Shown: one piece after another, positions 1 to 64,000 of the stretch
How positions within the stretch are numbered: the stretch's first letter is position 1
How the letters are laid out: each line of letters begins with the position of its first letter
Assembly: GCA_964291395.2 (NCBI GenBank)
Contig: OZ219856.1
Location: 928,001 to 992,000 of the forward strand
Source: Alphaproteobacteria bacterium
GTDB lineage: Bacteria > Pseudomonadota > Alphaproteobacteria > UBA2966
Direction of reading: 5' to 3'
DNA: 64,000 nucleotides
Made by a program: the position numbers and the translations under genes
Notes under the pieces: generated by a model
Database searches by the model: none
What the model saw: the letters and a program-made list of their open reading frames with translations, nothing else
What the model was told of the DNA's origin: nothing

Positions 1-1
1 C

Positions 2-310
2 ATCGCCTGCCTCAACACGGGCATATCCCGGCGAGCTGATTTCCACGTCGATCACGTCAGCGAACACGTCTCCTCCTACGACGCGGAAACCACGGCCAGG
101 CTCGATCAGTTGACCCAGCATTTCTTCGCCTACAGCGGTGACCTCCAGCTCGCCCGGGATCAGGCCGTAGCGGCGCTGAACTCCCTGGTCGCGCGGGACG
201 CCACGATCATGGCCTACAACGACATGTTCTTCGTGATCGGCGTGATCTTCGTGATCGGGCTGATCGTCTGTTTCTTCCTGCGCAAGGCGCCCGCGCAACG
301 ACGCGGCTAG
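2..310 (+). CDS. DHA2/EmrB-QacA family MFS efflux transporter, C-terminal part (runs off window start)
   Basis: Open frame from position 2; ...VARDATIMAYNDMFFVIGVIF... is the typical final TM region of DHA2 transporters. Confidence 0.75.
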   Translation: MACLNTGISRRADFHVDHVSEHVSSYDAETTARLDQLTQHFFAYSGDLQLARDQAVAALNSLVARDATIMAYNDMFFVIGVIFVIGLIVCFFLRKAPAQRRG

Positions 311-333
311 GATATTTTGGGGTGGAGCCGACC

Positions 334-360
334 TGGGGTCGGACCCGAGGTCCGACCTCA
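334..360. terminator. Stem-loop between convergent genes (bidirectional terminator or REP-like)
   Basis: TGGGGTCGGACC-CGA-GGTCCGACCTCA, 12-bp stem with one G-T pair. Confidence 0.5.
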
Positions 361-384
361 AGTTACGGCGACTGGAGGTCGTCG

Positions 385-999
385 CTAAGGTTTGAGCTTG
401 ATCCTCGATTCCTCGCGCTTGAGAAGGCGGCGAATATTCGTGTGGTGGCGGACAAATACCAGGACCGCGAGGAAGGCCGCGAGTTCCGTCCGCTGAAGAT
501 CGGCCAGGAACCACATATAGGCGGGGGCAACGGCGAGCGACACCAGCGCGGCCAGCGAGGAGTAGCGGAATGCCGCGGCCACGGCCAACCAGGTCAGGCA
601 GGCGAGCAGGCCGACCTCCCAACACGCCGCGATCAGGATGCCGAGCGCCGTCGCGACGCCCTTGCCGCCCCGGAACTTGAGCCACACCGGAAACAGGTGG
701 CCGAGGAAGGCTCCGCCGCCGGCCAGCACCGCCATATCGGGTCCAAGCAGGCCGGCGATCCAGAACGCCGCCGCACCCTTCCCGCCGTCGAGCAGCACCG
801 TCAGCGCCGCCAAGCCCTTGCTCCCGGTCCGCAGCACGTTGGTCGCCCCGATATTGCCGGAGCCGATCCGCCGGATATCCCCGTGACCGGTGAGTTTCGT
901 CAGCACCAATCCGAAGGGAACCGACCCCAGCAAATAGCCGAGCGCCACTGCTGCGAAGAACGGCCAGGTATAGCTGAGGTCTCCCATGGGGTCGGGCAT
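385..999 (-). CDS. plsY: Glycerol-3-phosphate acyltransferase PlsY
   Basis: YLLGSVPFG, GSGNIGATNVLR, GHLFPVW, FRGGKGVAT, RHHTNIRRL motifs; start MPDPMG at 999. Confidence 0.97.
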   Translation of the reverse strand: MPDPMGDLSYTWPFFAAVALGYLLGSVPFGLVLTKLTGHGDIRRIGSGNIGATNVLRTGSKGLAALTVLLDGGKGAAAFWIAGLLGPDMAVLAGGGAFLGHLFPVWLKFRGGKGVATALGILIAACWEVGLLACLTWLAVAAAFRYSSLAALVSLAVAPAYMWFLADLQRTELAAFLAVLVFVRHHTNIRRLLKREESRIKLKP

Positions 1000-1013
1000 G
1001 GTGGCGCTTCCGG

Positions 1014-2339
1014 TTATACCCGGGGGGAGAACTCGTAAACCGTATGCCCGGCGACGACCGTTCTCACGGCGCGTCCCTGAACCGGACGGCCGTCGAACGG
1101 CGTGTTCTTCGACTTGGCGACCAAGCCTTCCTCGCTGAGCCGCCATGGAGTATCCAGATCGATCACCACCAGGTCGGCCGGTGCGCCGGCCTCCAGGCGT
1201 CCGACGTCGAGCTCCAGGAGCCGCGCCGGGGCTGCGGTCATCATCTCCAGGACCCGCATCAGGGGCAGGGAACCGTTGTGATGGAGTTCGAGCGCCAGGG
1301 GCAGCATGGTTTCCAGGCCGGCGATGCCGTTCGCCGCCTGGATGAAGGGCTGACGCTTGCTCTCCTGGTCTTGCGGGCAGTGGTCGCTGACGATGACGTC
1401 GATCGCGCCGTCTCGCATGCCGCCGATCAGCGCTTGTCGATCCTCCTCCCCGCGGAGCGGCGGCGACGTCTTGGCGAACGTCCGATATTCGCCGACGGCG
1501 GTTTCGTTGAGCGCGAAATGGTACGAGGCGACACCCGCCGAGATCGGCAGGCCGCGCGTCTTGGCGTTGGCCAGGCAGGCGACGGATTCGGCCGTCGAGA
1601 CGCAGGCGGCGTGGTAGCGCCCGCCGGTCAACTCCACGAGCCGCAGGTCGCGCTCCAGCACGATCACCTCCGCGGCCGCGGGAATACCCGGAAGTCCGAG
1701 GCGCAGGGCTAGCTCGCCCTCGTTCATGCAACCGGTGCTGGCTAGGGCCGCTTCTTCGACGTGCTGGACGATCAGCAGGCCCAGTCCGGAGGCATAGGCC
1801 AGCGCGCGGCGCATGAGCTGAGCATCGGCGACGGCTCGGTCACCGTCCGTGAAGGCGACAGCGCCGGCTTCCGCGAGAAGGCCCATTTCGGTCATCTCGA
1901 GTCCCTCGATCCCCTTGGTGAGTGCGCCCATCGGGTGCACCCGCACCACGGCGTCTTCCCGGGCGCGGCGTTCGATGTACTCGACAAGGGCGGTGTCGTC
2001 GATCACCGGGTCCGTACCGGGGAGGCAGATGACGGTGGTGACGCCGCCGACGGCCGCCGCCTCGGTTCCCGTCGCCAGTGTCTCTTTGTGCTCGTACCCG
2101 GGCTCGCCCAGGAATGCCCGCATGTCGATCAGGCCGGGGGCCAGAATATGGCCGCCGCAGTCGACCGCGCCGATGTCGTCCGGCACGCCGTCGCTGAACA
2201 GTCCGGGGCCGATTTGTGTGATGCGGTTTCCCTCGGTGAGCAGGGCCCCTGGCTCGTCGCGGCCGTGCCAGGGATCGATCAGCCGCGCGTTGACGTACGC
2301 CACGCGGCCGGGGTCACCCTTCGAGAAACTCCTCGCCAC
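1014..2339 (-). CDS. pyrC: Dihydroorotase-like protein (PyrC, probably the non-catalytic PyrC' type)
   Basis: APGLIDM, EPGYEHKET, AAVGGVTTV, PPLR, SDHCP, SKNTPF motifs; adjacent to pyrB; HxH motif replaced by DMRAF. Confidence 0.9.
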   Translation of the reverse strand: MARSFSKGDPGRVAYVNARLIDPWHGRDEPGALLTEGNRITQIGPGLFSDGVPDDIGAVDCGGHILAPGLIDMRAFLGEPGYEHKETLATGTEAAAVGGVTTVICLPGTDPVIDDTALVEYIERRAREDAVVRVHPMGALTKGIEGLEMTEMGLLAEAGAVAFTDGDRAVADAQLMRRALAYASGLGLLIVQHVEEAALASTGCMNEGELALRLGLPGIPAAAEVIVLERDLRLVELTGGRYHAACVSTAESVACLANAKTRGLPISAGVASYHFALNETAVGEYRTFAKTSPPLRGEEDRQALIGGMRDGAIDVIVSDHCPQDQESKRQPFIQAANGIAGLETMLPLALELHHNGSLPLMRVLEMMTAAPARLLELDVGRLEAGAPADLVVIDLDTPWRLSEEGLVAKSKNTPFDGRPVQGRAVRTVVAGHTVYEFSPRV

Positions 2340-2344
2340 GTCCG

Positions 2345-3322
2345 CTACTCCGCCGTGCCGGCGTCCGTCGGCGAGGCGTTCGACAGATGGCCGGTCAGAA
2401 TGTCGAGGCAGGCCATGCGGACGGCGACGCCCATCTCGACCTGCTCCCGGATGACGCTCCGGTCGATGTCGTCCGCCACGTCGGTGTCGATCTCAACGCC
2501 CCGGTTCATCGGACCCGGATGCATGATCAGAGCGTCGGGCTTCGCGGCCGCCAGCTTTTGGTAATCGAGGCCGTAGAAATGGAAATACTCGCGCACCGAG
2601 GGAACGTAGGCTCCCTGCATGCGTTCCGTCTGCAGGCGCAGCATCATCACGATATCGGCGCCGCCTAGGCCGCTTCCCATGTCGTGGTACACGTCCACGC
2701 CCATGCGGTGGAACAGCGGCGAGACCAGCGTCGGCGGAGCGACGACCCGCACCCGGGCACCCATGGTGACCAGAAGCTGGATATTCGAACGCGCGACGCG
2801 GCTGTGCAGAATGTCGCCGCAGATGGCGACGATCAGGCCGTCGAGGCGTCCGCGCCGGCGGCGGATCGTCAGCGCGTCGAGGAGGGCCTGGGTCGGGTGT
2901 TCGTGGCCGCCGTCACCGGCGTTGATGACGGCGCAGTCCACCTTCTGGGCGAGCAGATTGACGGCGCCCGAGTGCGGATGACGCACGACCAGAACGTCGG
3001 GATGCATGGCGTTGAGCGTCATCGCCGTGTCGATCAGGGTTTCGCCCTTTCGGATCGACGAGGCTTCGGCAGACATGTTGATGACGTCCGCGCCGAGTCG
3101 CTTACCGGCGAGCTCGAACGACGTGCGCGTGCGGGTGGAGCTTTCGAAAAAGAGGTTGATCTGCGTACGGCCCCGCAGCAGCGATTGCTTCTTGTCTACG
3201 CGTCGATTCTGGTCGACGTACGCCTCCGACTTGTCGAGCAGGACGGTGATTTCCCCGGCTGACAGGCCTTCGATGCCAAGCAGGTGGCGGTGCGGATAGG
3301 AGTGGGACGTGGCCGTAGCCAT
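2345..3322 (-). CDS. pyrB: Aspartate carbamoyltransferase catalytic subunit
   Basis: [43 protein letters not shown] motifs. Confidence 0.98.
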
Positions 3323-3363
3323 TAAAGGGCCTATATACGCTCACCGGTGGATAGGGAGCAAGC

Positions 3364-4233
3364 TTACTGCGGCGGTGTGCCCCTCAGCGTCGTACGGTGC
3401 AGATAGCGGCGTTGCGGCAGCGCGTAGTCACAGATGGCGAGATGCTGAGTGGGGATGTTGTCCCACATCAGAAGATCTCCCGGGCGCCATTTGTGACGGT
3501 AGACGAATTCAGGCTTCGTGCAGTGGGTGCACAACTCCTCCAGCAGATCCCGCGCTTCATCCTCGGGAAGGCCGAGAATTCGCGCGGTCTGGCCTTCGTT
3601 GACGTAGATGCTCTTGCGCCCGGTGATCGGATGGGTACGCGCGATCTTGTGCACCACCGGCGGCGCCCTATCATGATGCCGGTCTTCCAGTTCGGCGTTC
3701 GCGTCGCCGTCCGCGACCAGCTTCGCATGGCGATTGGCGAGGCTGAACTCGGCCTTGAGGTCCGCGATCCGGCTTTTCATGCTGTCGGAGAGCGCGTCAT
3801 AGGCGGCGGACGTGCTGGCGAACAGGGTGTCACCCAACGGCTTGCCGTCCTCGTCATGCGGCACCTCGATGGCGTAGAGCAGCGAGCCGCGGCTCGGCAC
3901 GGCCATGTAGGACAAATCGGTATGCCAGTAGCGACCGGCATCGTAGATGCCGACGTGCCGGTCCCCGTCCATGACGTTGGAGACGATCAGGATTTCCGGA
4001 TGCTCGGGGTGCAGATACTGGTCGAGAACGTGCACTTCGAGATTCCCGAAGCGACGGCTGAACGCGAGGTGCTGGGCTTCGTCGATCGACTGCTCGCGAA
4101 ACAGCAGCACCGAATGCTCGTTGTAAGCCTCCTCGATGGCGGCGAAAGTTTCGTCGTCGAGGGTTTTAGACAGATCCACGCCGCGAACTTCGGCCCCGAG
4201 TGCCGCGTCGAACGTCCGTACATTCAGCGTCAT
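3364..4233 (-). CDS. TauD/TfdA family Fe(II)/2-oxoglutarate dioxygenase
   Basis: WHTDLSY, HPITGRKSIY, WDNIPTQH motifs. Confidence 0.93.
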   Translation of the reverse strand: MTLNVRTFDAALGAEVRGVDLSKTLDDETFAAIEEAYNEHSVLLFREQSIDEAQHLAFSRRFGNLEVHVLDQYLHPEHPEILIVSNVMDGDRHVGIYDAGRYWHTDLSYMAVPSRGSLLYAIEVPHDEDGKPLGDTLFASTSAAYDALSDSMKSRIADLKAEFSLANRHAKLVADGDANAELEDRHHDRAPPVVHKIARTHPITGRKSIYVNEGQTARILGLPEDEARDLLEELCTHCTKPEFVYRHKWRPGDLLMWDNIPTQHLAICDYALPQRRYLHRTTLRGTPPQ

Positions 4234-4251
4234 AGTCCGAAAGCTTCCTGA

Positions 4252-5103
4252 TCAATACGGCCGGTCGCCGGCCGCCGTCGTGCGGTACATCAGGCGCGGC
4301 ATGGTGTCGTCATAGTCGCGCACGGCGTAGTGCATCGCGCAGCGATTGTCCCACATCAGCACGTCACCGGCGCGCCAATGGTGGCGGAAGACGTTTTCCG
4401 GGCGGGTCGCCCGTGCCGTCAGCATGTCGAGCAACGGCTGGCTCTCCTCCGGCGTCCAGCCGGTGAAGTTCATGGTGTAGTGGGGATTGACGTAGAGTGC
4501 CTTGCGGCCGGTGCCCGGGTGGGTGCGCACGACCGGATGGGTCACGGAGGGAGGCGAGACGTCGACCGACAGGCGGTTGGGCACCTCCTGCACCAGTTTT
4601 TCCGCGGAATGCTGGGCGGTCATGCCGTCGAGCACGGACTTCAGGCCCGCGGACAGTCCCTCATATGCTTCGTACATGTTGCAGAACATCGTGTCCGCAC
4701 GGCCTTCCGTAACTTCGATGGCGTAAAGGATCGATCCCAATGGCGGCACGTCGTCGAAAGAGATATCCGAGTGCCAGAAATCGTTGCGGGGGCCCGGCTT
4801 GCCGGGCTTGTTTTCCAGCACCATGACATTGGGATGGTCGCCGAGACCCCGGCGGGAGCCTAGGGGGTGCGGCTCCGCGGGGCCGAATTTCTCCGTGAAG
4901 GCGACTAGATGTTCCGGCTCGATCCGCTGACCCCGCATGACGATGACCAGATGCCGGTGGAACGCCTCCCGCACTTCGGCGAATACCTGGTCCTCGATAG
5001 GCCGAGACAGGTCGACTCCACCGATCTCGGCGCCAAGGGTTCCGGACAAGGGTCGCGCCGTGATGTGCATGAACTCGGTTTCGTTCCAGACTGCCGTGTC
5101 CAA
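4252..5103 (-). CDS. TauD/TfdA family Fe(II)/2-oxoglutarate dioxygenase
   Basis: WHSDISF, HPVVRTHPGTGRKALY, WDNRCAMH motifs. Confidence 0.93.
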   Translation of the reverse strand: MDTAVWNETEFMHITARPLSGTLGAEIGGVDLSRPIEDQVFAEVREAFHRHLVIVMRGQRIEPEHLVAFTEKFGPAEPHPLGSRRGLGDHPNVMVLENKPGKPGPRNDFWHSDISFDDVPPLGSILYAIEVTEGRADTMFCNMYEAYEGLSAGLKSVLDGMTAQHSAEKLVQEVPNRLSVDVSPPSVTHPVVRTHPGTGRKALYVNPHYTMNFTGWTPEESQPLLDMLTARATRPENVFRHHWRAGDVLMWDNRCAMHYAVRDYDDTMPRLMYRTTAAGDRPY

Positions 5104-5114
5104 GGATCCGACCT

Positions 5115-6488
5115 CTACTCCGCGCCGGCGGCCATGGGCACCTCATCGAAGAAGGTCGCCATGTCCGCGACTTCCTCGAGCGACAGGACCTTGTCGATGA
5201 GTACGTCCGCTTGCCCGGGCGTCATCGGCGCGACGCCGGCGGCGGCGCAGTCATGGAACTTGGCCTTGAGGTCATCGAGGCTCAGCGGGTTCTCGGGTGT
5301 GCCGGGTGTATGGTCGACGCGTCGGGTCAGAGCTCCGTGCTTGGCCGTGTGGATCGTCAGCTCGCAGGGCGCGAACTTTCCTGGCCAGTCGTCGTTGACG
5401 CTAACCGTCACCTTGTCGGCGAGATCGTTGATCAAGGGATCGAAGATCACATTCTCTTGGATCTCGGCGATGCCGAGCTTGCGCCGCGCGACGGCGCACG
5501 CGATCGAGTACTGGACGCTGAACTGCGCCGCGACCTGAGGATTGTCGCCGGGGTCCCAGTCTGCCCCGACGAGCTGGTTCATGAAGGGGGAGATGACCAC
5601 CTCCGCCCCGGTGACGTCGTCGGCGCCGAGGTCGAATTCATCGGCGAGCGCGACGGCGCCCTGGATCGCGACGTGATTGGCCGTACAGCTCGGATATTTC
5701 TTGGTCACGGTGACGGCATTTTCGTAGCGCTCGCCAAGGTCGGCGACCAGGGCCTGCGCGTCGCCTTCTCCGTAGAGCGTATAGAACCCGAACTTGCCTT
5801 CGAACGCCCGTCGGGGGGCGGTGAGTCCCTTTTCCGCCGCAAGCGCCGCGAAGACGCTCGACCGCGCCGTCATGCCGGACAGCATGCGCTTGACCAGGCT
5901 CTTCTCGACGACGGCCTGCTGCGCGCCCGCGGCCTGGCTGAAGGCGAGCCCGATCGCATTGGTCGTCCCCTCGGCGTCGAGTTCGAGAAGCTTCGCCGCC
6001 GCCGCCGCGCCGCCGAAGACCCCGTGCACCGCCGTGTTGAACCAGCCGCGGTTGCCCGCCATGGCGCCGCCGGAGCGGCAGCTGATGTCGTTGCCGAGCG
6101 CCATCGCCGTGAGGAATTCCTTCCCGCTCGCATGGCGCCGCTCGGCGACCGCCCAGGCCGCGGGCAGGGTGACGATGTCGGGGTGGACCGAGCCCTTTTC
6201 GTACACGCCATCGTAGTCGAGAGCGCCGGCATAGGTGCCGTTCATCAACGCCGCCACCGTCGCCGGCAGGCGGATGTCGGAGCCGAACACCGTGCAGTCG
6301 GGACTTCCGCCCTCGGAGAACACCAGTTGACGCAACGCTTCCGTACCCGGCGCCTCCGTGCCCGCCCAGGCAACGCCGAGGGTGTCCAGCAGGAACCACT
6401 TGGTGACGGAGACGGCATCGGCCGGAAGATCCTCGAACCGAGTGGAGGTGACGTGGTCGGCGAGGGTCTGCGACAAGCTCGGCATCAT
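5115..6488 (-). CDS. MmgE/PrpD family protein
   Basis: LLDTLGVAWAG, ALDYD..HP, FEGKFGF, KKYPSC, PGTPENPL motifs. Confidence 0.92.
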   Translation of the reverse strand: MMPSLSQTLADHVTSTRFEDLPADAVSVTKWFLLDTLGVAWAGTEAPGTEALRQLVFSEGGSPDCTVFGSDIRLPATVAALMNGTYAGALDYDGVYEKGSVHPDIVTLPAAWAVAERRHASGKEFLTAMALGNDISCRSGGAMAGNRGWFNTAVHGVFGGAAAAAKLLELDAEGTTNAIGLAFSQAAGAQQAVVEKSLVKRMLSGMTARSSVFAALAAEKGLTAPRRAFEGKFGFYTLYGEGDAQALVADLGERYENAVTVTKKYPSCTANHVAIQGAVALADEFDLGADDVTGAEVVISPFMNQLVGADWDPGDNPQVAAQFSVQYSIACAVARRKLGIAEIQENVIFDPLINDLADKVTVSVNDDWPGKFAPCELTIHTAKHGALTRRVDHTPGTPENPLSLDDLKAKFHDCAAAGVAPMTPGQADVLIDKVLSLEEVADMATFFDEVPMAAGAE

Positions 6489-6625
6489 GGTGGCGGGTTC
6501 CCGATACTACGGGTCGGAGATTCACGGCTCGCCGCAATCTACAGAAAGCGCCTGCCGTCGGGCAACGATCGAGGAGCTTCTCCGCCGGATTCGCGGGGCA
6601 TCTCTCCTCCTGATCGCGGATCGAC

Positions 6626-7102
6626 TCACCGCCGGCGCCGGTCCCTGTCCAGGCTGTCGAGAGCCGCCTGCAGGATGTAGGCGGCCGCCATCTTGTCCAC
6701 CACTTCCGACCGCCGCTTGCGACTGGCGTCGGCGTCCAGCAGCGTTCGAGTGACTGCGGCGGTGGACAACCGCTCGTCCCAGAAGGTCATGGGTACATCC
6801 ACGCGGGTTTCCAGGTTTCTCGCGAACTGACGCACGGATTGGCAGCGAGGTCCTTCACTGCCGTCCATGTTGAGGGGAAGGCCGAGCACCAAGCCGCCGA
6901 TTCGCTCACGTTTGATGATCTCACGCAATGACTCGGCATCCCCGGCGAATTTCCCGCGCCGCAGAGTGTCCAAGGGCGTGGCGATGGTGAGGGTCACATC
7001 GGACAGCGCCAGTCCCAGGGTCTTCGACCCTACGTCGATGCCGAGCCAGCGCTCGTCTTCGCCAAGCGACTCCACGAGTTCCCTTGGGTTGCGGGTGATC
7101 AT
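6626..7102 (-). CDS. ruvX: Holliday junction resolvase-like / pre-16S rRNA nuclease RuvX (YqgF)
   Basis: LGIDVGSKTLGLALSD, GLPLNMDG, WDERLST, DKMAAAYILQ; ATG at 7102. Confidence 0.96.
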   Translation of the reverse strand: MITRNPRELVESLGEDERWLGIDVGSKTLGLALSDVTLTIATPLDTLRRGKFAGDAESLREIIKRERIGGLVLGLPLNMDGSEGPRCQSVRQFARNLETRVDVPMTFWDERLSTAAVTRTLLDADASRKRRSEVVDKMAAAYILQAALDSLDRDRRRR

Positions 7103-7235
7103 GGCGGGTGTTACGTTCCGCCGCGCGCGAACGGACGGCCCCTCACGGCGTGTCGAAATCCATCGGGATTCGCTCCGGGCCTCCGGATTCGCTGGCGGAC
7201 CATCCGGAACAGCATCATCGCCGAGAAGTTGGCAC

Positions 7236-7523
7236 ATGTCGCTCGATAAGGCCACTGTGAGCAGAATCGCCCGCTTGGCGCGCATTCGTGTGCCCGACGA
7301 GGATCTCGAACGGCTGGGCGGGGAGCTCGACAACATCCTGAGCTGGGTCGAACAGTTGGGCGAGGTGGATACGTCCGACGTGCCCCCGATGACCAGCGTC
7401 GTGGAGATGCGGCTTCCCAAACGCGAGGACACCGTGACCGACGGCGCCTATCCCGAAAAGGTTCTGGGCAACGCACCCGAGTCGGAGGCGGGCTTTTTCG
7501 TCGTGCCCAAGGTCGTCGAATAG
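7236..7523 (+). CDS. gatC: Asp/Glu-tRNA amidotransferase subunit C
   Basis: MSLDKATVSRIARLARI...FFVVPKVVE; upstream of gatA. Confidence 0.97.
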   Translation: MSLDKATVSRIARLARIRVPDEDLERLGGELDNILSWVEQLGEVDTSDVPPMTSVVEMRLPKREDTVTDGAYPEKVLGNAPESEAGFFVVPKVVE

Positions 7524-9008
7524 ATGGCCGAGCTGACGCGACTCACCATCGCCGAGGCCCGCGATCGGCTGCGGGGCCGGGAGTTTTCGGCCCGGGAACT
7601 CGCGCAGGCCCACAACCTGGCCGTCGAGAAGGCCCGGCCGCTCAACGCCATCGTGCTGGAGACCGCGGACCGCGCGCTGGATATGGCGGAGGTCAGCGAC
7701 AAACGTATCGCGAACGGCGAAGGAGGTGTCCTGGAGGGCATTCCCCTCGCCGTAAAGGATCTGTTCTGTACGGACGGGGTCCGGGCAACCGCCGGCTCCC
7801 GGATCCTCGGCAACTTCGTCCCGCCATACGAATCGACCGTCACGGCCAATCTTTGGGATGCGGGCGCCGTGATGCTGGGTAAGGCCAACATGGATGAATT
7901 CGCCATGGGCTCGTCGAACGAGACGAGCTGCTTCGGGCCGGTCGAGAATCCGTGGCGGCTGCCTGGAAACGGCAGGCCGATCGTACCCGGTGGCAGCAGC
8001 GGCGGTTCGGCCTCGATCGTGGCGGCGCGCGCGGCCCTGGGGGCGACCGGCACCGACACGGGCGGCTCCGTTCGCCAGCCGGCCTCGTTCACGGGGTTGG
8101 TGGGCCTCAAGCCCACCTACGGCCGGTGCTCGCGCTGGGGGATCATCGCCTTCGCCTCGTCCCTCGATCAGGCCGGACCTTTGACGCGGACCGTGCGCGA
8201 TGCGGCCATCATGCTCACCGCGATGTCCGGGTATGATCCGAAGGATTCCACCTCCGCCGACGTGTCCGTGCCCGACTTCGAGGCGGCCCTCGGCGGTGAC
8301 GTCAAGGGTCTGCGCGTCGGCATCCCCGACGAGTACCGGACGGACGGGCTGCCCGCCGAGATCGCCGCGCTCTGGCAGCAGGGACTCCGATGGCTCGAGG
8401 ACGCCGGTGCGGAGACCCGAGACGTCAGCCTGCCGCACACCAAGTACGCTCTGCCCGCCTACTACATCGTCGCGCCGGCCGAGGCCTCGTCGAACCTCGC
8501 GCGCTACGACGGCGTTCGCTACGGACTGCGCGTGGAGGGCGAGGATCTCGTCGACATGTATGAGCGCACGCGGGCGGAGGGCTTCGGTCCCGAGGTGACG
8601 AGGCGAGTCATGATCGGCACTTACGTCCTGTCGGAGGGGTACTACGACGCCTACTATCTGCAGGCCCAGAAGGTTCGCACACTGATCGCCCGGGATTTCG
8701 AGAACGCCTTCGAGCACGTCGACGTATTGCTGACGCCGACCGCGCCCAGCGAAGCCTTCGCGGTCGGCGACAAGTCCGACGATCCGATCGCCATGTACTT
8801 CAACGACGTGTTCACCGTGCCGGCGAGCATGGCGGGCTTGCCGGCGATCTCGGTCCCGGCGGGTCTTTCGAAATCGGGTCTGCCCTTGGGCCTGCAGCTG
8901 ATCGGCAAGGCGTTCGATGAGGAAACGGTGCTGCGGACGGCGGACGTGCTGGAAAGCGCGGCCGGCTTCGAGGCGGAACCCGAACCGTGGTGGGAGATGA
9001 CGCAGTGA
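7524..9008 (+). CDS. gatA: Asp/Glu-tRNA amidotransferase subunit A
   Basis: Amidase signature [19 protein letters not shown]; [11 protein letters not shown]. Confidence 0.98.
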
Positions 9009-10447
9009 TCGAAGGCGCCACAGGCTCGTGGGAGGTCGTCATCGGGCTCGAGGTCCACGCTCAGGTGATCTCCGACGCCAAGCTGTTCTCCGGTGCCGCC
9101 ACGGCCTTCGGCGCGGAGCCCAATACCCAGGTCAGTTTCATCGATGCCGCCATGCCGGGCACGTTGCCGGTCATCAACGAGGCCTGCGTTGCCCAGGCCG
9201 TGCGTACCGGCCTCGGACTGAATGCCGAGATCAACCGATACTCGGTTTTCGACCGGAAGAACTATTTCTATCCGGATCTGCCTCCGAATTATCAGATCTC
9301 CCAATACGCGCAGCCCGTCGTCGGCCCGGGCATGGTGCGGGTCGATCTCGAGGACGGGTGCGTCCGCGAAGTGGGCATCGAGCGTCTGCATTTGGAACAG
9401 GATGCGGGGAAGAGCCTGCACGACCGGCGCCCCGACGCGACCTGCGTGGATCTCAATCGGGCGGGCGTGGCCCTCATGGAGATCGTTTCCAGGCCCGATC
9501 TCCGCGGCGCCGGGGAAGCCGGCGCTTACATTCGAAAGCTGCGAGCCATCCTGCGCTACCTCGGCACCTGCGACGGCAACATGGAGCAGGGTAGTCTCCG
9601 CTGTGACGTCAACGTGTCGGTTCGGCGCCCCGGCGCGCCTCTCGGCACCCGTTGCGAGATCAAGAACGTCAATTCGGTGCGCTTCGTGCAGCAGGCCATC
9701 GACTACGAAGCCCGGCGCCAGATCGATATTCTGGAGGGGGGAGGCGAGATCGAGCAGGAGACGCGCCTCTTCGACGCCGACCGCGGGGTGACGCGCTCCA
9801 TGCGTCGCAAGGAGGAGGCGCACGACTACCGCTATTTCCCGGATCCCGACCTCCTGCCGCTGGAGCTCAGCGATGCGTACATCGACGCGATCCGGGCCGG
9901 CCTTCCCGAACTTCCGGATCAGAAGAAAGTCCGTTTCGTCGAGCAGCTGGGCCTCAGCGAGTACGATGCGGGTGTCCTGGTCGCGGAAAAGGAAGTGGCG
10001 GACTATTTCGAGAGAGTCGCCGACGGACGCGAGGCGAAGACGGCCTCCAACTGGGTCACCGGCGAACTGTTCGGCAAGCTCAACGAGAGTGGGCGGGAAA
10101 TCGCGGACTCGCCGGTCTCCCCGGACGACCTCGGCGATCTGATCGACCTCGTCGCCGACGGCACGCTCTCCGGGCGCCTCGCCAAGGAAGTGTTTGACGC
10201 CATGTTCGAGAGCGGCCGCCCGCCCGGCGAGATCGTCGAGGAACGGGGACTCGAGCAGGTCTCCGACCGGGGCGAGATCGAAGCCCTGGTGGACACGGTT
10301 GTCGGGGAGAACGCCGACAAGGTGGAGGAATACAGGGCCGGCAAGGAAAAGCTGTTCGGCTTCTTCGTGGGCCAGGTCATGAAGGCTTCCCAGGGCAGGG
10401 CCAACCCGAAGGTCGTCAACGACATCCTCCGGCAGAAGCTGGACTAG
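9005..10447 (+). CDS. gatB: Asp/Glu-tRNA amidotransferase subunit B
   Basis: [38 protein letters not shown]; GTG at 9005 overlaps gatA stop (alternative start 8987). Confidence 0.97.
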
Positions 10448-10483
10448 GCACCGCCCGCAGGCGAAAGGAACCGGGCTCGCCGA

Positions 10484-11290
10484 ATGATGGATCTCACCGA
10501 CTACGCGGGCACCCGGCACGAGCGCGCCGGGAAGGGCGCGCGAATCATTTCCCTCGTGCCCAGCATCACCGAGCTCTTGTTCGACCTGGAACTGGCGGGC
10601 AATCTCGTCGGGCGCACCCATTACTGTGTTCACCCCAAGCCGGAGATCGACGATATCCCGAGCGTGGGCGGGACCAAGAAGGTCGTGCTCGATCGCGTGC
10701 GGGATCTCGAACCGACCCACGTCATCGTCAACGTCGATGAAAACACTCGTGAGCAGGTCGAGGCCATCGCCGAACTCGGTCCGGCGATCGTCGTCACCCA
10801 TCCCATCGTGCCCGAAGACAATCTGCGGCTGTTCGGGCTCATCGGCGGCCTGTTCGGTCGCAGGCAGCAGGCCGCGGCACTCGCGGGGGCATTTGAGTCG
10901 GGCCTTGCGGACCTGCACGACGCGGCCACGGGCCTGCCGCGGCGGGATGTCCTCTACTTCATCTGGAAAGAGCCTTGGATGACGGTGTCCGAAGACACCT
11001 ACATCTCGCGGTTCCTGGCCCTCGCGAACTGGCACACGCAGTGTCACGACCCGGGCGCGCGCTACCCCGAAGTCGACGTCACGCCAGAACTCCTCCGTCG
11101 GATCGATCTCGTGCTGTTTTCGAGCGAACCCTACGCCTTCACTTCGTCCGACATCGACGAGTTCCGCGTCTCCCATCCGGTCGGCGGGGCGCGGCTGCTG
11201 CCGATCGACGGCGAGATGACTTCATGGTACGGCAGCCGGGCGATCAACGGGCTGCGGTACCTTCGGCGATTGGCAGAGCGGGTTGTGTAA
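10484..11290 (+). CDS. Helical-backbone metal receptor (BtuF-like) family protein
   Basis: RIISLVPSITELL, VGRTHYCVHP, VGGTKK, SSEPY, IDGEMTSWYGSR. Confidence 0.85.
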   Translation: MMDLTDYAGTRHERAGKGARIISLVPSITELLFDLELAGNLVGRTHYCVHPKPEIDDIPSVGGTKKVVLDRVRDLEPTHVIVNVDENTREQVEAIAELGPAIVVTHPIVPEDNLRLFGLIGGLFGRRQQAAALAGAFESGLADLHDAATGLPRRDVLYFIWKEPWMTVSEDTYISRFLALANWHTQCHDPGARYPEVDVTPELLRRIDLVLFSSEPYAFTSSDIDEFRVSHPVGGARLLPIDGEMTSWYGSRAINGLRYLRRLAERVV

Positions 11291-11307
11291 GGCAAGGAGA
11301 GGCCGTC

Positions 11308-12024
11308 ATGACGATCGATCTCTACTCCTGGGCCGCGCCCAATGGTCACAAGGTGCATATCATGCTCGAGGAGACGGGACTTCCCTACGATGTGCACCCG
11401 GTCAACATTCAGGCGGGCGAGCAGTTCGACCCCGAATTCCTCGCGATCAGCCCGAACAACAAGATCCCGGCGATCGTCGATCCGGAGGGTCCCGGAGGCG
11501 AACCGGTCGCCCTGTTCGAAACAGGTGCCATCCTGGTTTATCTCGGTGAGAAATCGGGTCGGTTCTATCCCGCCGACCCACGCGCCCGCGCCGAGACCTT
11601 GTGCTGGCTCATGTTCCAGATGGGGAGCGTAGGGCCCATGTTCGGCCAGAACCACCACTTCCGACGATACGCCCCCCATCTGGCCGACGATCTCACCTAC
11701 CCGCGGGAGCGCTACGCCAAGGAGACGGCACGTCTTTACGGCGTCATGGACCGGCGCCTCGGAGACTGCGAATGGCTCGCCGGCAAGGACTACACCATCG
11801 CCGATATGGCGACATTCGCCTGGGTCCGGCTGCACGAGCGCCACGACACGGATTTGAACGACTTCCCCAACGTGAAGCGCTGGGCCGACGCGATGGCGGC
11901 GCGTCCCGGCGTGCGGCGCGGCTGCGCGGTTCTGGAAAGCCACATGGCCAAGGTCAACGCCGACCTCGACCCGAAGGTTGCGCTCGAGAACTTTTTCGGT
12001 GCCACCCAGTACACCAAGCGCTAG
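11308..12024 (+). CDS. Glutathione S-transferase, YfcG-like (Nu class)
   Basis: PNGHKVHIMLEE, SPNNKIPAIVD, FETGAIL, WLMFQMG; RBS AGGAG upstream. Confidence 0.93.
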   Translation: MTIDLYSWAAPNGHKVHIMLEETGLPYDVHPVNIQAGEQFDPEFLAISPNNKIPAIVDPEGPGGEPVALFETGAILVYLGEKSGRFYPADPRARAETLCWLMFQMGSVGPMFGQNHHFRRYAPHLADDLTYPRERYAKETARLYGVMDRRLGDCEWLAGKDYTIADMATFAWVRLHERHDTDLNDFPNVKRWADAMAARPGVRRGCAVLESHMAKVNADLDPKVALENFFGATQYTKR

Positions 12025-12100
12025 GCCGTGAATTGGCGCCCCGGGAGGCGAGCCGCTAATCTCGGACCGGGTTTGGAATTGCCGCGGGAGGACGACGGCG

Positions 12101-12814
12101 ATGATCGAGCTGTACACCTGGCCCACGCCCAACGGCGTCAAGATTCACATGATGCTCGAGGAGACCGGTCTCGAGTACAACGTGCATCCCGTCAACATCC
12201 AGAGGGGCGACCAGTTCGATCCCGAGTTCCTGAAACTGAGCCCGAACAACAAGATGCCGGCCATGATCGATACCGATGGGCCGGGTGGCGAGCCGGTCTC
12301 GCTCTTCGAGTCGGGCGCCATGCTCATCTATCTCGGCGAAAAGACCGGGATGTTCTATCCCAAGGACGACCGCCTGCGTTACGAGACGCTGTGCTGGTTG
12401 ATGTTCCAGATGGGCGGGATCGGTCCCATGCTGGGACAGAATCATCATTTCCGCCTACACGCCCGGCAGATGGACCATGAGATCGACTACGCGATCGAGC
12501 GCTACACCAACGAAACCCGGCGTCTATACGGCGTTGTCGACAAACGGCTCACCGACCGCGAATGGCTTGCCGCGGGCGAATACACGATCGCCGACATGTC
12601 GGTCTATCCCTGGCTGCGCTTGCACGAGCGCCAGGGGATGGATCTCGACGATTTTCCCAACCTCAAGAGCTGGTATGACGTCATCGATGCCCGTCCCGCC
12701 TCCAGGGCGGGCGCCGAGATCCTGGTGGCGTACCGGGACGAAGTGAACGCGGAGTTGGATCCCGGGGAAGCGCAGATGAACATGTTCGGCTCCGCGCAGT
12801 ACGCCCGCCGCTAG
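12101..12814 (+). CDS. Glutathione S-transferase, YfcG-like (Nu class)
   Basis: WPTPNG, SPNNKMPA, FESGAML, GPMLGQNHHF. Confidence 0.93.
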   Translation: MIELYTWPTPNGVKIHMMLEETGLEYNVHPVNIQRGDQFDPEFLKLSPNNKMPAMIDTDGPGGEPVSLFESGAMLIYLGEKTGMFYPKDDRLRYETLCWLMFQMGGIGPMLGQNHHFRLHARQMDHEIDYAIERYTNETRRLYGVVDKRLTDREWLAAGEYTIADMSVYPWLRLHERQGMDLDDFPNLKSWYDVIDARPASRAGAEILVAYRDEVNAELDPGEAQMNMFGSAQYARR

Positions 12815-12851
12815 CCCGGATTCGACGCGCGCGGGACGCTCCCGTCACCGC

Positions 12852-13955
12852 CTATATGCCCCGTTTCTGGACGAACCAGTCGAGGGGCATGGGGGTGCCC
12901 CGACCGGCCGCTAGCGCGTTGCGGTAGATGGCGCCGCCGACCGCGGCGAACTGCAGCCCCTGGTTGCCGTGGCAGTAATAGAAACTGATCTGCTCTTCGC
13001 GCGTGCGGCCCGGTGCGCGGCCGGCCACGAGGTCCGTGTACATGGGAAAGGCGCCGGCGTCGATGTGGGCCGCGCCGCCCTCCGGAATCCGCGCCATCTC
13101 CTCCTCGCTGCCGGCGACGAAACCGGCGTAGCTCAGGCCGATGCCGGCGCGGTGGCGCGCGCTTTCCTCGCTCGGGGCCATTGAATGGACGCCCTGGCGC
13201 ACCGCCACGTCGAAGCGCGGGACTGCCTCGGGCGGCACCTCGTTGGTGCCGACGCACACGACGTGCATGCCGGGCTCGAGCCAGTCCGCGTCGAACACGG
13301 GCACGCCGGAGTTGGTGCAGGTGGCGACGATATCGGCGCCCGCCATCGCCGCCCGCGCCGCGTCCACGGGCTCGACCGCGATGCCCAGCCGTTCGCTCAT
13401 CCTTGCCGCGTAGGCCTCGCGGTTGCCGCGGGAAGGGCTGTACACGCGCACGTTCTTGATCGGGCGCACCACACAGATCCCTTCGAGAAAGGTCTGCGCC
13501 ATGCCGCCCGAGCCGATCAGGCATACCGTCTCGGCATCGGAGCGGGATAGGAGCTTGGTTCCAAGCGCGGCCGTGCCTCCCACGCGCATGTGCTGTATCC
13601 AGTTGTCGTTGAGGAGGGCGAGGGGTTCGCCGTTCTCCGAGCTGAATAGCAGAACCACCGCACAGTTCTTGCCGGGCTCCACGGAGTAATTGTCCTCGCG
13701 CCACGAGCCGTCCGCGCGGCGGTCGAACACCATCACCTCCGACATGAAGCGAATGGCGAAGATGCCGTCGAACCAGCCTTCCATCGAGCCGAACCGATAG
13801 TATTCGTTGGTCTTGGAGTTCGGGACGTTCACGTCGGTCTTGGGGCGGTAGATCGCCTGGCCCGAATCGATGGAGCCGAACGCACGCTCGAGCACGTCGA
13901 CGCATTCGGACATCGTGAGCAGTCCCGGCTGCGTGGCATTGTCGATCAGGATCAT
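12852..13955 (-). CDS. Ornithine cyclodeaminase / mu-crystallin family protein
   Basis: GEPLALL, MRVGG, IGSGGMA, ADIVATCTNS, GLQFAAVG. Confidence 0.88.
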   Translation of the reverse strand: MILIDNATQPGLLTMSECVDVLERAFGSIDSGQAIYRPKTDVNVPNSKTNEYYRFGSMEGWFDGIFAIRFMSEVMVFDRRADGSWREDNYSVEPGKNCAVVLLFSSENGEPLALLNDNWIQHMRVGGTAALGTKLLSRSDAETVCLIGSGGMAQTFLEGICVVRPIKNVRVYSPSRGNREAYAARMSERLGIAVEPVDAARAAMAGADIVATCTNSGVPVFDADWLEPGMHVVCVGTNEVPPEAVPRFDVAVRQGVHSMAPSEESARHRAGIGLSYAGFVAGSEEEMARIPEGGAAHIDAGAFPMYTDLVAGRAPGRTREEQISFYYCHGNQGLQFAAVGGAIYRNALAAGRGTPMPLDWFVQKRGI

Positions 13956-14003
13956 CGGGGCCTCTCTTTATCGGTCTGGCGAACGTGGCCGGGTCGGAGG
14001 TCC

Positions 14004-15617
14004 CTAGCCGTGGATGCTCTTCATGCCGAACGCATCGAGAAAGCGCTGCTCGATGGTCGACCATTCCTCGACCCCGCAGGTTTCCTCCCAACGGAGGTAG
14101 TCCCGCTGCAGGCGCTCCTCCAGCGGAGCATTGGCGCCGGCCAGATCGTTGAGCTCGGTGCGGTCGACGTCCATGTCGTAGAGTTCCCAGGGCCGTCCGT
14201 GCCGGCGCACGAGCTTCATGTTGCCGCAACGGATGGCGCTGTTGCCCTCGTGTTCCCAGTAGATGGGTTGCTCCCGCGTCCATGTGCCGGTCTCGAACAA
14301 CGGCAGTAGGGATACGCCGTCCAGCTCCTGGGTCTCGTGCTCGCCGTGGGTGCTCGGATAGGCCGCGCCCGCGACCTCCAAGATGGTGGGCATGATGTCG
14401 ACGACATGCGCCGGTTCGTGAACGATCTCCGGCCTGGCGATGCCGTTCGGCCAATGCACGATCAGCGGTGTCGAGATGCCGCCCTCGTACACCCAGTGCT
14501 TGTACAGGCGGAAGGGCGCGTTGGAGACGTTCGCCCAGGGCAGGTCATAGCTCATGAAGGTCTGGGCGCTGCCCGGTCTGAGCCCCACCCGGTTGCCGAG
14601 CATGATCGGCCGGCCGTCGATGGTCTTTTCGGGGTAGCGTTGCGCGAAGCCGTCCTCTGCCAGGAATTCGGCGCAGCCGCCGTTGTCGGAGAGAAAGAAG
14701 ATCAGCGTGTCATCGAGCTTGCCGAGGCGCTCGAGGCATTGTACGAGGCGCCCGATCGACCGATCCATGCGATCGATCTGGGCGGCGTACACTCCCATGC
14801 GGATGGCTTCCCAGGCGGCGTGTTTCACGTCCGTCCACGCCGGTGCGTCATTGTCCCGGGGTGAGAGGTCCCAGCGGTGGCGCAGGATGCCGCGGGCGTG
14901 CATCTCCTCGTATCTGGCGGCCCGGGTCGCGTCCCATCCCTTCAGATAGACGTCCTCGTACTTGGCGATGGTCTCCTCCGGTGCCTGAAGGGGCCAGTGG
15001 GGTGCGGTATGAGCGAGATAGAGAAAGAAGGGCCGCCGATCTTCGCCGCTCTCGATCATGTCGACGGCTTTGTCGGTAATGGCGTCCGTGAAATAGAAGC
15101 TCTCGGACGTCACCTCGACCCGCTCGTCGTCTTCCATCAGGTAGTGGGGTGAGAAGTAGTTGACGGCGCCGTCGACGATACCGAAGAAGCGGTCGAAGCC
15201 CCGCTGTCGAGGCGTCGGATGTGTCTCGTCGCCGACGATCCACCTGTCCGCCTCACGGGCGACGTAGTTGCCGCCCACGTGCCATTTGCCGGACATCAGC
15301 GTCCGGTAATCCGAGAGGCCGAGCACCTCGGCGATCGTCGGGGCGTCTTCACGGAGGTATCCCTGATAGGCTCGGGAACCCAGGTGCGGGGTCATGTGAC
15401 CCACGCCGGCCTTGTGCGGATAGAGCCCGGTCAGGAGCGACGCCCGGGTTGGACAGCACCGCGAGCAGTTGTACATCGACGAGAGCAAGAGTCCGTTGCG
15501 CGCCAGCGCATCGAGATGAGGGGTCTGGATCTCGGATCCCATGATGCCGAGATCCGAGAATCCCATGTCGTCGACCAGAATGAGAATGACGTTGGGTTTC
15601 GCGGACGGATCAGGCAT
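14004..15617 (-). CDS. Arylsulfatase (Cys-type, formylglycine-dependent)
   Basis: PNVILILVDDMG, CCPTRASLLTG (CxPxR), GKWHVG, SDNG, EGGISTP. Confidence 0.95.
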   Translation of the reverse strand: MPDPSAKPNVILILVDDMGFSDLGIMGSEIQTPHLDALARNGLLLSSMYNCSRCCPTRASLLTGLYPHKAGVGHMTPHLGSRAYQGYLREDAPTIAEVLGLSDYRTLMSGKWHVGGNYVAREADRWIVGDETHPTPRQRGFDRFFGIVDGAVNYFSPHYLMEDDERVEVTSESFYFTDAITDKAVDMIESGEDRRPFFLYLAHTAPHWPLQAPEETIAKYEDVYLKGWDATRAARYEEMHARGILRHRWDLSPRDNDAPAWTDVKHAAWEAIRMGVYAAQIDRMDRSIGRLVQCLERLGKLDDTLIFFLSDNGGCAEFLAEDGFAQRYPEKTIDGRPIMLGNRVGLRPGSAQTFMSYDLPWANVSNAPFRLYKHWVYEGGISTPLIVHWPNGIARPEIVHEPAHVVDIMPTILEVAGAAYPSTHGEHETQELDGVSLLPLFETGTWTREQPIYWEHEGNSAIRCGNMKLVRRHGRPWELYDMDVDRTELNDLAGANAPLEERLQRDYLRWEETCGVEEWSTIEQRFLDAFGMKSIHG

Positions 15618-15893
15618 CGGGACTCCGGGGATCAGCGCGGGGGCGGGGCGCGGCTTGTCGCTTTGCGAAGGTCTAGCACGCCGCCGCATCCGAAGTCCGG
15701 AAATTCGCGGCCGGCCACGCTCGGCGGAAGGTCTTGGGCGATGTCCTCGGAGCAGCGCACGATTTGATCGGCCGGGTATGTGATCCGGTCCGCTGCCGCG
15801 AGCGACGGGGCGTGAAGACTGCGTCACGTTTTTCCTCGTGGGTGTTACGGGTGTCGCGAATCCGTCACATTGGCTTCAGGGGAACGGGTGTCG

Positions 15894-15922
15894 TTGACAG
15901 GCGCAGGGGGCGCTTTTAGATA
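15894..15922 (+). promoter_or_regulatory. Sigma70 promoter of tRNA-Ser
   Basis: TTGACA-17 nt-TAGATA directly upstream of the tRNA. Confidence 0.6.
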
Positions 15923-15945
15923 GGCTCCAATACCGCGTTGAGACC

Positions 15946-16038
15946 GGAGGGATGGCCGAGAGGTCGAAGGCGGCGGTTTGCTAAACCGTAGTACGGTGAC
16001 AAGCTGTACCGAGGGTTCGAATCCCTCTCCCTCCGCCA
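15946..16038 (+). tRNA. tRNA-Ser(GCT)
   Basis: Acceptor stem GGAGGGA/TCCCTCC, anticodon arm GCGGT-TTGCTAA-ACCGT, long variable arm, GGTTCGAATCC T-arm, encoded GCCA end. Confidence 0.97.
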
Positions 16039-16176
16039 CCCACTTGACTAAGTGCTGTCGCAGCCGTTCGGCCCACTCCCGGCGGATCGGACGCCTGGAC
16101 GCGACGCAGGCCGTGACCATGGTGAGAACTTCGGGCTAACATCCTGCCACCGATCACCGGACAGGCGAGGACTGGG

Positions 16177-16680
16177 ATGGTTACAGCGACGAGAATGGCC
16201 CCGGCGTTGATCGCCGGGGCAGCGATGCTGGGTGCGGCGCATATCGTGACGGCGGAGGAGAGCGGCAGCCTCCGCATCATCCGCACCTACGTGCAGGACT
16301 ACACCACCATCGAGCACGGTGATGCGCGCTACACCGGCGGCCCGCTTGAGGGCTCGGTCACTGTCCTTGAGAGCAGCGGTGGCCCGTTCGTCGCGGGCAC
16401 GCACGAGCGGATCACCTGCGTGGTCTATGCAAAGAGCACGGAGGCGGGTATCGACCTCGACGCCCCCTGCACGATGACCGCCCCCTCGGGCGACACGTGG
16501 TACACCCACTCGAAGCGGCGCGCGGGCAATGTCGAGACGGGCGGCGGCGGCCCCGGCACCATGGAGATCCTGGGCGGCACCGGTGTCTACGCCGGAATTA
16601 GCGGCAGCTGCACCTACGACGTCGGCTACATGCCGGACAATTGGGTTGCCATGATCGCCGACTGCACCTGGCAAAGATAG
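16177..16680 (+). CDS. Exported hypothetical protein, beta-rich
   Basis: Signal-peptide-like N-terminus; EILGGTGVYAGISG motif; GC3-rich codons. Confidence 0.75.
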   Translation: MVTATRMAPALIAGAAMLGAAHIVTAEESGSLRIIRTYVQDYTTIEHGDARYTGGPLEGSVTVLESSGGPFVAGTHERITCVVYAKSTEAGIDLDAPCTMTAPSGDTWYTHSKRRAGNVETGGGGPGTMEILGGTGVYAGISGSCTYDVGYMPDNWVAMIADCTWQR

Positions 16681-16882
16681 TGCGGGTAGGCGTAATCCTT
16701 CCGTTCTCGGGTGATGGAGATTTCAGCGATTGAGTGTCCGCTTCCAGTCTCGCCCATGAGCCTTCGCCGGGCGCTGGATCTGCCTCCCAGGCAGGGGCTT
16801 GCGACGGCGCCGCTACCGGCTCGGTCCGATCGTTGAATTCTCCGGTGTCTACGGCGGCGATTGCGGCTGAGTCGCTCCTGGC

Positions 16883-18538
16883 CTAGCGGGGCATCACCGC
16901 CCCTTCCGAGGCGGGCGCCACGGTGTCCGCGTAGTGCTTGAGATAGCCACGCGCGACCCGGGGCGGCATGGGCGCGTACCGGCTCCGGCGCTCCTCCAGC
17001 ACCGCTGGCGCCACGTCCAGGTCCAGTCTGCGTTCCGACAGGTCGATCCGAATCGGATCGCCGTCCTCCACGAGCGCAATCGGCCCGCCGCGCGCCGCCT
17101 CGGGGGTGACGTATCCGATGGCGGGGCCATGGGTGGCGCCCGAGAAGCGCCCATCGGTTACCAGCGCACAGCTGTTACCGAGGCCGGCCCCCATCAACGC
17201 TGAGGTCGCGCCCAGCATCTCCCGCATGCCGGGGCCGCCCCGCGTTCCCTCGTTTCGAATCACGACGCAGGTGCCAGGCTGGATCCGACCGCCGCGTAGC
17301 GCATCGATCGCGCCTTCCTCGTCCTCGAAGACCCGGGCCGGCAACACGGCATCCCACATTTCCCGGGCGACCCCCGAGGCTTTGACTACCGCTCCTCCAG
17401 GCGCGAGGCTGCCCCTGAGGATGTAGATCGAGCCTTCCGCCTCCACCGGATCGTTCCTGCGACGAATGCAGTCCCGGTTCCCGATTTCGGCTTGGCGGAT
17501 CAGATCTCCCGTCGTCTTGCCGCTGACGGTCACGGTGTCGGTGTGGATCAGGCCTTCGAGCGCCTTCATGACCGCCGGCACGCCGCCGGCATCGCCGAAG
17601 TCCGTCACTCCCCACGGCCCCGATGGAGCAAGCTTGACCAACGTCGGCGTCTCGCGGCTCAGCCGGTCCCAGGTGTCGAAAGTCACCTCAACGCCGGCCT
17701 CCTTCGCCATGGCGATCATGTGCAGCACCATGTTGGTGGAACCGCCGACGGTCAGGCCCACACGCATGGCGTTCTCGAATGCGTCCTGCGTCAGGATCCG
17801 GGAGGGACGGACGTCGTCCTTCACCAGCTCCATGATCCGCATGCCGGTGTACTTGGCGGCACGGAGCTGGTGGTTGCTGCCCGCCGGAAGAGTACCGCTG
17901 TTCGGCAGCGCCAGCCCCAGGGCCTCGGTGTAGATGCCGGCGGTGTTGCCGGACGTAGCGGTGTCGCAGGCGCCTGCGAAGGGGAAGTGGTGGTCTTCGA
18001 GACCCTTGAGGTCCCGTTCGGAGAGCTTGCCCCGCAGGTGCTCGCCGACGCCGTCGTAAACGGTCTCGAGAAAGACTTTCCGGTTCTTGTAGATCCCCGC
18101 CCGGGTCGGCCCGCCATAGAGCAGGATGGAGGGGAGGTCGAGGCGGGCGGCCGCCATCACCATCCCGGGCACAACCTTGTCTCCCGAGCCGATCAGCACC
18201 ATCGCGTCGAAGCGGTGGCCCTCGACCATCAGCTCGATCATGTCGGCCACGAGGTCGCGGCTCGGAAGTACGTAGCGCATGCCGACCGAGGCGAAGGTCT
18301 CTGAGTCGGTGACGTGGAAGGTGTTGAACTCGCAGGGCGTGCCGCCGGCCATGCGGATGCCCGCCTTGACCGCATCCCCCACCTGCCGGAGATGGATGTT
18401 CTCGGGCGAGAATTCCTGGCAGGTGTTCACGACCGCGATCATCGGCCGCTCGAACTCCTCGTCGATCAGCCCGGCGCCCTTGGCCCAGGCACGCTGCAAA
18501 GAGCGCTCGATCCCGAGATATTGTTCGTCGCTCCGCAT
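16883..18538 (-). CDS. Dihydroxy-acid dehydratase (IlvD/Edd) family protein, atypical
   Basis: [50 protein letters not shown]; CDK motif reads GDK. Confidence 0.93.
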
Positions 18539-18610
18539 GCCTGCTCCCCGGAAATTCCCGATCCGAGGAAGCGGTGACCGCACGGTCCGCCTCCTCGCAC
18601 GATGTGGGTG

Positions 18611-18648
18611 TGACCTGCCCTATTGGGTAGTCCGGTTTCAATGTTAGT
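18611..18648 (-). mobile_element. Orphan IS3-family right end
   Basis: TGACCTGCCC...GTCCGGTTTCAATGTTAGT aligns with the IS end at 40630. Confidence 0.7.
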
Positions 18649-18759
18649 TGAGCTCTGTCGGTGAGGCCATAGCGCTATCTGCTGCTGTCGCTGGCACATG
18701 ATCTGTCCGGTTAGGTGTCTCCGTGAGGAGGAGGCTGGATGAACCGGACGATGTGGCTA

Positions 18760-18941
18760 CGGGAGCGCAGGAGTACGTCGATGCCTACCTCGAGGTAGCA
18801 AACATTACCGAGGACCGCCGCGGGCCTCTGTTCCGGCGTACGGGGCCGGGTCCGCGCGATGCGCTTCTCGAGGAGGGTCTGACGCGGCATGCGGATCTGC
18901 CCGCGGAGATCTGCGCGCACAGCTTTCGGGGGACGGGAATC
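18760..18941 (+). pseudogene. Tyrosine recombinase remnant, internally deleted
   Basis: AQEYVDAYLE...GPLFR...LPAEICAHSFRGTGI (HxxR box); lacks N-terminus and catalytic Tyr. Confidence 0.75.
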
Positions 18942-18947
18942 CGGCGG

Positions 18948-18973
18948 AAACAGCTCAGGCTTGGGTCTGTGCC
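18948..18973 (+). repeat. 26-bp direct repeat, copy 1 (pair with 21096-21121)
   Basis: AAACAGCTCAGGCTTGGGTCTGTGCC, 25/26 identical to copy 2. Confidence 0.9.
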
Positions 18974-18988
18974 GCCCTTTATGCGTCG

Positions 18989-20494
18989 TTAGAAAACGAA
19001 GCTGAGCCCGAAGAACACCAGCGCCGCCAGCACCGCGGTTGCCGGCACGGTGACGATCCAGGCCGCCACGATCGTGAGGAAATGCGCCCGGCGGACGAGC
19101 TTGCGATGCTGCAGCACCTCCGGCGCCAGCCCGTTGTTGGCATTGAGACCATTGTCGCCGCGTCCGCGCCGCACCATCTCTCGGCGTCGGCGACTGCGCC
19201 GGGTGTAGATCTCGCGGAAAAAGCCGACGCCGAACACCGCGCCGACGGCGATGTGGGTGGAGCTGACCGGCAGCCCCAGCCACGAGGCGATGATCACCGT
19301 GATCGCCGCCGACTGTGCCACGCAATAGGCCCGCATCGGGTTCATCTTGGTGATCTTCTCGCCGACCATGCGCACCACCTTGGGTCCGTAGAGAAACAAC
19401 CCCAGGCTGATGCCGAAGGCGCCGATCATCATGATCCAGGCCGGCACCGCGACCTTGCCGGCAACGTCGCCGAACTGGGTGCTGTGCAGGATCGCGGCAA
19501 GCGGCCCGATGGCATTGGCGACGTCGTTCGCGCCATGCGCGAACGACAGCAACGCCGCCGCACAGATCAGCGGAATGCGAAACAGCGTCCGCAGCGACTG
19601 GTTGCGGTTCTCCATGCCTTCGGACTGGCGGCGAATCAGCGGCTGCACGACCAACCAGACGACGGCAAACACGGCAATGCCGATCAGCGAGACGGTCACT
19701 GCGTCGGGCTTCCACATCCGCTTGAAGCCCTTGATGGCGAGATAGGTGGTAAAGGCGCCGGCCATGATCGCCACCAGCAGCGGCACCCACCGGCGCGCGG
19801 CCGCGATCTTGTCCTCCTGGTAGATCACATTGGTCTTTATGAACGCGAGAAACATCGCCGCGATGATCCCGCCCAGCACCGGCGATATCACCCAACTCGC
19901 CGCGATGGCGCTGAGCGTGCCCCAGTTGACGAGCTGGAAACCGACCGCCGCGATCCCGGCTCCCATGACGCCGCCGACCACTGCGTGGGTGGTTGAAACC
20001 GGTGCGCCGATGAAGGTCGCGAGGTTGATCCAGATCGCCGCGGAGAGCAGCGCGGCCATCATCGCCCACACGAACGTTCTGGTATCGGAGACCAGCGATG
20101 GATCGATGATGCCCTTCGATATGGTCGCCACCACGTCGCCGCCCGCGATCAGCGCGCCCGCGCTTTCGAAGATGGCCGCGATGATCAAGGCGCCGACCAT
20201 GGTCAGCGCCCGCGAGCCAACCGCGGGACCGACATTGTTGGCGACGTCGTTGGCGCCGATGTTCAGCGCCATGTAGCCGCCGAGGATGGCGCCGAACACC
20301 ACGATCGCGGCATCGGCCGTGACGCCGGAGTAGACCCCGGCAACCAGCGCCGACAGGCCCAGGAACAGGAGCGCCATGCTGTGGGGTATGACGCCGGTGC
20401 CGGTCGTGCGCGCCGCCGCCTCGACGTGAACGATTTTCTCGAGGTCCTTATCGAGGGAGGGCTTTACAAGGTCCGTGGATGGACGGTTCGACAT
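18989..20494 (-). CDS. Inorganic phosphate transporter, PiT family
   Basis: Two GANDVAN motifs, PVSTTH and PVSSTH. Confidence 0.96.
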   Translation of the reverse strand: MSNRPSTDLVKPSLDKDLEKIVHVEAAARTTGTGVIPHSMALLFLGLSALVAGVYSGVTADAAIVVFGAILGGYMALNIGANDVANNVGPAVGSRALTMVGALIIAAIFESAGALIAGGDVVATISKGIIDPSLVSDTRTFVWAMMAALLSAAIWINLATFIGAPVSTTHAVVGGVMGAGIAAVGFQLVNWGTLSAIAASWVISPVLGGIIAAMFLAFIKTNVIYQEDKIAAARRWVPLLVAIMAGAFTTYLAIKGFKRMWKPDAVTVSLIGIAVFAVVWLVVQPLIRRQSEGMENRNQSLRTLFRIPLICAAALLSFAHGANDVANAIGPLAAILHSTQFGDVAGKVAVPAWIMMIGAFGISLGLFLYGPKVVRMVGEKITKMNPMRAYCVAQSAAITVIIASWLGLPVSSTHIAVGAVFGVGFFREIYTRRSRRRREMVRRGRGDNGLNANNGLAPEVLQHRKLVRRAHFLTIVAAWIVTVPATAVLAALVFFGLSFVF

Positions 20495-20506
20495 GTACGG
20501 ATCCGG

Positions 20507-20983
20507 TCAGGTTGGCACGGCGGCGCCGTCGATGGCGGCCACGGCGGCGCGGAGGCGCGCGCCATCGTCGCCCGCGAGTTCGGTGAGCAGACGGGCAAGA
20601 TCGCGATGCTCGACCATCGCGGCGACGTCGGCAAGCCTGCCCCAGCGCCGCTGCCGCTCGTGCTGCTCCAGCCACGACAGCAGATGCAGCTCGACCAGCA
20701 GCGGAAACACGAACACCAGGCAGTGCACTCGGTAACCCTGGCGCACCTCCTTGTCGTAGTTGTAGGAGCCGATCGGCGTTTCGTGCAGGCGGCCGACAAC
20801 GCCAGCTTCCTCCTCGGCCTCGCGGCGCGCCGTCTGCGCCAGGTCCCGCCCACCGGGCGGCCATCCTTTCGGCAGCAGCCACCGTCCGCCGCCGCGCGAG
20901 GTGATCAGCAGCACTTCGAATCCGTCGGCGATCGGAACGAACGGCAGCGTCGCGACCTGCTGGACTGGCCTGGAAAAGAGCAC
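20507..20983 (-). CDS. NUDIX hydrolase
   Basis: VLLITSRG, WLLPKGW, ARREAEEEAGV Nudix box. Confidence 0.9.
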   Translation of the reverse strand: MLFSRPVQQVATLPFVPIADGFEVLLITSRGGGRWLLPKGWPPGGRDLAQTARREAEEEAGVVGRLHETPIGSYNYDKEVRQGYRVHCLVFVFPLLVELHLLSWLEQHERQRRWGRLADVAAMVEHRDLARLLTELAGDDGARLRAAVAAIDGAAVPT

Positions 20984-21000
20984 TGTGGAGTGGCTCGAAT

Positions 21001-21018
21001 GTTACCGCTTTGTGACAA
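21001..21018 (-). promoter_or_regulatory. Putative Pho box
   Basis: Minus strand TTGTCAC-AAAG-CGGTAAC resembles CTGTCAT-N4-CTGTCAY; upstream of NUDIX-PiT. Confidence 0.5.
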
Positions 21019-21095
21019 ATCGATCCTAACGTGGTCTCCGGTGCCCAACGAGGACTAATTCACCAAACATCCAGCGCTTCGTCTTTCGATGATGA

Positions 21096-21121
21096 AAACA
21101 GCTCAGGCTTGAGTCTGTGCC
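21096..21121 (+). repeat. 26-bp direct repeat, copy 2
   Basis: AAACAGCTCAGGCTTGAGTCTGTGCC. Confidence 0.9.
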
Positions 21122-21329
21122 ACTTCTTTGCGGTTCAATCCCGGCCCGCGCCGCCGCAGATCCGACCTCTCATCCGTTGCGTGGCGGGCGAGACGATGAG
21201 CCCGGCCGGCGTCGTGGTCGTCGCCTTCGCGTTCTGGCGGCGCAGAGCAACGCCAAGCGGGCGGCGCGTCGGGCCGGACTCCGGTATGATCCGTCGCCTC
21301 TCCGTAGACGCAACTTAGGGGGGACGCCA

Positions 21330-24300
21330 GTGTCACAACGCAAGCTCCTGGTCGCCAACCGGAGCGAGATCGCGATCCGGGTCATGCGGGCAGCAACGGA
21401 ACTCGGCCTGCGGACCGTCGCGATCTACGCCGAGGAAGACAAGCTCGCCCTGCACCGCTTCAAGGCAGACGAAAGCTATCGCATCGGCGCAGATCTCGGC
21501 CCGGTCAGGGCCTATCTCGATATCGACGAGATCATCTTCACGGCCACGCGGACCGGCGCCACCCTGCTTCATCCCGGCTACGGCTTCGTCTCGGAGAAGC
21601 CTGAGCTGGCCGAGGCCTGCGCACGAAACGGTATCGCCTTCGTCGGCCCACCGGCCGAGGTCATGCGCACGCTCGGCAACAAGGTGACCGCCCGCGATCT
21701 CGCCGCGTCGGTCGGCGTCCCCGTCGTACCGGCGACGCCCCCCCTGCCGCGAGACGACGGTGAGTGTCGAAGGCTGGCCGAGGAGGTCGGCTACCCCTTG
21801 ATGCTGAAGGCCAGCTGGGGCGGCGGCGGGCGTGGCATGCGCATCGTCGAGACGCCCGCCGAGCTGACCGCTCAGATCGATGCCGGACGCCGCGAAGCCG
21901 AAGCGGCCTTCGGCAACGGCGAGGTCTATCTGGAAAAGCTGGTCGAACGGGCACGTCATGTCGAGGTGCAGGTTCTCGGCGATCGCCACGGTAATCTGGT
22001 GCATCTCTTCGAGCGGGACTGCTCGCTGCAGCGCCGCAACCAAAAGATCGTCGAGCGTGCGCCGGCCCCCTACCTCGACGACGACAGGCGCCGAGAAGTC
22101 TGCCAGGCCGCCCTGACGCTTTGCCGGGCCGCCGACTATGTCGGGGCCGGCACGGTCGAGTTCCTGATGGATGCCGACGGCGGCGCCTTCTATTTCATCG
22201 AGGTCAATCCGCGGATCCAGGTCGAGCACACGGTGACGGAGGAGGTTACCGGCATCGACATCGTCAAGGCGCAGATCCAGATCGCCCTCGGCGGGCGCAT
22301 TGGCGACGCGCACGCAACCGGCGTGCCGGCGCAAAACGGCATCCGTCTGCACGGCCACGCCTTGCAATGCCGCATCACCACCGAGGACCCGGAGTCGAAC
22401 TTCAAGCCCGACTACGGCCGTATCACCGCCTACCGCGGCGCAACCGGCTTTGGCATCCGGCTCGACGGTGGCACGGCCTATTCCGGTGCCGTCATCACCC
22501 GCTACTACGACAGCCTTCTGGAAAAAGTCACCGCCTGGGCCGCAACCAGGGAAGAAGCCATCCGCCGCATGGACCGGGCGCTCCGCGAGTTCCGTATCCG
22601 CGGCGTCGCGACCAATCTCGTATTTCTCGAGAATGTCATCAATCATCCGCGGTTCCTGGCCGATGAGGTCACCACGCGCTTCATCGACACGACGCCCGAA
22701 CTGATGCACTTTCCCAGGCGCCGCGACCGCGCGACGCGCCTGCTGCGGTATATCGCCGACGTCACCGTCAACGGCAATCCGGAGGTTGCCGGGCGGCCCC
22801 GGCCTTCGAGCACGGCCTTCGCGCCCGTGGTTCCGGCCTTCGATGCCGCTCAGCCGGTCCCCTCGGGCACCAGGCAGCTGCTCGACGATCGCGGGCCGGA
22901 AGGCTTCCGGGACTGGATGCTGGCGCAGCAGCGGGTACTGATCACCGACACGACCATGCGCGACGCCCATCAGTCGCTGCTGGCGACACGCATGCGCTCC
23001 TACGACATGGTGGCGGTCAGCGAAGCCTACGCATACCGTCTGCCGCAGCTCCTCTCCCTGGAGTGCTGGGGCGGCGCCACCTTCGATGTCGCCATGCGAT
23101 TCCTCAAGGAGGATCCCTGGGACCGCTTGATCGACATTCGCCGGCGTGTCCCGAACATCCTGCTGCAGATGCTTCTGCGCGCCTCCAACGCCGTGGGCTA
23201 CGCCAACTATCCCGACAACGCGGTGCGCTACTTCGTGGAGAAGTCGGCCGATGCCGGTGTCGATCTGTTCCGCGTCTTCGACAGCCTCAACTGGGTCGAG
23301 AACATGAAGGTCGCGATCGATGCCGTTCTGAAAACCGGACGGCTCTGCGAAGCGGCGATCTGCTACACCGGCGATCTCTTCGACCGGCGCCGGGCCAAAT
23401 ACGATCTCGACTATTATCTCTCCATGGCCCACGAGCTGAAGCGGGCCGGCACGCATATTCTCGGCATCAAGGACATGGCCGGCCTCTGCCGTCCCGAGCA
23501 GGTCCGCATCCTCGTGCGGAGACTGAAGGAAGAGACCGGCCTGCCTGTCCACTTCCACACTCACGACACTTCCGGCATCTCGGCCGCCACGGTGCTCGCC
23601 GCCTGCGAAGCCGGCGCGGATGCCGTCGACGCGGCGATGGATAGCTTCTCGGGCCTCACGTCCCAGCCCAATCTCGGATCCATCGTCGCGGCGCTCGATG
23701 ACAGCGGCCGAGGCAGCGGCATAGACCCGGCCACCGTCCGCGCCTTCTCCGACTATTGGGAAGCGGTCCGGGCGCAATACGCGGCCTTCGAGCCGGACCT
23801 GCGTGCCGGCGCCTCGGAGGTCTATCTGCACGAGATGCCGGGCGGCCAGTTCACCAATCTCAAGGAGCAAGCGCGCGCCCTGGGTCTGGCCGACCGCTGG
23901 CACGACGTCGCGCACATGTACGCCGAAGCGAACCGGCTGTTCGGCGACATCGTGAAGGTAACACCCTCCTCGAAGGTGGTCGGCGACATGGCCCTCTACA
24001 TGGTGGCGAGCGGAGTGACGCCCGAGCAGGTCCTGGATCCGGACGTCGAGATCGCCTTTCCCGCCTCCGTGGTTTCCATGTTGCGCGGCGAGCTCGGCCA
24101 GCCGCCGGGGGGCTGGCCGAAGCGGATTCAGACGAAGGCGCTGCGAGGCGAAGCGCCGATCGTCGGAAGACCGTCTGATCACATGCCGCCCATGGACCTC
24201 GATGCCGAACGGAACAAGGCCGAACAGGCCGCCGAACGGCTGGTATCGGACTGCGAGCTGGCCTCCAGCATCATGTATCCTTCGGTCTTTGCCGATTATG

Positions 24301-24785
24301 CCCGGCACCGCCGTAATTTCGGGCGCGTCGACATTCTCTCCACGCCGGTCTTCTTCTACGGCATGACCCCCGACCAGGAGATCGCCGTCGAAATCGACGC
24401 GGGCAAGACGCTGGTCATCCGTCTGATGGCCGTCGGTGAAGCCGACGAGCGGGGCGAGCGCGAGGTCTTCTTCGAGCTCAACGGGCAGCCGCGCGTCGTC
24501 ACGATGCCGGACCGCGGCGTCGTCCCCACGGTTGCAGCCAACGAACGCGCCGACCCGGATGACCCGAACCAGGTCGCCGCCCCCATGCCGGGCGTGGTGT
24601 CGACACTGGTGGCGTCGGTCGGGCAATCCGTCGGCGCCGGCGACGTCCTCCTGACCCTGGAAGCGATGAAGATGGAGGCGTCCATCACCGCCCCGGTGGC
24701 CGGCACGGTTTCGCGTCTGCCCATCTCCGTCGGCAGCGTCGTCGACGCCAAGGACCTCCTGGCGGTGGTCCAGCCTGCCGCGTAG
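21330..24785 (+). CDS. pyc: Pyruvate carboxylase
   Basis: ANRSEIA, HPGYGF, RDCSLQRR, RDAHQSLLATR, HFHTHDT, EAMKME biotin site; GTG at 21330. Confidence 0.98.
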   Translation: MSQRKLLVANRSEIAIRVMRAATELGLRTVAIYAEEDKLALHRFKADESYRIGADLGPVRAYLDIDEIIFTATRTGATLLHPGYGFVSEKPELAEACARNGIAFVGPPAEVMRTLGNKVTARDLAASVGVPVVPATPPLPRDDGECRRLAEEVGYPLMLKASWGGGGRGMRIVETPAELTAQIDAGRREAEAAFGNGEVYLEKLVERARHVEVQVLGDRHGNLVHLFERDCSLQRRNQKIVERAPAPYLDDDRRREVCQAALTLCRAADYVGAGTVEFLMDADGGAFYFIEVNPRIQVEHTVTEEVTGIDIVKAQIQIALGGRIGDAHATGVPAQNGIRLHGHALQCRITTEDPESNFKPDYGRITAYRGATGFGIRLDGGTAYSGAVITRYYDSLLEKVTAWAATREEAIRRMDRALREFRIRGVATNLVFLENVINHPRFLADEVTTRFIDTTPELMHFPRRRDRATRLLRYIADVTVNGNPEVAGRPRPSSTAFAPVVPAFDAAQPVPSGTRQLLDDRGPEGFRDWMLAQQRVLITDTTMRDAHQSLLATRMRSYDMVAVSEAYAYRLPQLLSLECWGGATFDVAMRFLKEDPWDRLIDIRRRVPNILLQMLLRASNAVGYANYPDNAVRYFVEKSADAGVDLFRVFDSLNWVENMKVAIDAVLKTGRLCEAAICYTGDLFDRRRAKYDLDYYLSMAHELKRAGTHILGIKDMAGLCRPEQVRILVRRLKEETGLPVHFHTHDTSGISAATVLAACEAGADAVDAAMDSFSGLTSQPNLGSIVAALDDSGRGSGIDPATVRAFSDYWEAVRAQYAAFEPDLRAGASEVYLHEMPGGQFTNLKEQARALGLADRWHDVAHMYAEANRLFGDIVKVTPSSKVVGDMALYMVASGVTPEQVLDPDVEIAFPASVVSMLRGELGQPPGGWPKRIQTKALRGEAPIVGRPSDHMPPMDLDAERNKAEQAAERLVSDCELASSIMYPSVFADYARHRRNFGRVDILSTPVFFYGMTPDQEIAVEIDAGKTLVIRLMAVGEADERGEREVFFELNGQPRVVTMPDRGVVPTVAANERADPDDPNQVAAPMPGVVSTLVASVGQSVGAGDVLLTLEAMKMEASITAPVAGTVSRLPISVGSVVDAKDLLAVVQPAA

Positions 24786-24886
24786 GGCGTCTTCAGCCCG
24801 TCGCGGCGCCACGGGCGCTCGACCTGCTTGTCGTCCGCCTGCCGGCTGGCGTCGCGTAGCGGGGCGGCGTCCCGCCCAACCCGGCG

Positions 24887-24947
24887 GACGAAGCGGGACA
24901 AGCCGAGACTAGGCGAGACTAGGCGAGACGAGTTGCGAGACGAGACC
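24887..24947. repeat. Degenerate 10-bp tandem repeats (GCGAGACTAG-like)
   Basis: gacgaagcgg gacaagccga gactaggcga gactaggcga gacgagttgc gagacgagac. Confidence 0.65.
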
Positions 24948-24952
24948 GCGGC

Positions 24953-25010
24953 GCGGCTGTTGAGCCAAGCCGAGGCGGCGGAGATACCGGGGGTCTCGGA
25001 GCGCACCTTC
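24953..25010 (+). pseudogene. Transposase HTH remnant (ISNCY/IS481-like)
   Basis: RLLSQAEAAEIPGVSERTF. Confidence 0.5.
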
Positions 25011-25044
25011 CCGCCCGGCGACCGAAGGGCAAGATAAAGGGCAT
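25005..25044 (+). repeat. 40-bp direct repeat, copy 1 (pair with 26186-26225)
   Basis: ACCTTCCCGCCCGGCGACCGAAGGGCAAGATAAAGGGCAT, 38/40 identical to copy 2. Confidence 0.9.
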
Positions 25045-25196
25045 TGTTGATTGTTTTGAGCCATGAATCCGTAGATCCCTTGCCCACCTCACTTGAGGGT
25101 TGTGGCTGCTGTTTACGGAGCGCGGCATCCCTCATTTGCTTGTACTCTCTTTCGGGATATGGTTGAGCCATACATCTTGTTGCAGACATGCCTACG

Positions 25197-25433
25197 ATGA
25201 AGACCACGCTCAATCTGAACGATCAGGTGCTCCGCCAAGCCAAGGGACGGGCGGCGCGGGACGGGATCACGCTCACCAGATTCGTCGAAGACGCCTTGCG
25301 CGCGCGCCTCGCGGACGCGCGCAGGAGGAAAGGATCCTTCCGTCTGCGGCTGGAGACCGTGACCGGGGACGCACCCCCCAACGTCGACATCGCCGACCGG
25401 GACGCGCTGTATGACGTGCTCGATCGAGCGTGA
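25197..25433 (+). CDS. vapB: VapB-type ribbon-helix-helix antitoxin
   Basis: MKTTLNLNDQVLRQAK...FVEDALR; overlaps PIN gene start. Confidence 0.85.
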   Translation: MKTTLNLNDQVLRQAKGRAARDGITLTRFVEDALRARLADARRRKGSFRLRLETVTGDAPPNVDIADRDALYDVLDRA

Positions 25434-25857
25434 TTGCCGTCGACACCAACATCCTGATTTACGCGCACCGCGGCGAGACCGAGTTCCACGCTGCCGCGGT
25501 CTCACGGCTCACCGCCCTGGCCGAGGGGGCGGAACGCTGGGCCCTGCCGATATTCTGCGTCACCGAGTTCATGCGGGTCGTGACGCATCGCCGCATATTC
25601 AACCCGCCTTCCACGATCGCCCAGGCAGCCGCATTCATCGAGGGCCTCGCGGCCGCTCCGAGTTGCGAGCTCGTGCAGCCGGGACCGGAGTTTCTCCCGC
25701 TTCTCATCTGGCCGCCCGCGAAACCGACGCACACGGCAACCTGATCTTCGACACGCAGATCGCCGCGCTGTGCCGCGAACACGGCATCGATACGATCCTC
25801 ACGAACGACCGTGATTTCGGGCGCTTCGGGCCTTTGAAGGTGCATCGTCTGAGCTGA
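25430..25857 (+). pseudogene. vapC: VapC PIN-domain toxin, frameshifted near 25705
   Basis: IAVDTNILIYA in one frame; GNLIFDTQIAALC...TNDRDF in another. Confidence 0.85.
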
Positions 25858-25861
25858 CGCC

Positions 25862-25960
25862 GAGACGCGTGGCGAGATGGACCGCTCGGGACGTATCAGC
25901 AAGGTCGGCGTCGGGGCTGTCCGCGCCGCGCTCTACGAGGCCGCCACCGTGCTGCTCAAA
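25862..25960 (+). pseudogene. IS110-family transposase remnant
   Basis: DRSGRISKVG...VRAALYEAATVLL. Confidence 0.7.
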
Positions 25961-25968
25961 GAATCCGC

Positions 25969-26180
25969 GTCAACGGCGGATGTCTTGAGGGCAGGGACGA
26001 ACGGAATGAGCGAGGTCGCGGTAATCGCCGGGCTGCTTCTCAAGCCCGCCTGGCTTCTGATGCCAAGGCTACCTAGAGCAAAAGCTCGCCCGGAACGTCG
26101 AGGCCAAAAGGAACTTCTGCCAAGCCGCCCATGTGTCCTTGAGGTGCCCTACCGAATCTCTTGCGCCCGCCGCCGTTGAC
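25969..26180. mobile_element. MITE-like segment bounded by 11-bp inverted repeats
   Basis: GTCAACGGCGG (25969) / CCGCCGTTGAC (26170). Confidence 0.4.
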
Positions 26181-26185
26181 ATCCA

Positions 26186-26225
26186 ACCTTCCCGCCCGGC
26201 GACCGAAGGGCAGGATAAGGGGCAT
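26186..26225 (+). repeat. 40-bp direct repeat, copy 2
   Basis: ACCTTCCCGCCCGGCGACCGAAGGGCAGGATAAGGGGCAT. Confidence 0.9.
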
Positions 26226-26360
26226 CATGTTAGCTATTTTGTGCCCATAAGAGGCCTTGGCCTCGTATCCCTCTTTTCCACGATCTCCTTGCTTGCCATC
26301 GTTGCAGTGAAGCAGGCAATTCGCTAGCATATTGAAAGCATATAAGACAGAGAGGACACC

Positions 26361-26597
26361 ATGGGCAATCTGACGGTCCGTAACCTCGATGATCGTGTGA
26401 TCGAACGACTCAAGGCGCAGGCCAAGGCGAACCAGCGTTCGCTGGAGGGAGAGGTCCGCCATGTGTTGACGCAACAGGTGGACCGCCCCAGCCGTATCGT
26501 CGCCTTCCGCGAGCGAACACGGCAACTTGTCTCTCTGACGGCGGGTACGAACCAGACCGACAGCGCTGAGCTGCTGCGGGAGGATCGGGACCGGTGA
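26361..26597 (+). CDS. FitA/Arc-like antitoxin
   Basis: MGNLTVRNLDD...LKAQAKANQRSLEGEVR...DSAELLREDR. Confidence 0.9.
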   Translation: MGNLTVRNLDDRVIERLKAQAKANQRSLEGEVRHVLTQQVDRPSRIVAFRERTRQLVSLTAGTNQTDSAELLREDRDR

Positions 26598-27408
26598 GAG
26601 TGACAGTGGATGCCAGCATCGTCGTCAAATGGTTCGTGGCCGAGCCGCTGTATAGGGAGGCGCGTCTTTTGTTGGACCGGCGTATCCACCTTCACGCTCC
26701 CGATTTCGTGCTCGTCGAGTTCACGAACACGATATGGAAGAAGGTACGCCGGAAAGAGATTCCAGATCCTACGCCGTACCTCGAGGAGCTTGCGGTCTTA
26801 CCCGAAATTGTTGCCCTCCAACCGAGCAGCTCGCTCATCGAGCGTGCTGCACAGATAGCGGTGGAGATCGACCATCCGGTTTACGACTGTCTCTACCTCG
26901 CTTGCGCCGAAGCCACGGATTCGACCGTAATCACTGCCGACCGCCGCTTCGCTGACAAGGCCGTTGATCAGCCGTTTGGCATTTCCGTCCATCACATCGC
27001 AGCACCAGACGTCGCGGGGCGACTAGAGACGGCAGCGACCGCGCTGATTATCGGAGGAGACAAAGTCGAAGCGCTAATCTCCGCCTATGACCTTTTTGCA
27101 GAAACAGAGCGATCAGTTCTTGATGAACTCTTTGCCGGGCGCCCAGGACCGCATATTATACCGACAAGGACCGAGAACCCTTCCTCGACTCTCCCTCCTA
27201 TCGACACCTTGTCGGCTTAGTCCGCGAGTTGAATGCCGACGAGTGCATCGACCTCAACGCTCTAGGCTGGTTGGGTGCCGGCCTCTTCCCCGACTGGCCA
27301 CGAAGCCTCGCGCATGCCGAAGAAATGACGACAAGCCTCGACCCCGAATACACCGCCGGTTATGGCCACCACTGGCGGACTGGATATAGGCGGGCGACGG
27401 GCACGTGA
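26594..27408 (+). CDS. PIN-domain toxin with C-terminal extension (1-bp frameshift near 27160)
   Basis: VDASIVVKWF, HPVYDCLYLA, ITADRRF; reading continues in a second frame (LNADECIDLNALGWLG) to TGA 27408. Confidence 0.75.
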
Positions 27409-27669
27409 TCTTCACTGAGGCTCATCTCTTGGACCGGATACCGAGACTTCATCCCCCGGCAGAGATCACCAGTGGCACAATCCTCTTCACGAACGACCAC
27501 TTTTGCGGCCCATACATCATCCGGCTAAGGGCGCTTGGGTGCCTCCTCCACATTGACCTGTGAAGCAAGCCACTCGGCGAACGCTCGCTCGCCGCTCGGC
27601 GCGAGGTTCAGCTTGCGGAGCCGGTCCGTCAGGGTGCTCTCGTCAATGGACGTCAACTACCCGGCCTTC

Positions 27670-27840
27670 GTCGAGCAAGGCAACGCCTCGTCTCGAGCGT
27701 CGACAGGTCGAAACGGCTGGAGGAGATCGATGTCGAATCCGACTACCTCGCCGCCTTCAGGTCGACATTGAGGACACTTCCCGGGTCTCCGCGCCAGGTC
27801 CGGCTTTGAGTTCGACATAGAGGCCGTCTCGCAGTTTCAT
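27670..27840 (-). pseudogene. DUF2283-type antitoxin remnant
   Basis: MKL..LYVELKAGPGAETREV / LNVDL / GEVVGFDID / FDLSTLET in shifting frames. Confidence 0.7.
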
Positions 27841-28094
27841 TATTGTCCCCTATTCGTCTCCATACCGTCTGTCAAAAAAGCATTATGGACGGTTTCGCCG
27901 TCTTGGAGGGTGACGACTCGTAGGATCCGCCGCGTATCTTCACCAGGACGGGAGATCTCGCCCCAGAACCGAAGGCGCCCATCAGGACTGCTCCTCCCGC
28001 CGCAGCGGCGCGGCAATGACCGCAACGCATCATGCCGGGCTATGTAAGGGCGCTTGCGACGCACTTGCTCGTCGAAATAACGCGTTGTCTTCAT
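27840..28094 (-). CDS. Putative toxin partner of DUF2283, possibly degraded
   Basis: MKTTRYFDEQV.RKRPY...PDGRLRFWGEI...LRVVTLQDGETVHNAF; TAATG overlap with the DUF2283 start. Confidence 0.6.
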   Translation of the reverse strand: MKTTRYFDEQVRRKRPYIARHDALRSLPRRCGGRSSPDGRLRFWGEISRPGEDTRRILRVVTLQDGETVHNAFLTDGMETNRGQ

Positions 28095-28323
28095 GCGCGG
28101 CAGGCCGAGGCGTTCCAACGGTTGCCCTACACCGCGCTACTGTCTTCAGCGGATACAGCCGCAGGCGTGGGCTCCATCGGTTCCAAGGACCCGCCATCGT
28201 CCGCGCCTGACCTCATCCGACGGCCTCTCGGACCGGTCGGGGCACGAACGTCATTGTTGTCGGCAAAGAATGGTGTCAGGTTCCGTCATCCCCGGCGGGC
28301 TTCGGGGGAAGGCGAGGGCAGGC

Positions 28324-28545
28324 ATGAACAGGCGGTTGACGGCCATCGTCGAACGCGACGGCGACGGGTACGTCGCGCTCTGCCCCGAGGTGGATGTCGC
28401 CAGCCAGGGGGACAGCGTGGCCGAAGCACGCGGGAACCTCCAGGAGGCGTTGACCCTGTTCTTCGAAACCGCGTCCCCGGAGGAAGTCGGGCGGCGGACC
28501 CGGAGCGAGTTCTACGTCACCCATATCGAGGTAGCCGTTGCCTAG
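28324..28545 (+). CDS. hicB: Short HicB-family antitoxin
   Basis: YVALCPEVDVASQGDSVAEARGNLQEAL. Confidence 0.88.
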   Translation: MNRRLTAIVERDGDGYVALCPEVDVASQGDSVAEARGNLQEALTLFFETASPEEVGRRTRSEFYVTHIEVAVA

Positions 28546-28583
28546 ACCGCGGGCCCCGGCGACATCCAGGGGAGGTTGACTCC

Positions 28584-29270
28584 ATGATGCCTTTTCTCAC
28601 CCCCGTGGATATTGCCGCGATCCTTTGGTTTTTCGGCCTTTGGGTTGGCTACAACCGGATCGCGGACAGCGAGCGGCTGCGGCACAAATCGGTCATGGGC
28701 GTGATCCAGGAACATCGTATCCGCTGGATGCGCGAGATGCTGAACCGCGACATGCGCATGGTGGACACCATGATCCTCAATCACCTTCAGGGCGGCATCG
28801 GGCTGTTCGCCTCCACCAGCATCCTGGCCGTCGGCGGCCTCATCGCCGCGCTTGGCGCTACCGACAAGGCCGTCGCCGTGCTCTCCGATCTGCCCCTCGT
28901 CGGGGAAACGACCCGCCTCGAGTACGAGATGAAGGTCCTGCTCCTTCTGATGATCTTCGTCTACGCGTTCTTCAAATTCGTCTGGTCCTATCGGCTCTAC
29001 GGCTTTTGCGCCGTCATGGTCGGCGCCGTGCCCGCCAGCACCGATCTCAGCCCGGAAGCGGAGGTCCAGGCCGAACGGGCGGCCCGGATCAACGGCCTCG
29101 CCGGGAGGCATCAAAATCAGGGGCTGCGCGCGTTCTACTTCGCGCTTGCCGCTCTGGCCTGGTTTATCCACCCTGTCGCGTTCATCGTTGCGACGATGTG
29201 GGTGGTGGTCGTGCTCTATCGGCGCGATTTCCGGTCGCGTTCCCAGCGGATCATGCGGGGCGACACCTGA
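28584..29270 (+). CDS. DUF599 family membrane protein
   Basis: FASTSIL, YAFFKFVWSYR, GLRAFYF motifs; RBS GGAGG. Confidence 0.88.
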   Translation: MMPFLTPVDIAAILWFFGLWVGYNRIADSERLRHKSVMGVIQEHRIRWMREMLNRDMRMVDTMILNHLQGGIGLFASTSILAVGGLIAALGATDKAVAVLSDLPLVGETTRLEYEMKVLLLLMIFVYAFFKFVWSYRLYGFCAVMVGAVPASTDLSPEAEVQAERAARINGLAGRHQNQGLRAFYFALAALAWFIHPVAFIVATMWVVVVLYRRDFRSRSQRIMRGDT

Positions 29271-29449
29271 CCGGATCCTATCCGGAAAATCTGTTTCCTG
29301 GGCTGTCGCGGGCGGCGGGTGAACGGCCATTGTGGCACCGTGGCAGAAATATCACATCCGGGAACATTCCATGACCGGCGCGCGGTAACGGTTTGTGCCT
29401 GTGCGCCCGTGTTCCTATAAATTCGGTCGTCACGCATTTACTCAAGAGG

Positions 29450-29464
29450 TTCCGATAATGAAAA
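29450..29464 (+). repeat. 15-bp inverted-repeat partner of the 30729-30752 site, overlapping the porin ATG
   Basis: TTCCGATAATGAAAA vs reverse complement of 30738-30752, TTCCGACAATGAAAA (14/15). Confidence 0.7.
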
Positions 29465-30575
29465 CAGTAAAGCAACGGCTTCTGCCTTTTGCCACCAGCG
29501 CCCTGGTGGCTGCCGCATCCATGGCAGGAGGGGCCGCGAACGCCGAGGCGATGAAGCCGCCCTGTCGGTCGAGCGGTTACTACTAACCGACCGACACATG
29601 GCCGACGAAGTCGGGTCAGGATGGCGACGGCCGTATCTCCAGGGGCATGACTCGGAAGTATTTTCAACGGATCCGGCGCCCCTCGACAACGGCATCAAGA
29701 TCGCCGCCGTTGGCGGAGTTCGAGGTTCATGGGCTGGTGGCGTTGCGGCGACACTGGATCAGCCTTCGGGCGGCTGGGGCACCGCCTTCAGGCTGGGATG
29801 CCCGGACGGGCGTAGCAAGCCCAGACCCGCCGGCGCGGCCTATGGGCGGTTATGCGGCGTCACATCAGGCGTGCAGACCGGTGGTTCAAGGGGCCGGACA
29901 TTGATTTCAAGGGATGTGCGTTCCGTTGCACCTTGGGTGGAACGAACCTCGATGCCGGGAAATGAGCCGACCAAGGCCACTACTTCTCGCCCCGCTTCAA
30001 CGGCTTCCAGTTCGCCGTGTAGCGTACCGTCCGTCGATCACAGACGAAAAGGCCGCGAACGAGGACCGGCACAGACGAGTATCACAAGCGAGTCGCCCGT
30101 CTTTACTCCGGTTGACGGTGCCGAACGTAACGGCGAGTTCGGGCGGCCGTATCAGCGCCACCGTTGCCGCACAGGGATAGGCCGACCCCGATATGCGGCG
30201 GAAGGCGGTCCCGACTACGAGCACGTGGTGGTCGGCTGGTCATCGCTCAGCGCTATGGGCTTCACCGTCGGCGGCCGCATCTGCCAATGAGGGCCGAGAA
30301 TGGTGCCCACAACGACACCAACTCCTTCGATGCGCGCTCGGCGTCTCATGTACGGTCAAGGGCCGTGGAAGGTCAGCGTGCCGACGTGTTCTCAGGCTCG
30401 ATCAAGCCCGGGGACGAGTACAACGCTTGGTCCCGCGGCTACACGGTCGGTCCGGGGCTGAAGGCGGTCATCGCCGGATTCCAAGACCGCGACCTCTATG
30501 GACCCCGAGGGGGATGCCGGCAGCGTGGACGTAAACGTGCCTTCATCCGCTGGCGTGGCGGCACTTCGTGGAAAG
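29458..30575 (+). pseudogene. Alphaproteobacterial porin, heavily decayed
   Basis: Signal peptide (ATSALVAA), LDNGI at 29682, YFSPRFNGFQF at 29981 followed by TAG, GFTVGG, GYTVGPGL at 30437, in different frames. Confidence 0.8.
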
Positions 30576-30651
30576 TCTTGAGTGGCCCCCAGAACAGCCG
30601 CCTGACCGACTTCGAACCCCGTCCTGCCTTTATCGTGGACTCGGTCGGGAG

Positions 30652-30681
30652 AGGGCGGTTCCTTCGGGGGCCGCCCTTTTT
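30652..30681 (+). terminator. Rho-independent terminator of the porin gene
   Basis: AGGGCGGTTCC-TTCG-GGGGCCGCCCT followed by T run. Confidence 0.85.
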
Positions 30682-30728
30682 GGGCCATCGCCCGAGCCTG
30701 TCACGCCGAACCCAAAAGGCACGATTCC

Positions 30729-30752
30729 TTCCGATAATTTTCATTGTCGGAA
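30729..30752. other. Candidate tyrosine-recombinase core site (9-6-9)
   Basis: TTCCGATAA-TTTTCA-TTGTCGGAA, about 270 bp from the recombinase stop. Confidence 0.6.
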
Positions 30753-31024
30753 CGTGCGCGCGTCTTGTTCACGCCGCCGCATGTGCCGCTTCTCCCAGGA
30801 TTCGAGCGGGTACGGCGCGACTGCTCGCAGGATGCCGATGTCGTTCCGTCCCGACCGATCGTGCCCGCCGACGGGCCCGACACGCCGCGGCAGCGCCGAT
30901 GCGAGAGGCCGAAGCCGCGGTGGCCGTTATCCGCGTCGCCGGGCCGTTCGAGGCCTTGGGAGGTCCGAGTTGCGCCGGCCGAAGACACCCGCTGGACGAA
31001 GGAGGTGCCGAAGCCCGGCACGTC

Positions 31025-32086
31025 CTAGGCGCATTCTCGCGGACTTGTCCGGCAATCGCAGGTTTCGCGCCGGCAAATGCCGCAAAGAATATCGCCCTGG
31101 GATCCCGGGCCGTGCCTCAATCGCGCGACCGCCCCGCGTGCCGCGAGCTGGCTGCGGGCATAGCGGCCCGGCATGGACGGCGACTGCCAGCGTCCGGCGA
31201 CCTGCATCTCGACCAGCCCGGCCCCGGCCGCGGCGAGGGATTGCGCGGACCCGATCCGGAGCGAGTGACCGGAAACCCGACCCTCGATACCGGCTTCGGC
31301 GGCGCGCGCCTGGATGATGGCGCGGGCGGCGCGATCCGTGATCGCTTCGGCCAGGACCACCCCGTTGCAGCGGATGCGCCGGAACAACGGGCCGTCATGG
31401 ATGCCGCCTGCGTCGCGCCACGTCGTGATCCTCCGCATGGTCGGTTCGCCGACGAACAATACCGCGCCTTCTCCTTCCTGGTCCGTCTTGCTGCGATGCA
31501 CGGTGAGCCGGCCGGACCCGTCCGCCTCGGTCTCGAGGTCGGCAACTTGGGTGGCGACGGCCTCGGACATGCGGAGCAGGCAATCGCTGGTGAGCGCGAC
31601 AAGCGCAGCATCGCGAAGCCCGGCAAGCTTCCTGTCGCTATTGGCTGCCACGGCGGCAACGGTATCGGCTTCGGACCATTGGAGGCCCCTTACTTGGCCG
31701 CGGCCACGCCCGCGCCCCTCGCGGCGGATCCCGGCAAGCACCCGAAAGGTTTGCTCGCCGACCGGCGCCGGATGCCCGACCAGCTTCGCGGCAGTCTTCA
31801 CGGCGGCAACGGTAAGCGCGATCGTTTCTGGCGCGAGTCCGGCTTCATGGCGCTCGGCGAGATAGTCGGCGATCGCGACGTCGTTGGGTTCCCGACCTTG
31901 TTCGGCAAGCCAGGAGTCGAGGCTTGCGAGCGCAGCGCGATAGGTGGCAATCGTGCGGGGAGCAAGGGCCGCACCGGCGAGGCGCTGCGCGGCTTCAGAG
32001 AGCGGCGCTACGGCTTTCGCCGGAAATTCGGCACTCGAAGCGGTTATTGCGGCGGACAACGCGGTTGCTTTGGCAGTGCGTGGCAT
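31025..32086 (-). CDS. Cre-like tyrosine recombinase
   Basis: GLRDAAL, LLRMSE (R), RSKTDQ (K), GHSLR (HxxR), GRW (W), PGRY (Y); catalytic set complete. Confidence 0.93.
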   Translation of the reverse strand: MPRTAKATALSAAITASSAEFPAKAVAPLSEAAQRLAGAALAPRTIATYRAALASLDSWLAEQGREPNDVAIADYLAERHEAGLAPETIALTVAAVKTAAKLVGHPAPVGEQTFRVLAGIRREGRGRGRGQVRGLQWSEADTVAAVAANSDRKLAGLRDAALVALTSDCLLRMSEAVATQVADLETEADGSGRLTVHRSKTDQEGEGAVLFVGEPTMRRITTWRDAGGIHDGPLFRRIRCNGVVLAEAITDRAARAIIQARAAEAGIEGRVSGHSLRIGSAQSLAAAGAGLVEMQVAGRWQSPSMPGRYARSQLAARGAVARLRHGPGSQGDILCGICRRETCDCRTSPRECA

Positions 32087-32442
32087 AACGTTTCCCTGTA
32101 GACAACTTCCGATCGGCACGGTCCTCGAGTGGATCGGAAACGGACAGCAGGCGACGCATGCCGACACCCCGCAGTGTGGAATGTCGGTCTCCGAAAGGGC
32201 AGCCGTTGCGCCCCGGATCGACAACCCGCCGAGAGATGACAGCCGGTGCGTCATTGATTGGGTCTCGCCGGTTGGCTCGCCGCATCGTCCGAGCCACGTG
32301 CAAGACCAGACCCAATATAGGTCCCGATGCGGAAAAGAAAATGTCGTGCCGGCATACCTCCATACGAGCGCGGCATGTCGCCGGACCGGCCCTTCGCCCC
32401 GTTCCGCTCCTTCGTTCCGGAGAAACGGCCGGGCATGTGCCG

Positions 32443-32493
32443 ACAGGAAAACGGACCGTGGTGAGACGGAAATCACCTTGCGGTCAGGGCCGG
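32443..32493 (+). repeat. 51-bp perfect direct repeat, copy 1
   Basis: ACAGGAAAACGGACCGTGGTGAGACGGAAATCACCTTGCGGTCAGGGCCGG. Confidence 0.97.
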
Positions 32494-32747
32494 TCGCCTG
32501 ATCGATTCGGTCCTATCATCCGAGGATCGACCGCTGCTCGGGATCAAGTACAGCTGCTTCGACGACGTAGACCGCCGCGAAAGTACATAGGGCCCGGTTG
32601 CCCGAGCCCTATGTCGGCCAGCTTGGCCGACCCCGGAGCGCAATGCTCTGATAATCGGAACATGGCGCTGTCGCCCGGACGGGTCAAGAACGTCGGCTGT
32701 GCAACCTGTGCGTTGCATCGTTTGCCTCGGTGTGTATATAGTTGCGC

Positions 32748-32930
32748 ATGTTGCGCAGTAGCCGGGACATCGTCAAGCGTCTCAAGGCCGAAGGGTTCGA
32801 ACTGGTGAGCGTGAAGGGATCGCACCATAAATACAGAAAGGGCACGATCACCGTGGTCGTGCCGCATCCGAAGAAGGACTTGCCCGTGGGCACCGCCCGG
32901 AGCATCGCCAGGCGGGTGGGCTGGAACTGA
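32748..32930 (+). CDS. hicA: HicA mRNA interferase toxin
   Basis: GFELVSVKGSHHKY...VVPHPKKDLPVGT. Confidence 0.93.
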   Translation: MLRSSRDIVKRLKAEGFELVSVKGSHHKYRKGTITVVVPHPKKDLPVGTARSIARRVGWN

Positions 32931-32940
32931 GGAGACAGTC

Positions 32941-33330
32941 GTGCACTACGTCGCCGTCATAGACAAGGACCCTGGAAGCGCCTACGGGGTCCGGTTTCCG
33001 GAGGTGCCGGGATGCTATTCGGCCGCCGACAGCTTCGATGACATCGTTCCCAACGCGATCGAGGCGTTGAGCCTGTTCTTCGAGGACGGTGAGCCTGTGC
33101 CACCGCGCGGCATCGAAGCGGTGCGTGAGCAAGTTGCCGGGAGCATCGCGGAGGGCGCGGTGCTGATGATGATTCCCTATGTGCGGGACCGGAAGCGGGT
33201 CGTGCGGGTGAACTTGAGCCTGGAGAAGGGGTTCCTCGATACCCTCGACGAGGCGGCGCGCATGCGTGGCATGACGCGCTCCGCGTTCGTTCAGAAAGCA
33301 GCCACGCGAGAGATACTCGACCCAGCCTGA
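32941..33330 (+). CDS. hicB: HicB antitoxin with C-terminal RHH
   Basis: YGVRFPEVPGCYSAAD; RVNLSL...GMTRSAF. Confidence 0.93.
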   Translation: MHYVAVIDKDPGSAYGVRFPEVPGCYSAADSFDDIVPNAIEALSLFFEDGEPVPPRGIEAVREQVAGSIAEGAVLMMIPYVRDRKRVVRVNLSLEKGFLDTLDEAARMRGMTRSAFVQKAATREILDPA

Positions 33331-33479
33331 AACGGGCAAAGTCGTCGGCTTCGGGGTAAATCTCGACGCGCCGCGCCGCGAGGCCGCCAACGACAGCGAT
33401 CACGCTCTGATGCTCGGGGGCGCCCGTGCTCGGCTTTCCCGCTTCCCGGCCCGGCAGCCGCGCCGGGAAGCTTCCGCCA

Positions 33480-33530
33480 ACAGGAAAACGGACCGTGGTG
33501 AGACGGAAATCACCTTGCGGTCAGGGCCGG
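33480..33530 (+). repeat. 51-bp perfect direct repeat, copy 2
   Basis: Identical to 32443-32493. Confidence 0.97.
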
Positions 33531-33750
33531 CGCCGGCGGTGGCCAGGCCGCTCCGGGCAGGAAAGTCGGCCCCGGGCAACGCCTTTGCCGGGCGGGGGTC
33601 GAACCCGCTGGGCAGCGTCGGAAGGTTTCAGGCCGCCCCGTCCTCCGTCCCGGGACTTCGCCCGGCGCCAGGTCGAAGTGGAACGCCGGTTGACACTCGT
33701 GACATTACCGGGTCACTTCCTTGCCGGCGCTGAAAGTGAAATTCGAAGAT

Positions 33751-34776
33751 ATGTCCGTAAACGTTCTCACGAGAGCCGAACCGATCGACGCCCGTGAAGT
33801 TCCCGTAGTCGATATCGCTCCGCTGCGGGATGGCACCGACGCCGCCCGGGTCGGGGCCGAACTCCACCGGGCCGCGAGCGAGGTCGGCTTCCTCTACATC
33901 CGCAATCACGGGGTGGACGCGGCGGTGGTCGAGCGGGCGCGGCGGGCCGCGCTCGCGTTCTTTCGGCTGCCGGAGGAAGCCAAGCGGGAAGCCGGCACGA
34001 ATCAATACCACCACGGGTATCTCAAGCCGGGGTCGACGAAGATGTACGACGACGCCAGGCACGATCTCAAGGAGAGCTTCAACTGGGGCATCGAACCCTT
34101 CGGCGAATCAGGCGGTGATCACAACTCCATGACCGCGCCGACGAACGCTCTCGTTGGGCCGAACGTGTGGCCGGCGGCGATGCCGGAGCTCAGGACCAGC
34201 GTCTATCCGTACTTCGAGGCGGCCAGCGCGTGCGCGGAAGATCTCCTGCGGGGCTTCGCGCTTGGCGCCGGCCTTGACGCCGAGCATTTCATCCGACTCC
34301 GCGACCGGCCGGTGAGCCGAGGGTCGCTCCAATACTATCCTCCGCAACCGGAGGGGGCCGAGGAGGACCAGTTCGGCGTCGCCCCGCACACCGATTTCGG
34401 CCTGCTCACCGTGCTCTGCCAGGACGAGATCGGTGGGCTCGAAATCCGGCTGCCCGACGGCCGGTGGGCCGCCATGCCACCGGTCCCGGACACCTGCGTC
34501 GTCAACATCGGAGACCTGCTGGAACGCTGGTCGAACCGCCGGTACCGTTCCACCGTGCACCGGGTGATCAACAGGAGCGGTCGCGACCGCCTCTCCCTCG
34601 TGGTCGCCTACGATCCGAACTTCGAGACCCTCGTCGACCCGCGGGCGTTCTGCGCGGAGGAAGAGGTGCCGTGCGACGAGCCCATCACCTGCGGCGACTA
34701 CCTGCTGTGGCGATTCGGGAAGGCATTTTCCTATCGCCGGCGAGGCGAGGAGGGCTCCCGGGCGCCCGCCGACTGA
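33751..34776 (+). CDS. Isopenicillin N synthase-like 2OG-Fe(II) oxygenase
   Basis: GFLYIRNHGV, DLKESF, HTDFG, NIGDLLERWSN, STVHRV, RLS. Confidence 0.93.
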   Translation: MSVNVLTRAEPIDAREVPVVDIAPLRDGTDAARVGAELHRAASEVGFLYIRNHGVDAAVVERARRAALAFFRLPEEAKREAGTNQYHHGYLKPGSTKMYDDARHDLKESFNWGIEPFGESGGDHNSMTAPTNALVGPNVWPAAMPELRTSVYPYFEAASACAEDLLRGFALGAGLDAEHFIRLRDRPVSRGSLQYYPPQPEGAEEDQFGVAPHTDFGLLTVLCQDEIGGLEIRLPDGRWAAMPPVPDTCVVNIGDLLERWSNRRYRSTVHRVINRSGRDRLSLVVAYDPNFETLVDPRAFCAEEEVPCDEPITCGDYLLWRFGKAFSYRRRGEEGSRAPAD

Positions 34777-34837
34777 GCGACGGACCTCCTGCGCTTCGCG
34801 AAGGCATGCCGACGATTCGCTCCGGGGCGGCCCGCAA

Positions 34838-35455
34838 TCAGTCGCCGCCGGGCCCGTGCCGGCGGCTCTCGGCTTCTTCCGGCGTGACGTAGAACCCCAC
34901 CACGTCACCCTCCAGCGTCACGCCCAGCCCGTTGAGCAGCCGGTTCACATAGTTGAAATAGCCGCAGATCTGGTTGACCTCGAGGATGCGGCCGTCGTCG
35001 ACTCCCTCCGCGCGCATGGCCGCCACGTCGGTCTCGGCCATCGCGCCCGGCTCGCGGGTCAGCTTGCCGGCGTAGCGCAGCATGGCGAGCTCACCCGCCT
35101 CGAACGCATCCTCGGGACGGCCTGCTTTCAGGGCCGCCAGGATCGCGTCGGCCCGGTCATCGTCGCCGAGGAGATGGCGCGCATTGGCGAAGTGGTTGGC
35201 GAGGCTGTAGTCGCACCGGTTGAGGATGCTCACCCAGGACGCGACCACCTCCTGAAACCACATGGGGAGCTGGTTGGCATCGTGATGCAACACGCTCATG
35301 TAGAGGGCCTGGTGGCCCATCATCGTGTGCGGTCTGAGCGAGTGAACGCGCATGACGTTCCCCACGTCGCCCGACGGCCCTCGAACGGCGTCGAGGCAGG
35401 CTGCCAGTTCGGGAGAGGAAACCTCGTCACGGCTTGCCGCAATCCAAGCTATCAT
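34838..35455 (-). CDS. AhpD/CMD-like peroxidase-related enzyme
   Basis: VHSLRP, VSILNRCDYSLANH, YFNYVNR. Confidence 0.85.
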   Translation of the reverse strand: MIAWIAASRDEVSSPELAACLDAVRGPSGDVGNVMRVHSLRPHTMMGHQALYMSVLHHDANQLPMWFQEVVASWVSILNRCDYSLANHFANARHLLGDDDRADAILAALKAGRPEDAFEAGELAMLRYAGKLTREPGAMAETDVAAMRAEGVDDGRILEVNQICGYFNYVNRLLNGLGVTLEGDVVGFYVTPEEAESRRHGPGGD

Positions 35456-35627
35456 GTGCCGCCCTCCCAAGCGTTGTCGGCGAAGTCTTCAAGGTACACG
35501 GAACCGGGTCGTCCGTCAGGGTATCGTCTCACGACAGCCTGTCGACTCCTATTGCGAGGAAGCGCCTGCCCAAGCGCTCAAGTCCATGCGGCATTTGAGC
35601 ACCTCTCGTGGCGTCTGTTTTCCTGTT

Positions 35628-36042
35628 GTTGTCGGAAAGGTGGCGTCGGGCTCGGGGTGCGGCCAGGTGCATGATCGGGTGTCGATCCGGCAACCCGGGG
35701 CCCGGAAGAGTCCTTTACCCGCTACCTCACGATGACAAGCTCCTCCCCGGGTACCGGCGTGTTGTTCGCCGCGCCTCTGGCAATGACGGCCTCGCGTCCG
35801 CCATGCTGTTCGATAAGCCGTGCCTGATCGGAGAGCGCCCTTTCGTTGATCTCTTCCGGATCGATCATCTTCAGGAGGTCTTCCTTCAAGCCGTTCAACG
35901 TTCCGGAATGGCTTGGATCGGCCGCGACGTTGTGCAGTTCTTCGGGATCGGCCTCCATGTCGTAGAGTTCCGAATCGTACCCGCCGGCATAGTGCAAGTA
36001 CTTGTAGCGATCGGTACGAAGCATGTAGACGCCGGAAATCGC
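35628..36042 (-). repeat. 415-bp duplicate of 40791-41205 (sulfatase 3' end plus downstream DNA)
   Basis: Near-identical; at least 3 substitutions seen. Confidence 0.95.
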
Positions 36043-36059
36043 CCTGGTCCGCCGGCTCG

Positions 36060-36127
36060 ACCCAGCTTGGCCGAGAAACCGGCAATGCACTAACATTCAA
36101 AGTGGACCACTCAGTGGGGGCCGGTCA
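36060..36127 (+). mobile_element. Orphan IS3 right end
   Basis: Matches 39114-39181, ending ...CTCAGTGGGGGCCGGTCA. Confidence 0.9.
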
Positions 36128-36187
36128 ATCACGACTACCCATCACGACCAGATACCCGCTTTGGGCTTCCTATACTCGCTACACCGT

Positions 36188-36967
36188 CTACCATTGTCGC
36201 TTAGGGGCCTTGGCGCGCCCGGCTCTCCAGGCACTAATCTGCGCATAGCCCATGACGCTGATCATGGGAAACAAGCTTGCCAGCGCAATCAAACCGAAGC
36301 CATCGAGCAGCGGACTACGCCCAGGTACAGTAGTGGCCAGTCCCAGCCCCAGCGCCGCGACTAACGGCACGGTGACGGTCGAAGTGGTCACGCCTCCGGA
36401 GTCGTAGGCCAGAGGAATGATCATCCGTGGCGCGAAGAAGGCCGTCTGCAAGATCACGATGATGTACCCCGCGATCATGTACATGTAGAGCGGCGTACCC
36501 GTCACGATGCGAAACACACCAACGGCGATGCTCGCAGACACGCCGATGGCTACCGCCACCCGGAGCCCCCAGGCGCTTACCGTACCGCCAGAGGCTTGAT
36601 TGGCCTTCATCGCGACCGCCAGCAAAGCTGGCTCGGCAATGGTCGTAGAGAAGCCGATGGCGGCGGCGAATATGTACACCCAGTAGTAGTCCCACCACTG
36701 CAAGGGGCCCTCGTCCAAGCCGACGAAGCTAGGCGCCGTGAGCTGCTGCGCCATGACCCGGCCGAGCGGAAACAGAGCACGCTCGAGCCCCACCAGGAAT
36801 AGAGCCAAGCCCAAGATGACGCAGGCAAAGCCCACCAGGGTGCGCCGCAAGTTAGGGATCGGTTGACGCAATATGATGGTTTGGAAGACCACCAGAATTA
36901 TCATCACCGGCAGCACGTCGAACACCGTGGTCTGCAGGCTCTCTAGGCACGCTTCCAGCCACCCCAT
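36188..36967 (-). CDS. DUF1538 family membrane protein
   Basis: [27 protein letters not shown]. Confidence 0.9.
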   Translation of the reverse strand: MGWLEACLESLQTTVFDVLPVMIILVVFQTIILRQPIPNLRRTLVGFACVILGLALFLVGLERALFPLGRVMAQQLTAPSFVGLDEGPLQWWDYYWVYIFAAAIGFSTTIAEPALLAVAMKANQASGGTVSAWGLRVAVAIGVSASIAVGVFRIVTGTPLYMYMIAGYIIVILQTAFFAPRMIIPLAYDSGGVTTSTVTVPLVAALGLGLATTVPGRSPLLDGFGLIALASLFPMISVMGYAQISAWRAGRAKAPKRQW

Positions 36968-36970
36968 CGC

Positions 36971-37699
36971 TCAAACCACCATGCCGAAGATGAGCAAGAA
37001 AATCATCGGCGAAATACTTGCAAAGGCGATGAGCCCGAAGCCATCGATCATGGGATTACGGCCGGGCGTGGCCATCGCAAGGCCCACGCCCAGTGCGGTT
37101 ACCAGAGGCACCGTGACCGTTGACGTGGTGACGCCACCGGAGTCATAGGCAATGCCGACTATCCACTTCGGCGCAAAGGCCGTCAGCACGACGACCACCA
37201 CATAGCCGGTAATGATGATGGCGGGCAGCGACCAGCCTCGCAGGATTCGCAACACACCGACGGAAATAGCGGTGCCCACAGACGCCGCCACCGTATACCG
37301 AAGAGCGACCGCATAACGGCTACGGACACTCTCCTCGTCGACGATGACGCCTTCGGCAGCCATGATTCTGGACGCCTCCTCGGTCACGGCGATCAGCGCC
37401 GGCTCGGCCACCGTGGTGCCAAAACCTAGGGCGAAGGCAAAAAGGAGCAACAAGGCCACGTTGCCTTTGCGCGCGAAGGCGCCGGCCAGCGCCTCGCCAA
37501 TGGGGAAGAGCGCCATTTCGAGACCGCGCACGAATAGCGCTAGGCCTATCAACACGACCGCCAGCCCTACCAGCATCTCGACAAGATTGGGGAAAGGCTG
37601 GCGTAGCACCGCCAGCTGAAAGAACGTTACCACCAAGTACAATGGGCGCGAGATCTCGAGCGGTACTCGCCAAAAGCCGCAGATCGGGACGAGCCACAC
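36971..37699 (-). CDS. DUF1538 family membrane protein (N-terminal frameshift near 37635)
   Basis: Same motifs; expected N-terminus [10 protein letters not shown] lies in an adjacent frame. Confidence 0.8.
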
Positions 37700-37868
37700 T
37701 GAGTAGCCAATCGGTCAGCGCGCGAGGTGACTCGCCTCGCGAGTAGCCATTCAAAGTTAAAATGACAGCAAATCCGTGACAGCCGAGCGAACCAGCTGAG
37801 ACGCCCCTTAGGAAAAGATGCAAAAGTGTACCTAAATGGCAGCCCAATGCAATGGGGGATTTTTGATA

Positions 37869-37881
37869 TAACTATCTGATT
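37869..37881 (-). promoter_or_regulatory. IHF-consensus site in AT-rich patch
   Basis: AATCAGATAGTTA fits WATCARNNNNTTR. Confidence 0.45.
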
Positions 37882-37974
37882 CTAAATATAAATTCTATGT
37901 CAAGGTCTTTGTAGGGATGATCTTCCCCCATCGAACTGGTCCACCCTTAGGTTATGGAATGAGGAGGGTCGACG

Positions 37975-38253
37975 ATGGCAAGGAAGCGTTACAAGCCGGA
38001 GGAGATCGTGAGCCTGCTGCGACGGGCTGAGGTGCTGCACGGGCAGGGCATGTCGATGGCGGACGCGATCCGTCAGCTCGGGATCAGCGAGGTTACGTTT
38101 TATCGATGGCGAAAGGAGTATGCCGGGATGAGCGGCGATCAGCTTCGCCGCCTGAAGGAGCTTGAGAAGGAGAACGAGCGGCTGCGCCGTGCGGTCTCGG
38201 ACCTGACGCTGGACAAGCAGATACTCAAGGAAGCCGCCCGGGGAAATTTCTGA
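37975..38253 (+). CDS. IS3 transposase OrfA
   Basis: HTH (LGISEVTFYRWRK) and leucine zipper (LKELEKENERL). Confidence 0.93.
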   Translation: MARKRYKPEEIVSLLRRAEVLHGQGMSMADAIRQLGISEVTFYRWRKEYAGMSGDQLRRLKELEKENERLRRAVSDLTLDKQILKEAARGNF

Positions 38254-39147
38254 GCCCCTCGCGCCGCCGCCAGTGCATCGACCATGTCCGTGACCGGCTC
38301 GGGATCTCGGAAAGGCGGGCCTGCAGGGTGCTGGGGCAGCATCGCTCGACCCAGCGCCGGACCCCCTGCGGCCGTGAGGACGAGGACCGTCTGGTCGCGG
38401 ACATGATCGAGCTGGCTCGCCAGTACGGTCGTTACGGCTACCGCCGGATCGCGGCCCTGCTGCGCGACGCCGGCTGGCAGGTCAACGACAAGCGGGTCGA
38501 GCGCCTGTGGCGGCGCGAGGGGCTGAAAGTGCCAACCAAACAACCGAAGCGGGGCCGTCTGTGGCTGAACGACGGCTCCTGTGTCCGGCTGCGTGCCGAG
38601 CGGGCGGACCATGTCTGGTCCTATGACTTCGTGCATCACCGGACCCATGACGGCCGGGCCTTCCGTACGCTCAACGTCCTGGACGAGTTCACGCGCGAAA
38701 GCCTGGCGATCCGGGTTCGCAGGAAGCTCTCCTCGACCGACGTCATCGATGTGCTGACCGACCTGTTCATCCTGCGTGGTATCCCGGCCTGGATCCGCTC
38801 CGACAACGGCCCGGAGTTCGTCGCCGAGGCCGTGCGGCAATGGATCGCCGCAGTCGGCGCCCGCACCGCCTTCATCGAGCCGGGCTCGCCCTGGGAGAAC
38901 GGCTACATCGAGAGCTTCAATGCCAGGCTGCGCGACGAGCTCCTGAACGGAGAGATCTTCTACACCCTCACGGAGGCAAGGATCATGAATCGAATCGTGG
39001 CGGTGCCATTACAACGCGATCCGCCCACATGGCAGCCTGGGATGCCGGCCGCCGGCGCCGGAGACGATTATCTTACCAAGCTGGCCGTCCGGCTCCGCTA
39101 CGCTACGCCGGCCACCCAGCTTGGCCGAGAAACCGGCAATGCACTAA
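38250..39147 (+). CDS. IS3 transposase OrfB (DDE), extra 1-bp insertion near 38988
   Basis: WSYDF, SDNGPEF, PWENGYIESFN; tail IESWR.HYN..RPH shifts frame. Confidence 0.88.
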
Positions 39148-39280
39148 CATTCAAAGTGGACCACTCAGTGGGGGCCGGTCAGCAGGTAATGACCCAACTC
39201 GGACTTTCGCTGTCCCAAAAGCAATGACCAATAGGAACCTCGTCGTCGCACTTCGGTCGGGCACTCGTTGCGTTTGCCTC

Positions 39281-40180
39281 TTAGTGAGCCATTAGAACCG
39301 GTAGCGTCGCTTCCTTGAGGATATGGCTGGTCCCGCCACCAAATATGAACTGGCTCAGCCGGCTGTGTGTGTAGGCACTCTTGATGAGCAGGTCGGCGCC
39401 GACTTTGGGAGCGGTTCTCAAAATGGCCTCGCCGACCGAACGTTTTCCCCGTTCGACTTCCATGTGGCTCGCCTCAATCCCATTGCGTCGCAGATGGTGT
39501 AGCGCCTCGGCACCAGACGGTCCCGCAACTGTGCCCTCCTCCACCGTGATCAGGACGACCTTGTCTGCCGTCTTCAAGAACGGTAATGCAAAAGCTGTTG
39601 TCCGCGCGGCCTCCAGGCTGCAATTCCAGGCAATCAAGATCGTCTTCCCCAATGTCTCTGGCGGGGTCGAGGGAGAAACCAGGATTGGACGACCGCTCTC
39701 AAAGAGTACCGACTGAAGCAGATGTGACTCCGGATAGACATCGATCAAACGATCACCCTTGAAAGGCATGGTGGGAAGCGTATGGGTGTAGTTCTCGACG
39801 ACAGTCATGTCGAATATTCGGGCACGTTCACCAACGGCCTTTACTCCCGCCGCCTCTTGTTCGGCCCATCCGGCCGTTGGCTGACCGGTCACAATTGTCC
39901 CGTCGCTCCACCGAACGTTACGCTCTTCCATGAATGCTCCAAAGACTTCTCGCGCATTCTTGGCGCTTTCGAGTTCTTCATTCCATAACTCTTCGATCAT
40001 AGACGGCGTTAGTTTACCCTCTCCCCTCCCGCGTTGGATCATCTCGGACAGAGGGTGGCTTATGTGAACCCCTTCGATGTATGAGCCAAATTGGCGCGCG
40101 ACGATGAGTGCGGTTTCCAACAGCGTCTGCGCGTTCTCAACTTGTTCGATGGGGACGAGAATCGTTTTCACCGTACTCAC
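39281..40180 (-). CDS. Universal stress protein (tandem UspA)
   Basis: ILIAWNCSLEAAR, ADLLIKSAYTHSRL...GGGTSHIL...PVLMAH. Confidence 0.9.
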   Translation of the reverse strand: MSTVKTILVPIEQVENAQTLLETALIVARQFGSYIEGVHISHPLSEMIQRGRGEGKLTPSMIEELWNEELESAKNAREVFGAFMEERNVRWSDGTIVTGQPTAGWAEQEAAGVKAVGERARIFDMTVVENYTHTLPTMPFKGDRLIDVYPESHLLQSVLFESGRPILVSPSTPPETLGKTILIAWNCSLEAARTTAFALPFLKTADKVVLITVEEGTVAGPSGAEALHHLRRNGIEASHMEVERGKRSVGEAILRTAPKVGADLLIKSAYTHSRLSQFIFGGGTSHILKEATLPVLMAH

Positions 40181-40413
40181 ACCTTTCGAATTGGTTGATA
40201 TCGAAATATATGGTGCGCTCGCCCGGCAAAATGTTCAACAGACTGCCTAACCTTCCCGGCAAATTGCCGGGCGGACGCGTTTCTGCGATCCCCAATTTAC
40301 TTTGATGACGATGCCGGCTGGCAGAAATTTCTTAGCGAAGTCAGGTATTTTGTTTGGCAGCGTGCGTGAACGAATAGATGGCGGAGGTCTAGCATGTCTC
40401 CTTCTGGCTATGA

Positions 40414-40629
40414 ACCGGCACCGATACCGTCTATTGGGATGGCGAGCTCACCGGCTTCGGGCGTCGGGTGCGCCGGTCCGGGCGGAAGGTCTATGTCGTG
40501 CAGAATCAGGCCAACCGAACCCTCGGGGTGCTCTCCAAGATGTTCTCCATGTCGGAGATATGGGGCTGGCGGCAGGACGGCTCCAACCCATGCCGGCACG
40601 TGAAGCGCTACAAGGAGCACCAGCGCGAC
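40414..40629 (+). pseudogene. Arm-binding-domain integrase remnant, internally deleted and cut by IS end
   Basis: VYWDGELTGFG.RVRRSGRKVYVVQ joined directly to QANRTLGVLSKMF...GSNPCRHVKRYKE. Confidence 0.8.
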
Positions 40630-40703
40630 TGACCGGCCCCCACTGAGTGGTCCGGTTTGAATGTTAGTGCATTGATGGTTTTTCGGCCAAGCTGGGTGAC
40701 CGG
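40630..40703 (-). mobile_element. Orphan IS3 right end, inverted
   Basis: TGACCGGCCCCCACTGAGTGGTCC... is the reverse complement of the IS right end. Confidence 0.88.
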
Positions 40704-40884
40704 CGGATGACCGCTGCGGCCCGTGCCATGGACATTCCTCTCTTCGAACTGGAAGGGCATTGAGCCGCACGGTTCCGCCAAGGCCGAGTCGTTGTCGGAA
40801 AGGTGGCGTCGGGCTCGGGGTGCGGCCAGGTGCATGATCGGGTGTCGATCCGGCAACCCGGGGCCCGGAAGAGTCCTTTACCCG

Positions 40885-42348
40885 CTACCTCACGATGACA
40901 AGCTCCTCCCCGGGTACCGGCGTGTTGTTCGCCGCCCCTCTGGCGATGACGGCCTCGCGTCCGCCATGCTGTTCGATAAGCCGTGCCTGATCGGAGAGCG
41001 CCCTTTCGTTGATCTCTTCCGGATCGATCATCTTCAGGAGGTCTTCCTTCAAGCCGTTCAACGTTCCGGAATGGCTTGGATCGGCCGCGACGTTGTGCAG
41101 TTCTTCGGGATCGGCCCCCATGTCGTAGAGTTCCGAATCGTACCCGCCGGCATAGTGCAAGTACTTGTAGCGATCGGTACGAAGCATGTAGACGCCGGAA
41201 ATCGCGCCGGCAGCGTGGTACTCGCCGAACACGATCCGGTCGGTGTCATCCGGTGCGGCAGCGATCCGCATCAGCGATCGACCGGGCAGTTCTTCATCGC
41301 TTGATCCCTTGGGCACTCCGGCTCCGTCGAGGATCGTCGGGTAGATGTCCACCAGCGACACCAGCGTCTCACATGCCCGTCCCTCGGGAACGTCGGGCCC
41401 CGCCATGATCATCGGGACGCCGGCCGACTCGTCATGCATGGTGGATTTGCCCCATATGCGTCGGGCGCCCATGTTGTCGCCGTGGTCGCTCGTATAGATG
41501 ACCCGCGTGTTTCCGCTCAGACCCGATTCATCCAACGCGTCCAACACCCGTCCCACGTTGTCGTCCATGAAGCTGCACAGGCCCAGGTAGGACGCCAGGA
41601 TTGTCTTTCGATGTTCGTCATCTCGGATGAAATGCTCGTAGATGAAGCAGTCGTTGAAACCTTTCCACCAGGGGTGAGTCGCGAACAGTTCTTCATCCGC
41701 CGGTTTGAATTCGGGCAGGCTATCGAGCGGGTACATGTCGTAGAATTTTTGTGGCGCCACGATCGGGAAATGCGGACAGATCATCGAAACGAACAACACC
41801 CAGGGCTTCTCGGCCGGGGCCTTTGCCCGGTCCCGAATCCAAGCGCAGGCACGGCCGGTTATATCGCGGTCGTACGCCGAATATCTGGTTTCTCCGGGTC
41901 CCACTTCTTCCACGTACTGTCTGGCTTGATAACGAACCGGGAGGTCGGGACGGATTGATCCGTGAAGGTCGCCGACACCCACCATGATGTGCATGGGAAT
42001 GATCTGCTCGTCGAACCCCGTGTCATCCCGTTCCGAGCGATAGTGAAGCTTGCCGATGGAAACGACGGGGTTGCCGGCCTCCTGGAGGCGATGGCCCCAA
42101 CTTCGTTGGCGCCCGTCATAGGCGATGGCGTTATCCCAACAGCGGTGGTCGTGCACGTACCGTCCGGTCGCAAAACTCGCTCTTGCCGGCACACAGAGCG
42201 GCGAATTCGTGTAGGCGCGGTCGAACCTGGTACCCCTGCTGGCCAGCGCGTCCAAATTCGGCGTTTTCACACACTCGTGCCCGAAACTTCCCAGCATCTT
42301 GGGATTGTGTTGATCGGCCATGATGATGAGCATGTTCGTCGGTGGCAT
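40885..42348 (-). CDS. Sulfatase (choline-sulfatase-like)
   Basis: ADQH, LCVPARASFATG, GKLH, SDHGD, WGKSTM. Confidence 0.93.
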   Translation of the reverse strand: MPPTNMLIIMADQHNPKMLGSFGHECVKTPNLDALASRGTRFDRAYTNSPLCVPARASFATGRYVHDHRCWDNAIAYDGRQRSWGHRLQEAGNPVVSIGKLHYRSERDDTGFDEQIIPMHIMVGVGDLHGSIRPDLPVRYQARQYVEEVGPGETRYSAYDRDITGRACAWIRDRAKAPAEKPWVLFVSMICPHFPIVAPQKFYDMYPLDSLPEFKPADEELFATHPWWKGFNDCFIYEHFIRDDEHRKTILASYLGLCSFMDDNVGRVLDALDESGLSGNTRVIYTSDHGDNMGARRIWGKSTMHDESAGVPMIMAGPDVPEGRACETLVSLVDIYPTILDGAGVPKGSSDEELPGRSLMRIAAAPDDTDRIVFGEYHAAGAISGVYMLRTDRYKYLHYAGGYDSELYDMGADPEELHNVAADPSHSGTLNGLKEDLLKMIDPEEINERALSDQARLIEQHGGREAVIARGAANNTPVPGEELVIVR

Positions 42349-42475
42349 GAACGCCCTCCTGCCGGGCCAACCCTCGGATAAATCTTTGTAAACCCCGCCC
42401 GGTCGACCATTATGACTGTCGCAAGGTATTCCGTTGGGCATGCAGCCCCGGAACGTTCCCATAGGTAGATCACTC

Positions 42476-43534
42476 ATGTCCTCACAACAAGGCGCAGGAA
42501 AGCGGGATATTCTGATTGTCGGCAGTGTGCCGCTGCCTGCCGTGGAGGATGTCTTCCGAACCATCGCCACGGCCCTCGGCACGCGTGTAAAGCGCCTGCC
42601 GGATGGTGAAGTGGGCGATCGCGGCGGTTGGATTCAATGGCAAGTGCACGCGGTCCAGAACCACCCTCAGCTCGTCGTCGATGAAACCGACCGCCGGGCC
42701 GATTGGCAAAGGGCGAGAGGCGAATACGTGAGCACGCGCACCGCCACCAGCTATCGCGTCGCCGATCACGTCGATCCCGCTGACCTTTCCTTCGAGAACC
42801 TCGGGTACGCCGACGCGGCGTTGGAGAGTTACGAGATCTTCCGGCGTCTCAAATCGCAGGGAGTCGTGCCGAAGGACACGCGATTTCAGGTCTCGCTACC
42901 GACGCCTGTGGCCTTTCTCGAACACCTCATTGCACGGCAGTGCCAGGCGGACGTCGAAGGTCCCTACGAAGCCCGTATGCTGACCGAGCTGGCCGAGATC
43001 GCAGCGCACATCCCCCATCACGAACTCGCCGTTCAGTGGGACGTCGCCAAGGATATGGGGATCTGGGAAGGCGTCTGGTCGATCTTCTTCGAGGACGTGA
43101 AGAGCGGCATCACCGAGCGCTTGGTGCGCATTGGCGACGCCGTCCCGGAGGGCGTGGAACTCGGCTATCACCTGTGTTACGGCGATTTGAACCACGTGCA
43201 CTGGAAGGAGCCCGAGGACACGGCGAACCTCGTCGCCGTCGCCAACGGCATCGCCGCCGGAATCGGCCGCTCCGTGCAGTGGCTTCATATGCCGGTGCCG
43301 CGCAGCCGTTCGGATGACGCCTATTTCGCGCCTCTCGACGCGCTGGCGTTGAGGCCCGAAACCCGGCTGTTCCTCGGACTCATACACCACACGGACGGCG
43401 TGGAGGGGACGCGCCGGCGGATGGCGACGGCGGAGAAGTTCGTCTCCGACTTCGGCATCGCCACCGAATGCGGTATGGGCCGCCGTCCGCCGGAGACCTT
43501 TCCCGAACTTCTCCGCATTCACACGGAGGTTTAG
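42476..43534 (+). CDS. UROD/MetE-like (cobalamin-independent methionine synthase fold) protein
   Basis: VGSVP, PDGE, FQVSLPTP, HLCYGD, TECGMG. Confidence 0.75.
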   Translation: MSSQQGAGKRDILIVGSVPLPAVEDVFRTIATALGTRVKRLPDGEVGDRGGWIQWQVHAVQNHPQLVVDETDRRADWQRARGEYVSTRTATSYRVADHVDPADLSFENLGYADAALESYEIFRRLKSQGVVPKDTRFQVSLPTPVAFLEHLIARQCQADVEGPYEARMLTELAEIAAHIPHHELAVQWDVAKDMGIWEGVWSIFFEDVKSGITERLVRIGDAVPEGVELGYHLCYGDLNHVHWKEPEDTANLVAVANGIAAGIGRSVQWLHMPVPRSRSDDAYFAPLDALALRPETRLFLGLIHHTDGVEGTRRRMATAEKFVSDFGIATECGMGRRPPETFPELLRIHTEV

Positions 43535-43602
43535 CCGGTCCGGCAGGCGTTCCGCGACCGCTACCCGGGGCCGCCGCCGGCCACGGCGTCCCTGGTTCTC
43601 CG

Positions 43603-44376
43603 TCAGTGCCGCCGGAACCGTGACAACCAGGGCATTTGCAGCGTGACGGCGTCGTAGAGCAACTGGCTGCCGGAACCCAGGAGGCCGAGCGTGATGATGC
43701 CGACGACCATGAGCGACGTCTGCAGGTTGAGTCGCGAATCCATGATGAGGAATCCCACACCCTTGTCGACGGCGATGAACTCGGCGGAGACCAGCGCGAT
43801 ATAGGCGAATCCGATCCCGCTGCGCATTCCCAGGAGAACGAAGGACGCGGCCGACGGCAGGATGACGCGGTAGAAAACCTGAAGCTGGGACAGCCCGAGG
43901 CAGCGCGCCGCTCGCAATCGCACGTTCGGGACCTCCCGGACGCCCGTCATCGTACTGACGGTGACCACCACCCACGTGATGTATGCGATGATCAGCAGCT
44001 TGGGCAGCTCGCCGATGCCGAACCAGAGGATCATGATGGGAACGAGCGAGATCGGCGCCACGCCCTTCAGGAACTCGAAGATCGGACCGACCACCGATTC
44101 GACGCCGCGGAGCTCGCCGAGGATCAAGCCGGTGATGATTCCGGCCCCGACGCCGAGGATCCAGCCCCAGCCGACCCGCCACAAGCTGACCCGGATCGAC
44201 TCCCATAGGAGGCCCGATTCCGACTTCTCGACGGCCGCCTCCCACACCGAGAAGGGGTGTGGAAGAAGAGTCTCGGAGACCAACGTGCCGCTGGCGACAC
44301 CCCAGACGGTAATTCCCGTCAGAACCGACAGGGCGGCGACGAGGATGGTTCGATGAAGGCCGTGCCCGGGCATCAT
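43603..44376 (-). CDS. ABC transporter permease (SsuC/TauC type)
   Basis: ILWFGIGE, EAA-like AARCLG, LVSAEF. Confidence 0.92.
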   Translation of the reverse strand: MMPGHGLHRTILVAALSVLTGITVWGVASGTLVSETLLPHPFSVWEAAVEKSESGLLWESIRVSLWRVGWGWILGVGAGIITGLILGELRGVESVVGPIFEFLKGVAPISLVPIMILWFGIGELPKLLIIAYITWVVVTVSTMTGVREVPNVRLRAARCLGLSQLQVFYRVILPSAASFVLLGMRSGIGFAYIALVSAEFIAVDKGVGFLIMDSRLNLQTSLMVVGIITLGLLGSGSQLLYDAVTLQMPWLSRFRRH

Positions 44377-44383
44377 GGCGTCC

Positions 44384-45145
44384 TCAGACCCGCCGCTTCA
44401 CCGACCAGCGAGGCATTAAGCGCTCGATCGTCAATTCGATGCCGCGGTCCAGGACGATGCTGAGGATGCCCAACCCGAATATGCCGATGAAGATCAGCGT
44501 GGGGTCGTAGTTCTGGCGGCCGAGGATGATGAGGTAGCCGAACCCGTTCGCCGCGCCCAGCATCTCCGCGGCGACCACGACCATCACTCCGAGCCCTGTC
44601 GCGGTCCGGACGCCCGCCAGGATGGCGGGGAATGACGACGGAATCACGACCCGGAAGAACGCCGAGACCCCCAGGACACCAAGTGTGTTTGCCGCCTTGA
44701 TACGCAGGTAAGGAACTTGCGCGACGCCCTGCCTTGCGCTCAGCGCGAGCACGTACACGGCGAGGTAGAAGACCAGCGAATAGCGGGCGAGTTCCGTTAC
44801 CCCGAACCAGAGCAGGGCGAACGGGATAAGGGCGATCGCCGGCGTGGAGTTCGCCATGCGCAGGTAGGGATCGAACCACGCGTTGACGTCGCGTGAGGCG
44901 CCCATGGCGCAGCCCAGTACGGCGCCAACCGGTATTCCCACCCCCAGTCCGACCAGGAGACGTTGAAGCGTCGCCCCGAGATGTACGTAGATCTCGCCCG
45001 TTTCGGACATACGGGCGAGGCCCCGCATGACGTCCATCGGCTCCGGGAACAGCAACGGTGTCCCGATGAATGACGCCGCGACCTGCCACAGGATGAAGAA
45101 CAGCAGGATGCCGTAGAGCGGGCCGAACCTGCCGGCTTGAGTCAC
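44384..45145 (-). CDS. ABC transporter permease (SsuC/TauC type)
   Basis: LLWFG, AANTLG, VVAAEM. Confidence 0.92.
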   Translation of the reverse strand: MTQAGRFGPLYGILLFFILWQVAASFIGTPLLFPEPMDVMRGLARMSETGEIYVHLGATLQRLLVGLGVGIPVGAVLGCAMGASRDVNAWFDPYLRMANSTPAIALIPFALLWFGVTELARYSLVFYLAVYVLALSARQGVAQVPYLRIKAANTLGVLGVSAFFRVVIPSSFPAILAGVRTATGLGVMVVVAAEMLGAANGFGYLIILGRQNYDPTLIFIGIFGLGILSIVLDRGIELTIERLMPRWSVKRRV

Positions 45146-45936
45146 TGTGCCGTCTCCGCTCTTACGTCACCCGCGTCATGCACGTGCCCGATCAGCGATT
45201 CGATGTGGCGGTACGCAGCGATGAACTCCGCATCCGCGGGGTCGCGCTCGTCGGGCAACTCCGGGCGGAACGTGTCGAGGATACGGGCTTCCGGGCCCGA
45301 CGAGAGCACCGTCACGTCCGTGGCCAGGATCAGGGCTTCCGTGATGTCGTGGGTCACGAAGATGACGGTCTTGTGCGTGCGCTCCCACAGGTCCTTCAAT
45401 TCGTATTGCATGCGCCGGCGGGTGATGGCGTCGAGCGCCGCGAAGGGCTCGTCCATGATCAGCACGTGCGGGTCCATGACCAGGCCGCGTGCGATCTGGG
45501 CCCGTTGCTTCATGCCTCCCGACAACTCGGAGGGAAATTTGTGGGTGTCGTTGCCAAGGCCGACGAGTTCCAGGGCCTCCATCGCCTGGGTGCGGCGTTC
45601 GTTCTTGTTGCGCACGAAGTTCTTCAGCCCGAACTCGGCGTTCTCCAGGACGGTCAGCCAGGGGAAAAGCGCATTGCCGATGTCCTGGAAGATGACCACC
45701 CGGTCCGGGCCCGGACCGTGAATTGGGGAGTCGTCGAAGGCGATACGGCCGTCCGTCGGCGGTTCGAACCCGGCGATCAGATCGACCAGCGTGCTCTTCC
45801 CCGAGCCGCTTGGCCCGAGGATACACATGAAGGCACCCCGATCGACCGTCAGGTCGATGTCCGAAAGGACGACCGGGCCGCGCGAGAACTGCTTGTACAG
45901 TCCCGTGACCTTCAGCCGTTTCCAGTCGTTCTCCAT
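45142..45936 (-). CDS. ABC transporter ATP-binding protein (SsuB/TauB type)
   Basis: GPSGSGKST, LSGGMKQR, MDEPFAALD, VTHD. Confidence 0.96.
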   Translation of the reverse strand: MENDWKRLKVTGLYKQFSRGPVVLSDIDLTVDRGAFMCILGPSGSGKSTLVDLIAGFEPPTDGRIAFDDSPIHGPGPDRVVIFQDIGNALFPWLTVLENAEFGLKNFVRNKNERRTQAMEALELVGLGNDTHKFPSELSGGMKQRAQIARGLVMDPHVLIMDEPFAALDAITRRRMQYELKDLWERTHKTVIFVTHDITEALILATDVTVLSSGPEARILDTFRPELPDERDPADAEFIAAYRHIESLIGHVHDAGDVRAETAQ

Positions 45937-45946
45937 GGGACAGGTT

Positions 45947-45976
45947 CGACCCGCCGCCGCGACCGGCGGCGGGTCG
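45947..45976. other. Intercistronic stem-loop after the substrate-binding gene
   Basis: CGACCCGCCGCCG-CGAC-CGGCGGCGGGTCG, perfect 13-bp stem. Confidence 0.7.
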
Positions 45977-45992
45977 TCACCGTGCCGCTGAC

Positions 45993-46955
45993 CTACATGC
46001 CCCTTACGAGGGTCGGGTCAAGCTTCTTGATATGCGACCAGTCGGTTGCCGTATCCCAGTCGACAGGACCCTTCAGAATGCCGAGCTTCATCAGGAACTG
46101 CTCGATATTGCGCAACTGGGTGCGGAAGGCCTCGTCGCTCACCAGGTCCCACTTCTGGCCCCTCACGGTGTGCTCGACCTCGTTCGGCGGCAGCTTGGTG
46201 AATTCCGCGATCGCGTCTATTCCCTCTTTCGGGCTGTTGGTCAGCAGATCGGAGCCCTTCTTGACGGCCCGCATGAACGCTTCCATCTCGTCGGAGGGTG
46301 CCGACTCGAGATACTTCCGCGACGCCAGCATGCCGCAGTAAAGCGAATAACCCATGTCGCCGGTGGCGGCGAGGATCTTGAACTTGTCGCTGAGGCCGTG
46401 GATCTTCAGGTCGAAGGGCTTCCACAACGAGATGGCGAAGACGTCCCCTTTGACCAATGCCGGGACCTGATCGAACGGCGCCAGGTGGACCATCTCGACG
46501 TCATCCACAGAGAGCCCGCCCGACTGCATATACTTGTCCAGCATGAACTCGGACGCGGACTTGCGAAACAAACCGATCTTCTTGCCTTTGAAGTCGGCCG
46601 GTCCCGTCACGTCCTTGGGGCCCATCACGAAGACCATGTGATTGTTGTCGGAGAACTGCGTGACGATCACGGCGTCACCGCCGGCGGCCATCATGATCAT
46701 GGGCTGGTCGCAGGTGACGAGGAACTGCGCGCCACCCGAGCGGAAAGCCTCCGAGGCGGCGGCACCGGCCTGGAATGTCTTTACCGTGACGTCGAGCCCT
46801 TCTTCCTCGAAGTACCCTTTGACGTAGGCCACGAACGGCGGCGCGAACACCGGGCTGACACCCGAGAAAATATTGATCTTGGTAGCTGCCGATGACGAAA
46901 CCGCGGCAAGCGCCATGCCCGCCGCCGCAATCAATGCGAGTGCAAAACGGTTCAT
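45993..46955 (-). CDS. ABC substrate-binding protein (SsuA/TauA/NMT1 type)
   Basis: Signal peptide, KGYFEEEGLDV, DFKGKKIG. Confidence 0.9.
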   Translation of the reverse strand: MNRFALALIAAAGMALAAVSSSAATKINIFSGVSPVFAPPFVAYVKGYFEEEGLDVTVKTFQAGAAASEAFRSGGAQFLVTCDQPMIMMAAGGDAVIVTQFSDNNHMVFVMGPKDVTGPADFKGKKIGLFRKSASEFMLDKYMQSGGLSVDDVEMVHLAPFDQVPALVKGDVFAISLWKPFDLKIHGLSDKFKILAATGDMGYSLYCGMLASRKYLESAPSDEMEAFMRAVKKGSDLLTNSPKEGIDAIAEFTKLPPNEVEHTVRGQKWDLVSDEAFRTQLRNIEQFLMKLGILKGPVDWDTATDWSHIKKLDPTLVRGM

Positions 46956-47160
46956 TGTTGGCTTCCTCCCGTCGCTGAATCTTGAGACCAATCGAGACAA
47001 CGCGGTCCTGTCGGCCCGAAGGCCGGGCCCATCAGCGCTCTGCGCACCGAGTCGCTTGGAGCCGGCCTTGGAATCTATGTCAATACTCTTCGCATCACAA
47101 CGCAGCGCATGGTGGGTGGCCGCACCGCGCATCCGGGACGCTCGGTTGCTCGGGCGACGC

Positions 47161-47520
47161 TCAGGTAACAGCGCTCGCCGTGGCGCTGCCGATCGAGGCG
47201 CGTTGCGATCGGTTCATCTGGCACCGGTCAGCCAATTGCTGTGCGTCGGGTGCGTCGTGATGACGCTTGCGGAAAGCGGTGATGTTGTCTTGCAGTGGCC
47301 GATAGTAGTTTTCCCACCATGCGGACGCGGGGAGCGGAAAGTGCCGTACTGCCTCGTAGCCGCACGCCTCCACGGCTTCCAGGAGAGCCGAGGTGCCGCG
47401 GATAGCCGGGCACTCCCGGTTCCAGAACGCTGCGCATGCGGCGGGCGGCTCAGACTTCCGCCAGCACACCTCAGTCAGGGCGACATGACCATTGGGTCGC
47501 AGCAAGCGGCGCCAAGCCTC
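47161..47520 (-). pseudogene. Class I SAM methyltransferase C-terminal remnant
   Basis: WRRLLRPNGHVALTEVCW...LPASAWWENYYRPL; no N-terminus. Confidence 0.65.
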
Positions 47521-47532
47521 GCGCGGTTCGGG

Positions 47533-48039
47533 TCAGACCACCGGTTCCAGCGGGTCGCGGTGGACCGTGGTCATGTCCTGACCCTCGATCCGCAACAGAC
47601 GGCTCAGCCCCTCGCACTGCGGCGAGTGGATATCGCCTTCGTTGTAGACCTTGGCATCGCCCGGACCGAGCGTGTAGGTCCGCTCCACCTCAACCTTTCC
47701 GGGTTCGCCGTCCGACGGTTCCCGCAGGAGCCGCCAGTCCGTCATCTCCGTGCTCCCTGCCGCCTGACCGTAGATGGCCCAGGCCGGCCCGTGATGGTGA
47801 GGATTCCCGTCGATCCCTTCCGGGTAGGTGTGCGCGACGATGCAGAAACCGAGTTCCTCATCCCGATAAAGGACATTGCGTTCGGAGTCCCGGCCGATCC
47901 CGAAAAGCGCGCGCAGGAACTCGCCGTCCGCCAGGACACGTTCCAGCATCCCGCGGATCTTCTCGCGGCCCTCCGGTCCGGGTTCCGCAGTCAGCGCGGC
48001 CTTGCAGTCGGCGGCAAGCGATTCGAGCGTGTACGGCAT
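47533..48039 (-). CDS. Cupin-fold protein (cysteine dioxygenase-like)
   Basis: PHHHGPAWAIYG...GDIHS; RBS AGGAGG. Confidence 0.75.
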   Translation of the reverse strand: MPYTLESLAADCKAALTAEPGPEGREKIRGMLERVLADGEFLRALFGIGRDSERNVLYRDEELGFCIVAHTYPEGIDGNPHHHGPAWAIYGQAAGSTEMTDWRLLREPSDGEPGKVEVERTYTLGPGDAKVYNEGDIHSPQCEGLSRLLRIEGQDMTTVHRDPLEPVV

Positions 48040-48156
48040 CGGTTTCCTCCTTCGTCCTCCAGTAATGCTACCGCCAATCCACCTGACTGCCATGCCGTGA
48101 AGGACGCAGGCCAAGGAGAGTCACGGCACGGGCGGCCGAGGCCACGCGGACGAGCC

Positions 48157-48591
48157 TCAAACCGACGCCGTGTGCGGCAGCTGCCGCATGGCTGCGTCGA
48201 ACGTGTATACGCCCGTCGACGCCTCGCCTGCGTCCGACGCGGTTCGCTGCGCCTTGAACACGATCAACGCGTCAGCGAAACCGGCGCCCTTCGTCGACCC
48301 GGCGACGCCCTCTGCCGTCGTTCCCTTGTACGCCTGCAAAGCATGCCAGACGACCTGGTCGTCCTCGAAACGGACATTCGGCTCGCTGAACAGCCGTTCG
48401 AGGACCGCCACCAGGTCGGCCTTTGCCAGCCGGTACTTTCGGCCGCAAAGAGTCCACACGGTTTCCGCCAGAACGACATCCGTGATCAGCACGGGCTCGG
48501 CGGCATCGAAGAGGTCATCCGCGCGCGTCGCCCGGGCCTCGTCGTCGTGCAGCACATACCGCAGCAGGACGTTGGTGTCGGCGGCGATCAA
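48157..48591 (-). CDS. vapC: VapC PIN-domain toxin
   Basis: DTNVLLRY, VLAETVW, GFADALI, TFD. Confidence 0.9.
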   Translation of the reverse strand: MIAADTNVLLRYVLHDDEARATRADDLFDAAEPVLITDVVLAETVWTLCGRKYRLAKADLVAVLERLFSEPNVRFEDDQVVWHALQAYKGTTAEGVAGSTKGAGFADALIVFKAQRTASDAGEASTGVYTFDAAMRQLPHTASV

Positions 48592-48815
48592 GATTGCGGC
48601 TCGTCCAGGGCGCTCTCCAGGGACTCCTCGTCCGTGACGCCGGCATCCCCGGGCACGTGAGCAAGAAACCCCCTGGCCGCACCGGCGGTCTTCCGCACGA
48701 TGGTGATGCGTCCGTCGGCGACGAAGCTGCGGACCTCGTCCCCCGGGCCGATCCCGACCTCTTTACACTGATCTACAGGGAGCGTGATCTGGCGCTTGGC
48801 GCTCACTCGCGGCAT
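48588..48815 (-). CDS. AbrB/MazE/SpoVT antitoxin
   Basis: VSAKRQITLP...GIGPGDEV; inverted repeat TCTTTAC/GTAAAGA upstream (48861-48887). Confidence 0.9.
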   Translation of the reverse strand: MPRVSAKRQITLPVDQCKEVGIGPGDEVRSFVADGRITIVRKTAGAARGFLAHVPGDAGVTDEESLESALDEPQS

Positions 48816-48921
48816 GGGACATCCCCCGGCAAGGACCGATTGCGAAAGACAATAGCAAATTCTTTACTAATGGCTCACAGGTAAAGAGATTAGCGGCAGG
48901 TCCGCGCCCGGCTGAAGGGCG

Positions 48922-50184
48922 TCATTCGATCTCGATATCGACGGGGACGATCCCGTCGAAGTGCTTGCGCTGGTAGTTCCAGTCTGTCACGGGCTGCTTG
49001 CGGCCCTTCTCGTCGGTCCCACGGGCCATCAGGACGTAGTGGCCCCGCTCGTCGGCCTCCCACGGATATGACCAGCGGCGCCAGAGGTAGCGGTCGGCAT
49101 GGTCCTCGACGTGCGCGTCGTTCCAAGTCTCACCGCCGTCGGTGGATACCTCGACACGCACCATCTTGCCCTCGCCGCTCCAGGCCAGGCCCCGGATCGG
49201 GTACCTGCCCTTCGGCAAGGGCGATTCCTCGTCGCGCGGCTCGGTGATCACCGTCTTGACGCCAAGCGCCGTCATCATCTCCTTGTTCGGGTCGTCCGGA
49301 CCCTTGCCTGACACGAAGTAGTGGGTCTGGTGGTAACAGTCCGGCATGTGGCCCATGACCTCGATCTTGTGGATCCACTTCACCCACCAGTTGCCGGCCC
49401 AGCCGGGCACCACCATGCGCACCGGCGCACCGTGCACGTGGGTCAGGTATTCGCCGTTGTGGGCCCAGGCCAATATGGTGTCCGAGTCCATGGCCTTCTC
49501 AATGGGCAGACCCTTGTCGTAGTTGATGACGCCGGGATCGAAGACCTCGAAATCGGAGCGGCCGGCCGAGCGGTAGACCAGCGAGGAATCCGGGCGCCCC
49601 CGATCGAAGCCCTCGACACGGACGGCCACCGCACTGTCCTTGACGCCAGCCCGCGTCAGCACCTCGCTCAGCCGCGTGCCCGTCCACTCGCCGCCGGAGA
49701 CGATACACGTCGAAGGAACGAGCTGCCTCGCCTCGTCCAGATCGATTTCCCCCTTGGCCACCAATTCTCGCCAATTGACGTCTTCGCCTTCATTCGAGAC
49801 CTGGCGGGACGGCTTCGGCGTGTTCCCGCCTGTTCCACGAGATTCCAGATAGTCCCAAAACTCGGTGTCGTCGCCGGCGCATTCGGTCACCGCGCGGACC
49901 GTGTGACCGGGCAGCAGCCGGAGATCGTTGAGCGTGTAGGTCTTGGGATTTTCGACTTCGCCGAAAATTTCGAACGTGTAGTCCTCCGGATGCACCGGTT
50001 CGGGCACCTGGAGCTGCGCCACGATGTAATACGCGTCCGTCGGAGTGATCAGCCCCTCGAGCTCGAAGTACGGCGAGCGGGCATGGATGATGCGGCCTTC
50101 CTGGTCCTTGCCGGAGACAAACCGGTACCGCCTGCGGTCCGGCCAGCCCATAACCCAATCGCCTTCGATCTCCCGTCGCGGCAT
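48922..50184 (-). CDS. Sulfite oxidase-family molybdoenzyme
   Basis: TECAG, WTGTRL, HGAPVRMVVPGW, VKW, VEVSTDGG. Confidence 0.9.
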   Translation of the reverse strand: MPRREIEGDWVMGWPDRRRYRFVSGKDQEGRIIHARSPYFELEGLITPTDAYYIVAQLQVPEPVHPEDYTFEIFGEVENPKTYTLNDLRLLPGHTVRAVTECAGDDTEFWDYLESRGTGGNTPKPSRQVSNEGEDVNWRELVAKGEIDLDEARQLVPSTCIVSGGEWTGTRLSEVLTRAGVKDSAVAVRVEGFDRGRPDSSLVYRSAGRSDFEVFDPGVINYDKGLPIEKAMDSDTILAWAHNGEYLTHVHGAPVRMVVPGWAGNWWVKWIHKIEVMGHMPDCYHQTHYFVSGKGPDDPNKEMMTALGVKTVITEPRDEESPLPKGRYPIRGLAWSGEGKMVRVEVSTDGGETWNDAHVEDHADRYLWRRWSYPWEADERGHYVLMARGTDEKGRKQPVTDWNYQRKHFDGIVPVDIEIE

Positions 50185-50399
50185 GTTCTTCCCTTCCGAT
50201 CGACTGCAAAAAGGATACGCCACATAGTGCTGGCCGGCATCAACCCCCCATGGGTGGTTCCGTGTCGCAAGAGACGTCGGAGCGCCAGCCGACGCGTCCC
50301 GCGAACCACAATCCTGAGAAAACGAGCGTTATCACTGCAGTGATGATTGCGACAGCGCTCCCGTCCAGCACACTTGGCAGTAGGGTTTCGGAGCGACGA

Positions 50400-50868
50400 A
50401 GCGGCGATCATGAGTGCGTCCGTGATGTTTCTTGTCGCCGCTGCAGCCTTGACCGGATGGCTCGTCACCGTAGCTCAATTGCCGTTTCTGCTCGTCGACG
50501 TGCTCGAGCAGTTGATTGAAACGCCGCGTCTCTTGATGCTGGTGATCGTCGTTTTGGTTCTCGTCATCGGCATGGTGATGGATTTCGTTCCGACGGTTTT
50601 GATCCTTACGCCGGTCCTCATGCCGTTGATCAAGATCGCCGGTATCGACCCGGTCTATTTTGGCGTCGTGTTCGTGATGTCGACCGCCGTGGGCCTCCTG
50701 ACGCCACCAGTGGGGGTTGTTCTGAATGTCGCCTGCGGAATCGGTGGCGTGTCCATGGAACAGGGGAGCAGGGGCGTAGCTCCATTCGTTCTTATGCAGA
50801 TAACGTTGTTGCTACTCCTGGTTGCCGCGCCACAGCTCGTGCTCACCCCGTTAAATTGGCTGCGTTAA
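50400..50868 (+). pseudogene. TRAP transporter DctM, C-terminal fragment
   Basis: GIDPVYFGV...GLLTPPVG; N-terminal two thirds absent. Confidence 0.85.
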
Positions 50869-50916
50869 GCCGGCTCGCCCCGAGACAGCCTCGGTTTGGA
50901 ACCGGCGCAGGCGAAG

Positions 50917-51672
50917 CTAGGCCACTCTGGTCTCGGTGCCCATGAGACTGCTGATGGCCAATTCCTGTACTTCTCTAACCCGTTGACGTTCCAACGCCTC
51001 GGCCTCGTCACCTCGCCCGTCGCGTATCAGTTCGATCAGTTTTTCCCAAGTCTGGACCGACCGGGCGCGGTGTCCGTGGCTGGAGAGTCCCACACGGGTA
51101 TAGCGGGCGACCTGGCGAGCCAAGTGAAAGATGATTTCGTAAAGTTGCTCGTTGCCCGTTCCCGCCGCCAACGCGTAGTTCATTTGGTAACTGACGGAAA
51201 AGTGGATATCCAGATCGTCGTCACCCGCAACATTGTCGGCGAGGATCTTGTGCCCGGCCGTGAGGATCTCCAAGCATTCGGCACTCTCTCCTTCAGCCGC
51301 AAGACGTGCCGCGTGCCCCAACAATATGGCCCTGATGTCGAATATCTCGCTGACCTCGCGTGCGGACAAGTGTGTGACGCGGGCCCCGCGACGGGGAACG
51401 ATCTCTACCAATCTTTCACGTTCCAGAATGCGTAAGGCTTCTCGAACCGGCCCCCGGCTGACCTTGAACTCCGAAGACAAGCTCTGTTCAGTCAGTGCTT
51501 CACCGGGTTGATATTTGTCCTCGAGAATCGACTTGCCGATCTGCCAGGCAATTTGTTCCGCCAGGGACAGGGTTTTCCGACCGTCTCCTGATCGCACCAG
51601 CATACTGTCTTCGAATGAGAATTGTCCCTTCGATCCCACCGATTCGGCAAAGTATGTCGATGTCCGTTCCAT
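50917..51672 (-). CDS. GntR/FCD family transcriptional regulator (start uncertain, 51603 possible)
   Basis: YQPGEALTE...VSRGPVREAL...PRRGARV. Confidence 0.9.
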   Translation of the reverse strand: MERTSTYFAESVGSKGQFSFEDSMLVRSGDGRKTLSLAEQIAWQIGKSILEDKYQPGEALTEQSLSSEFKVSRGPVREALRILERERLVEIVPRRGARVTHLSAREVSEIFDIRAILLGHAARLAAEGESAECLEILTAGHKILADNVAGDDDLDIHFSVSYQMNYALAAGTGNEQLYEIIFHLARQVARYTRVGLSSHGHRARSVQTWEKLIELIRDGRGDEAEALERQRVREVQELAISSLMGTETRVA

Positions 51673-51735
51673 GAGCTTTGATTTAGGCAATGTGTTGCGA
51701 GGGTGTGTTCCTGATCGAAAAATGACCGGCAAATC

Positions 51736-52686
51736 TCAGCGGTCGATCGTCCGAGTTCCAGCGTCCATACCGTCCAACTCGGTCCAGTTGGGCAGGGATT
51801 CGATGTTGCCCGGGAGCTGAATTGACCAACCGGCCACTTTGTTGCCCAGCGCTACCGCATCGAGATTCGGCCGCGCCTGAAGCTGTCCGACAATATACCC
51901 GGCGGCGAATGCGTCCCCCACGCCAAATCGGTCAACCGCGTTGCCGACCGATACGCCGGAGACGCGGCGCGTTCCTTCCGTATCCGCCAAAATGGTACCA
52001 CTTGCGCCGGTCTTGAGCACGATTGTCGATAACCCAAGGCCGCTCAGGTAGGCCATCTGCTCATCCTGGTCGACGATGCCCACGAGTTTGATGAGATCCT
52101 CGCGACCTGCGAGAACATGGTCCGCCTGCCTCATGAGGTCTTCCAGACAAGTACGGGCCTCTTCCCGCGGCCAAATCTTGGCCCTGTAGTTCAAGTCGAA
52201 AACGATTCTGACGCCATGGGCCTTGGCGATCTCGACAGCCCTTTCCGCCGCCGCAAGGCAAGTGTTCGAAAGGCCCGGCGTTATCCCTGTGAGGTGGAGA
52301 ATTTGCGCCGAGGCGATGTAATCTTCGTTCAGATCATCCGGAGAGAACGTCGTGAACGCTGAATTTGACCGGTAGTAGAAAACGTTGGAATTCCCGTTGG
52401 TCCGGTTCTCTCTGAGGAAAATGCCCGTTTGTTTTCCTTCCACCAGCCGGACGTTCGTAACGTCGACGTTTTCGCCGCGCATGACGCCGAGAACGTAGGC
52501 GCCCATCTCATCAGCGCCCAGGCGGGAAATCCATCCGGCACTGTATCCAAGACGCGCCACGCCGACAGCCACGGTGCCTTCCGCCCCTCCCGCATGACGG
52601 GAAAATTCCACTGAGTGGCGTAGCGGTCCCCCTGATTTAGCGACGAGAACCGCGCAGGTCTCGCCAATTGTTACCAGATCAGGCAC
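51736..52686 (-). CDS. PfkB sugar kinase (2-keto-3-deoxygluconate kinase-like)
   Basis: AGGAE, LHLTGIT, FDLNYRAKIW, DRFGVGDAF. Confidence 0.9.
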   Translation of the reverse strand: MPDLVTIGETCAVLVAKSGGPLRHSVEFSRHAGGAEGTVAVGVARLGYSAGWISRLGADEMGAYVLGVMRGENVDVTNVRLVEGKQTGIFLRENRTNGNSNVFYYRSNSAFTTFSPDDLNEDYIASAQILHLTGITPGLSNTCLAAAERAVEIAKAHGVRIVFDLNYRAKIWPREEARTCLEDLMRQADHVLAGREDLIKLVGIVDQDEQMAYLSGLGLSTIVLKTGASGTILADTEGTRRVSGVSVGNAVDRFGVGDAFAAGYIVGQLQARPNLDAVALGNKVAGWSIQLPGNIESLPNWTELDGMDAGTRTIDR

Positions 52687-53048
52687 TAAGAACGCGTTCT
52701 ACGATGGCGGTTTGCAGCGCGGTCGTCGCGGCGCCCGTGTCCGACCTGCCGTGTTGCCTGGCGCTCGACCCCGGCACCCGGCGCTATCTGGTATAAGACA
52801 ATTCGCATCTCGAGTTCGAACACCGAGCGGGCGCATGGCGTGATCCATCGGTGACCGCTACGGTCGCCTCTACGCCGCTCCATCCCCAATCAACCTGCGA
52901 CGTTCGGAGACGACGCTAGTTGGCATTCGTATGATTGTCAACTTTCAGTAAAATTACAGAACCTGGCGGAAGGGCGTCTGGCCACCCAATACCGCAGGGG
53001 CTTTTCAGCTTCAATACCAGTTACACCGCTCCAGTTGTCAATTATATG

Positions 53049-53060
53049 ATTGTTGACAAT
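53049..53060. promoter_or_regulatory. Putative GntR operator
   Basis: ATTGT-TG-ACAAT palindrome in a divergent AT-rich promoter; similar AATGTTAACAAT at 57804. Confidence 0.55.
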
Positions 53061-53153
53061 TGATGGAGAATGGATTAGACATACCGATCTCCGGCTGTTT
53101 CCCGATAACCTTCTCGTCCACGAATTGTGTCGACTGCCGAAAGGCCCCCGCCC

Positions 53154-54050
53154 ATGTCCGCATCCATGTCCAATTTCAAGGGTACGATGCCCGCCCTGAT
53201 CACGCCCTTCGACAGTGAAGGGAGGGTGGACGAGGCCAAATTCCGTACTTTCCTCGACTGGCTCGTCCCGCAGGTCAGTGGTCTTTACGTCGCGGGATCC
53301 TACGGTTCGGGCCCCATCATGACCGTCGACCAGCGCAAGCAGGTGGCGGAGATCGTGCTTGACTCGGTTGCCGGACGCGTCCCAGTGGTCGTTCATGTCG
53401 GTGATCCGGATACCGGCACGACGATAGACCTGGCACGCCATGCGGAGACTTTGAGCGTGTCCGGCGTCGCCTCGCTCACCCCCTACTACTACCTTCACGG
53501 TCGCGGCGAGATCGACCATCATTTCCTGGCCCTGATCGATGCCGTCAGCACGCCGGTCTATCTGTACAACAACCCGAAGTACACGAACTACTGCGTCACC
53601 GCCGATCAGATTTCCTGGCTCGCCGAGAAAGGCCTGGCCGGGATCAAGGACAGCAGCGCCAATATTCAATTGTTCTACGAACTGGTCGCGGCCACACGGG
53701 GTTTCGAGGACTTTCAAGTCATCGTCGGTTCGCAGACGATTTTGCTGCCGGCCCTGGTCGGTGGTGGTCGCGGCTGCGTGTCGGGGCTGTCGAACCTGTA
53801 TCCCAGGGTCGTGAACGGAATATTCGATGCTGCGGAGGCGGGTGATCCTGAGCGCGCCCTCTCCATACAACGCGAAGCGAACGAGCTACGCAAACTTACC
53901 GGCGCCGGAATTCCCGTGTCGTTCTACCACAGCGCGCTCCGTTACCGCGGTATCGATATCGGCCTCCCCAAGGCGCCATTGCTCCCGAAGACCGAGGAGG
54001 AAGAGGCGGTGATATTCAAAGCGCTCGACAGGTACAAGCATTTCGAATAG
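53154..54050 (+). CDS. DapA/NanA-family aldolase
   Basis: ALITPF, GSYGSG, LYNNP, GIKDSS Schiff-base Lys. Confidence 0.9.
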   Translation: MSASMSNFKGTMPALITPFDSEGRVDEAKFRTFLDWLVPQVSGLYVAGSYGSGPIMTVDQRKQVAEIVLDSVAGRVPVVVHVGDPDTGTTIDLARHAETLSVSGVASLTPYYYLHGRGEIDHHFLALIDAVSTPVYLYNNPKYTNYCVTADQISWLAEKGLAGIKDSSANIQLFYELVAATRGFEDFQVIVGSQTILLPALVGGGRGCVSGLSNLYPRVVNGIFDAAEAGDPERALSIQREANELRKLTGAGIPVSFYHSALRYRGIDIGLPKAPLLPKTEEEEAVIFKALDRYKHFE

Positions 54051-54171
54051 ACGGACTCGCAACGGGCGCATCCCGTTGCCGAGGAGGCTCTCCAATTCTC
54101 GCGTCGGCCGGAACCTCTACCGCTCGATCACGGGGCGAGGCGGAGATCAACCCCGGAACACGTAGCCGGCC

Positions 54172-55158
54172 TCAGGTCGTTACGCTGTTCGTCGGGGGAA
54201 GTCCCTCCACCAGCACCCGACGAATCTCGTTGGCTGCGTTCACGGCCATGGCGACTTGGGCCTCGAGCGTCATCGCCGCGATGTGGGGTGTGACGATGAT
54301 GTTCGGACAGGAGAACAACGGGTCGTCGAAGTGGGGCGGCTCCCGGTCGAATACGTCGAGCGCGGCGCCGCCGATCTCTCCCGCCGCCGCCGCCGCGGCC
54401 AGCGCATTCTGATCGACGAGGCCGCCCCGGGCGGTGTTGATGAGGACCGCGTGCTTCTGGAGCAGATTCAAGCGGTCCTCGTTCACGAGATGATGGTTCT
54501 CAGGGGTCAATGGGCAGTGAAGCGTGATGATATCCGCGCTGCTCAACAGCTCTTCGAGCGGTACCGCGGGATAAGAGCTGTCAGCTAACGCCGCCGCCTC
54601 GCTGTCGCAGACGATGACATGGGCTCCGAAAGCGGCGAAGTAGTCCGCGACGAGCCGGCCGATCTTACCGAATCCGACGATGCCGACCGTCGATCGTTTC
54701 AACTCACGGCCCATGAGCGACTCGCGGGCCCAGGAGCGATGGTTTCGGATCGTGGTGTCGGCGGTATGAAAGTTCCGCAGCAGCGACAACGCCAAACCCA
54801 CCGTCGCCTCGGCGACCGCGTTCGAATTGGCGTCCTGTGTCGTTGAGACCGGGATGCCCGCCTCGCTGATGCTGGGCAGGTCCAGGTCGTCGAGGCCGAC
54901 GCCGTGCCGTGCGATGAGGCGAAGTCTGGTCTGCCGAGAGATGATCTCGGTATCGATTTTGCCGACCTTGTGAAGGACAGCATCCATGTCGCCGATGCAG
55001 GCCAGGATGTCGTCCTTGAACGGTTGCCCGGGCAGGATGGTGAGTTCCGCGAAATCCTCCAATATGCTCAATCCTTCCGGGCGTACATTCCCAAGCACCA
55101 GAACATTCCTGGTACCGTTCCCGGACAAGCTAGACGCCGGCATAGGCGTTGAACCCAC
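54172..55158 (-). CDS. D-isomer 2-hydroxyacid dehydrogenase (SerA-like)
   Basis: RHGVG, GFGKIG, INTARG, DVFDREP, TPHIA. Confidence 0.92.
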   Translation of the reverse strand: MGSTPMPASSLSGNGTRNVLVLGNVRPEGLSILEDFAELTILPGQPFKDDILACIGDMDAVLHKVGKIDTEIISRQTRLRLIARHGVGLDDLDLPSISEAGIPVSTTQDANSNAVAEATVGLALSLLRNFHTADTTIRNHRSWARESLMGRELKRSTVGIVGFGKIGRLVADYFAAFGAHVIVCDSEAAALADSSYPAVPLEELLSSADIITLHCPLTPENHHLVNEDRLNLLQKHAVLINTARGGLVDQNALAAAAAAGEIGGAALDVFDREPPHFDDPLFSCPNIIVTPHIAAMTLEAQVAMAVNAANEIRRVLVEGLPPTNSVTT

Positions 55159-55972
55159 CGTCGACGGGTGTGACCGTTCCGGTCACGAACGCGGAAGCAT
55201 CCGAGGCATACCACAGGGCCGTGCCCACCAGGTCCTGGACGTCGCCGAGCCTGCCCATCGGGGTGAGATCGACGATCCGCCTGCCTCGTTCCGAATAGCT
55301 GCCGTCAGCTTCGAGCAGGGTTGAGCGCATTCTTTCGTTGGGAAAAAAGCCGGGCGCGATCGCGTTTACCCGAACCTTTGCCGTGTACCGCTTCGCGATG
55401 TGGCATGCGAGCCATTGCGTGAAGTTGCTGACCGCCGCCTTCGACGCGGCGTAGGCCGGGCGTCCCTCAAGAGGCCGGAAGCTGTTCATGGAGCATACGT
55501 TAATGATCGATCCGCCTGCTCCATTCCCGACCATGAGTTTGCCATAGCGGAGGCATGGCAGGACGGTTGCACCCATGAAATTCAGATCCAGAGTATCGGA
55601 AATTGCCTCCGGCACGAGGTCGAAGAATCCTCGACTCCTGTCGGTCATCGCGTTCTTGTTGTTGCCGCCGGCGCAGTTGAACAACACATCCATCCGTCCA
55701 AATTCCCGGGCAACACACTCCGCGTTTTCCGCCACCTCGGAATCGAGGCGAACATCGACTTGATAGACCTCGGCCCTGCGGCCCATCTCGCGGACACGAC
55801 CTGCCAGCCGTTCCGCTGCCGTCCTGTTGCTGTTGAAGACGAGGGCAAGGTCCGCTCCCGCCGTTGCGAAGCCTCGGGCAACAGCGCCACCGATCGCTCC
55901 CGAAGCACCGATAACGACGGCGGTCTTTCCCGCAAGCGAAAACAGGGTGCCGACGGTCTGCTCGTCATCCAT
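55130..55972 (-). CDS. SDR oxidoreductase (mannonate/gluconate dehydrogenase-like)
   Basis: GASGAIG, NCAGGN, YAASK, NAIAPGFF, VDGGF. Confidence 0.9.
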   Translation of the reverse strand: MDDEQTVGTLFSLAGKTAVVIGASGAIGGAVARGFATAGADLALVFNSNRTAAERLAGRVREMGRRAEVYQVDVRLDSEVAENAECVAREFGRMDVLFNCAGGNNKNAMTDRSRGFFDLVPEAISDTLDLNFMGATVLPCLRYGKLMVGNGAGGSIINVCSMNSFRPLEGRPAYAASKAAVSNFTQWLACHIAKRYTAKVRVNAIAPGFFPNERMRSTLLEADGSYSERGRRIVDLTPMGRLGDVQDLVGTALWYASDASAFVTGTVTPVDGGFNAYAGV

Positions 55973-56948
55973 GGGCAAGGCCCAAGGCAGACGGGTTGAC
56001 GACGTGAAGCAGGGGCTCGCCACGGGCGAACCGGAGGACCTCCTCGACAGCGGCAAACGCAACCGCGCGCTGGGCCTCTTCGGTGACGGAGGCTATGTGC
56101 GGTGTGACAATGCAGTTGTCCAAACGGAGGAGGGGATCGTCCGCCGAAACGGGTTCATTTTCCAGAACGTCGGTCGCTGCCGCACGTATCCGATTCGATG
56201 CCAGGGCTTCGTACAGCGCGCCCTCCACGACCACGCCACCCCGCGACAGGTTTATCAGTATGGCCGTTCGCTTCATGAGGGCGATTTCGTCCTGCCCGAT
56301 CAGGTTTCGAGTCTCCGGAGTCAGGGGAACATGCAAGGATATGACATCGCTTCGGTTCAAGAGCGTCCCTAAGTCCACGAGTTCCAGCGGCAGGTCAGCA
56401 AGTCCCCTGGCCGAAGGCCGCGGGTGGTGGGCCAATACCTTCATACCGAGTGCGTGGACGCGCTTGACGACTTCGCGCCCAATGCCGCCGACCCCGACAA
56501 TGCCGAATACTTTTCCCTGGAGTTCCATGCCCAGATAGGAGAGACGGTCCGGATTGCCAAGCCCGCAGGCCCTCATGGACTGCGGCATTTTGCGTGCAGC
56601 CATGAAGATCAGGCCTAGCGCGAATTCCGCCACCGAAACGGCGTTCGCCCCGGGAGTATTCGTTACCGCGATCCCTTTCTTCGTGGCGTAGTCGACGTCG
56701 ACATTGCTGTAGCCGGATCCGTGACGTGCGATGAGTTTGAGCGCCGGTGCAGCGTCGATGATTTGAGAATCTATGCGGATCGGGTCCGTCTTGCTGATGA
56801 TGACGTTGCTGCCGCTCAGTCTGAATCGAAGTTCGTCGACGGTCAGGGTGTCGTCGCCGACATCAAGGTCCACCGATCTGCTGAGCCGGGTTTGCGCTTC
56901 CAGGTGTATGGGTTCCGTCAAGTAAACTCGCGGTAACAGACCATTCAT
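55965..56948 (-). CDS. D-isomer 2-hydroxyacid dehydrogenase
   Basis: RHGSGY, GVGGIG, INLSRG, DVLENEP, TPHIA. Confidence 0.92.
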   Translation of the reverse strand: MNGLLPRVYLTEPIHLEAQTRLSRSVDLDVGDDTLTVDELRFRLSGSNVIISKTDPIRIDSQIIDAAPALKLIARHGSGYSNVDVDYATKKGIAVTNTPGANAVSVAEFALGLIFMAARKMPQSMRACGLGNPDRLSYLGMELQGKVFGIVGVGGIGREVVKRVHALGMKVLAHHPRPSARGLADLPLELVDLGTLLNRSDVISLHVPLTPETRNLIGQDEIALMKRTAILINLSRGGVVVEGALYEALASNRIRAAATDVLENEPVSADDPLLRLDNCIVTPHIASVTEEAQRAVAFAAVEEVLRFARGEPLLHVVNPSALGLAHG

Positions 56949-56970
56949 GCTGATAGGCCGGGCTCGGTGA

Positions 56971-57753
56971 TCAGGGGATGGTAAATCCGCCGTCAATGGG
57001 GATGGTTACGCCGGTAACATACGCTCCCAAATCGGATGCCAGGAACGCGACCACGTTGGCGTAGTCGATCGGCTCGCCCTGCCGTTTGAGCGCCAGCCGT
57101 GACATGACGCGTTCGGTCTCCCCCGCGCCGCGGTAGAACATGGCGCCGTCACGCCCCCCGATCCTGGCAGTGGAGGTAAATCCCGGGGCTATCGCATTTA
57201 CCCGTATGTCGTGCTCCCCCAACTCTCGGGCGAACAGTTTTGTCGCCATGATCACGCCGGCCTTGGAGACTCCATAGGCTCCTCGGCTGACATTCGCGTT
57301 GAGTCCGGTGGAGGAGGACAGGTTGATGATGGCACCGCCCCGCCCCTGTCGGATCATTTGCGTCGCGGCCAACTGGGTGCAGAGCACGGTGCCTTTCAAA
57401 TTTATGTCGAAAATGGCGTCCCATTCCTCCTCGGACACCTCCATCAAGGTCTCACGGCTGGAAATGCCGGCGTTGTTGACGAGGATGTCCACGCCTCCAA
57501 GTTCGCTGACACAGGTCCTCACCATCTCCTCGACCGCTGCACGGTCCGCAACGTCGCAGACCAGGGCCTTGACCTTTTGGCCGGTAGCCTCCACTCGCTC
57601 GACCGTGGCCTCCATGTCATCATCGATGGCAATGTCCGCCAAGCAGATGTCAGCGCCGCATTCGGCCAGACGGACGGCATGAGCGGCACCGAGTTGACGT
57701 CTTCCGCCGGTGACGATCGCGGTATTGCCGGACAAGTTGATACGGGTTTCCAT
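56971..57753 (-). CDS. SDR oxidoreductase
   Basis: TGGRRQLG, NNAG, YGVSK, IDGG. Confidence 0.92.
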   Translation of the reverse strand: METRINLSGNTAIVTGGRRQLGAAHAVRLAECGADICLADIAIDDDMEATVERVEATGQKVKALVCDVADRAAVEEMVRTCVSELGGVDILVNNAGISSRETLMEVSEEEWDAIFDINLKGTVLCTQLAATQMIRQGRGGAIINLSSSTGLNANVSRGAYGVSKAGVIMATKLFARELGEHDIRVNAIAPGFTSTARIGGRDGAMFYRGAGETERVMSRLALKRQGEPIDYANVVAFLASDLGAYVTGVTIPIDGGFTIP

Positions 57754-57803
57754 TAGGCGCTCCCGGTTACCCACGGCCCGAATCCATGGTACTAAACAAT
57801 ATG

Positions 57804-57815
57804 AATGTTAACAAT
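57804..57815. promoter_or_regulatory. Putative GntR operator (second)
   Basis: AATGTTAACAAT in the divergent SDR/PrpD intergenic region. Confidence 0.45.
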
Positions 57816-57833
57816 TATTGACCTCGATCCCTG

Positions 57834-59204
57834 ATGAACAAGGCGGCTTCCCTCACCCAAACTCTCGCCGATTGCGCCCTGGATATCGCCCGGCGGCCGC
57901 TCCCGGAGACCGTTGGTGACCAAGCGAAACTGTGCCTTCTCGACTTTGCGGCGTCCGTTCTGGCCGCGGCGGACTCTCGAGAGGCAGCGGCAGCAGCGGC
58001 CCTGCTTCCATCCTTCGGAGCCGGAAACTGTTCCTTGATCGCACGAACCGAACGGACGAGCGTGACAGGGGCCTCGTTTTATCATGGGATGGTCGCGACC
58101 GTCGCTGATATGGACGATTCCCATCGCTTTGCCTCGGGGCTTCACCTGTCCGCGATTACGCTACCGGTCTCTCTGGCGCTCGGGGAGGAGCGGAACAGCT
58201 CAAACGATCTTCTGCTTCGCGCAATTGCCGCAGGCTATGAGATTTCGTCGCGTATTTGCCGCGCTGCCGACAGCGGATTGCGGGCGCGCGGGTTTCATTC
58301 CACCGGTGCGGTGGGCGCCTTCGGGTCATGCACCGCCGCCGGCGTGCTGCTGGGATTGGATCGGGAGCGATTGGCGCATGGCTTGGGAATCGCCGCCTCG
58401 GGCGGTGGCGGGATTTTTGCTTTTCTGCGGGAGGCCTCACCTGTCCGCCACGCTCACGCCGCATGGGCTTCCGTCAACGGGCTATCGGCAGCCCTCCTGG
58501 CGGCAGCGGGTGTAACGGGCCCGACCGAGGCTTTGGAAGACTCCGATGGGTTTTTTTCCGCCTATGCCGGTTCGTACGACGAAGGCTTCATCGTCGCGCC
58601 GTTTCCCTCCGAGTCGGGGACCTTCGAGATCAACAATGGCTACCGAAAACTCTTCAACGCTTGCGGCCACTCACTGCCATCCATTACCGCGGCCCTTGAA
58701 ATACGTGAAGACCTGATCGGTCGCCTGGACGACGTGGAACGGATCGAGGTTCGCGCCTACCCTGCGGCAGCCAGATTGACGAGTTCGAATCCCGGCACGG
58801 TCGGTGAGGCGAAGTTCTCGATTCCCTGCATCGTTGCACTCACGCTCCTCTTCGGTGATGTCACGGCACGCGAAATGCGGATGGAAGTCTTGTCGAGACC
58901 GGAGGTACGTCGACTGGCAGAGAAAGTCAGCGTGGTGGAAGATCCGAAAATCAGTGCGGAGTTTCCGCGCCTGCGGGCGTCGGAACTCCGAATAGATCTC
59001 AATGACGGTTCCCGGTTACGCAAGTATGTCGACGCTGCGATCGGCCTGCCCGAGAACCCGGCGAGTCTGGAACAGCTAGTCAATAAGTTCGCTGACAACG
59101 CGGAAGATCACTTGCCGGCGGACGCGGTGGGCCTCGTGACCGAGGAGGTGATGAAGGACACGCCGGTCCGTCGGATCGCCGAGAGACTCAGGTTGGGGAG
59201 TTGA
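57834..59204 (+). CDS. MmgE/PrpD family protein
   Basis: DMDDSH...HLS, GFHSTG, AKFSIP, GLPENP. Confidence 0.9.
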   Translation: MNKAASLTQTLADCALDIARRPLPETVGDQAKLCLLDFAASVLAAADSREAAAAAALLPSFGAGNCSLIARTERTSVTGASFYHGMVATVADMDDSHRFASGLHLSAITLPVSLALGEERNSSNDLLLRAIAAGYEISSRICRAADSGLRARGFHSTGAVGAFGSCTAAGVLLGLDRERLAHGLGIAASGGGGIFAFLREASPVRHAHAAWASVNGLSAALLAAAGVTGPTEALEDSDGFFSAYAGSYDEGFIVAPFPSESGTFEINNGYRKLFNACGHSLPSITAALEIREDLIGRLDDVERIEVRAYPAAARLTSSNPGTVGEAKFSIPCIVALTLLFGDVTAREMRMEVLSRPEVRRLAEKVSVVEDPKISAEFPRLRASELRIDLNDGSRLRKYVDAAIGLPENPASLEQLVNKFADNAEDHLPADAVGLVTEEVMKDTPVRRIAERLRLGS

Positions 59205-59702
59205 TTCCACATCAAATGCGCTCGTCTGCGCACAACTAGATGTTGATGCTCACCGGCCGACACGGGCGGTGGGCCTCAAGCTCGACGATCAATCGGCGGC
59301 ACTGGAACCGCAACTCTCCAGCGTCCGAGACCATCCACCGGTGGTCGTAGTGGCTGACGAACGGGTCCTGTGCGCATTTTCCCGTGCGGGCTCTCGGTGT
59401 GTTGAACGGCGCGTGGATTGGATGCCGATCAGCGCGGCAACTGTCTGGTATTGCGTGATCCGGGAGTGTCGCTATCGGAGCCAAGCAACATGGTCCGCCA
59501 TTGCCGCCGGCATGAACATTGAACGTCCGCTGGGCGAGACCACAGGGTTTGGATGTGGCTTTCCTTGGGTCGGCCGCCGGCCCTATCCATGTCGACGGAG
59601 CGGACCGTACAATTCGGGTCGACGACCAGTGAATGACCCGGCGGAAGAAGGCGATGCCGTCGGCCATCGCCGTGGATTCCAGCGGGACTTTCGACGGAGG
59701 GG

Positions 59703-60686
59703 ATGATGGACATCAGTTGTGCGTTTGCGCCGGTCACGGATACGCCGGACCACATTCGGCTTGCCGAGGAACTGGGGTTCCGCCGTGCCTGGGCGTTCGA
59801 TACGCCGGCGGTGCAACTCGACACCTACGCCACGCTGGCGGTGGCGGCGGTGAAGACCAGCCGCATCGAGCTGGGCCCCGGCGTGATCATCCCGAGCCTG
59901 CGCCATCCCATGGCCACGGCGTCGGCCATCGCCACGTTGGTCGGCTTGGCGCCGGGCCGCGTGAACATCGCGCTGGGCACCGGGTTCTCTGGACGTCTGG
60001 CCATGGGACAGAAGCCCAACAAGTGGGATTTCGTCGCCGAGTACGCACAGCAGGTTCAAGGTTTGCTCGCCGGTGAGATCGTTGAGGTCGAGGGCAGGAT
60101 GATCAAGATGCTGCACGGTCCGGGCCAGGCCCCCGAACGGCCCATCAGGATACCCATGCTGTTCGGCACTGCCGGCCCCAAAGGCGAAGCGCTCGCCCGC
60201 GAGCATGCGGACGGCATTTTCACGGTGATTCCCGTCAGCTCGGGTTTCGAATGGCAGTCCCTGCTGGTCCAGGGCACGGTCCTCGACCCCGGCGAGGATC
60301 CCGATTCTCCGCGCGTCATCGAGGCGGCCGGGGGCGGTGCTTCGGTCGTCTTTCACCGAGCCTACGACCGTCCGGCGCCGGGCCGGCCCAAGATGGAGGA
60401 ACTCAAAGGCGGCAGGGAATGGGTCGAGACGATCGAGTCGTTCGACCCCGGCGTACGCCATCTCCACACCCACGAGGGTCATCTGACGTTCGTCAACGAG
60501 ATCGATCGTAAGGTGATCACGGGCGACCTGATCATGAAGTATACCTTCACCGGCGAAGCGGCCGCGCTGCGGCGGCGGATCGAGGAACTCGAGGAAATCG
60601 GCGTGACCGAGATCGCCTTTCAACCTGCCGGGCCGGACGTCCCCCGCGAACTTCGCGCCTTCGCCGGTATGGCGGGCATCGGATGA
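59703..60686 (+). CDS. LLM-class flavin-dependent oxidoreductase
   Basis: AEELGF, TSRIELGPGV, RHPMATA, GRVNIALGTG. Confidence 0.9.
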   Translation: MMDISCAFAPVTDTPDHIRLAEELGFRRAWAFDTPAVQLDTYATLAVAAVKTSRIELGPGVIIPSLRHPMATASAIATLVGLAPGRVNIALGTGFSGRLAMGQKPNKWDFVAEYAQQVQGLLAGEIVEVEGRMIKMLHGPGQAPERPIRIPMLFGTAGPKGEALAREHADGIFTVIPVSSGFEWQSLLVQGTVLDPGEDPDSPRVIEAAGGGASVVFHRAYDRPAPGRPKMEELKGGREWVETIESFDPGVRHLHTHEGHLTFVNEIDRKVITGDLIMKYTFTGEAAALRRRIEELEEIGVTEIAFQPAGPDVPRELRAFAGMAGIG

Positions 60687-60846
60687 AGCGGGGTTCTCGA
60701 TGTCCGCGTGGGTCGGAGACAGGGGTTACGGTTTTGGTCGTGCCATCTCGCACGTCGGGCTGTACGATCTGGCGGCTTGCGAAGATCACGTAATCCGGCC
60801 GAATCCGGGAAGCGAGGTGCCGGCCATGACTTCCGAGGGCTGAACG

Positions 60847-62121
60847 ATGAACGAGCGAAAGGTCGTAGAACTTGCGAGGCGGGTCTTGCCCGGGGGGACT
60901 TTCGGCAATGTGCCGCACGAAATCGTCATCGCCGAGGGACGCGGCGGCCGGGTGTGGGATATCGACGGCAAGGAATACGTCGACTTCCTCCTCGGTTCGG
61001 GACCCATGCTCCTTGGCCACGCGCACCCGGAGGTCCTCGCCGTGGCGCAGGACCGCGTCGCCAAAGGCACCACGTTCTTCGCGAACAACGAGGAGGGAAT
61101 CCGGCTTGCCGCGGACATCGTCGATGCCGTCGCCTGCGTCGAGCAGGTGCGTTTCGTCAGTACGGGCTCGGAGGCCGACCTCTATGCGATGCGACTCGCC
61201 AGGGCCCACACGGGGCGCGACAAGATTCTCAAGTTCGAGGGCGGTTATCACGGCATGAGCGATTACGGGCTGATGAGCCTGGCGCCGGCGCGGTCGAGCA
61301 ATTTCCCGAGGCCGATCGCAGACTCGGCCGGGATCCCCAGGAGCGTCGAGGACGAGATGCTGGTGGCGCCTTACAACGACCTCGACACCGTGGCCGGCCT
61401 GATCCGCGAATATCGCGGTGAAATCGCCGCGATCATGGTGGAGCCATTTCAACGCATCATCCCGCCGCGGCCGGGATTCCTGGAAGGCCTGCGGGAGCTG
61501 ACCCGGGAGAACGGCTTGTTGCTCGTTTTCGACGAGGTCGTGACGGGCTTCCGTTTCGCGTACGGCGGGGCTCAGGAGTTTTACGGCGTTACCCCCGACC
61601 TTTGCACCATGGGCAAGGCGATCGGCGGCGGTTTCCCGCTCGCGGCCATCGGCGGTCGCGAAGACATCATGGCGCACTTCGACAAGGGGGTCGTGGGAGA
61701 GGACGCCTTCCTGATGCAGGTGGGCACGCTGTCCGGGAACCCGGTCGCCGCGGCGGCGGGCCGCAAGACCCTGGAAATCCTGCGACGGCCCGGCACCTTC
61801 GAGAACCTCTTCAAGACCGGCCGGGCGCTGATGGACGGATTTGCCGAGACCCTGGACAAGGCCGGAATCCCGGCGCGCGTGACCGGCGCGCCGCCGATGT
61901 TCGAGGTGGTCTTTACCGGCCAGGATGTCGTCGACTATCGCACCTCCCTGGGCGATCAGCGGATGACGGCGCGATGCAACGCCCTGTTGCGGGAACGCGG
62001 CGTCCTCAAGGGAGAGAACAAGTTCTACGTCTCGTGCGCCCACGACGAAGGGGACGTGGGCCACGCGCTCGACGCCTTCGCCGATTCGGTCGCCGAGCTG
62101 AGCCGCGGCGCGGCGGCGTGA
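60847..62121 (+). CDS. Class III aminotransferase (HemL-like)
   Basis: FEGGYHG, FDEVVTGFR, GKAIGGG, GTLSGNP. Confidence 0.92.
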   Translation: MNERKVVELARRVLPGGTFGNVPHEIVIAEGRGGRVWDIDGKEYVDFLLGSGPMLLGHAHPEVLAVAQDRVAKGTTFFANNEEGIRLAADIVDAVACVEQVRFVSTGSEADLYAMRLARAHTGRDKILKFEGGYHGMSDYGLMSLAPARSSNFPRPIADSAGIPRSVEDEMLVAPYNDLDTVAGLIREYRGEIAAIMVEPFQRIIPPRPGFLEGLRELTRENGLLLVFDEVVTGFRFAYGGAQEFYGVTPDLCTMGKAIGGGFPLAAIGGREDIMAHFDKGVVGEDAFLMQVGTLSGNPVAAAAGRKTLEILRRPGTFENLFKTGRALMDGFAETLDKAGIPARVTGAPPMFEVVFTGQDVVDYRTSLGDQRMTARCNALLRERGVLKGENKFYVSCAHDEGDVGHALDAFADSVAELSRGAAA

Positions 62122-62188
62122 TCGGGCGGAACCTGAACCGCTGGAAGATCCCGCATCATCTCACTTCATCCTGCCGATAACGTCCTGT

Positions 62189-63459
62189 ATGCGTATCGAA
62201 ATCCTGTGCACCGGTGACGAGATCCTCACCGGCAAGACGGTCAATACCAACTACAGCCATATGGCCCGGCGCCTCGAGGAGGTCGGCCTGTCCGTGACCT
62301 GGGGCACGACGGTCGGCGACGACCGGGAGAGCCTGTTGGCGGCGTTCCGGCAGGCGGCGGAGCGCGCGGACGCTGTCATCGTGAACGGTGGCCTGGGTCC
62401 GACGGTCGACGACCTGTCGCAGGAGGTGGCGGGCCAGGCGGCGGGCGTCGAGCTGGAGCTCGACGAGGGCTGGCTCGCCCGCATGCGGCAATACTACAGC
62501 CGCCGCAACCGGGTGATGCCCGAAGTCAACCGCAAGCAGGCGATGCTGCCCAAGGGCGCCGAGGTCCTCGACAACCCGATCGGGACCGCATGCGGGTTCG
62601 CCATCCGCATCGGGCCGGCGCGCTTCTATTTCACGCCCGGCGTGCCCCGTGAACTGCGCAAAATGCTCGACGAGCAGGTATTGCCCAGGCTGTTGAAGGC
62701 GAGCGGCCTGCAAGGCGTGACGCGAATGAAGCGATTCCATTCGTTCGGTATCGGCGAGTCACGTGCCGACGAACTGCTGCGCGGCGTGGAGTCGCTCGCG
62801 CCGAACGGCGGCGTAAAGCTTGGTTTTCAATCACATTATCCCCAGCTCGAAACCAAGCTGTGGCGCGCGGTGCCGATGCGGACGAAGTAGGGCGCGGGAT
62901 CGCTCCGGTGGCGGAAGAGATCCGGCGCCGCTACGGCAATTTCATCGTCGCCGAGGACGCCGACACCATCGAAAGTGTCATCCTTTCCAGCTTGGAGTCC
63001 CGCGCCGGGTCGCTTTCGACGGCGGAGATGTACACCGGCGGTGATTTGGCGGCGCGGATCGCTCCGCTCGAAGGGGCCGAGACCCTGTTCCGCCAGGGCG
63101 TCGTGGCCCGTGACCTCGCCAATCTTGCCGAGTCCGTCGGTCTCGACGAGGAAACGGCCGCCGCCGGTGTTACCACCGACGCGGCGTCCGCGGTCGCTGA
63201 AGCGCTCCGGGGAGACGGCGCGGCAAGTCACGCTCTTGCGGTACTCATCGAGCTGGACGAGGGCGAGGACAGGATGGAATTCGGCGCCAACGTCTGTATC
63301 GGAATCGCCGACGAGAACGGGACTGTCGTGCGATGGGCGCGCCTCATGGGCGGCCGTCAGTGGGTGCGTCTGGGTGCGGCGGAGATGGGTCTTGACTGCC
63401 TGCGGCGCCATCTCCTCGGCCTCCCCGTCGACGAGCGGGTCGATTTCGAGAAGCGCTGA
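62189..63459 (+). CDS. cinA: CinA-family protein, frameshift near 62860
   Basis: GDEILTG...NTN, GGLGPTVDDL, NPIGTACG, PGVPRE; C-terminal half continues in a second frame. Confidence 0.82.
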
Positions 63460-63490
63460 CGCACGACGCGCCACGCTCAAGCCGTCCCGG

Positions 63491-64000
63491 TCAGCGATGT
63501 TCCGGATGATCCGTCGAGTGCGAGTGGGGATGGTCGAAGCCCATCTCGTGCATCCGGTTGTGCAGACGCCGATAGGCGCTCTGGAGCAGAAGCCGCATTT
63601 CGGCCGTGCGCTTCGACTCCGCGCGCGTGCCGATGGTATCGAGGTACGCCATCGCCCCCTCGATCTGCTCGAGAATCGTCAGGGCGTCGGCCGCGGCGAA
63701 AAACGGTGAGCCCTCCACCTCGACCATTACGGGCGTCGAGTGGGCGGCGATCATCTCCGGTTTGTCCTCGTATTTCGCCCGCACGAGAAGCGCGAGCCAT
63801 GCGCTCCGGTCGATGTGGACCGACCAGTATCCGCCGTCCGCATCGGCTTTCACGGATCGGGATTCGCGGATCTCACCGTTGACGATCAACTCCACGCGCG
63901 TCATGGGAACCGTCGCGCTCGCCACGGTCCAAGTCACGTCCACAGTGCCGCCATCCGCGGTCAAGAGCATGCGCCGGCCCATTTCCCGGCCGTCCACGTC
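63491..64000 (-). CDS. C-terminus of a large hypothetical protein (possibly PHP/CehA-McbA-like hydrolase)
   Basis: Open frame running off window end; VELIVNGE, SAWLAL, AAHSTPV. Confidence 0.6.
   Translation of the reverse strand, partial: DVDGREMGRRMLLTADGGTVDVTWTVASATVPMTRVELIVNGEIRESRSVKADADGGYWSVHIDRSAWLALLVRAKYEDKPEMIAAHSTPVMVEVEGSPFFAAADALTILEQIEGAMAYLDTIGTRAESKRTAEMRLLLQSAYRRLHNRMHEMGFDHPHSHSTDHPEHR

Follow-up and report, generated by a model that had tools for sequence, protein, structure and literature searches.

The DNA analyzed here, referred to as the window, is a stretch of 64,000 nt from an Alphaproteobacteria bacterium (UBA2966; GenBank assembly GCA_964291395.2, contig OZ219856.1, positions 928,001-992,000 of the forward strand). 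It carries a broken porin gene and an intact tyrosine recombinase gene, together with two short recombination sites, one of which overlaps the porin start codon while the other lies between the two genes (Table 1). The surroundings form a mosaic in which PIN and HicAB modules lie between unique direct repeats and which includes an IS3-type element, and the DUF599 gene adjoining the porin gene sits elsewhere in G003, a genome of the same genus. Two direct repeats, D2 (55 nt) and D3 (40 nt), bear no resemblance to the switch site and do not recur genome-wide. An Rfam scan of the window returned only a tRNA.

Table 1. Features of the porin-recombinase locus, in window coordinates
Feature	Position	Strand	Detail
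Possible porin promoter	29393-29421	+	TTGTGC, 17 nt, TATAAA; read by eye; weak; outside the invertible segment
Shine-Dalgarno-like AAGAGG	29444-29449	+	Porin ATG begins 8 nt further on; outside the invertible segment; putative function
Left one-armed recombination site	29450-29464	+	Arm TTCCGATAA (29450-29458) and spacer TGAAAA (29459-29464)
Porin gene (homologues Porin_4), broken	29458-30581	+	At least 12 frameshifts and 1 stop; stop of the last frame at 30579-30581
Terminator-like hairpin	30653-30685	+	GGGCGGTTCC-TTCG-GGGGCCGCCC, then TTTTT; inside the invertible segment
Full two-armed recombination site	30729-30752	.	TTCCGATAA-TTTTCA-TTGTCGGAA; 272 nt past the recombinase stop codon
Cre-like tyrosine recombinase gene, intact	31025-32086	-	353 aa; Pfam and PDB sequence matches
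Split palindrome	32107-32139	.	TTCCGATC-17 nt-GATCGGAA; 21-53 nt upstream of the recombinase start

The recombinase contains the Pfam domains Phage_integrase (E 3.4e-12) and Phage_int_SAM_1, and all 17 of its 17 sequence matches in the PDB at E ≤0.01 are Cre or Tre chains (best E 1.3e-18). The XerC and XerD models of NCBIfam, in contrast, score 45 bits against cut-offs of 330-335. Across the 22 family members aligned, the seven residues R172, E175, K200, H274, R277, W300, and Y309 never vary, and the catalytic residues align with the corresponding Cre motifs in an HMMER alignment. Judged by its sequence, the enzyme is of the Cre type, with a full catalytic set and a closer resemblance to Cre than to Xer proteins or phage integrases, which upholds the preliminary description of it as Cre-like. 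The gene is present as a single copy in the genome, and homologues with 97% (P0001) and 85% (P0002) identity are known. The split palindrome just upstream of the gene shares the core of the recombination arm with a spacing unsuited to a crossover site; as a guess, it could be an operator or a decayed site.

In terms of site geometry, the porin ATG (29458-29460) is formed by the last A of the left arm and the TG of the spacer. The left site reads TTCCGATAATGAAAA, and the reverse complement of 30738-30752 reads TTCCGACAATGAAAA, such that the two 15-mers are identical at 14 of 15 positions; with the preceding G included, the inverted repeat is 16 nt long and matches at 15 of 16. Three matches with at most 2 mismatches occur in the window, compared with a mean of 0.04 in 100 shuffles. 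Across the 4.16 Mb of the genome (3 contigs, both strands), only the two switch sites are found at ≤1 mismatch and four places at ≤2, and the full site is unique at ≤1 mismatch in its 14 core arm positions (0.25 expected). This DNA (64% G+C) abounds in plain 9-6-9 palindromes (25 in 10.1 kb at ≤1 mismatch and spacers of 5-9), and the palindrome at 30729-30752 is therefore unremarkable by itself; what is noteworthy is its A+T-rich letters, its inverted partner, and its match to the family site described below.

The left arm fits the family consensus at 9 of 9 core positions. By manual count, the letters at 29465-29473 (CAGTAAAGC), where a symmetrical pair would have its fourth arm, match the arm consensus in about 1 of 9 positions; they are porin coding sequence, and the left site is thus one-armed. 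In a simulated crossover within the spacer, the left product reads TTCCGATAA-TGAAAA-TTATCGGAA, and the right product, which lies downstream of the recombinase gene, reads ...CACGTTCCGACAATGAAAACAGTAAAGCAA... on the minus strand. The preliminary description had reported that the left site matches, in reverse complement, the palindrome's spacer and right arm, had noted its single arm, and had predicted both crossover products; all of these statements hold.

The target of the recombinase family was surveyed in 160 fetched homologous loci. The 55 full sites recovered from 43 of these 160 loci define a 13-nt arm, T-R-R-C-T-T-C-C-G-A-T-A-A, which ends in TTCCGATAA and is followed by 6 variable bases and the inverted arm, the variable bases being flanked by an invariant A and T. 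The C in the right arm of the full site of the window is rare across the family, occurring in 1 of 110 arms. Spacers vary from locus to locus and co-vary inside a pair: the 160 loci hold 18 spacer-sharing pairs in inverted orientation and none in direct orientation, against 0.74 expected by chance. Seventeen of the 18 pairs are independent, as L097 and L098 are the same sequence, and the paired sites adjoin a Cre-like gene in at least 16 loci from several phyla. As in the window, one full site is paired with one degenerate or one-armed site in L042 and in L097/L098.

The paired sites lie 167-265 bp apart in 12 pairs as well as in L097/L098, and most members of the family resemble the promoter-inverton type with segments of this size. 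The distance is 1320 bp in L059, where the recombinase gene itself is inside the segment, and 2704-2866 bp in L016, L025, and L031, where the pair sits downstream of the recombinase gene; these last three loci carry larger cargo downstream of the recombinase, like the window. The large segment of L016 and L031 holds a gene for a signal-peptide protein of 600-650 aa that belongs to no Pfam family and a small zinc-ribbon gene. One of the 18 pairs, a full site and an arm with 1 mismatch 1901 bp apart in L107, falls where two small genes share an ATGA stop/start overlap; as this may be the one match expected by chance, it was dropped as a precedent.

Reversal of such segments is visible between related copies. 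In L043 and L047, which are paralogous copies in one genome record, positions 3676-3881 of the former align with 3802-3597 of the latter at 91% in reverse while their flanks align forward. The reversed piece measures 206 nt, lies ~120-320 nt upstream of the recombinase start, and has a CCGATAA-6 nt-TTATCGG site at either end, the two spacers being mutually reverse-complementary. In L047, it contains a promoter-like TTGACA-16 nt-TATATT, read by eye, that faces the recombinase gene. A reverse-aligned segment with forward flanks is also present in the comparisons L026/L043, L041/L043, and L035/L081.

Parts of the window are held by 20 public metagenome runs from 14 studies. Four of the runs (X15, X1, X2, and X16) were examined for junctions in their contigs, which give no proportions of the two orientations. 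An opposite-strand joint from 29456 to 30745 is found in X1, X2, and X16, which belong to three studies; 8 letters (AATGAAAA) fit both sides, and the shorter sides measure 53, 53, and 100 letters. This joint is exactly the predicted left junction of the flipped form. A second opposite-strand joint is found in a contig of X1, whose minus-strand match from 31100 to 30738 is succeeded by a match from 29491 onward. The remaining 51 letters at this joint fit 29465-29484 plus 29491-29521, given a 6-nt deletion at 29485, a variant that is present in other contigs too, and we interpret this joint as the flipped form's right junction. A variant of the left joint, from 29434 to 30753, occurs in X15 and X2 and fits a flipped strain lacking 14 nt that include most of AAGAGG. 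We do not regard these junctions as assembly artefacts, as a repeat of 16 nt cannot make an assembler with k=31 join the two strands.

Both orientations therefore occur in nature, one in the assembly of the window and the other in contigs of X1, X2, and X16, and the two sites are a DNA-inversion site pair with natural flipped forms. The preliminary description had suggested looking for the inverted segment elsewhere; its left junction is present in X1, X2, and X16 and its right junction in X1. The run X2 is labelled sponge metagenome and contains long pieces of the locus at ~96-99%. Record 20 of X16, which spans a flipped junction, differs from the window at 7 positions and by 2 gaps in 246 nt. 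No run with both orientations was seen among the joints listed for the contigs of the four runs. As the flipped contigs diverge from the window by a few percent and no listed run has both forms, the orientations may be fixed differences between strains.

The cargo of the switch, the porin gene, is intact in the congener G002, where it encodes a Porin_4 protein of 376 aa. A frameshift-aware codon alignment of the window gene with this homologue requires 12 frameshifts, passes one stop, and leaves 170 of 345 aligned codons identical, in agreement with the earlier caveat that the porin is now a pseudogene. The usual C-terminal end is missing as well. The signal-peptide part (42 codons) is intact to position 29583. 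Over an alignment with a 2-residue indel, it shares 76% identity with the N-terminus of P0123, an intact metagenomic Porin_4 protein of 369 aa; the mature part of P0123 is of another type, and this protein was not assigned to the locus.

Some of the damage may have another source. A contig of X1 differs from 29855-30127 by 15 substitutions but 18 gap letters, an excess of indels that is odd for natural decay and may reflect a poor consensus in a heterogeneous segment, such that part of the porin damage is possibly a consensus problem. Depth at 88% likeness is little or none at 29683-29869 and 30057-30617 in all four runs, and contigs join 29531/29559 to 29977, 30012 to 30351, and 30374 to 30647, with the letters between unknown. 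These low-depth bins hint at a diverged porin allele elsewhere or at a poor porin consensus in the window. Unless the breaks are consensus errors, the locus is a switch without working cargo in this genome, and, as the porin reading frame needs at least 12 frameshifts, it brings this strain no present selective benefit.

The arm before the porin ATG is found in none of 6 porin starts from four congeners that lack the recombinase, a comparison that answers a question posed by the preliminary description and that leaves out the G003 start. At these 6 starts, TTCCGATA is missing from the conserved leader, and the arm is thus specific to the lineage that bears the recombinase. The sequence TTATCGGA, 14 nt before the G002 porin ATG, was considered as a reversed arm and rejected as part of the conserved 5' leader of the congeners (..CGGAGGATCAC..GAATG). 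The porin paralogue of the same genome (contig C1, 94332-95456) has no arm either. A scan of 29150-32500 for consensus promoters and terminators found nothing; in ViennaRNA, the stretch 30641-30700, which contains the terminator-like hairpin, folds at -35.8 kcal/mol.

We consider it likely that a Cre-type enzyme acting at lox-like sites flips the porin coding sequence relative to its upstream region. The target of the enzyme encoded at 31025-32086 would be a lox-like site with 13-nt arms ending in TTCCGATAA around 6 variable bases, and two recombinase dimers would synapse the full site with the one-armed site, cooperative binding presumably aiding the weak arm. Against this reading, the left site has only one recognisable arm, a kind of site on which the family is not known to act, and the consensus scan detected no promoter. 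Strand exchange inside TGAAAA would flip 29465-30737, a segment of 1.27 kb that comprises the porin coding sequence and its terminator. In the assembled orientation, the coding sequence stands behind AAGAGG and the upstream region, which for an intact gene would be the ON state. Once flipped, it would keep its ATG and follow ...GCGCGCACGTTCCGACA-ATG, without the purine-rich stretch and in line with the recombinase gene; the upstream region would then read into antisense DNA, where it faces an 82-codon frame with no family match, a state that would be OFF or low. The adjacent enzyme is the presumed catalyst, the flip would be reversible and frequent, and orientation would be expected to alter porin expression. 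The central claim of the preliminary description, that the porin segment is inverted at these sites, is borne out by the pairing of sites across the family, by the armless congeners, and by the junction contigs; its further suggestion that the porin is a phage receptor would be a conjecture.

An unlikely alternative, and the one that survives best, is that the inversion is real but happened once or happens rarely, the orientations being fixed between strains and the module here being a relic. The broken porin is consistent with this notion, as are the slight divergence of the strains from which the flipped-junction contigs come (~97% for record 20 of X16), the decay-like variant junction 29434/30753, which lacks 14 nt including most of the ribosome-binding site, and the absence of a within-sample mixture among the listed joints. 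Against it stand the intact recombinase reading frame with all catalytic residues, the identical spacers and arms that are alike at 8 of 9 positions despite the heavily altered segment between them, and the repeated flipping of related copies in other genomes.

It is quite improbable that the host XerC/XerD proteins, rather than the Cre-like enzyme, recombine the sites, although the arm TTATCGGAA is also one arm of a chromosomal dif-like site. This site, TCGCATAA-TGTATA-TTATCGGAAAT, lies at position 1441359 of contig C1, 31 kb from the cumulative GC-skew maximum (1472310), and its 21-mer is present in single copy in 4 of 5 congeners. An arm of each type is generally required by Xer enzymes, whereas the switch sites carry the same arm twice and lack the other dif arm. 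Such pairs moreover stand beside Cre-like genes across several phyla, in 16 loci or more, and congeners that have the dif-like site but not the recombinase have no site at their porin genes. The switch site itself, at position 958729 of contig C1, is far from the skew maximum at 1472310 and is not placed like a XerCD/dif site.

Even less credence can be given to the view that the sites are attachment sites of a mobile element, at which an integrase inserted the porin gene, the recombinase gene, or the neighbouring toxin-antitoxin modules. The PIN/HicAB mosaic with its unique direct repeats, the relocation of the DUF599 gene relative to G003, and the spread of the family across phyla would suit such an element, but integration leaves direct sites, whereas the pair here and 18 of 18 pairs in the family are inverted, and the junction contigs show a flip and not an excision. 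Chance, by which the left match would be a mere ribosome-binding region followed by ATGAAAA and nothing would recombine, is similarly remote: although 7 of the 15 matching bases (ATGAAAA) are an ordinary porin start and the congeners begin with ATGAAA, three runs have flipped junctions that coincide exactly with the shared 8-mer, orthologous starts lack the arm, and shuffling yields 0.04 matches where 3 are observed.

Inversion by the Cre-type enzyme, as preferred here, can be set beside known systems. Cre serves in plasmid dimer resolution and in phage circularisation, whereas the present family is associated with chromosomal inversion beside a gene, in multiple copies and in uncultured bacteria. 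The window enzyme has low identity to Cre, and a Trp replaces the second His in its otherwise Cre-like catalytic set. As in loxP, inverted arms of ~13 nt enclose a short asymmetric spacer in its target, and it is the spacer's orientation that sets the outcome; the target differs from loxP in that only 6 spacer positions vary and in that the partner site in the window is single-armed and embedded in a start codon. Cre-type targets have inverted arms of 11-15 bp on either side of an 8-bp spacer and lie near the gene, a format that the full site of the window fits. As far as the account of Jelicic et al. (2023, PMC10250229) extends, Cre-type targets share a G(T)-A-T(G)-A motif and an 8-bp spacer. 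With the invariant A and T assigned to the spacer, the family arm ends in GATA and the spacer is 8 bp long, which fits both the motif and the spacer length in that account.

In Mycoplasma, the loci vpma, vsp, and vsa, as outlined in PMC2268961, have a tyrosine recombinase gene (Xer1, Mbr, or HvsR) beside surface-protein genes, with sites in the 5' untranslated region or the 5' end, and whole coding sequences move relative to a fixed promoter. Inversion in the window would likewise move a whole coding sequence relative to a fixed upstream region. The Mycoplasma loci of that outline place several silent genes behind one promoter and achieve antigenic variation, whereas a single porin gene lies between the sites of the window and a plain on/off switch would result; the recombinase lineage and the site differ as well, and the window site overlaps the start codon.

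FimB and FimE need accessory proteins, unlike Cre-type enzymes. In the promoter invertons of E. coli fim, Bacteroides, and Clostridioides, to the extent that PMC5903667 describes them, a short segment between inverted repeats beside a tyrosine recombinase controls a surface component, and inversion control of outer-membrane proteins is cited there too. Relative to these promoter invertons, the arrangement in the window is reversed: the promoter would be fixed and the coding sequence would flip. For an outer-membrane protein, Moses et al. in 1995 reportedly found phase and antigenic variation of Omp1 by site-specific inversion in Dichelobacter nodosus, which is said to be a multi-gene system. 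The window porin is proposed to resemble Omp1 in being an outer-membrane protein under the control of DNA inversion.

Among 8000 scored candidates, a protein search returned 1369 relatives of the recombinase at E ≤1e-10. At E 1e-50, a sample of 400 further genomes from the class contained none; the gene was not found in the congeners G001-G005 either, and within the order a single genome has a relative, with 34% identity. A relative is encoded by 447 of 607 candidate stretches from species-representative genomes, often in several copies per genome, and by 467 of 600 stretches from metagenome contigs. The 80 stretches kept from species-representative genomes come nearly all from metagenome-assembled genomes, with record titles that include Poribacteria, Latescibacterota, Acidobacteriota, Dadabacteria, Thermodesulfobacteriota, Poriferihabitaceae, and others; one of the 80 is titled Nitrosopumilus and may be a binning error. 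We found no published description of this recombinase family or of invertons in sponge symbionts in literature coverage that excluded subscription journals.

On a broader reading, for which we would put the chances at about even, the recombinase is one of a multi-copy family of Cre-type "plug-in" invertases that have spread horizontally and that make surface proteins phase-variable in sponge-associated microbes. The window would then represent an undescribed design in which a one-armed lox-like site at the start codon switches the whole coding sequence rather than a promoter and leaves the protein sequence unconstrained by a second arm.

For this genome, the finding is mainly an example, as the cargo gene is broken. 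Natural roles of Cre-type enzymes outside phages and plasmids are poorly documented, and the window offers a candidate chromosomal invertase with a conserved target and variable spacers, whose natural flipped forms can be seen directly in public data. If it is true that the family renders porins and further surface proteins of sponge symbionts phase-variable, this would suggest that the cell surface is under strong, fluctuating selection; phages or host recognition are possible causes of such selection, both of them speculative. The family would also supply natural orthogonal lox-like sites, and the one-armed site at the porin start codon shows how little target a coding sequence needs to become switchable.

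The Cre-like switch sites that enclose the broken porin gene share their arm with one side of a dif-like site of the chromosome, TCGCATAA-TGTATA-TTATCGGAAAT, which lies outside the window on contig C1 of the same genome (see table). The cumulative GC skew peaks 31 kb away from this dif-like site, whose 21-nt core occurs once in four of the five congener genomes. Within the window, the core of the switch-site arm recurs 21-53 nt upstream of the recombinase start in the arrangement TTCCGATC-17 nt-GATCGGAA, with a spacing that is unsuited to crossover. The element may be an operator, or it may be a decayed site from an earlier cassette in which the recombinase gene lay inside, as in the homologous locus L059. 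A third look-alike, TTTCGATGATGAAAA, has two mismatches and sits upstream of a pyruvate carboxylase gene; the three bases after it are CAG, which also holds for the site at the porin start. One mismatch falls where the arm never varies in the recombinase family, and this match therefore probably arose by chance.

In terms of the recombinase itself, the last 27 codons encode a Cys-rich C-terminal extension. Alignment of the recombinase family reveals that the extension is common only to P0001, a homologue of 97% identity; the other 20 aligned members end ~25-30 residues sooner or carry unrelated tails.

The porin is adjoined in the window by a DUF599 gene. In the congener G003 the DUF599 gene sits between two other genes, which are adjacent to each other in the present genome, indicating that the DUF599 gene has been relocated. 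In a second congener, G005, seven porin-like matches lie clustered and internal stops interrupt several of them; broken porin copies are thus not confined to the window.

Direct repeats lie around a hicA/hicB pair, a PIN-domain gene region and an IS3-type transposase pair. The 55-nt repeat, immediately upstream of the recombinase gene, has no further copy in the genome, and contigs from public metagenome runs end near 32585-32652 and 33346-33362. The 40-nt repeat is likewise unique in the genome. The 68-nt repeat adjoins a sulfatase C-terminal fragment and has additional partial copies at other genome positions.

Coordinates of features in the window, in this and congener genomes, and in loci with homologous recombinase genes.
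Feature	Location	Coordinates	Context
dif-like site	C1	1441359-1441383	
Arm cores, 17 nt apart	window	32107-32139	
Third look-alike	window	21084-21098 (+)	
Cys-rich extension	window	31025-31105	recombinase C-terminus
DUF599 gene	window	28611-29270	
Adjacent genes of this genome whose G003 counterparts flank DUF599	C1	1258843-1261183	
Porin-like cluster	G005, C2	444578-452309	
55-nt direct repeat, 98%	window	32439-32493, 33476-33530	around hicA/hicB pair, 32742-33330
40-nt direct repeat, 95%	window	25005-25044, 26186-26225	around PIN-domain gene region
68-nt direct repeat, exact	window	36060-36127, 39114-39181	around IS3-type transposase pair, 37975-39227
Sulfatase C-terminal fragment	window	35722-36096	
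Small segment	L043	3683-3886	same genome record as L047
Small segment	L047	3597-3800	same genome record as L043
Large segment	L016	5513-8379	3' of recombinase gene
Large segment	L025	5974-8823	3' of recombinase gene
Large segment	L031	5381-8085	3' of recombinase gene

Both large and small invertible segments are observed in the recombinase family. The large ones, of 2.7-2.9 kb, come from genomes titled Acidobacteriota, and those of L016 and L031 encode a 600-650-aa signal-peptide protein without a Pfam family together with a small IS1595-type zinc-ribbon protein. The small ones, of 168-179 bp, lie upstream of paralogous recombinase genes, as in L043 and L047 and in the similar loci L026, L035, L040, L041, L049, L052, L063 and L081; their bounding sites have co-varying spacers, and both orientations are present among the copies. 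The segment of L047, the one inspected, contains a promoter-like element.

Follow-up and report, generated by a model that had tools for sequence, protein, structure and literature searches.

In the 64,000-nucleotide stretch of alphaproteobacterial DNA analysed here as a whole (hereafter the window), a hicAB toxin-antitoxin (TA) operon lies between two identical copies of a 51-nt core, set in direct orientation 1037 nt apart, and a gene encoding a Cre-like tyrosine recombinase adjoins the left-hand copy. We tentatively propose that the cores are duplicated target sites of this neighbouring recombinase, which would make hicAB excisable, a possibility that we rate somewhat short of probable. Given the intact Cre-like gene and the mobile TA operon, a pair of recombinase target sites is the most economical reading of the locus. 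Its features are as follows.

31025 to 32086, minus strand: gene of a Cre-like tyrosine recombinase of 353 aa (Pfam Phage_integrase and Phage_int_SAM_1).
32439 to 32493: core copy 1, with the exact block at 32443-32493 and an imperfect inverted repeat or hairpin at 32453-32485 around the centre GACGGAAA (32465-32472).
32585 to 32614: inverted repeat inside the bracketed segment, either 11-8-11 with 10/11 positions symmetric, or a 13-bp stem with a 4-nt loop.
32742 to 32930, plus strand: hicA toxin gene, 62 aa (Pfam HicA_toxin, 66.3 bits against a cut-off of 27, profile positions 1-57 of 58; PHROG toxin).
32941 to 33330, plus strand: hicB antitoxin gene, 129 aa, with a ribbon-helix-helix tail (Pfam HicB_lk_antitox, 77.3 bits against a cut-off of 27, profile positions 1-123 of 123).
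33441 to 33471: perfect hairpin with a 10-bp stem, between hicB and copy 2, within the stretch common to a related contig.
33476 to 33530: core copy 2, with the exact block at 33480-33530 and the hairpin at 33490-33522.
33545 to 33671, minus strand: remnant of a group II intron (its first 100-125 nt), abutting the right flank of copy 2; its inner end may lie anywhere in 33531-33572.
33721 to 34776, plus strand: 2OG-Fe(II) oxygenase gene, the right-hand neighbour, whose upstream region is conserved together with copy 2 in the related contig.

An earlier note on this DNA had described two identical 51-bp cores spaced by 1037 bp, with hicAB between them and a recombinase gene alongside, and this description is confirmed. 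The two copies form a direct repeat of 55 nt (32439-32493 and 33476-33530) with a single mismatch, at position 4; the block from 32443 to 32493 is identical to that from 33480 to 33530 over 51 nt, and the start-to-start spacing is 1037. Both hicA and hicB are inside, and the tyrosine recombinase gene is to the left. No third copy was found in the 64-kb window by blastn-short. The 33-nt hairpin part has two matches in the window at up to three mismatches, against 0.00 expected from 100 shuffles. A covariance model built from both copies and run unfiltered on both strands of the window gave 90.7 and 90.5 bits to the copies and 12.4 bits (E 0.21) to the next best of its 42 matches. The sequences flanking the copies are unrelated on both sides (379/500 and 320/500 shuffles align equally well), hence the edges of the repeat are sharp. 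The centre of the exact block is at 32468.0, and that of the inverted repeat, i.e., of the 8 nt at its middle, is at 32468.5. A block centred on its inverted repeat and bounded by unrelated flanks would be expected for a discrete site but not for a random duplication.

The recombinase gene is read away from hicAB, starts 353 bp from copy 1, and is itself outside the bracketed segment. As in the Cre/loxP system, the only relatives of its product in the PDB are Cre chains: the 17 matches found by phmmer are all Cre or Cre-derived, the best with an E of 1.3e-18 over residues 65-324. All six residues aligned with the catalytic R, K, H, R, W, and Y of Cre, the tryptophan included, are kept. Judging from its predicted product, the gene is intact and of Cre type, with a complete catalytic set. 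Matches to NCBIfam models of XerC/XerD/XerA type are weak (36-45 bits against cut-offs of 220-335), and the recombinase has no NCBIfam match as an integron-type integrase. The family is large, with 1376 proteins at E<=0.001 among the 8000 scored. Its closest members are 97%, 85%, and 75% identical to the recombinase, and the first of these also has 353 aa and is aligned at full coverage. A tblastn search of plasmids returned only relatives below 45% identity, with no usable context.

For Cre-type recombinases, it is usual to look for the sites no farther than 1 kb from the gene, and these sites have centres of 8 bp, according to the available text of Jelicic et al. 2023 (PMC10250229). The core resembles them in being a candidate site less than 1 kb upstream of the gene, with an asymmetric centre of 8 bp. 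Unlike loxP, it has arms that are asymmetric in register: around the 8-bp centre only 6 of the 13 positions are symmetric (8 of 13 at best for any register or spacer), and the two halves are offset by 2 nt, which makes a bulged hairpin and not a lox-type palindrome. A scan for inverted repeats with arms of at least 9 and at most one mismatch did not pick it up. Nor does it qualify as lox-like when half-sites of 11-15 bp, an 8-bp spacer and at most two asymmetries are required, a definition taken from the same available text (PMC10250229). Accessory half-sites near the locus are not above background: 3 further matches fall in 3.5 kb, and the 64-kb window as a whole has 95. The inverted repeat at 32585-32614 is closer to lox geometry than the core and is an alternative candidate site, or perhaps a hairpin.

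The bracketed genes have the features of a type II HicAB pair, as they are separated by a gap of 10 nt and both domain matches are full-length. Homologues of HicB are abundant (454 of the 475 candidates at E<=0.001) and, among the matches listed, at least 120 are 88-100% identical to it. The named labels among the relatives listed are Rhodospirillaceae, Defluviicoccus (Rhodospirillales), Albidovulum (Rhodobacterales), Rhodobacter, and Boseongicola, the last two of which we take to be Rhodobacterales. The near identity of HicB across two alphaproteobacterial orders means that hicAB was recently transferred; by this evidence the operon is highly mobile and came to the locus by transfer. No core was found alongside hicAB elsewhere by a scan for an exact 18-mer, which misses copies diverged by about 10%.

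The operon sits in a region rich in mobile elements. Between 24.8 and 39 kb, the window has a hotspot flanked by housekeeping genes, which contains two vapBC-like pairs, a HicB-like gene, an IS110 fragment, an IS3 element, and a sulfatase fragment. Aside from the IS110 fragment and the IS3 element, neither DDE_Tnp_Tn3 nor any other transposase domain was found in 24 ORFs (24.3-31.3 kb) and 17 neighbouring ORFs. Immediately to the right of copy 2, blastn matched 21 plasmid records of Bradyrhizobium and Mesorhizobium, and these match only 33573-33671. At two of these plasmid loci, the Rfam family RF02005 (group II intron) starts inside the matched stretch and on the same (minus) strand, and the three-way similarity begins where the two plasmid introns begin to resemble each other. 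Hence, the window carries the first 100-125 nt of a group II intron; the rest of the intron and its reverse transcriptase were not found in the window. The core was also considered as a part of the intron, and this was rejected since the similarity fades before 33531 and there is no RF02005 signal.

A second view of copy 2 came from a spurious minus-strand ORF that runs across it. A search with this ORF found the protein P0241, of 213 aa (E 6.4e-19), which aligns with window positions 33795-33346 at 77% over 152 residues (E 2.6e-68). The alignment takes in the start of the oxygenase gene, the intron remnant, the core, and the hairpin at 33441-33471. The contig of P0241 thus carries an orthologous copy 2 in its context, which means that copy 2 is resident and shared. 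The hairpin, being common to both contigs, is not part of the variable DNA. The comparison, made at the protein level, covers 68 well-aligned residues, of which 3 of the 16 in the core differ and 5 of the 52 outside it; the core is therefore under no visibly stronger constraint than its flanks. By the genetic code, the core changes imply at least four nucleotide substitutions. Two of the ten stem pairs would then be impossible under any choice of codons, and a third would be changed on one side. While this orthologue has diverged, the two copies in the window are identical, hence their duplication, or their homogenisation, is recent.

Good homology with P0241 stops at 33421 and is gone by 33346, i.e., 55-130 nt to the left of the core. 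The last 81 residues of P0241 show no match to antisense hicB (89/300 shuffles as good) and none to the DNA left of copy 1 (60/300 shuffles as good), and the result against 32490-32760, to the right of copy 1 (7/300 shuffles as good), is marginal after three tests. As homology ends there and antisense hicB is missing, at least one lineage has other DNA where hicB sits in the window. An unrelated insertion in the contig of P0241 could also explain why the break falls outside the core.

The earlier note had conceded that the core might turn out to be a common dispersed repeat or a known IS end. Nothing of the kind emerged from the species genomes, plasmids, and phages searched. The central 18-mer occurs exactly at 49 loci in 185,579 species genomes, all of them by chance (9-18 of 53 flank positions identical, many in coding DNA), in a search that copies as diverged as that of P0241 escape. 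In 72,556 plasmids, the 55-mer matched 14 records at E<=10, the best with an E of 0.3, which is a chance level. A match of the 55-mer to a Sinorhizobium plasmid has no second arm and was rejected as chance. When the whole locus of 1621 nt was searched, only its intron remnant matched plasmids, and there was no match in 50,697 phages. No candidate came from a protein search whose query was the plus-strand frame crossing copy 2 (residues 1-45 of the ORF at 33410-33733).

If the cores are indeed recombinase sites, the site would be a stretch of about 51 bp whose inverted repeat is imperfect and has 8 asymmetric bp at its centre, a target of the recombinase comparable to res or lox. Copy 2 would be the resident one, and the second copy would have arisen recently, as DNA carrying hicAB recombined in beside the recombinase gene. 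The direct orientation of the copies would allow the recombinase to excise a 1037-bp circle with hicAB and one core, leaving one core behind, and it could also re-insert the circle. Binding and cutting of the core by the recombinase, a site-specific origin of the duplication, and excision are what we infer from these sequence features. Three observations speak for a discrete element, duplicated or homogenised recently: the palindrome is centred, the edges are sharp, and the copies are identical while their orthologue has diverged. The earlier note had proposed recombination sites as one of two readings, and this proposal is plausible. It agrees with the direct, exact, and sharp-edged repeats, the centred inverted repeat, the adjoining Cre-like gene, the mobile operon, and the precedents discussed below; it is at odds with the lack of lox geometry and with a homology that, in the one related contig, ends outside the core. 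Also against it are the lack of accessory half-sites above background, the lack of a core found beside hicAB elsewhere, and the position of the recombinase gene outside the segment that would be excised.

The pair might instead be an inert scar or local duplication left by the arrival of hicAB, through Campbell-type homologous or illegitimate recombination, gene conversion, or a loop in the assembly graph, in which case the recombinase would be uninvolved and the core without function. We consider this rather unlikely. It would account for the breakpoint with the related contig, which lies outside the core, for a core conserved in P0241 no better than its flanks (3/16 against 5/52), and for the setting in a junkyard region with its intron remnant, IS110 fragment, IS3 element, and several TA modules. 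An assembler of de Bruijn type faced with a loop would also print the shared node twice. Against such a scar, the centres of the exact block and of the inverted repeat agree to half a base, a coincidence of roughly 1 in 10 for a 33-nt hairpin in a block of 51 nt, both edges of the block are sharp, and a recombinase gene with an intact catalytic set adjoins it. The core could also be, although this is improbable, an intergenic repeat restricted to the lineage and low in copy number (REP-like or a miniature element), or the unrecognised end of a mobile element, flanking hicAB by chance. A short, palindromic, and sharp-edged unit in intergenic DNA would fit this description, the right edge of copy 2 is at most 40 nt from a rearrangement junction (the truncated intron), and the same island has an unrelated 40-nt pair (25005, 26186). 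Yet the 64 kb contain no more than two copies, which lie within 1.1 kb of each other, there are no true matches in the 185,579 species genomes, 72,556 plasmids, and 50,697 phages, and no gene for a RAYT-type or other transposase adjoins the core among the neighbouring ORFs scanned.

The other reading of the earlier note was a structured RNA, and the analysis does not support it: we find it very unlikely that the core is a functional RNA element, be it a cis element on the plus strand, ahead of hicA and of the oxygenase gene, or a weak minus-strand terminator or the 3' end of sRNAs. The hairpin GACCG-T-GGTGA-[8]-TCACC-TTG-CGGTC does fold as claimed, and can do so on both strands, but its stability is not unusual. 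On the plus strand the 55-mer folds at -18.6 kcal/mol (z -1.37, 18/200 shuffles as stable), and on the minus strand it has a z of -1.57 (14/200). When the flanks are included, the values are -0.80 for copy 1 (38/200) and -2.42 for copy 2 (1/200), the latter because of the single perfect hairpin at 33441-33471. On the minus strand, the hairpin is followed by GUUUUCC, with four U after the stem, and could be read as a weak terminator, but a terminator scan did not call the core. The only Rfam 15 match in the whole window at gathering thresholds is a tRNA. At E<=10 the locus gives no family at threshold, the best match being the alphaproteobacterial sRNA ar7 on the minus strand, with 15.8 bits against a gathering score of 60 (E 0.46-2.6). 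The flanks had been described as conserving structure while differing in sequence; they have no sequence in common, and their pairing is not above chance. A 7-nt partner for GGGCCGG, with G-T pairs allowed, is present in 754 of the 3196 80-nt segments of the window (23.6%), and in 1041/5000 and 1186/5000 shuffles of the flanks of the two copies. At such frequencies (21-24%), finding a partner in both flanks is an event of about 5%, before considering that the seed had been freely chosen. The partner of copy 2, TCGGCCC (33566-33572), is moreover inside the group II intron remnant, i.e., in debris of foreign origin. Two identical copies provide no covariation, and the only orthologous copy, that of P0241, would have lost two of ten stem pairs without compensation, in a core conserved no better than its flanks.

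How chromosomal TA operons move is still largely unexplained, and published cases, as far as their available texts go, point to recombinase sites beside TA pairs. Similar arrangements are indeed already described, both as TA operons flanked by res-like palindromes and as dif modules. The ParE/RelE 26 operon of Photorhabdus laumondii TT01 has its own promoter and lies between two near-identical, res-I-like palindromes of 24 bp, 90% identical to a known Tn3 res-I site, in the available text of Belot et al. 2026 (PMC13617665). There, the palindromes are taken for sites of a recombinase and the locus for a hotspot where TA operons integrate and are excised, with a sister genome that lacks the operon and has a single palindrome, i.e., an empty site (PMC13617665). 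The hicAB locus is alike in that a type II TA operon is bracketed by two short palindromic copies. As far as that text allows a comparison, it differs in its unit of 51 bp, which matches no known site, in its neighbour, which is a Cre-like tyrosine recombinase and not a serine resolvase, and in the only related contig seen, which is not a clean empty site.

In the Tn3 family, TA pairs are found beside res, irs, or rst sites, their swap by recombination at res has been proposed, and the tyrosine resolvases TnpI and TnpS occur, according to the available text of Lima-Mendez et al. 2020 (PMC7157771). These modules share with our locus the order of recombinase gene, site, and divergently placed TA pair. 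Unlike the Tn3 family, the window showed neither a Tn3 transposase nor TnpT or terminal repeats, and the second copy of the site, downstream of the TA pair, is foreign to the Tn3 layout given in that text. HicA has no mention there among the TA types of the family (PMC7157771).

The dif modules of Acinetobacter (pdif, XerC/XerD), in the accounts available, are small units, TA pairs included, that are bounded by copies of a short site and thought to be mobile. The pdif sites have 28 bp (11-6-11), are usually inversely oriented, and are used by the host XerC/XerD. The hicAB unit is similarly bounded by copies of a short candidate site of a tyrosine recombinase. Unlike pdif, the core has a centre of 8 bp and its copies are direct, and the recombinase, at 45 bits, is far below the XerC/XerD cut-offs of 330-335.

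Integron cassettes offer a further likeness: there, too, the recombinase gene is divergent from a site close to the promoter, and the cassette has a folded repeat at its end. Chromosomal integrons often carry TA cassettes, and classical integrons are, to our knowledge, essentially absent from Alphaproteobacteria. Unlike in integrons, there are only two sites and no array, and the conserved part is the centre of the repeat, not its ends; the attC boundary motifs (inverse core and core) were not read at either edge of either copy. That a Cre-family recombinase with a non-lox, bulged-hairpin site of about 51 bp captures and releases promoter-bearing TA cassettes, as a minimal integron-like system of Alphaproteobacteria, would be a long shot. 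If true, such a cassette system would be one vehicle of the near-identical hicAB that has spread across orders.

With at least 120 protein variants at 88-100% identity, in metagenome-assembled genomes labelled from two orders, hicAB is an unusually good test case for these questions. If the core is a recombinase site, the locus would be a simple Cre-like system of excision and integration with an atypical, asymmetric site. If it is not, the repeat pair would be an ordinary insertion scar in a mobile-element hotspot. The second, unrelated repeat pair of 40 nt in the same island, at 25005 and 26186, has both of its copies about 140 nt upstream of an antitoxin start. A general rule of bracketed TA operons was considered for this pair, which may equally be shared promoter DNA.

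Judged from database sequence matches, the hicAB TA module (hicA, 32742-32930; hicB, 32941-33330) is unusually widespread in near-identical copies. At least 120 proteins in the database share 88-100% amino-acid identity with HicB, the product of hicB; among the matches listed, these sit in MAGs labelled as Rhodospirillales as well as Rhodobacterales. The surroundings of the module hold several further repeats and remnants of mobile elements.

Features around the hicAB locus and to its right
30729-30752: inverted repeat of 9-6-9 layout, AT-rich, with one mismatch, 273 nt past the stop codon of the recombinase gene
32585-32614: inverted repeat, either 11-8-11 (10/11 symmetric) or a 13-bp stem capped by a 4-nt loop
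33545-33671, minus strand: group II intron remnant (first 100-125 nt), resembling Bradyrhizobium and Mesorhizobium plasmid introns
35722-36096: C-terminal sulfatase fragment
37975-39227: IS3-family element with HTH_Tnp_1 and rve ORFs

The inverted repeat beyond the Cre-like recombinase gene is probably the '9-6-9 site' mentioned in the earlier note, and is a further candidate site for the recombinase. The other inverted repeat lies upstream of hicA, within the segment bracketed by the 55-nt core repeat, and fits a lox-type geometry better than the core itself does.

The group II intron remnant lies to the right of the second core copy; neither the remaining part of the intron nor its reverse transcriptase was found anywhere in the window. 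The same remnant is present in the related contig, as seen via P0241, a 213-aa spurious-ORF protein encoded there. The first 20 residues of P0241 correspond to the start of the 2OG-Fe(II) oxygenase gene in sense, followed by the antisense of that same stretch; from this arrangement, its N-terminus looks like a palindromic contig-end artefact of its own assembly.

Additional TA modules are clustered at 25188-28545. A second pair of direct repeats, unrelated to the hicAB-bracketing core, lies in the same part of the window.

Features of the left-hand cluster
25005-25044 and 26186-26225: direct repeats of 40 nt, 95% identical to each other, with a sharp left edge
25188-25433: VapB-like gene, paired with a PIN gene (25430-25857)
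25877-26179: IS110 transposase fragment, directly preceding the second repeat copy
26361-26597: FitA-like antitoxin, whose partner is a PIN toxin (26594-27220)
28093-28545: HicB-like ORF, facing a small ORF (27840-28118)

Each copy of the 40-nt repeat precedes the antitoxin gene of a vapBC-like pair by approximately 140 nt. The PIN gene of the VapB-like pair is apparently broken across two frames. Closer to the locus, around 1.7 kb (29300-31000) separates a DUF599 gene from the recombinase gene; in this interval none of the 12 ORFs scanned was recognised by Pfam and there was no Rfam match. On the other side, the IS3-family element and the sulfatase fragment mark more rearrangement to the right of the hicAB locus.
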